The notes under the pieces were generated by a model, which had not been told where the DNA came from, did not search any database, and saw nothing but the letters and a program-made list of their open reading frames with translations. The position numbers were made by a program, and so were the translations under genes. This document shows, in pieces, positions 1-64,000 of a stretch of DNA of 64,000 nucleotides (position 1 is its first letter; each line of letters opens with the position of its first letter). Source of the stretch: Amoebidium appalachense (taxonomy: Eukaryota; Protista; Ichthyosporea). The DNA is taken from contig CAVNZM010000011.1 of NCBI GenBank assembly GCA_963693365.1, positions 4,658,639 through 4,722,638 of the forward strand, written 5' to 3'.

Positions 1-10
1 GTCTGTGTGT

Positions 11-56
<46 letters not shown>

Positions 57-399
57 ACCTCGGGGTTGGGTGGGGGGAGGGGGGGATATGGATTTTTGGG
101 GATCGGGAGTAGAAGGGGAGGAAGAGGAGGGCATAGTTTTGATGGCAGTATGTGCATGCTGAATGCTTGCTTCTTTTTATCAACGGGAGGGAAAGGGGGG
201 ATATATCTTCTGAGTGGTCGTGGGGTTGGCGAGGAAAAAGCGCTATAACAAGCCTCTATTCAGGCCAGCAAGAGACCGTTCGCTGTGGGTGAAGAGGGCA
301 GGAAGGAGAGGGGGGGGGGGGGGGGGGACACCGGGGAGGGGGGGGGAAGCGGGTGGAAAAGGGCGGAACTAGGGGGAGAAGAATATTATGGGGGCAAAC

Positions 400-1278
400 C
401 TGGTCAGAATCCGAGTTTTCGAGCACATTCTTTCTGCGTGCGATGATGTCATAGGCCACAGAGTCCAGGGCCTCGGTGGCTCGCACAATGGTCTGCTCAC
501 TGCTGGTTTGGAAGGCGCGGAAGATCTTCCACAGCTGCGATTGGTGCATTGTCATAGAAAAAAAACGCCATAAATGGCTAATTTGATTTTTGGTAGATCG
601 TATTGATTGGTTTGTATGGTGTTGTGGGTTTTGTTGTTGATGGGTTGTATAGCAACGAAAAGAGGGAGGGAAGGGGGAGGGGGAGGGAGAGAAAGGGGGA
701 AGGGAAAGGGGGCGGGGGGGGGGGGGGGGGGGAGGGGGGGGAAGGAAGGGTGCTGAGGGAGAAATAACGACCACATGCAATAGCTGATTGCCTGTTTGAA
801 AAACATTACTTTCCTGTCAACAAATTATAAGGCTGGGGAAATTAATGGGTCCTATAATTTACTTTTTTTAAAAAGAAACGAACACTTAGCGTTGGTAATA
901 ACAAACCCGGTTTACCGACACTAAGTTAGGTATCAGGTTGAGTTGAGTGGTGGGAGGTCGAGGAGGGTCGTGGTGAGTGGACTGACATGGTGTGGGTGAT
1001 GGATTTGGGCGGAGCGCGAAAACGGGAGGATGGGGGGGGGGGGGGGGGGGGGGGGGGGGGATGGGACGGGGGGGAGGGGGGAGGGGGGGGGGCTACTAAC
1101 CCACACTGGGAAGGGCGCCCTGTCTCTCATGCTGTGAAGGTGATGGATGGGTTAGTTAATGTGTTCATGGGGGGAAGGGGAGAAGGTGTGTGTGTGCGTG
1201 TGGGGGGGGGGGGGGGGGGGGGGGGGGATGTCAGTAGTAGTTCAGGTGTGGGTTTTTTTTTTTTTTTTTTTTTTTTTG

Positions 1279-1345
<67 letters not shown>

Positions 1346-1525
1346 AAGGGGGTTTTGAAGGGGAGTGAAGGGAGGGGGGAGGGGGGAGGGCACAAGGGGA
1401 TGGGGGGGGTTGAAACGTGGGTTACATCCTGAAGATTCGAATAACAGCTGTTAAAATGGGGATGTGTTCGATGAATGACCGATCTGACGAAATGGGGTAA
1501 GAGTGCAAGTGTGTTTGTGTCTCCT

Positions 1526-1558
<33 letters not shown>

Positions 1559-1622
1559 TTCTTTCTCTGTGTGTGTTTATGTGTGCACATGTCGGGCGGG
1601 GCGCGCAAGGAGGGGGAGGAGC

Positions 1623-1658
<36 letters not shown>

Positions 1659-3409
1659 CTCTTACAGGACGCCGGTAGCTGTGTCGAAGGCAACAGCAAA
1701 CTCGACCGGTTTGTCGCTATCTAGGGTGTCCACACTGGTGATAGGGGTGCATGATAAGCGACCATAGGAGATAATGTGGATGATATAGGGCCAATAGGAG
1801 GATACAATGTGTCATTAGGAGCCAATGGAAACATGGGGGCAGGATTGCAGCAGAGGAAGCATGTGAAGTGAGGGCTCCGGAGGGCTACAGGTCGAGCGAG
1901 GGAGGTGGGGGAGCGTGTGTGTGTATCTATGTGCATGTTGATGCATGGAGCGGGGATGTATGCGTGGGAGGAGAGAGGGAGGGGGAGGGGATTGGGGGAG
2001 GGGGAGGGGGGCAGGAAGGGGTTGTGTAGTTTCGAACAGGTCAATCTAATGGTAAGAGGAAGTGGAACGAGGTGAGGGGGAATGAATATGTTTAAAGCTA
2101 AGTGTAGACACATCCCCCCCCCCCCCCCTCTCCCCCCCCCTCCCCCCCCCCCCCCCAACACACACACTCACACAGATACACATTTTCCCCAGTAAAAACG
2201 CAATGGGTGAGCACCGGTGGTGGGGAGTAGGTGAACCGTGGGGGTGAGGGGGGAGCCGGGGGGGGGGGGGGGGGGAGGAGCGGGGAGGGGGGGGAGATGA
2301 TGGGGGGGGGGGGGGGGGTAGCGACCTGTCGCCAAATGCGATCTCAGTGATGCCATCCAGTGTGTAGCGGTACATCAGATCTTGGAGGTCTAGGGTGGTG
2401 TTGGTGGTGGATGCATGGCCTAGCTTGTGGGCAACCTGTGTGTGTGTGTGTGTACGTGTGTGTGTACGTGTGTGTGTGTGGAAGGGGATGTGTGGATGTG
2501 GGTGTGTGGGAGGGGATGTGTGGGTGTGTGTGTGCAAGCAAGGGGATGTGTGTGTGTACTTGTGGTGTAACGGCAGGAGGGAGAGAGGTCTTATTGGGGA
2601 GGGGTGAGGACAATAAACGAACAACACACAGGTCAGTGCTTGGAATTGGAGCGGGTTATGCTGTACCCGTGGGGAAATGGGGTTTTTTTTTTTGTTTGTT
2701 TTTTTTTTGTTTTTTTTTTTGTTTTTTTGGGGGGGGGGGGGGGGGGGAGGTTGGTTCGGGCTTCTTTTCCAGATTTATATGTTTATATTATAACGGAGAA
2801 CCGGGGACGGAGGGGGGAAGGGGGGAGGGTCGGGGGGGGGGGGGGGGGGGGGGGGTACGGTGACAGAGAGCGAGAGAAGGAGACCTGGAATAGGGGTGGG
2901 GGGGGGGGGGGGACCCGGGGGGGGGGGGGGGGGGGGGGGGGAGGAGAATGAGAGACTGTACCTTCTCTGCGTGTGCCTGGAAGACTTTCTCCATGTGGTT
3001 GCGGAAGTTGTGCACACTGAACATGTGGCTGGCAGTCTGTACGTGTGTGTGTGTGCACGTGTACGTGTGTGTGTGTGTGTGTTTGTGTCCGCGGGGGGAG
3101 GAGGGGAGGAGGGACATGTTAGTGTGATACACCACGAAACTGTCGCTTTTCCTCCCACTCCACCCTCCATCTTTCCCATTCTATACCTCCCCCCCCTCCC
3201 CCCCCCCCCCCCAACTGTTGACACACATAAACACACACACACACACACACAGCCCAACACCCCAACTCGTTTCCCGCCTCCCCCCCTCCCCCCTCCCCCT
3301 CCTCTTCCCTCCTCTTCCCTCGTACAAGCAGACACCAGCACACGTACGCACACGCATACACGCACATAGGCACACACGTACACGCACACACTTACACGCA
3401 CACACACTT

Positions 3410-3449
<40 letters not shown>

Positions 3450-5077
3450 ACCTTCCTCTGGTGGTACCACATATCCCCATCCACGTTGAAGATTCCATCT
3501 CCAAGTAGCTCCTCAAAGATCATGTGGAAACGTGGGCCCTTGACATAGTTTTCAAACCGCGTCTTTTGCACTGCACCAACCAATGGAATTGATTCGTTAA
3601 TGACATGTATAAAACAGGTATAGCTGTAACCAATGAAATTGATTCGTTAGTGACTTGTTCTAAACAGGTAGAGCTGTAGCAAATGGGATTAGATGCAACC
3701 ACTGTTAAGGATTCGTTACAGATTTCTAAAAATAGCGCGTGTTTTGCACTGCACCAACCGATGGAATTAATTCGCTAGTGACGTGTTAAAACAGGTATAT
3801 ATAGCTGTGGCCGATGGAAATGGAGCTGCAACCCTGAGAAGAATTCGTTGCTGCCTACTAAAAATAGACAAAGCTGCAACCAATCAAAAAATCCTTTTTC
3901 ATGCACGTTAATCCTAGGCTCTAGCGTGTTTTCCTGACATTTAGTCTTTTGAATCAACGCTTTGAGCTTACATAGTGCCTGAAATCAATCATTGAATATT
4001 ATTTTCAGCTAATGTATGTATGCCCACGAACGGGTGCATTTTCATTCAGCCTTTTCAAAGCCCCAGATTGATCTCATTACAAATCCTAAACAACCAACAG
4101 ACGTGGTTTGGTATTGAGTATTTCCTTTTTATCGTGAGCGCGTGTGCGCGCAGAGCCACATAACGGGCATGCACACATCCGTGCACGAACAAGCACACAC
4201 ACACGAACATGCGCACACACAAGCACAAGCACATGCACATGCACACACACATTATTGTGATGCGGGAACAGCAGACAGGGAGAGAGAATAATCGCGTAGG
4301 GTATAGGAAAGGCGGAAATAGGGGAGGGAGGACGGGTGAACAAATGGGGTAGCAGGAAGAAGGGGGGGGGGGGGGGGGGGGGGGACTTCCTTTTTTTGTT
4401 TTTTTTTGTTTTTTTGTTTGGGGGGGGGGGGGGGGGGGGGGGTGCTCACCGTGCTCGATGTTTGCTGGGTCAGCGGTGACGACGGTAGGGGGCTGGGATG
4501 ATGTTGGTGTTAGCCAATCAGAGAGAGACATTATGATTTTATTCACCAATCAGACAAAGTTACGATGTTTTTATAACGCTATACGCATGGAATGTGCACC
4601 CTATTTGTGGTCCAATTTGTATTCATAGCTTTAGGTAAAGTGAGAGTAGACTGTGGGGCAGTCTGTAAACCGACAGGCAGTGGGGAAGGTTGTGTGTGTG
4701 TACGGAGGGGGAGATGGGGGGAGAGGGGGGGGGGGGGGGGGGGAAGAGGAGGAGGCAGCCTGGCAGGGACCGAGATGATGCATGATCGTAGAATGGTATC
4801 GTGGTGGCCCAGGAACAAAGCGTGTGAGGTGATCAAGTACGGGGGAAAAGGAGAGAGGTGAGAGGGAAACAAAATTAACTCGGATGTGGAGATGAACGGA
4901 ACGGCTTTGAGCAGCTGGTGTGATGTGTGTGTGTGTGTGCACTAACTATTGGTGTAGGTATGAGGGTGTGTGTGTGGGGGGGGGGGGGGGGGAGGGGGGA
5001 GGGGGGGGGGGGGGGGGGGGGAGGGATGGAGGGTCCCTGCCAAAGCCATCATCGGATATGTGTATGTGTGTGTGTGA

Positions 5078-5160
<83 letters not shown>

Positions 5161-5769
5161 ATATTTCTCACTCAGTGTGAGAAGAGAGGGGGGCGGAGAG
5201 AGGGCGGGGGGAGGGGGGGGAGGGGGGAGGGGGGGAAGGGGAAGATACCCTGCCAAAGAGTTCCAGTACAAACGTCTTGCCGTTCTCGTTCACCTTCTCA
5301 ACCAACCAATCATTGAAACGTGGCATGTTCATCAGGAGCTCTGATTGGATCAAAATCAGTACCCACACATACCACATCAATTGCATGCCGGCAACTCAGA
5401 TATGCACTGCCATAATGAGAGTTTTCTTATGAACACCAAAGTGTGACAGGCTAATCCATAAAATGGGAGTGTTGACCATGTATCTGTCAAATGTGGAGTG
5501 TTACCAAAAAGCGTGGTTTTTGTTGTAGTAACAAGTGGGTCACTCAGAGCTGCACAAGAGTTTGATATGGGTACGGTATGATGTGGGTGCCTGGGCGGAA
5601 AAAAAAAATCCAGGTAAAACCACTGAAACTCTTCACATGCCTGAACATGTACCACCACACGTGCTATAACCTCAATAATATGTCTAATAAAATGCCTGCC
5701 GGGAGACTTACCGGGTGTGTTTCCAACAATAGGCCAGCCAGCCAACCGCTTTGCCTGCTGTGTGCCACG

Positions 5770-5836
<67 letters not shown>

Positions 5837-5972
5837 GTTGCGTGTGCGTGTGTGTGTAGGTGCGCGTGTACATGTGTGTATGTGTGTGTGTGTGTGTGTG
5901 TTGCCCCAGCGAGGGAGGATGCGCACGGGGGGGGGGGGGGGGGGGGGGATGGAGGGGCGAGAGAGAGAGAGG

Positions 5973-6035
<63 letters not shown>

Positions 6036-6740
6036 TGTGTCTGTGTGGGGTGTAGTGTTTGGGGGGGGGGGGGGGGGGGGGGGGGGAGGGGGTAAGTGCT
6101 ACATCCAACATGAAAACCTTCCAATTTAGACAGTTACTTAAGATGCCGCCTGATTCATGAGACTAACAATTACATAATAGTACGAGGTGTGGAAGAGGGG
6201 AAATAGGCTGGCAGGAAAGAGGTGATGGTGGTGGTGGTGGTGGGGGGGGGGGGGGGGGGGGGGGGATTATGCTAAATCCCAATATATGTGCATAAATCGG
6301 CCCTAGTTGCATAGCTGTATGTAAACAACCGATGATTCAATTGCACGTGTACTGAAAACGAATAGCCATGCATTACAACCTTATTAAGGTCTCAGTCAGC
6401 ATTTGCGGCATAAAAATAAACAAACAATACAACGCCAGTTATAACTCTTATCGACGTCAGAATTCTTGATTGACTTTCCCTATATACGGTGTGGACTCCA
6501 TTATTAGAAATAAGGGTCCTCTAGTGAAATGCCGACATGAACATTTAGCCTTAATGTAATAAGTCTGTGGATTATATACACAGCTATACACACCTTTGCA
6601 TGTTCGGGCAGTTTAGGGCTGCGCAGTGCGGCCCTTAAAGCAGCCCATGTGGCCACCAGCACCAAAACACCCAAAAGGAGCTCCTCTGTGCGAAGATCAC
6701 TCACCACACCCACAACAATAGAAAGAGAGGCAAAGTCCAT
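400..6740 (-). CDS. Cytochrome P450, CYP86-clan/CYP704-like fatty-acid hydroxylase type; multi-exon, 3' part lies beyond the window start
   Basis: Approximate exons: 6740-6594 (hydrophobic anchor MDFASL...EHAK), 5755-5712 ([12 protein letters not shown]), 5340-5250 ([13 protein letters not shown]), 4495-4450 ([11 protein letters not shown]), 3570-3451 ([38 protein letters not shown]), 3033-2962 (TASHMFS), 2435-2326 ([21 protein letters not shown]), 1735-1666 (FAVAFDTAT), ~1119-1101, 535-400 (LWKIFRAF...IIARRK). Most junctions are GT-AG and the motifs are typical of CYP86-clan P450s. The heme-Cys motif is not in the window. Confidence 0.9.
3571..3830. repeat. Degenerate ~50 bp minisatellite (AACCAATGGAATTGATTCGTTAATGACATGTATAAAACAGGTATAGCTGT) abutting a P450 acceptor site
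   Basis: Units visible from about 3578, 3628, 3678, 3756 and 3810. Confidence 0.75.
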
Positions 6741-7676
6741 TGTGATGTAGCTGGTTGGTAGGGCAAGTATGTCACGGGATATAATTGTGCTGAGGGGCCT
6801 TGAATATAGTGCCTATTGAAAAATTTGCTCTTTAGGTGCCGACGTATTACTATCCTAACTCCAAAAGGGGGTAAAGATTGTTTACAGTTCTGTTTCAGGA
6901 GCAGTAATCAGTGTTTATCACTTGTTTTTTATTGTTGCGATTGTTCGGTGGTAATGTGCAGTGAAGAGGGAGTTCTGAACTGCTATGCACACTGTATCCG
7001 ACAGAGGATAATCGGTGAGGTACACCAACACTGCCGTTTGGTTTTTATACCTTTCAAACCCATGGGTGGTTTCATGCACACAGTGAGTGTTGGAACAGCA
7101 TGGAACAACATTCTTCTCGTTTACACGTGCCTACGTGTACATGCACAGTGTGTTTTCTCACGTGCTGTGATTAAGTTGGGTGTTCGGTGGTTTTCCAGCA
7201 ACTGACTACCGTAGGCTCGTTAGGAATTTGGGTGGTCTGCACGTGTGCATACAGTACATTTGGTACTGTAACCTATGGCAACACACTCTGTTGTGACACA
7301 TGCCGTAACGAATCAACTTCCACTGCCATAAAGCACATGACGTGTCAACCCCGTGGAAGTGTTGGGAACTGCAGTACACGTGCACATGCCCTGAAACTAA
7401 TCAGGCTCTCTCTTTGCACATTTTTTTTGATTTAACATATACTAAGCTCTCAGTTTTTGCCCAGAGACACGACACTTGCCACAGGACAGGACACCCTAAC
7501 CCCGACGAAAGCACAAATGCCGTCAAATACGAGGTATTAACATTGCTCCCGTACATGTACAGAGTGTCGGGTATGTTTTCAGCACTGTTTATAGTACAGT
7601 TACGTCCCTAACAGATAGAGCGAAGCCAAAAAAAGGAGAGCAAAAACAACTGCGAGTGGAAATCCCGGGAACCTTC

Positions 7677-7720
<44 letters not shown>

Positions 7721-8545
7721 GGGTTAAAATTTATAATTGACCAACCCCAACATTGCAGGAGTTCGTTAGTGTCTGTCTTCTTCAGCACGTGAAAGCTAGG
7801 CTAATTAGACAGACCCGTATGATATCGATGTCAAACTTATTTTGCTGTCCCATTGGGACAGCAACAGGTGTTGTGTTCCTTTCCCTCCAATTGCGCTGTT
7901 CATCTTGACAGGACTAATTGCGGAGTGCGTGTCCGGCATAGCGGAGAAGCAGCTTTGTATGGATATTTCTTGGGCTCAACAATACAGGCTAGGAACAAGG
8001 CATTGCTGGAAGCACATTTTTGGGTCACCTGTCAACCTTTCTATGTGCGCACACGGAGGATTAACTGTTGGATGAATGGGGAGCCTGGAAAAAAAAAGAA
8101 AACGTGCTGCTTATTACCATATCACACATGGAGTAAGGGTGTTAAGTGGAACTTCTTTGTTCTTTCTCTTCACCCGAATTACATATCCCTTCCAGTTTAT
8201 GCCAACACAAACAGCCGATGCGCATCATTCATGGTGCATGCATGTGCACGCACATCATTTGCAAGCCAAGCATGCGCTTGCAAGCTTACTCTTTGGGGTT
8301 GAAAAACTTGAGGTAAGCGCATGCATGAAGCATTTAGTGGGCTTCCATGTGCCAGTAAGTCACACCCACATCCGCACGATGTGTCGGCACTTTGCAAGGG
8401 GGGAATGATGATTTCCCTGTCATCGACGGTAATCTGTATTCAATCAATGCGCGACACGTGTGGTTTTATTTGCCAGCAGGCGTTACCTTTGCACACCTGA
8501 CGTGTGCGTCAATATAATTTCGTGACTTGTGCTCCCAGGGGAAGT

Positions 8546-8806
8546 GGTTACCCTAGGTTGCCATGTGAGCAGCGAAATATGCATGGGCAGCGAAGGATTG
8601 ATTTGATAGCAGCGAAATGAGCAGCGAAAGGTTCAAGTGACAGATGGCATCCCCTGCATGTACTCAACAGCCTAGTATCTGCCTTTGTGAACCTTTTACT
8701 CAAGTACCCATGCCGCTTTACCGGGTTCACTCAAGACGCCTATGTGAGACAAGGCTGCAAGGTGACAAGGCAAACAACGGTTTCCCGTAGCGGCAATAGG
8801 GTAGCC
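8546..8806. mobile_element. Possible small MITE-like element
   Basis: Imperfect inverted ends GGTTACCCTAGGTTGCC / GGCAATAGGGTAGCC; internal GCAGCGAA x4; no clear target-site duplication (TSD). Confidence 0.3.
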
Positions 8807-10013
8807 TACTATGATTGGATCATGGGAATTTCCTTATGAAAGTAAATGGTTATTACTGTATCATAAAGCTGATGTGATTGAATAAAAGTCATGGGCTAAT
8901 AGCACTGCATAGTTGTCGTGGTATGAAAAATACTGTATGGTGAAACAAGTCCATGACAGCTGAGACTATTTTCCAATTTATATTTATTAAATCTTTTATT
9001 GGTTTCACAAGTTGTATTACTGTACTTCTTTTCAGGTATATTTATGGAGTACCCTTATTGAAGCGACGAAATTATTTTACTTATGGTGATTTGATATTTT
9101 TTATATATACCAGCGGGCGGTATTATGCTCTGCTTGGTATGTAGTATTAGTGAACATAGTGTGCCTTGACTCGAGGCGGCCAAATTTCAAATATTAATGC
9201 GCTAATCAAAAAGTACTGTTACAGATCTTAATGCCGATGACCTCCTTTTCTTAGGAATGTGATGCGCTGAACGGTGACCGTATTGCTTCAACCACTGCTG
9301 AGTAATAAATACTAGTAAAAAATACAAGAAATAACCATTTTTGTCAACTGCTTTCAGCCAAATAAACACCTTTCAACCAATATATATGAGCTATGGCATG
9401 TTATATGCACATTTTAATTGCGAAGACATAAGATGAAGCAGGTGAAACACAAATCACCTTTTTTATCCTCAGCTATTTACACTCCTCATTGTGGAACGAG
9501 GTCACATATTTCCTGTTTTCCCCTATACATTCGAAACACACCCGTTTCCCTCTCACTGCCCAGGTCGTTCTTGTGGGTAAGGGTCTCATCGTTTTTCGTG
9601 TCCCATGTCTCTGAAGTTTTTTCTGTTATTTTGCGCCTGTTTCCATTATAAGATGAGCTTATATTAGTTAGGTCTACGCATACAGCGGCCCCGGCTAGTG
9701 GGACCACACAAACCTGCTGACTACGACTCTTCGCCTATGGAGTGACACCATGTAGCACAAACAAGCGTTTGCGTATGTGCACACGTCGATCAGACTGTTT
9801 CTAAGAACCCGTACCACTGAAAAGCAAAATTTTAATTCACGTTTTATTTGCTACCAAACACCTACCCACTTCAATCGAGCCAGTCAAGAGGATCCCATAA
9901 ACCTGCAAACAATTCACTGCGCGCACAAAACTAACACCAACTTCTCATTTTCAGGTGTGTAAATTATCACACGGTTCTGAAGATACCAGGCGGCAGAAAG
10001 ACAGTGTCTGACG

Positions 10014-11570
10014 ATGAAGCTTGCGGGGGTTGCGCTTGTGGCGGTCGCAGCCACGGGCGTAGATGGCGGCTGTCCGTTTGCCCTGCGGTTTCCAACAAAC
10101 AACGGTAGGTCTATTCAATTGATAAATCGGGCTTGCATATGTGTGGGGAGAAGGGGACGAAGTAGATGGAGGAAGAGGGATGAAACGATGGCGGGGGAAA
10201 ACCGGCGCCAGGCCAGAAACGATTCTGGAAGATGTGGTGCTGGGTAGAAACGAGGCCGGGGCAAATTTTTGGATCCCGTAGAGGGCTAAAAGTTAGGAAG
10301 CAAGGGCCGCCAGCCACATTGCTTCTACTGAGGGCGCTCATGGCTTTTTGCTGCCCAGAACAACGTGCACGTATTGCTGTGTCATCGTGAAGATTATTGC
10401 GACATCGCCACACACCACAAGCACATGTACACGGATACTCAGCACAAAACAACACCAAGACACACCTTGAATTGGCCCACACAAGTAAACAAAAGACTTA
10501 CCATGTCTCCTCTTTTCTCTCCTGTGAGATCGGCATTGACATGGTAGTAAGTCACTTAGCAAGTCACTTGGTACATGCGGATTTCCTACGGGTATACACC
10601 GACACGGGAAGAGAGCGGCTGGCGGGGGTGCTCACCTCCTTGTTCGTTAGTGCCACCGGTGGATGTGACCGGGGAGAGAGAGGGGGGGGGGGGGGGGGAG
10701 GGGGGGAAGGGGGGAGGGGCCAGGAAAAGAAGGGCTGTCTGTACTTGAACATTGTTTTCTCACTGCCCTTACCGGCACTAAAAGGGTTAAGCACGTAAAT
10801 GACACATACCACCCACAGGTGTGTGCAACAACGTAAAAGATGAATTCCTCGGGGCAAAGGGGACACAGTACAATAAGTTCGGAACAACCCCTCGCCTGAC
10901 CACATTCTCGAGTTTTGGCCGTGAAAATCCCCGGGTTATCAGCAACATGATTTTCCAACACCCCCCCGGGGATTTGCCTGACCAGCGTGGTCTCACTCAT
11001 TTATGCATGCAGTGGGGTCAGTTTATGGATCATGGTATAGAACCCCTCCCCCCTCCCCTTCCAAGATATATTTTTCGCCATTCATGTTTCATGACCGTGT
11101 CAATTTTGACGAGTCATGATATGCACATCCGCCAGAAAACCGCATACTTTTTTCTGAGACTGAGAAGGGCACACAGGTGCGCGCATTCACACACACACAC
11201 ACACACACTCACATTCACATTCGCACACACACACACACATGCCCAAAAAGAATGGGGTGGGTGCGTTCGTGTGTGTGTGTGTGTGTTGGGGGGGGAGGGG
11301 GGGGGGGGAGGGAGGGAGGAGCACCCATTTAGCCATCACCACATCATGGGTGGCTGAAATGGGCCGACCGGATGACTATCCGTGTTTTTGTGTCGAAACA
11401 GCACGCCATATGGTATGGATTATTTTAATGGGGTTTAAGCTCTATAGTCCTACACTACAGAAACACATAGTATTTTAAATGGCACGCCCCTCACCCTTCT
11501 TGGCATGCATAGCATGAGCATTAAGAATTTTGGTTCCCCTTTGTGTGCTAATCTCCCCTTCCTCCCTCCC

Positions 11571-11601
<31 letters not shown>

Positions 11602-12416
11602 TTCACGGCTTAAATTGTTTATTTTGGGTTTCTCACTTTTGTGACGTTTTGTTGTTGTTCTTTGTTGTCTCCTCCATATTTCCAACCCTCTAACGCAAAC
11701 ATCACCCCCCCCAACACCCCCCTAACCTCCACCCAAAACAACAGGAAAACAAACAAAAAGAAACTCTTGCTGATAATGGCACAACTAAACCCGAATTTAA
11801 CCATCTCTTCCCTCACTCCCCTCCCCCCCCCCCCCCCCCCCCCCCCCCCCAAACACACGGACACACACACACACACCCTCCCCCCAGATGTAACGCTGAC
11901 GCCCGTACCTGTGGATGTTCGAGAGGACATTCCAGTGATCGACCACGAGAGTGAGCTGAGGTTTAAGCCGGATGCCAAGGCCGGGCGTAAGATTGCATTC
12001 ACCCGTGCAAAGGGTTTTGACAAGGATGAGATGCAGAACGACATCACACACTGGATTGATGCGTCCACTGTGTACGGCTCTGATGATGGTAACCCACCCC
12101 CCCCCCCCCCCCCCCCCCCCCCGCACCCCCGCACCCCGCCCCGCCTCGGTGTTTTCTAAGTGTACAAATGGTGTTTTAGATTTCGTTTTTTCGATTATTC
12201 AGTTTTTTACTAACGTCCTGTGATACACCGCCGCCATTGAGTGTGCACTAATGTAGAATAACCTCTGATTTAAGCAACTGAACGGTTATAGTTCAAATAA
12301 GTGAACAAGTAACCTGGTGGATTGTTTGCTTCCTGACCATCCCACACCCTACCCCATCTGCCTGCCATTACCGCCGGAACAGGATGCATTCTGGATGTAA
12401 CAAACTTGTACCACAG

Positions 12417-12486
<70 letters not shown>

Positions 12487-13342
12487 GCGCCTCCTGCAAA
12501 CAGAAACACAAAAGCACATGTACAATCAAGCACGTCCACGGAGCCACACACTCACACACACTCGCACTCGCACTCACACAGACACTATGTTTTATGCTAA
12601 AATCTTTCATTACACACGCAAAAAAAAAAAAAAAAAACCAAAAAAAAAAACAACTCTCTCCATGACACCCAACCCCACCCAACTCCGCGACCACCACCAC
12701 CTCCTCCTTTTTCCTTTTCCATCCCATCACACCCACTTCACTTACATGCTACCCACCCACCTTTTTTCCTTCTTTTTTTTTTTTTCCTCACAGACCAACT
12801 TGCACTTCTTCTCGAGGAGGGAACCGCCAAGTTGAAAGTCGACGCATTTGGAAATATTCCAAAGAACCCCATCACGGGTGAAGCTCTGGCAGGAGACACG
12901 CGTGCAGACGTGCAGCCCGGCCTGTCGTCGGTGCATACAATGTTCATGAGGGAACACAATCGATTGGTGGATATTATCACAAAGGTATGTGGTCATCAAC
13001 CGTATATGGTTATTTTTGTGTGGGTATGGTGGCTGTATCTTGGGCATAGTTTGTTAATGAGGGAGCACAACCGATTGGTGGATATTATCACAAAGGTATG
13101 CGCTGATTAACCATATATGGTTAGTTTTTTTGGTGACTGCTGTTACAAATGCAATGGATTATTGTTTCTGGTTAGTTGCTTATGTTTGGATGTGGTTGGC
13201 TGTTTTGGAATCTTTATGTACACAACCGTGCATGTTTCGGTTTTGCTGCTTCCGTCAGCATCCCCCCCCCCCCCCCCCCCCCCCCCTTCATTCCTCAGTT
13301 CTCGTTCCCTTGTTTCTCGAATAAGGAACACAAAGCCGACCG

Positions 13343-13392
<50 letters not shown>

Positions 13393-13932
13393 CATACACA
13401 CACACACGGCATACACATGTGGGAGAGCGATTGCATACACGTACATGAAGACAGACAAGGGTCACCACTACCTCACAAGGACCCACGCACATGCATTCTT
13501 TGCCCACCTATCCCCCCATCCACATCTATATCACAGCGCTGAAACCCTCCCTCCCTCCCCCCCCGAAAGCTCACCACTTACACATCCATATCTTCTTCTC
13601 CTTCTTCTTCTCCGCCCACCACCACCTGCTTTCCACCCAACACACACACACACACACACCTACACGTACAGGACGAGCTGAGCACCAACACGGAGTGGAC
13701 CTTCCAGCTTGCACGCCTGATCGTCCAATCAGAAATCCAACGCATCACGTGGGACCAATGGCTGCCCGCCCTTTTGGGGGGTCGTATTGAGGAGCTGCCC
13801 TACAACCAGACCCACAACCCCGGAGTCTATCGTGCGTTTGCTGGTGCAATCTTCCGCACGGGGCACAGTCTGGTATGTTCTGGAATATTCCCATGGTGTT
13901 GCGGATGAGGGAGTTGGGGGGGGGGGGTGGAA

Positions 13933-13971
<39 letters not shown>

Positions 13972-14134
13972 GGCGTGTGTGTGTGTGTGGGGGCGGAGGG
14001 GGGGGGGAGATGGAGGGACTGCGTTTGGGTGCCGCTCCCCCCGCCTCCCGATCCCCGCAACAGCATATAAGATAGAGAGATCATAGAAAATGGGCATACA
14101 CATGCAATCACACATTTGCTCAAACACAGACAAA

Positions 14135-14196
<62 letters not shown>

Positions 14197-15328
14197 GCGC
14201 GCACACGCGCAGTCACAAACACACAATCATGTTGTCGGTTCCCAAGGTTACGACTCTGTCATCAACATAGACCTTCTCTTAACCCTTTTTATCATTTTTG
14301 CTATCTCCTTTAACCCGTTTTAACCCTTCGTTTTACCCGTTTCGGATCATCGAGCATTTTGGCCTGTACAACCACATCCAATTCAAGGCCTCGTGTGAAC
14401 ATAACCCTTTAACCCTTTCAAAAACTCCTCTGACTCTTTTTAACCCTTATTTTAACCCCTTTCAGATCATGGAGCATTTTGACCTGTACAACCACACCCT
14501 CTTCAACGAGACCAGCAAGACCTATGCCGAAATCAAGCCCCCCTTCATTCTTAAGGATTCCTTCCACCACGACCAGCTCCGATTGGAGCGATTGGGCGGT
14601 CAGATCGAACCGGTGCTGATCGGGTTGTTCACCCAGCCAGCAGAGAGGATGGACAATTTCATTATTGATTCCATGCGCAACAACCTGTTTGTGTATGCAT
14701 CCCCCCCCCCCCCCCCCCCCCCCCCCTCCCCCCACCCCCCTCCAACAAAAAAAAACTCTGAAAAAAATCAAATAAAAATTGAAACAAAACAAAATTTTGG
14801 CACGTGCTTTGCCTTGTGTTGGTTGTTGCAGATTTCGAATCCGTGCTCTGTAGCCTAACACATCAGAGTCTCATTTGAATCTCATATTCACGGAATAACC
14901 GTTTATTCAATCTCACCTGGAAATTCCCTGGGGTCCAACAGCAAACAGTTCAATTTCGGCAGCAACTTCACCGAAGCCCTCGACATTGTCACAATTAACA
15001 TCCAGAGAGGCCGCGACCTCTCCCTCAACGACTTCCGCACATTCAAGGCTCAGGTGGAGGGGGTCGTGATCAACAAATGGTCCGATCTCACGAAGAACAT
15101 CGATTTACGTCGACGCCTGCGTAAGCTATACAACAACAGGTTGGACAATATCGATCTGTTTGTCGGGGTTCTTTCCGAAGATCATGTCGGGGGGTTCCGG
15201 GCACGTCCATGCCCCCTACCCTGAGATCAGCTTGGATCAACCAATGGGGTCAGCTGCAGCGCGCCGATCGGCTGTGGTTCCGCACGCACCTTCCTAAAGT
15301 GGTAGGTGGCACGTGCGCGCGCGCGCGC

Positions 15329-15370
<42 letters not shown>

Positions 15371-15416
15371 GAGGAAAAAAGAGGGGACGGGTGGGTGGGC
15401 GGGTGGTGGTGGTGGT

Positions 15417-15483
<67 letters not shown>

Positions 15484-17190
15484 CGAGAGATGGAGGAAGG
15501 AGAAAGGCACCCCGGGACAATATGTGATCTTGCATGTGATGGTGTTTGGATGAGGGGAGAGGGGGCGCCCGTGGGGGGGGGGGGGGGGGGGGGGGGAGGA
15601 ATAGTGCTCAATGCGGTGGTGGTGATGGTGGGGGGGGGGGGGGGGGGGAGGAGGGAGGGGGGGGGGGGGTTCAGCATGCTTGAACAACGAACACTATATT
15701 ACGCAGAGAAAGGGAGCAGCTCATCAAACATTCATATTGAAAGCAACCAACACACAATGAAATTTCAGAACTTCAGATGCAAGGTGTCAATGCAGATATT
15801 CTTCAACTGCAGAAAACATAAATTCACACACGTTTGAAATTTCCAGATGCCGCTGCTGTGTGCCAACCCCAAGGCCGCACGCATCTGCCGGATCATGGAC
15901 GGTCTTCTGAAGGGCACCTTTGGCCTTGCTGACGTCATTCGGGCCAACACTAAGATCCCCTGGGTCCCCGACAACCCGTTTGTCCGTCCTGGCTTTGAGC
16001 GTTTCCACACCAAGTACGGAATCCCCCCCCCCCCCCCCCCCTCTCATGCTGCATGTACTTCGTGTATGCTTTGCGATTATTTCTCACTGTTGTCCGTCAT
16101 GAATGTGTGCTTTGGGTACTCTATAATGCACCAAACCCACCTGTCCTTCTTTTTCCACCAGGGAGCTCCATTGGCCCTTTCGTGTGCATAAAGCACGAAA
16201 ACAAGACGCCCTAAAGCGAGTGTTCTGCTGTGTAATTTTTGTGCTTCATACTGTGTGCCACTCCCCCCCCCCCCCCCTCACCCCCTCCCCCCTCCCCCCT
16301 CTCCCCCCCTGGGGCCTCCCCATACATTTTCATCCCCCCCTCCCCCCCCCCCCCCCCAAAAAAAAAAAAAACAAACAAACAAAAAAAAAAACACACACAC
16401 ACACACAAACACCCTCACACCCGCACGAATTTCAAAAACATACGCGGTCCGAAAACAAGCTCACAAAAAAACTTACGCCATATCCTCCACCGCTGACACG
16501 TAAATCTCCGCAGCCTGCCGATCATCAAGCAGATTGAGCGCAAGCCCGATGTTCGCATCCCCACATACGACCCCAAGGATGATGAAGAGGATACCTCCAT
16601 CGCCATCGCCTCAGCAAATGAGGAGGGTATGTTACCCCCCCCCCCCCCCCCCCCCCCCCTCCCCACAGACCACTGTGTGGAGACATCTTTACTTCCATGC
16701 AACCGGGCATGGTTGCTCTGTGTCGTGCATCTGTAAGCACATACGCGTTTGTCGCTGCACTGCATTAGTTTGCACATACATCTTCACCGTTTTGCTCACC
16801 TTGCTTGCATAAGCAACCCTGCTCGTCTTTGATCAAGACGGGTTGACCCACCCAAGTTCAGTTGATGCTGCTGTCTGAGTTGGAGCGTCGTATATACGCG
16901 GGCTAAGGGGTCGAAACTCAGACGCAATTGATGACTTGGGCCCTCCCTGAGGATGGGCTCTGCTTATGACGCATACTGTGCGCATGGCTGATGCTGCATA
17001 CTTGAATGTTTGCCTTTGCATGTGTCCTGCACCATGCTTCTCATCGTGTATGCGTACTTCGTACTGTGTTCCGCATTCAAAACCCCCCCCCCCCACCCCC
17101 CCACACACACACGGGCGGACTGGCCCAAGAAAAGAAAAAAGCCCCTCCCGGAAGTTTTGACATGCCCACACACTCACTCACTCACTCAAT

Positions 17191-17235
<45 letters not shown>

Positions 17236-18729
17236 TTCCCCTTTCCCACCCTTTATCCCAGTATCCCAGGAATCTCCCTTTTCCCCTTCCCTCCCCTCTC
17301 TCCTTACTCTCCCCCTTGCATTTTTCAATGAGGAAATCGTGAAAAAGCCCACCAAACGAAGCAAAGGAGAAATCATTCCAACCCTGCAGTAAGCATGACA
17401 ACCTCATGGTTTACATAGCACGAGCACCCAATAAGCCCTAGTTTTGGCTACCATATAAGCTGTTGCTAACCTTCTTTTACCCCCCCCCCCCCCCCCCCCC
17501 CCCCCCACCCACCCACCCACCCCTCACCCCCCAACCCCACCCACCCACACCCACCACCACCACCACCACCGCCCCCTTGGCCTCCACCCCCGCCCCGACA
17601 CACACGTACACGCACACACGTACACGCACAGTCGAGGAAGACGCCACAGATCTTCCCCCGGGTGACTCGTGCGGCACCGCCTCCTGCTCTTTCTTTGGTT
17701 TCTGCAACCGCGCCGCCACCCCCGCTACGTGCTCATGTCTCAGCGGTTTCCTCCCGGGCACGGCCGAAAACACGTGCACACAGTGCAAAAATCTCATGCG
17801 GAACGGAAACTTTGAGCTTCCGCGGCTCAACCAAGGCAACGACCAATCGAAGAACTGGGCTCTGGTCGGACCCGGCTTCGTACCTGCCTGGCAGACGACG
17901 GACTCTGCGTTTGAGATTTGGACCAACACTACCAGCCCGGATGTTGCTGTCTTCGCAGGCAACCAGATGATTGAGATTTCCGCTCTGCGTCGCCGTGCGT
18001 CTGTCTATCAGGTATACTTGCATTCTTTCCCCCCCTCCCCCCCGGGCTTGCCCCGACCCGCCCTTCCTCTCTTCCTCAGCCATCCTTTTCATTGATACTG
18101 TATTGTGGGGCATTTGTGCTCTTTTTAGCCAACAGGCCATCGCCTCCTAATGACGAAGTTCACCTGTTGAACAATTACTCTAACCAAAACTCAACGAGCA
18201 AGCTTGTTTGTTCACATTCGGCCGTCTCATATCTCTAATCCAATATTACAATCATCATCTGCTTCTGGTCGATTTACTGATGCAGATCGTCGACACCAAC
18301 CCACTCTTTCTTTTCCATGAGTCTCAATCTTTTTAAAAACAATCTAATTGATGTTTTTTTTTTTTTTTTTTGCTTAATCTTTTTAACAACACAATCTAAT
18401 TGTTTTTTTTAAAAACACTACAGGTGGTCGACACCAACCCAGGCGACAAGCTCGTCCTTCGCTTCTCCCACCGCGGCCGCGAGGGCGAAGACACGCTCCG
18501 CGTGCACGCAGGCACCAACACCGACCTTAAGGTGATCGGGGAGTTCAAAACAGGCACAACTTGGCGCCGTTACGAGATTAAATATACGGTTCCCGACAAG
18601 CAGACGGCAACACGATTTGTGTTCCAGGGAAGCGCAGCCACCACCCCGGCGTGTGGAGATAAAACCGATTGCAAAATTGCGCGCGGTAACTTCCTGGATG
18701 CGGTGACGCTCATGCCTGAGGGGTGCTAA
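10014..18729 (+). CDS. Secreted animal-type heme peroxidase (peroxidase-cyclooxygenase superfamily) with C-terminal EGF-like and DUF642/CBM-like jelly-roll domains; 11 exons, one apparent frameshift
   Basis: Exons 10014-10104, 10820-11034, 11888-12088, 12794-12984, 13672-13872, 14466-14692, 14942-15301, 15847-16013, 16514-16626, 17632-18011, 18424-18729, all GT-AG and phase-compatible. Motifs: signal-peptide-like N-terminus, NGVCNN, WGQFMDHD (distal Q/H), ITHWIDASTVYGS, GDTR, FMREHNRL, FRTGHSL (proximal His), INIQRGRD, IDLFVG, ADRLWF; then a Cys-rich EGF-like segment and NLMRNGNFE...GNFLDAV. The frame changes at the G6 run 15189-15194. Confidence 0.92.
16807..17082 (+). mobile_element. Intronic structured repeat family (k-turn SINE-like), full-length copy, tail type A
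   Basis: GCATAAGCAACCCTGCTCGTC...GGGTCGAAACTCAG...GGATGGGCTCTGCTTATG...CTTCGTACTGTGTTCCGCATTCAAAA then poly-C; homologous to copies at 30335, 30737, 32298, 54026, 59513 and 60238. Confidence 0.85.
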
Positions 18730-19582
18730 GTTTTAATGAAGGGTTGTGATTGGGCGGAGATAAGAATGGAATGGAAGGTAGGCGGATAGGTGGAATGGGT
18801 GGTAGTGTCATTAATTTTGCCATTAATTTAGTCGGGTGCTTTGATTTAAGGGAATGACGGAGGAGGGGTTCCTTTGAATTTTCTAGAGCGTTACGTATCT
18901 TGTGTAACTTTAACTTCCTTGGCAGTTTCCCTGTCTTGATGATTATGGTTCTGTCACGGTATAAGCTTAATTAAACTTATATGTAACAGTAACTGTTGTT
19001 ATCACGTAGAATTTTTTATTTTTTGGTCAACGTGGACTCCAGCCTCGACGGCTGATTGAAGCCGTCTGGTTCACAACTGCCAAATCTCTTGCTGGTTACA
19101 AAACAGATCATATACAGGCCTTTTCATCATATACAAGCCCCACAAATCACATTATCTTTTTTTGCGATACTAACAATTATTTATGTACACCTGTTACTAG
19201 TTATCTGCTGATCAATAACACAGGTGCGTGTTTAGTTCTTTCTCAGATATAGCTGCTGTATCTATCCAGCAGTGAGACATTTGGCTAAAGATAGCAATAA
19301 ATTGGTGGCCTCCCAGTGTGGCGAGTCGTTTACAAATTCCCAATATCCCCCCACCCACCCCACCCCCCCACCACCACCATCACACACACACAGAGGCACC
19401 ACAAACTCAGGGGTATACATGCTGTTCGTAAACTGTTGCAATCCCCTCCTTGCCCTTCTCCCAACACGTGTAACATGTGCCACGGTGTTCAAACGTTTAA
19501 TGATTGGCACAATGGCACAAGCACACAGCTTTTGCAAGTGTCACAGTCTCATGCTGGTTCCATGCGGTCCCGTAAATACAAG

Positions 19583-19618
<36 letters not shown>

Positions 19619-19660
19619 CACACACACATACACACACACGCACGCACACACGCACACACG

Positions 19661-19704
<44 letters not shown>

Positions 19705-19719
19705 ACCACCACCGTACCC

Positions 19720-19788
<69 letters not shown>

Positions 19789-21219
19789 ACCCCTTCCTCT
19801 CCCCCAAACAACAACAACAACCACAGTGAATCCCTCCCTCCGTCCCTTTCCCTCATATTGCAAAGGGTTTCCCCCGGCCCACAGTCACTCACTTCACACA
19901 AGCACGGGTGGCCCAATGGCAGCCCCACAAGCTTGCACACCACCACCATCAGGGCCTGCACGCGTTGACCACATCAAATTATGCTTGCGTGCCACGCGTT
20001 TTGAATGTGAGAACACACGTGCACAGCCTCACATGTTGACGTTGACACAACAGACCGTGACAGTCCCTGTGACTGAGCCCTTTGAAAAGAATAGTACGGT
20101 AGCCCTACCGGTATCACGGTGGGCCGCCGGTTGTGTGTTGTGTAAAAAAAGTACTTGCGCGCGCGTGCACATACACGTACTGTGTGATGATGGCCCAATG
20201 ATGGGCTCAGTTGGGACGTATCTGATTGGTTGAAGATAGAGAAGCCAATAGCAACAACTATCAGCATACCAAAGATAGGCATTGTTACATCCCCCAAAAC
20301 CATTGCAACCATTTTGCGTTTTCGACATGTTAGGTTATGAAGAAATGATTCATGGGGTTTGTTCCACATTATTGTTCTCATGAACAACACAATTATCTTT
20401 TGATTATATTATGAGGTTATTGTTTATATGTACATAAGCATGACTGTGACTTCTAGCCTTAAAATCCTAGTCTTTAGTTTTTCATTGACAGGGGCCCTCG
20501 CGAGTTGGTTTTAGGTTGTAGGCCCCCAACTGCCGATCTTAGAAGAGCTGGCGCTCCCAGATCTGACTGATTAATCTTCATGATCTCTATTAAGGTAAAC
20601 ATTTTAAATGGGTAAAAGACCACGAATATCAATTTAGTTGCTGTTAGTTAATCTTAAAAACGAATCATTTGATACGCTTTGTTCTTGATCTTGCCGGCTT
20701 TCCAGCCTGTGCCCACGCGCCAACTCGACTGAAAAGCCGAAGACGAGTCTGTCTGAGACGGTTAGACCTCGGAAGTAAGCACATTTTTCAAGAACTTAGT
20801 TTAAGACACAAAACAAGTGTAAACTAACGTGTGCAAAACGCATTAAAGGTCAATCAAGGGAGACATATATTGGCTTCAATTGCTTGGGTTCCTTCTGACA
20901 GAATCCCTCTTTGTCCGGATCCCAGTACGGTGCAAGAGAGAGATCTACCTTCCACCCGTGTGTTCAAGTTCCTTCAAGCTGCCCATGTTACAATACTGAG
21001 GCATCATTGAAGTCACGACATTTCTCCTCTGATATCTGTTCTCTCCAAAATTATTCACAAATACCTTGCCAAAAAGCTGTTGCAATCTTGTTTAATTGCT
21101 CTTTCACCAGGCAGGGATCCACTGTATAGATCTGTTTACAACCCATTCATCAATTTGTTGCACTTGCAGTAGCCCAGTAAATTAACTTCAAAGTTTCAGT
21201 GCATCGGAAACATTAAAAA

Positions 21220-22086
21220 ATGGCTGTTGTAGCCAAGAACCCCTTCCAACCCACCCAACCACGCGAGAATATTTTCAGAACCACTTTCGGCCTTCCAAGC
21301 AGACCGCGCAGATTTTCATCCTCCAGCTCGAGTGCTGCAAGCCCCCCCACATCTCCAAGCAGTTCTCTGAAATCATCTTCGACGACAGAATGTGCGAGAA
21401 ACGGGCCACACGGTGCACACGATCCCGAACACGAGGCGTTTTTGTTTGACCTTTACTACAATGAGATCTCATTCGGGGAGGCACCAAAACTGACTCTCTC
21501 TACACACACGGACAGGGTCGCTTGTCTGCAGCGCGCGTCTCTTCAGGAGGCGTTCGGGTTCTCTTTGGGTGCTATACAGGGTTACATCACCATCGCTAGG
21601 GTCGTACCAAATACTCACGCAAGCCGCGCAGGCCTACGTGTGGGCGACCAGCTACTTATATTAAACGAGCAACCACTCTACGGTTCTAGCCCCGGTGTGG
21701 TGATGAGTGCAATTACGCGAATGACGAAACTAGACATGGTCTTAAGACCTGATCATCGCTTTCTCAGAACGGTCGAACTCGAAAGGCCAAACGAGAAAAT
21801 TCCGTGGGGGCTCATTGTGAATGACGGTTGTGTATACAGTGCGGTAGAGGATTCTCCTGCGGATTGGGCGGGGGTCCCGGTGGGGTACCAAATTCTGGCC
21901 GTAAACGACGTTGATGTGTGGTCAATGGAGGACACGGACGTTTCGGAAATTTTGGGCGTTAAGGGGGGTCTTTTCATGAAAATTACGGCTCTTCCCGTGT
22001 TTGCGTTCGAGGAGCTGATGGTTTCTGCATGCACGGGGGTGCAGCATATGAGGGATTGGGAGAAGGTGCACACCATCAAGCATTAA
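21220..22086 (+). CDS. Syntenin-like tandem-PDZ adaptor protein, 288 aa, uninterrupted CDS
   Basis: Clean ORF with a Ser/Pro-rich N-terminus; PDZ1 (FGFSL...IARVVPNTHASRAGLRVGDQLLILNE), linker RFLRTVEL, PDZ2 (WGLIVNDG...VEDSPADWAGV..GYQILAVND) and C-terminal ITALPVFAFEEL, matching the syntenin layout. Confidence 0.85.
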   Translation: MAVVAKNPFQPTQPRENIFRTTFGLPSRPRRFSSSSSSAASPPTSPSSSLKSSSTTECARNGPHGAHDPEHEAFLFDLYYNEISFGEAPKLTLSTHTDRVACLQRASLQEAFGFSLGAIQGYITIARVVPNTHASRAGLRVGDQLLILNEQPLYGSSPGVVMSAITRMTKLDMVLRPDHRFLRTVELERPNEKIPWGLIVNDGCVYSAVEDSPADWAGVPVGYQILAVNDVDVWSMEDTDVSEILGVKGGLFMKITALPVFAFEELMVSACTGVQHMRDWEKVHTIKH

Positions 22087-22855
22087 TGTTTTAGTTTTCT
22101 ACACACGCCTGTATTTTTACTTATAATTAATTAGGCTGATGTTTCAGTTCTTTAAAATTTAATTTTCTCTGGGCCAATCGGCTTCTAGCAGTACTGGCAA
22201 CAACAATACATAATATCATGTTGAACGGGGTTGACGGAAGTGTAGCAGGGTGGTTGAATGAGGGTTTGAGCTTGCTCATCATGTGATTTGTACCTATAGG
22301 TTTTTAATTAGAAACGAAGTACTTTCCGTTTGACAGATCTGTTATAATGGCGAAGCGGCACCAAAACTCCGAAATCAGGTACGATATCTGTACTACAACA
22401 TGTTTTACGACTAATGTACTAAAACTTGTTTTCGTTAGCACTAGGACGCGTCTTCTGTGTTGTAAGGGTCCGAATGAATCATTCTTTCTGAGCCAAAACA
22501 CTATACTCATCAGCCACTATGTAAGGCCGTTTTAGAGAAGAAATTGCGAACAGGCTTTACTCCATATCTATACGAGTATCTCCCTTATTTAGTTCATCCT
22601 TATTTTTGCTGAATATCTACATGAACAGTACCAGTTGTTTAATTCGTCAGATGCATCACAAACTCCGTGACTTAGAGTTGTACATTATATTTGGTAAGAG
22701 TGTGAATAATAATGAATGCAAATAGATTTTTTCGTGACGTATGCTCACTTTTCTACACCCCGTGATATTGAACCCAGGCACATTGTTGTAGAGTAACCCA
22801 GTCAATGACCCGAATCAGATTGCGGCAAGTGCTCTGTGATCACGTGACTTGCAAA

Positions 22856-22905
<50 letters not shown>

Positions 22906-22971
22906 ACATGCACACACACACACGAAAAAAAAAAAGAAAAACCAAAAACCAAAGAAAAGAAAAAGTACCCC

Positions 22972-23002
<31 letters not shown>

Positions 23003-23031
23003 ACGCGCGACGTGCCCGGCGTCGTGTGTGT

Positions 23032-23062
<31 letters not shown>

Positions 23063-23366
23063 GGGGAGCAGCGCACCACCAGCCTTTCGTTTTGCCCCTC
23101 CGGCCACCATACAACATATACTGGCATATCGCGTCTCATGTTGGCCCAACTTTATTCATGTACAGTACCGGGAGAAATTAATGAAACCATCCTCTACATT
23201 CCTTGCAGTTCAATCGAATTGATTAGAACCCCTTCCCCCCCCCCCCCCCCCCCCCCCCCTCCCTTCCTCCCTTCCTCCCGCCCCTCCTCCCCCATCCCCC
23301 CAAAACAAAAACAACAACAACAACAACTAACACACGCACAAAAAATTCTTCCCCTTCTCCCTTTCA

Positions 23367-24128
23367 TTAACCTTTTGCCTCCGCAAAATTCGACACACGC
23401 TGGGCCGTATCCCCCACCCCGGGGGTAAATTTCGCCTCAAATTTCAACCCCTCCTTCAGCCCCGTGTTCTCACACACATTGTACAGTTGCTTGATTGCCG
23501 CGATGGTCTGAGAGCTATTTTTAGTGATTGCACGTGCCATTGTGTCGACGGTTTCTGTCAGTTTCTCTGCGGGAACGGCGGAAGACACTAGACCCCAATC
23601 TGCGGCTTGCTGGGCTGTAATTGGCTGGCAGGTGAACGACATGGTACGGGCACGTACTATGCCCACACGGCGTGGAAGGCGCTGGGAAAGACCCCATTTG
23701 GGTAGCAGGCCCCACCTGTGTGTGTGTGTTTGTGCGTGTGTGTGTGTGTGTGTGTGTTTGTGTATGTGTATGTGTGTATGTGTGTGTTAGTGTTTGTCGG
23801 CGACTAGAGAAATAGAAATGGCTGATGGAGAGGCAGTTGTTGACAATACGTGTCGGAAGAAAATCATGCCCGAGAGCCTCTATATAGGCAAAGGGCACAG
23901 TAGCATTATTGTATGTGTAGCCCATTTTTTTTTTTTTCATGTTCTGCATGAGAAAAGAACTGTTTTGGCTCTACGTCCCAAGCTTGCCCCCCTCCCCCCC
24001 CCCCCAGTTCCCCCCAGAACCCCCCAAAGAGTTTTGCTTAATATGAGGGGCTCAGGACCCCCTGAGGCAAAGGAAGGAAAGTGTGTGTGTGTCTGTATGT
24101 GTGTGTGTGTGGCGGGGGGAGGGAGGGT

Positions 24129-24162
<34 letters not shown>

Positions 24163-24187
24163 AGGGGGAGGAGACGAGGGGGAGGCG

Positions 24188-24218
<31 letters not shown>

Positions 24219-24256
24219 GTGGTGGTGGTGGTGGTGGTGGTGGTGGTGGTGGTGGT

Positions 24257-24294
<38 letters not shown>

Positions 24295-24366
24295 TAACCA
24301 AGCATATGGATGTTCGTGAGATTTAAAAGGTCGGCACCTAAAGGGGACCGGGGTAGGGACATGCCC

Positions 24367-24404
<38 letters not shown>

Positions 24405-24967
24405 GCGGGGGAGGGGGGAGGGGGAGGGGGGGGGGGGGGGGGGGGGGGGATGCGAGGGGGAGAGGGAGGGCCTGGAAGGGAGGAACGGGAGGCCGTGGGG
24501 GAGGGAAGGGACATACGGAGAGGTTTTTTCCCTTATTCTTATTCTTATTCTTTTCTTTTCTTTTCTTTTTTCTTTTTCTTTCTTATTTTTTGGGGGGGGA
24601 AGGAGGGGGGGGGGGGGGGGGGAAGAAGAAGAGAAGGAGGGGTGATGGGGCGTTGTATAAAAAAGCCATACTTTGCATGCGTGTCAGCAAACTTTGCATC
24701 GAGTGAAGCCACAGCGACATCACAGGCCAACATCAGCTCCAAAGCCCCCGTGTAGCAGTGCCCATTGACTTCCGCAATGCTCACTTTGCCACATTCCTCC
24801 AGGGTTCGAATAAAATGCCACCCCACATGTAACAGTTCCTGCTGTGTGAACTGGCCTTCTTGGACTTGCTGCTGGGCTGCTTTGAGGTCGATGCCTGCTG
24901 ACCACGCCTTGCCTGCTCCTGTCACAACGAGTACCTTTTTTTCGCCCCCCCCCCCCCCCCAAAGTTT

Positions 24968-24998
<31 letters not shown>

Positions 24999-25292
24999 GG
25001 GGGGGGGGGGAGGGGGGAGGGGATGGTCAGAAAGAGGTCGCAGTATGCCGGTTGTGTGTGTGTAAGTGTCAGTCGGTGGTGGCCGTTTTCCTCGTGTATG
25101 TGCTTGCTTGTGTGTGTGTGTGTGTGTACGTGTGCGTGTGTGTTAGGAGGATTAGGGAGGGATGCTATGGTAAGGGTTTAATCACCCTTCCGAAGTAGGC
25201 CAGTACTGATGATAAATAGCCCGTTGAATGAGTGCAGAGTTGTTATTATAATTATTTTTCAAAACTTTCCTTTGGGGGATCGTGGATGTTTT

Positions 25293-25323
<31 letters not shown>

Positions 25324-26176
25324 GAGGGGGGTAGGGTGGAAAGAGGCGACAGGGGGGATGGGAGTTGAGGTTTCTGTTATAACACGAAATAAAGAGAGCC
25401 TATTTAGAACCTCTGACGTTTGTGGGGAGAGAGTGGGAATGGAATAGAAGGCAGCAAAAAGAAACACAAGAGAAGCGATTGTTCGTGCAACGAGTACCAA
25501 CAGGAAAAGGCTGAACCGCGAGCTAAATGGGTAAAAAGAAAGTCACTTTTGCATACCACTATCGAGTGTGTCACCGACACGTGTGTGACAGGCAAAGAAA
25601 CCACAAAGAGGGCAAGGCCAATAGGCTGACAGCAGGAGAGGAAATTTTTCCAGGGAAATAAAGGATGCGGGATGAGGGGAGAAGTCGTGGTCTGTCTCTT
25701 TCTTTCTCTCACTCTCTTTGTGCGTGCAAATGTATGTTTGAGGCCCCAGGGGGAAAGGGGGGGGGGGGGGGGGGGAGGGGGGGGAGTTGGGGGACGGGGG
25801 GGGGGGGGGAGGGGGGAGTTGGGGGATGGCAGCAGGGGGGAGGGAGGGGGGAGGGAACAGGGAGGGTAGGGGGTGGTGCTGGTGGATGTGGTGAATGGGG
25901 GGAGAGGGGGAGGGGGGGACCGGAGGGGGGGGGGGGGGGGGGAAGGGTGTGTGTGTGTGTGGGGGGGAGGGGGGGGGGGGAGAAGGGGGGGAGAGGGAGG
26001 GGGGAGGTTGGAAGGGTTACCTTTGCCTGGGGGTCTTGGGCAAAAAGGTCACCTGCCTGCCGGATCTCTTTTATCATGGTGGGGGTGAGAGCGTTCATGG
26101 CGTGAGGACGGTTGAGGGTAAGCCGCGCTATGCCCTCTGCAGAGAGGGTGTAAAGTAGTTCGGTAAATGCAGCCAT
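23367..26176 (-). CDS. Enoyl-CoA hydratase/isomerase (crotonase) family protein, 3 exons
   Basis: Exons 26176-26021 (IARLTLNRPHAMNALT), 24934-24672 (VLVVTGAGKAWSAGIDL...IAEVNGHCYTGALELMLACD...AKFADTHAK), 23715-23367 (WGLLPKWGLSQRLPRRVG...AQQAADWGLVS); phases are consistent. Confidence 0.93.
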
Positions 26177-27251
26177 GGTGTGTTGTTGTTGTTGAGGTGT
26201 AAGCGGATGTTGTTGGATAATGGGCTACTTGGTGAACTGGATCTCCGACCGGATATTGATGATGTGAAGCTAGAAATTGTAGGGGGAATGAAGTGTAAGG
26301 ATTCAAATAGGCTTAGTGGCCCTTGCGTAGGATGGCGCAGGCGTGTTAAACTGTGGTATATTCACTAACAGAAGGTTTCATAAAGCGAAAGGTGCATGTC
26401 TAGGTTCTCTATGCGAATCATAAAAGGAATGAGGACGTGAATCTCACCAAGTTCAATCTGACAGATTGATCTCAAAGCTCAATCTGAACCGAAAGGAGCA
26501 AAGAGCTCTTTGTTTTGACCGAAAGCTGTCACGGTTTATTTGTGTTTCTGTTGTGGTACTGTGTGCGCCTAATTCCTTTGCAAGTTCAGAACTTCAGGAC
26601 CTTGTCAAGAAGCTTCGAAGATGCCTTTTTTTTTCTTATGTTACTTTTTTTTGAATGTTTTGTCACTTTTGTGTCACGTTTTGTTGTTTTCTTGTTTTTG
26701 CTTGATTGGTTCACGTGAACATCAGATGGCTCACAAAACTTACCATATAAGGGCAAAAGAAGCAAAAAAAGCAGTACATATATGGCTATATGAATATGCA
26801 GTTCTGCTTGTTCATTGGTGCAATATTTCTTTGGTATGCAGTTCTATGTACACGTGACTCAGTGACTCACTGACTGCACAGTGCACACACACCCAGCAGA
26901 CACACAATTTTTTGACACAAACACACACAAACACAATGTTCACTTGTACACAAACACACATGTTGACCACATACATCTCTGTAATATCATGCGCCTTTCT
27001 CTTTGTGGTTACCATTGAGCACATACTAACCCCACACCTATACTAACTCGCACTCTTCACAACCTCACCTTTTTTCCAGGTTTGCTGTTGTTTTGTTGCG
27101 GAGATCTATTGCACACTTGTTTTGATTTTGGTACTATTTCTCACTTGTTTGTAGCCGTTGCATTTCAGCAATAGTTACTTCACATACAGTCCAAGGAAGG
27201 ATAACACACACAATCTTTACCGCCGCTTATTAGCACATCTAGTTTAGAAAA

Positions 27252-33672
<6,421 letters not shown>

Positions 33673-33674
33673 AC

Positions 33675-34063
33675 TTCCTTTAACGACCATGTGGGCGTTT
33701 TTTCAGAATCCTTTTTTATGGCAAATCCTCCATGCCTAAAAAAGGAGATTGCTCCATATATAGGCAAAAACCGTGACTGATACCAGCTATTGTTTTGACG
33801 CCTTAGTAACGTCACGCCGCAGAATCCCGGCATTGACCTTAAGGCCCAACCGGCGTTTCATGGTGTGATATTAAAATGGCCTCGGTCTTACGTCAAATTG
33901 ACGTCAGTGCGAAAGGCCACCGATTGGCGGTAATCACCAGTGTATCCTCAAGTACATTGATTTGGTTTTTGCATATAGATCTTCACGTCCCTTTTTTTGG
34001 CATTTACTATATAAGGTGCGCAAACATTATGGAGAAATTTAAAACCCACAGTCGTTAAGGGAA
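33675..34063. mobile_element. MITE-like element with imperfect terminal inverted repeats (TIRs), directly after the RRP46 stop codon
   Basis: Left TTCCTTTAACGACCATGTGGGCGTTTT; right AAAACCCACAGTCGTTAAGGGAA (rc TTCCCTTAACGACTGTGGGTTTT). Confidence 0.5.
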
Positions 34064-34140
34064 CCATACTTGTACAGAGACAAAAAGGAACACTATGCCC
34101 TAAATCACTTACCTGCAAACACACACACATGGACATGCGC

Positions 34141-34174
<34 letters not shown>

Positions 34175-35049
34175 CACACACACACACACACGCGCACACA
34201 CACACACACACACACACACCCACACTAAACACTAACACTGCCAGGCGCGTGTTTTTACACCTATGGGCGTTTAGAAGCGTTTGCTAATGGTAGTACGATA
34301 TCTGATTCCTGCACAGGTGCTTTTTATTGGTGGGTGGATATAAACACACATTCACATGCACATGCACAAAGCAAACATGCACAAGCACACCACATTAACA
34401 CTTCACACGAGCGCATTAGCATGCCAACAACTTAACCGATGCCCGAACGATGTTGCACGATCCTTGGAGTCATGAAAAAGTGCACTTCAAACAAACAAGC
34501 ATTGTATGGCAAAGGGATTGAATAGCCCGAGTACGTTGAAATCATGGGGTTGCATGTAATGGGTTGTTATTAAATTTTGATTCGAAACTGGAAAAATAAA
34601 CAGCAATTAGATTCGTCTTGCATGCGCAGGCTGCTGGCAGCCTGGGGTCAAGGATCCCGGACCTGTGGTGTACATGTTAGCCATGGTGTGGCCCATATTA
34701 AAACTCTGTTTGTGGTGTGTGTGTGTTATGTGTGGCCGTGTGTGTATCTTTTCACCAAGAATGACTGAATGAAGTTACGTGGTCACAATTCTATGCCTGC
34801 AACTGTGTGCACAAGGACACACACCCGGATGGCCGTGGCGGTGCGGGATGTACGTGTGTGTCTGTGGGGGGAGGGGGGAGGGTTGGGGAGGAGGCAAGGA
34901 GGTAGAGTGGAGGGGTCTCAGAGTGAAGGGTGGACGGAGCAGATCCGGACAGGGAGCTCGAGCTCTAGTGTGTGTGTATTTGTGTGTGTATTTGTGTGTG
35001 TGTGTGTGTGTGTGCCACGGTGTGTGTGTGTACTGGTGTGTGTGTTGAA

Positions 35050-35091
<42 letters not shown>

Positions 35092-35491
35092 TGTAGGGTC
35101 TGTAGTAATACTGCTGTTTCATGCGTATTGCTTATGGTTCATGTTTTGTATTGAAGTTGAACACAAAGTCTTGTTACTATTACATATGATACACGTTAGG
35201 CATTCATTCTACACTCTACAGGAGACGGCATACTATTGGCTAGTCCAGTTCAGGAAAAAGAAAGGGCAAAAAAAGCCAAGTGTTACCAGTGTGTTTCCAC
35301 GATCTGATACTGTATCATAACAACTCCATACATTTCCACCCAAGCACGACACCTGCGACAAGTCAATAAACTTACACCCACAACCACACACCCATGCACG
35401 TGTAAGCCCCTTAGTCAACGCCCACAGGTAACCGTATCCCCCCCCCCCCCAAAAAAAAAAAAAAAAAAAAAGAAAGAAAGAAAGAATTTCA

Positions 35492-35531
<40 letters not shown>

Positions 35532-35896
35532 GGGGAAAAAAGGAAGAAGAAGAAGATGAAAGAGAGAGAAAGCAAGAAAACATACACAGGAAGAGAAAAA
35601 TTGAAGTCCAAGAAACGCTCAAGCCCAAAAGCTAAATAAACAAAACAAAACAAAACAAAACAAAACAAAACAAAAAAAAAAAAAAAAAAAAGAAAAGAAA
35701 AAAAGAATGGATGAGTAAATAAAAACTATGGTAGTTGTGTGTTTTTTAGTAGTCTTTTCGCGCTTATGATTCGCTTTTTCTGTTGTGTTGGCTTTAATTA
35801 CAACATTAACACATAGTTCAAGCAAATAAACAAAGTTCAATTATGGTCCAATCAATAGTCCATCATAATTTCCATCAAATTTTAAACCATAATATG

Positions 35897-35992
35897 ACGT
35901 TTGCCTTCTGGTTCTGCAGCTGCTACTGCGCACTCACGTGCACGTTTGGCCGCAAACCTAACCATATTGCGTTTTGTCAATCACCCGATCAC
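35897..35992 (-). pseudogene. Decayed tandem copy of the 3' end of the adjacent terminal exon
   Basis: CGTTTGCCTTCTGGTTCTGCAG...TTGCGTTTTGTCAATC duplicates about 36019-36111, with substitutions, an indel and an in-frame stop. Confidence 0.8.
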
Positions 35993-36013
35993 AACCGAAT
36001 CTCAATCAAATTT

Positions 36014-36221
36014 TCACGCGTTTGCCTTCTGGTTCTGCAGTTGCTGCTGCGCGCCCTCATGCCCGTTGGCCGCCAACCTGATCATGTTGCGTTTTGTCAA
36101 TCGCCTAATCACCGTGGCCCTCTCCTGCATGGTCAGCTCGGCCCAGTTTGTGATGTACTGGAGGGACCCGTCTGATTGGACAACCATAGGGCCCATGTGG
36201 TCAAGAAGGATGGATTCCCCG

Positions 36222-36281
<60 letters not shown>

Positions 36282-36376
36282 TATGTGTGTGTGAGTGTAT
36301 GTGTGCATGGGGGGAGGGGAAGGGGGGGGGGGAGGGAGATGATTTTGGGCGGCGACCCGAAGTGAAGGGAGAGGGG

Positions 36377-36471
<95 letters not shown>

Positions 36472-37494
36472 GGGGGAGGGGGGAGGGGGGATGGGCGGGT
36501 TGATGGTGTGGGGGGGGCGTGTGTTCGTGTGTGCATCCGGCCAGAGGGGAAGGGGGGGGGGGGGGGGGGGGGGGGGGTAATATATCACAGGTTACTAAGC
36601 ACACAGTCACGACGGATAACTTGGGGCAGATTAAGCAGAGCACACACAATGAGTACGAGTTATAAGCAAAGCCCATCCTGGGGAGGGTGTGTGTGTGTGG
36701 GGGGGGGGGGGGGGGGGGGGAAGGGAAAGTGTGTGAGATTGAGTGTGTGTGTGTGTGTGAATGTGTGTGTGTGTGTGTATGCGTGTATCCGGCAGAAGGA
36801 GTGGGGGACAGCCAGAGCGGGGTAGCTAGTGTGCATGTGCATATGTGCGATTTTCCCTCTCTCTTCCTGTCCTCCCTTCCCCCCCCCCCCCCCCCCCCTC
36901 CCAACACACACACACACCCCTCTCTTCTCTAACTCCTCCCCCTCCCCCCCCCCCCCCCCCCCCCCCCCCCTTCCTCCCCTCGCCTTTTCTCTCTCTAACT
37001 CTATTCACGGAGAGGTCGCAGGTGTGGGGCTCGTACTTTTTTGGAAAGCAAGGGATTAATTCTATTCGAAAAAAGCAAAAAAACAAAAAAAGCATGTCGT
37101 GCAAAAGGTAAATATCTCCACGAGTCAGGGTACACGTGTCACGTGTGTGTGTGTGTGTGTGTGTCTGTGTGTGTGTGTGTGTGTGCGCGCGTGCAGACCT
37201 GTGTGCATGTACGTTTGTGTGAAGAACACTCTGTGTGTATGTGTGCATATGGTGTGTGTGTGTTTGTGTGTTTATATTTGTGTTCAGGGGTCGGGGAAGG
37301 GGGAGGGGAAGAGGGGGGGGGGGGGGGTGATGGTGAAAGTGATGGGTGTTGCTGCTACGAAACACATATATGAGCCACAGAAGTCTAGCAATCATAGCAT
37401 CAATCCAAAATAGGCAAAACCACTCAATGAGGTCCATGCATGCCCTGTGAGCCTACTAATATCATACAACCTGAGCCGTACAACAACCACCCAC

Positions 37495-37541
<47 letters not shown>

Positions 37542-38101
37542 ACACACACACACACACCCATACACACAGAAAATAATAACAACAACAACAACAAACATCA
37601 ACAACAACTCCAGATCTTCACCAACGCAAGTACCTTTATGCATAGGCAACAGGAAGTTGGTAATTCGGTACGCTAACAGTTCAAATCTTTCTTAGTTAAA
37701 ACCAAGCAAAACGAGGCGAAAGTCTGACTGGAGGAGGAGCAGGGATTCGACCAAGGGAGGGCATATGTTGTGGGTGAAAGTGATTGATGGTGGTGTTGGT
37801 TGCGCAGAGGAAAGGGAGGGGGACAGAACGGAGAGAGGAGGTGGGGGGGCAAGAGGAGAGTGGGTGGGTGAGGGTAAGGGGGGTTGCGGGTGGTGGTGGA
37901 GGTGGAGGAGAAGTGAGGAGAAAGAAGGTACAAGAACATCTGTGCACCAAAAAAAAAAAAAAAAAAAAAAAAAAACCAGAGCGTAGGGGGGAAAAAAGTG
38001 GCCGAAATCTGACCTGCTACGGATGCATGAAAGGGGCCGTCTGCAGGGCTCTCGAGAGCGAGGGGCTGTTCTGGCCCGGAAGCATCGGGTTTGTCACTCA
38101 T
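36014..38101 (-). CDS. Small conserved hypothetical protein (~98 aa) of the 'LDHxGPxVV..DG....I.NW' family known from fungi and protists; 2 coding exons
   Basis: Exon 38101-38014 (MSDKPDASGPEQPLALESP...) splices GT-AG in phase 1 to 36222-36014 (ILLDHMGPMVVQSDGSLQYITNWAELTMQERATVIRRLTKRNMIRL). Family assignment is from recall. Confidence 0.8.
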
Positions 38102-38308
38102 CTGCCAAGAAAACAGAAGTTTCAACAAATTTCTACCTAGTAGTTGTCTGAGAGGGGCACAGGACATGAGTTCTACCCACGTCGTACTAGTACTGAAAAG
38201 GCCCCCTCTAGTGGTGACAGTCGCAGAGGACTGAGCTGCCTAACCCAACCCCACCACCCCTCCCCTCACACATACAAACACGCACACTCGGCCGCTTTGA
38301 GAGGGTTC

Positions 38309-38349
<41 letters not shown>

Positions 38350-38804
38350 AACACACACACACACACATCCCGCCCCCCCCACACCCCCACCCAAGCACGC
38401 ACCCACGTACTTGATGAGTAAACCAGGTGCCTGACCAACATGAACGAAAGAAACCACACCAGAAGTTAACAAACATCTGAACGTAAGGGGTGCTGACCAC
38501 CTTACAAACAAGATCACACACATGAAAAATACCTTTTTTTTTCGTTTCTATTTTCTGTCTTTCTGCCTTTACACACACTCTCTCTCTGCTTTCTGTCTAC
38601 TAAACGTGACTGGACAGTGATGCACCCAGATAGTCTACCAAATGTGACGCAGAACTAGCCCTATTTAGGGCTCTGTATTATCGTTTCAATAAAGCCAAGG
38701 GTTTATTTGTAGACTAAAGAAAGCCCATTCTTTCCCGACTCTTTAAGCCTTAAAAGTTTCGCCAGACAGAACCAGTGAAACGTTACACTGGACGGCTACA
38801 CCGT

Positions 38805-39359
38805 ACCCAAATACCCAAACCCAAACCTAGATTTTAAACCCAGATGTCACGCATCCGGCATGACCGCCGCTTCGCACTGCACGCCTATGTATTATAAAGA
38901 AACAAAAAATATATACTATAATAAAGCATTATAAAACATACAAATATTTATTTGCGTAATAAGGTAATATTTTGAGCCGAAAATGTACTAGAAATATGCT
39001 TAAATCTTAGTTCTTGGCGTTTTCCTGCTTCTTCTTGTTGTCTCTGAAGATTTGGGTTTGGGTTTGGGGATCTAGAAGACCCCCCCCCCCCTCCCCCCCC
39101 ATCCCCCCCACTTCTACAATAGATTCCTATCCCAAACCCAGATTTTGGACCGTGAAACCCAAATTACCTGCCATATTTGGAAAAGATGTGCTATCAAAGA
39201 GGCGCTTTTCTTATAAGTTCAGGTGCTCGATGGTGATCTATGGCATATCCGACCACGCGATGATTGGTAGCAGATTGAAACGCAATATTTCAATATCCAA
39301 TCGACCGTCAATAAATATATTAAATCTAGGAATCTGGGTTTAGGTTTGGGTATTTGGGT
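38805..39359. mobile_element. MITE-like element with 29 bp TIRs built from CCCAAA/CCTAAA units
   Basis: Left ACCCAAATACCCAAACCCAAACCTAGATT; right rc ACCCAAATACCCAAACCTAAACCCAGATT (2 mismatches); AT-rich core; internal partial repeats near 39050 and 39120. Confidence 0.65.
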
Positions 39360-39555
39360 GAGGTCTAGTCGCCCACTGCCAGAAACATCAAAAGAGAAAG
39401 GGAATTTAAATTTGTAAGAGATCGTAAAAACTTTAAATTTGTAAGAGACCGTAAAACTAAGATTTGAGGAACTAGGTTCCATTTCTTTTTGGTTTTTGTA
39501 TTGAAAGCCATCACACCCTCTTCTTCGACATCTTACTTTTCTTTTTCCAGCAAAC

Positions 39556-46735
<7,180 letters not shown>

Positions 46736-46823
46736 ACATGACAAGTGGTCTCCCTCTCTTTCCTCCCTTTTCTTTCCTTTCTTTCCTTTCCTTTTCTTTT
46801 CTCTCTTTTTCCTTTTTTTTTTT

Positions 46824-46874
<51 letters not shown>

Positions 46875-47864
46875 GGGGGGGGGAGGGGGGGGGGGGTTCC
46901 TGCGATTGGCACGTGTCTTGTATCAGCGGGAGTTGCCGGCAAACCAAAAGCTGGTGTTGCAATTTTTGACGTGTACAAAGTTTAGTTTTCCTTTTTGTGT
47001 GTTTGCCACTTCCATTTATTTATTTTTTTCATTCATTTGTTTTAATTTTTTTTTTTTTTTTTTTTCCCACATCCCCCCGGCCCAATCTTCCCCCGCTTTC
47101 CCCCTGCCTAAATGGTCTGTGGGAGTGTATGCCTGGTATGGTACTGCAAGTGGTCTAGCAAAATGTATTGTGGTGGTGCTGGTTCGCTACCATTTCTGAA
47201 TCAGATAATCAGTGCAAACAAATGAAATCAACGTTCATGATATTAATAACATTCTCAGCCTGATTTGGATTTTTCCATCTTAAATCCACACTACGTCGAT
47301 GACTGATTGTCAAGCGCGTAGTCATTGCCAAAAGAAAAAAAACTAAATAAATCAAGCAAACCCACAAAAAAAAAAAAAAAACGAGTGAGGGAGACCTAGA
47401 GAAAGAAAGATTGCACTGTGGGACATCGGGTAGGCAGCTATTGATTATTATATACAAGGTTAAAGTTGGAATTTATATAAGAGCTGACGTATAAGCCGAA
47501 GTTAAGGGAATTAAGGAAAACATGCATGTCCGACCGGTTTATTGTACATCCACGTGGCTTAAGCTTACATACATGTACATATGCATAGGTCTGTAGAGCT
47601 CTGGGCTATATATTTTGTGGGCTTGTCTAGAAACTTGCCACAGAGCAGCAAAAAATAATTGCGAGGACAAAAGAAAAAAAGTGGGGCGGGGGGGAAGTAA
47701 TTACCCTGCGCCGCCATGGCTGGCGGCTGAAGCGCGTATACGAAAGAAAAGGGGCAGGGGAGGGGGGGAAAGGAAAGGAAGGAAGAAAAGAAAGAAAGAA
47801 AGAAAGAAAAAAAGAAAAAAAAAAAAAAAGAACGGAAGGTTTGCACCCCTGCGTCGGGGGCCAT

Positions 47865-47936
47865 AGGGACCAGCCAGATTCGAACTAGCGACCTATCGGG
47901 CTGCAACCGATTGCTCTACCACTGAGCTATAGCCCC
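47865..47936 (-). tRNA. trnC: tRNA-Cys (anticodon GCA)
   Basis: rc GGGGCTATAGCTCAGTGGTAGAGCAATCGGTTGCAGCCCGATAGGTCGCTAGTTCGAATCTGGCTGGTCCCT: full cloverleaf, A and B boxes, U discriminator, oligo-T about 35 nt downstream. Confidence 0.96.
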
Positions 47937-48736
47937 TTCCGATGCCATATGAGGATTTTCGAGCTATTTATCATAACCATCGCCGCCCGCAAACATTTGA
48001 AGATAGCTGTGCATGCGCATGCGCAGTGGCACTTCCAGATACATTCAGTTTACTGTAATATGAATAGCTCCAATCAGTTTATTATAATTACGTTGAGCTC
48101 TTGCTTCTATTTATTGCCTATGATTGCAAACGACACAACAACTAAAGGTTTGCTATGTAACTTTGATACTGCACATACATATACATGAACTTCGTAAAAC
48201 ATGGGAGGCTTTCAGCACAAATTTATTGTTCAACCTCAGCTAACCAGCTTCAACCAAATCCTCCTTTCCCACACTAACTTCTGAAATTACATTTTAAGTT
48301 TTAAGTTATAGAGTATATAGACATCACTAATTTTCAATTCACCTCCAACCACTGTGTCCTATCAATATCCTCGGAGACTACATTGAGTCAACCGTTCAGC
48401 TTCCTCGATTGGTACTTTTAGATTACTTTCATATCCACAACCTCTTCTTCACACCATTATCATGTCCCCCCCCCCCCCCCCCCCCCCCCCCCAACACCTC
48501 ACCCCACCCTTCGCGCATAGAAAAGTAAAGACGAGAACAGAAAATAAAAATAGATCACCCTAGAAAACCCACAGAACCAATCAGATCCCAAGGGAGGGGA
48601 CCAACACGCGGCATATCTTTGCTCCATGCTCCGCTATCCGCAGCCACACATATTTGAGCAAAAACTTACCATCCACTCATATCCACCTTTTGAAGCCCAC
48701 GTTACCACTTCATAGATTTAATGTTTACAGATTTGC

Positions 48737-62718
<13,982 letters not shown>

Positions 62719-62747
62719 CTGTGAGGGGGAGATGGGGAGAGGGGGGG

Positions 62748-62778
<31 letters not shown>

Positions 62779-62829
62779 ATAGCATAGTGTAAGTGTGAGC
62801 GAGTGGGTGAGTGAGTGAGTGAGTCAGTG

Positions 62830-62922
<93 letters not shown>

Positions 62923-63687
62923 CGGTTTGATTATTAGGGGGCGCTACCATAGATCGAGGAGGTCGTAGGTGAAATCTGTGGGGGGGGGGGGGGGGGGGGG
63001 GAGGGTAAGGGGGAGGGGGGGCAAACTGGGAGGGGGGGAGGGGGAGGGAAAAAGGCGGTGGGCGGGGGGGGGGGGGGGGGGGGGGAAGGGAGGTAGGGAG
63101 CGGAAGGGAGGGAAAGGCATCTGACCGAATAGTGATAATTCAAAAAATTAGGAATTTTGAAGGGAGGGAATCGCGAGCCAGGTCAAATGGCTCAAAATCT
63201 TTGAGAGGGGATTTCGGGCCCAAGCAGCTGATATGACTCTAGATAATCCGATTCACGCCGGCGTCCAATTAATTGATCAATTTCTCTGAGCCGGCTCCAT
63301 CAATTCCGTTTGAGCCAGGGTGTGGCAATTACTTATACCATGAAGGTGGGCTGCCATCGCATTCAGAGAAAGACCGAAAAACATTCAAAAACCGAATTTT
63401 CATCACGTTTACAAACACAGAACACTATCTATATGATATTTTGTTTATATTTGGCTATTTTGTGTGCAATAACTACATGTTATACAGCATACACAGATGC
63501 TAATTGTGCACGCCATAACTTTGCGCTCAAACCGAATTTTGTTGCCCTCCTCTTTTATATAGGCTTGAGCAGATTGACCAAAATGGGAGGAATGCAGGGT
63601 AATAAGGTCCAAGCGTTATCGCCATTTGGCCCTATGGGGTGGGTCAGAGAAAGAGAAGGTTGAGTATTTATTTGTGTATGTACACAT

Positions 63688-63780
<93 letters not shown>

Positions 63781-63832
63781 CGCACGCGGCGCGGCCTCGT
63801 GCATGTGTGTGCATGTTCATGTGCGTATGTTC

Positions 63833-63863
<31 letters not shown>

Positions 63864-64000
63864 CAGTTACACACATATACACATGTGTGTGCTTGAGTTT
63901 GCGAAGGAGGGTGTCCCTCCGGGACCCGAAGATAGAAGGATCGAAAGGAAGAGCAAAGTGGCGGATGTGTTAAGGGCGGGGGAGAAGGGGGGGGGGGGGG

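Follow-up and report, generated by a model that had tools for sequence, protein, structure and literature searches.

A family of short repeats in the 64,000-nt stretch of DNA analysed here (the window) carries an RNA domain that is predicted to form a four-way junction, in which a long hairpin is bent at a kink-turn and closed by a pseudoknot. The repeat is very probably a retroelement that targets runs of C; its copies lie mostly in introns, and the element is very abundant. The reading favoured here, to which a probability of about one half is given for the account as a whole, is that of a non-coding passenger of a Chlamys-type Penelope-like retrotransposon (PLE), whose kinked and pseudoknotted domain would be recognised by the partner reverse transcriptase (RT). 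That the partner is Penelope-like is probable when taken by itself. Judged by comparison with Rfam families, the repeat would be a known kind of element with an apparently undescribed RNA fold. Statements cited to published work below refer to passages of the papers named.

The window is intron-rich eukaryotic DNA with many C and CA runs, by which a general repeat search was swamped. Among 148 open reading frames chosen by composition, Pfam matches were obtained for a haem peroxidase (+), a PDZ domain (+), an enoyl-CoA hydratase (−), the RNase PH family (+) and an ABCC transporter (−). At 10800–18730 (+), an animal haem peroxidase domain appears to be followed by exons with EGF-like and possible carbohydrate-binding domains, which would be an unusual architecture. 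Tandem repeats of about 86 nt (41952–42201) and about 70 nt (50400–50783) were also observed, as were local duplications of 65–114 nt overlapping or adjoining exons (3558–3867, 12933–13123, 14305–14506 and 35898–36112).

Four homologous copies reported in the first-pass annotation (at 16807, 30335, 30737 and, on the reverse strand, 54333) were confirmed at 76–83% identity (BLAST E 1e-9 to 1e-47), and further copies with the common 3′ part were found within the window by BLAST and nhmmer. The 12 clear copies measure 48–412 nt (median about 131.5 nt, boundaries set by eye) and together make up 3.1% of the window; they share their 3′ end in register and are cut at differing points on the 5′ side. 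Subfamily A is represented by a copy of about 415 nt (16670–17084, +) composed of a 137-nt leader, the structured domain, a tail and a C run, in an intron with a donor at about 16626. Subfamily B comprises a 5′-truncated copy (30341–30562, +) in intron 30190–31224 of the RNase PH-family gene, a decayed copy with a short leader and several broken pairs (30704–30984, +), and a copy in an intron of the ABCC transporter gene (54026–54333, −) with an expanded internal C run and an intact predicted 8-bp pseudoknot. Three A-type copies are 5′-truncated, starting within P3 (60239–60402, −, also decayed), at P4 (59513–59636, −) and at the C run of P4 (32293–32431, +), and one more truncated copy starts at P4 (36578–36687, −). 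The 3′ tail alone is present at 32472–32535 (+), 40 nt behind the 32293 copy, at 52589–52650 (−), at 54361–54428 (−), immediately in front of the 54333 copy, and at 54861–54908 (−). Two pairs of copies in the window are adjacent.

A C5 run begins no more than 13 nt from the end in all 12 clear copies, against a background of 0.02–0.21 per position, and the letter before the terminal Cs is A in 12 of 12 and AA in eight. A tail profile was made from these 12 hand-picked copies, which it recovers by construction; it gave four additional weaker matches in the window (E 7e-5 to 0.06), matches with E above 2 (n = 2) being left out, and insertion at a C run was seen in three of those four. Weak, old-looking remnants of the family tail were noted at 16088–16130, 16239–16261, 40192–40221 and 59745–59786, and suggest that many intronic C runs may mark former insertions of the family. 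Copy 30335 is bordered on both sides by a 15-nt target-site duplication (TSD; left 30326–30340, right 30563–30577, +), with microhomology at its 5′ end. Nine copies lie in gene spans, six inside Pfam-matched spans and three inside inferred ones, and all nine are in sense orientation. Since C10+ runs in six gene spans are themselves biased towards the sense strand (109 sense versus 23 antisense, or 109/132), the orientation of the copies needs no RNA function. The 5′ truncation points gather at the element's internal C runs (32293, 36687, 59636 and 30704), where there is microhomology with the target. In copy 54333 this internal run, in the last hairpin of the domain, has grown to about 70 nt (54135–54205). 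The last ~45 nt of copies (17038–17081, 30520–30561 and 54861–54905) hold a possible terminal stem-loop around a conserved GTACTTCGTAC-type word; its sequence changes keep pairing, and folding z was −2.4 in one tail-only copy, −1.1 in A and −0.1 in B.

Contigs from four of 24 listed sequencing runs were compared with the A stretch, and contigs from four runs with the B stretch. One contig of the low-coverage run X17 follows the 16807 copy over 16752–17045 with 2 differences in 294 nt, and another follows the 30335 copy with 2 differences and 1 gap in 228 nt; near-identical contigs at such coverage indicate that the two copies represent abundant subfamilies, A and B. The A stretch is covered from 16670 to 17074 (9,135 contigs from run X5), and subfamily A starts about 137 nt ahead of the structured domain. 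Subfamily B has a different, short leader that follows five Cs, and in one B contig a further 530 nt lie upstream of 30341, which may belong to a longer B master or to another element whose 3′ end precedes the copy. Summed contig depth in X4 was about 4–8e5 on the B copy versus 4–8 on the unique spacer behind it (four runs compared), a quantity that is not a copy number and comes from runs (X4, like X5) that may be the window's own source. Head-to-tail arrangements were each represented by one contig: in X17 an A tail is linked to an A start with 51 nt between (coordinates read by hand), and in X13 a contig jumps back from 17023 to 16695. The element is present in contigs of X12 and X13, which are guessed to be RNA runs and, as contigs, do not give RNA ends or levels. 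Runs X10, X11 and X17–X20 (organism labels C, D and E) contain 62–76% of sampled words of the A stretch, and comparison of X17–X19 with that stretch gave near-consensus contigs, from the same species in mixed samples or from a relative.

These data change the placement of the domain. It had been described as the 5′ head of the repeat and as a stand-alone ncRNA that was amplified later; neither description is supported, as the A cover begins at about 16670 and the B contig continues 530 nt upstream, which makes the domain internal. The ~165-nt domain ends about 85–115 nt from the common 3′ end, and thus lies near the 3′ end of a retroelement that is truncated on its 5′ side and inserted at C runs.

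In subfamily A the structured domain (16809–16967, +) is predicted to consist of P1 (16809–16815/16961–16967), P2 (16822–16842), P3 (16851–16940) and P4 (16941–16957). The closing stem P1 proposed in the first-pass annotation is whole in two of the four copies; 30335 is truncated at 30341 and the 5′ strand of 54333 is mutated. P3 is the long hairpin and contains the predicted kink-turn (16861–16931, +), with a bulge at 16861–16863, tandem G.A/A.G pairs of 16864–16865 with 16930–16931, a third pair U.U, a −1 pair A-U and a fourth pair G.U. The corresponding letters were found exactly as reported at 30373–30384/30434–30442, and likewise in copies 16807 and 54333, with the predicted kink-turn of the 30335 copy at 30375–30380/30438–30440 (+). 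The third pair is A.G in the B type, and L3 is U in three of the four copies. Standard kink-turn letters are present in all four copies and a strict descriptor is passed by three, decayed copy 30737 failing it; the descriptor is also present in 17–28% of dinucleotide shuffles, so support for the kink-turn comes from conservation between the subfamilies. An alternative register with the bulge on the 3′ strand was rejected as it fits copy A alone.

A pseudoknot that the first reading had missed is predicted between the P2–P3 linker and the 3′ side of the P3 far loop, in A between 16844–16849 and 16908–16913 (16844–16913, +) and in the 30335 copy between 30358–30364 and 30416–30422 (+). It has 6–8 bp, all in one register, with 7 contiguous pairs in 16807, 7 in 30335 and 8 in 54333, and with one pair broken in 30737. 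Shuffling of the duplex energies gave p = 0.034 (16807), 0.016 (30335), 0.002 (54333) and 0.83 (30737), the per-copy values (0.002–0.06 in three copies) not being independent of each other. There is a single compensatory swap, from C-G to U-A in 30335. At 16850, a variant that is common among the reads (39% of X5 depth) would replace the mismatch flanking the pseudoknot by a wobble. The MFE fold of A holds a rival local pairing for the far loop. An RNA helix rises by 2.8 Å per bp. With this rise and an angle of 50 degrees at the kink (PMC5061560), the 9-bp and 14-bp arms were estimated by hand to end about 30 Å apart, a gap that a 6–8-bp helix with its linkers can span, and the predicted kink and pseudoknot thus explain each other.

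The whole domain was unremarkable in folding energy in two of three copies tested (z +0.14 and −0.14, both of subfamily B), and copy 16807 exceeded its shuffles on both strands (z −2.28 on + and −3.45 on −). The long hairpin alone was significant in 16807 and 30335 (z −3.4 and −3.9) and not in the two decayed copies (z −1.1 and +0.2). It had been claimed that the G-U wobbles of the inner helix work on the host-sense strand only; this strand argument held for 30335 (−27.9 versus −9.9 kcal/mol) and failed for 16807 (z −3.36 versus −3.48). As had also been claimed, the inner helix keeps its pairing despite changed sequence: P3 and the pseudoknot comprise 30 pairs, of which 11 differ between 16807 and 30335; in nine of these 11 both copies can still pair, and pairing is preserved in every one of the five double changes between A and B (null p 2.5e-5 to 1.4e-3; co-location p 0.012), which supports co-variation of the helices across two lineages. 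Two exceptions are unpaired in A, namely a C.A beside the kink and the last pseudoknot position. When the four rows were aligned, 91% of cells paired, against 32–40% in slid registers, and five double-changed pairs were reached by 2 of 500 shuffles, such counts not being probabilities. The kink core (GA, GA and L3), whose conservation relative to its neighbours had been put forward in the first-pass annotation as a test, is identical between A and B at 5/5 positions versus 4/17 neighbouring ones (Fisher p 0.005; GA/AG alone p 0.017). Because the four rows are related, represent effectively two lineages and are the same rows on which the structure was drawn, this covariation is suggestive and no substitute for R-scape. 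Read variation (1 of 15 variable places in 72 core nt, about 2.7 expected by hand count) does not discriminate.

In published rules for kink-turns, a −1 pair A:U, G at 3n of the third pair and a fourth pair (4b:4n) G:U favour ion-induced folding in Mg2+ (PMC8191799), by which the B kink-turn would be predicted to fold in ions; the C.A mismatch near the kink of A and its U.U third pair fall outside the ratings in the passages of that paper. An A.G third pair is found in 60% of SAM-I kink-turns versus 0.03% of those of U4 (PMC5061560). Given this pair and the pseudoknot contact, the kink-turn looks like a self-folding architectural element rather than a Snu13/L7Ae site.

The lack of an Rfam match was borne out. 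At gathering thresholds, Rfam models matched only tRNA-Cys in the window, where a tRNA-Cys(GCA) gene lies at 47864–47937 (−), and at E up to 10 nothing credible was obtained over three of the four copies (54333 being compared at gathering thresholds only). A covariance model of the four copies, as suggested in the first-pass annotation, strongly found only those four in the window; its next matches (E 0.008–0.04) were at 45188 and 22944–23095, of which 45188 lies in a long inverted repeat unrelated to the element (45109–45383; 133 nt, arms 92% complementary, 9 nt between; MITE- or hairpin-like). Pattern scans for relatives produced no match among the metagenome or viral contigs searched. A canonical hammerhead was not found in the element by Rfam or by a check for core motifs. 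On the element's strand, no match was obtained for box C/D snoRNA, U3 or U4 at E up to 10, and these were rejected. A SECIS element has a RUGA core, an 11–13-bp helix and an apical AA; A reads UUGA, its helix is 14 bp and followed by GG, and no Rfam match was obtained. HDV-like ribozymes have the nested order P1-P2-P3-P1.1-P4 and a catalytic C in J4/2; in the element the would-be 5′ strand of P1 follows P2, there is no local P3, B lacks the C, and Rfam gave no match. Penelope-like RTs are the closest relatives of telomerase, whose RNA has a template some 1.5 repeats long and U-A triple loops in its pseudoknot; in the element only a 6-nt repeat-like word lies between P1 and P2, U-A triple loops are absent, and copy number is high. 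Likenesses to U1, U2, U3, 7SL, 28S rRNA, retron ncRNA, telomerase RNA and HDV-like ribozymes were dropped, as they had no model match or the wrong helix order.

The closest resemblance in behaviour is to Chlamys PLEs, which target (C)n, are truncated at the 5′ end, are accompanied by non-autonomous partners in many head-to-tail copies and for the most part have no hammerhead (PMC8557442), and whose new insertions are all intronic with a median of 128 bp (PMC9977147). The non-autonomous forms MRC1 and Chlamys-N4_cRei share with the element the (C)n target, the intronic location and 5′ truncation to about 130 nt (PMC8557442, PMC9977147), as well as the absence of a hammerhead and, to judge from single contigs, possibly head-to-tail units (PMC8557442), and by eye two autonomous (C)n-targeting Chlamys consensi end, like the element, in AA and a C run. 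Both the expected insertion site, at (C)n or (CA)n, and the expected pattern of cut 5′ ends with a common 3′ end were found in the present copies, the latter in 12. Chlamys-type is the best match on account of the shared (C)n ends, 5′ truncation, lack of a hammerhead and intronic insertions of ~130 nt, together with the possible head-to-tail joints. The link to Chlamys is made by insertion behaviour alone: a motif search gave no sequence likeness, four of five short element motifs having no match in the Chlamys/Naiad consensus supplement of PMC8557442 and the other, an 11-mer, matching once inside apparent coding sequence. No structured RNA domain is described for Chlamys in the passages of PMC8557442, and the host here is not evidently a green alga, the best matches of one ABCC exon being 46% identical and from early-diverging fungi and Physarum. 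Neither an RT nor a GIY-YIG match in Pfam was found among the 148 frames chosen by composition in the window.

On this account, the partner endonuclease would nick a (C)n tract, and the RNA would be copied from its 3′ end, often incompletely and sometimes head to tail. With the 50-degree bend, the loop at the far end of the 14-bp arm would come to lie against the foot of the 9-bp arm and be locked there by 6–8 bp. The compact domain might then bind the partner protein, as the 3′UTR pseudoknot does in vertebrate R2; this is the most tentative of the three steps. The most likely role of the domain is template recognition by the partner enzyme; alternatively, it may have a stabilising or a translational function within the pseudo-LTR.

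The repeat could also be a SINE, or the 3′ UTR of a LINE that is not a PLE, with priming at C runs and with the domain as the recognition signal of the LINE protein. We consider this rather unlikely. The clean 15-nt TSD with 5′ microhomology fits LINE or SINE insertion equally well, and the 530-nt upstream continuation of the B contig, the weak 3′-terminal stem-loop and the precedent of a structured 3′UTR in R2 (PMC12180492) are consistent with it. The element nevertheless lacks a poly(A) tail, and head-to-tail units with (C)n targeting are known from Chlamys (PMC8557442). A Pol III SINE was rejected: there is no A box near either 5′ start, B-box-like 9-mers occur about as often as by chance (the true 5′ end of B being uncertain), and no tRNA, 5S or 7SL match was obtained in the element. 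With a Penelope-like partner retained, the domain could instead be a self-cleaving ribozyme with an undescribed fold, taking over from the hammerhead the cutting of tandem transcripts into single units. It sits near the 3′ end, where the hammerheads of PLE pLTRs are placed; Chlamys and Naiad mostly lack these (PMC8557442). Head-to-tail joints are seen in single contigs, the predicted fold is a compact one with a pseudoknot, and its kink-turn is of a type that should form with ions alone. In A, the order GG, hairpin, C-N-R-A and pseudoknot strand resembles HDV-like ribozymes. On the other side, no Rfam ribozyme family was significant (best Hammerhead_1, E 4.2), the hammerhead stem II joining the core motifs is absent, the C of the HDV-like motif is missing from B copies, the helix order is unlike HDV, and the 5′ truncation points gather at internal C runs and do not mark a single cleavage site. 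A self-cleaving ribozyme of a new class in (C)n-targeting PLEs, in a eukaryotic lineage without reported elements of this kind, is held to be unlikely.

The first-pass annotation had favoured a host ncRNA that forms a Snu13/L7Ae RNP and was captured by, or copied as, a retroelement. Its standard kink-turn, with L3 as U in three of four copies and a U.U third pair in A, its closed four-way junction and the contigs in runs guessed to be RNA would suit such an origin, which we nonetheless regard as quite improbable: the domain is internal with leaders that differ between A and B, there is no match in Rfam or in the viral and metagenome collections, the sense bias is accounted for by the C-run target, and kink-turns that are architectural and free of protein typically have an A.G third pair (PMC5061560). 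It would be more improbable still that the hairpin is real while the kink-turn and pseudoknot are accidental and the structure has no selected role. The frequency of the kink descriptor in shuffles (17–28%), the whole-domain z near 0 in B copies and the comparison of two lineages only are in keeping with accident; the five of five pairing double changes, a core fixed amid changed neighbours and a pseudoknot register that suits the bend argue against it. The passenger of a Chlamys-type PLE stays the preferred account.

Parts of the predicted fold recur in other RNAs. The SAM-I riboswitch has a long helix kinked by a standard kink-turn with an A.G third pair, and its far loop docks elsewhere (PMC5061560). 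In the element, by contrast, the loop would pair with a linker 5′ of its own hairpin, there is no Rfam match or evidence of a ligand pocket, and the RNA belongs to a eukaryotic repeat. The pseudoknot-hinge-stem of the vertebrate R2 3′UTR is pseudoknotted, lies near the 3′ end of a target-primed retroelement and is recognised by protein (PMC12180492), a function that would be shared here by analogy. The R2 pseudoknot lies within the last 65–68 nt, whereas the present domain ends 85–115 nt from the 3′ end; the R2 target is rDNA, and no kink-turn is mentioned in the passages of PMC12180492. The SECIS of Naiad PLEs has a kink-turn-type core in the 3′ part (PMC8557442), and B reads GUGA...GA; unlike a SECIS, the element has no apical AA beyond the helix, uses its loop in the predicted pseudoknot and matched no Rfam SECIS model, and in A the base ahead of UGA is not a purine. 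A GA kink-turn motif in a retroposon RNA is known from the BC1/ID SINE, which differs in its tRNA-derived 5′ domain and role in dendritic transport, with no pseudoknot mentioned in the passages of PMC1978531.

In the literature searched (mostly open-access and largely by titles and abstracts), such elements were not seen to be described as having a kink-turn or pseudoknot domain. For Penelope-like elements with a kink-turn or pseudoknot, none of the best 25 of 465 matches mentions Penelope-like in title or abstract; for kink-turn, retrotransposon and SINE, no such element appeared by title or start of abstract among the matches listed; and for Penelope-like, pseudoknot and pLTR, the one paper checked concerns an ORF1 frameshift in the passages seen. 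No paper was found on an HDV-like and k-turn ribozyme in a retrotransposon, or on the guessed host genus together with 'Penelope'. Retrozymes are among the related literature (preprint 10.64898/2026.07.22.740005).

An in vitro system has been named as the next task (PMC8557442). A compact, covarying domain in an abundant passenger would provide a defined substrate for testing how PLEs choose their template and what substitutes for the hammerhead in Chlamys and Naiad. Should the partner prove to be an ordinary LINE, the domain would still be an undescribed recognition fold in a poly-C-targeting retroposon. With the predicted fold, eukaryotic mobile elements would gain an example of an architectural kink-turn like those of riboswitches.
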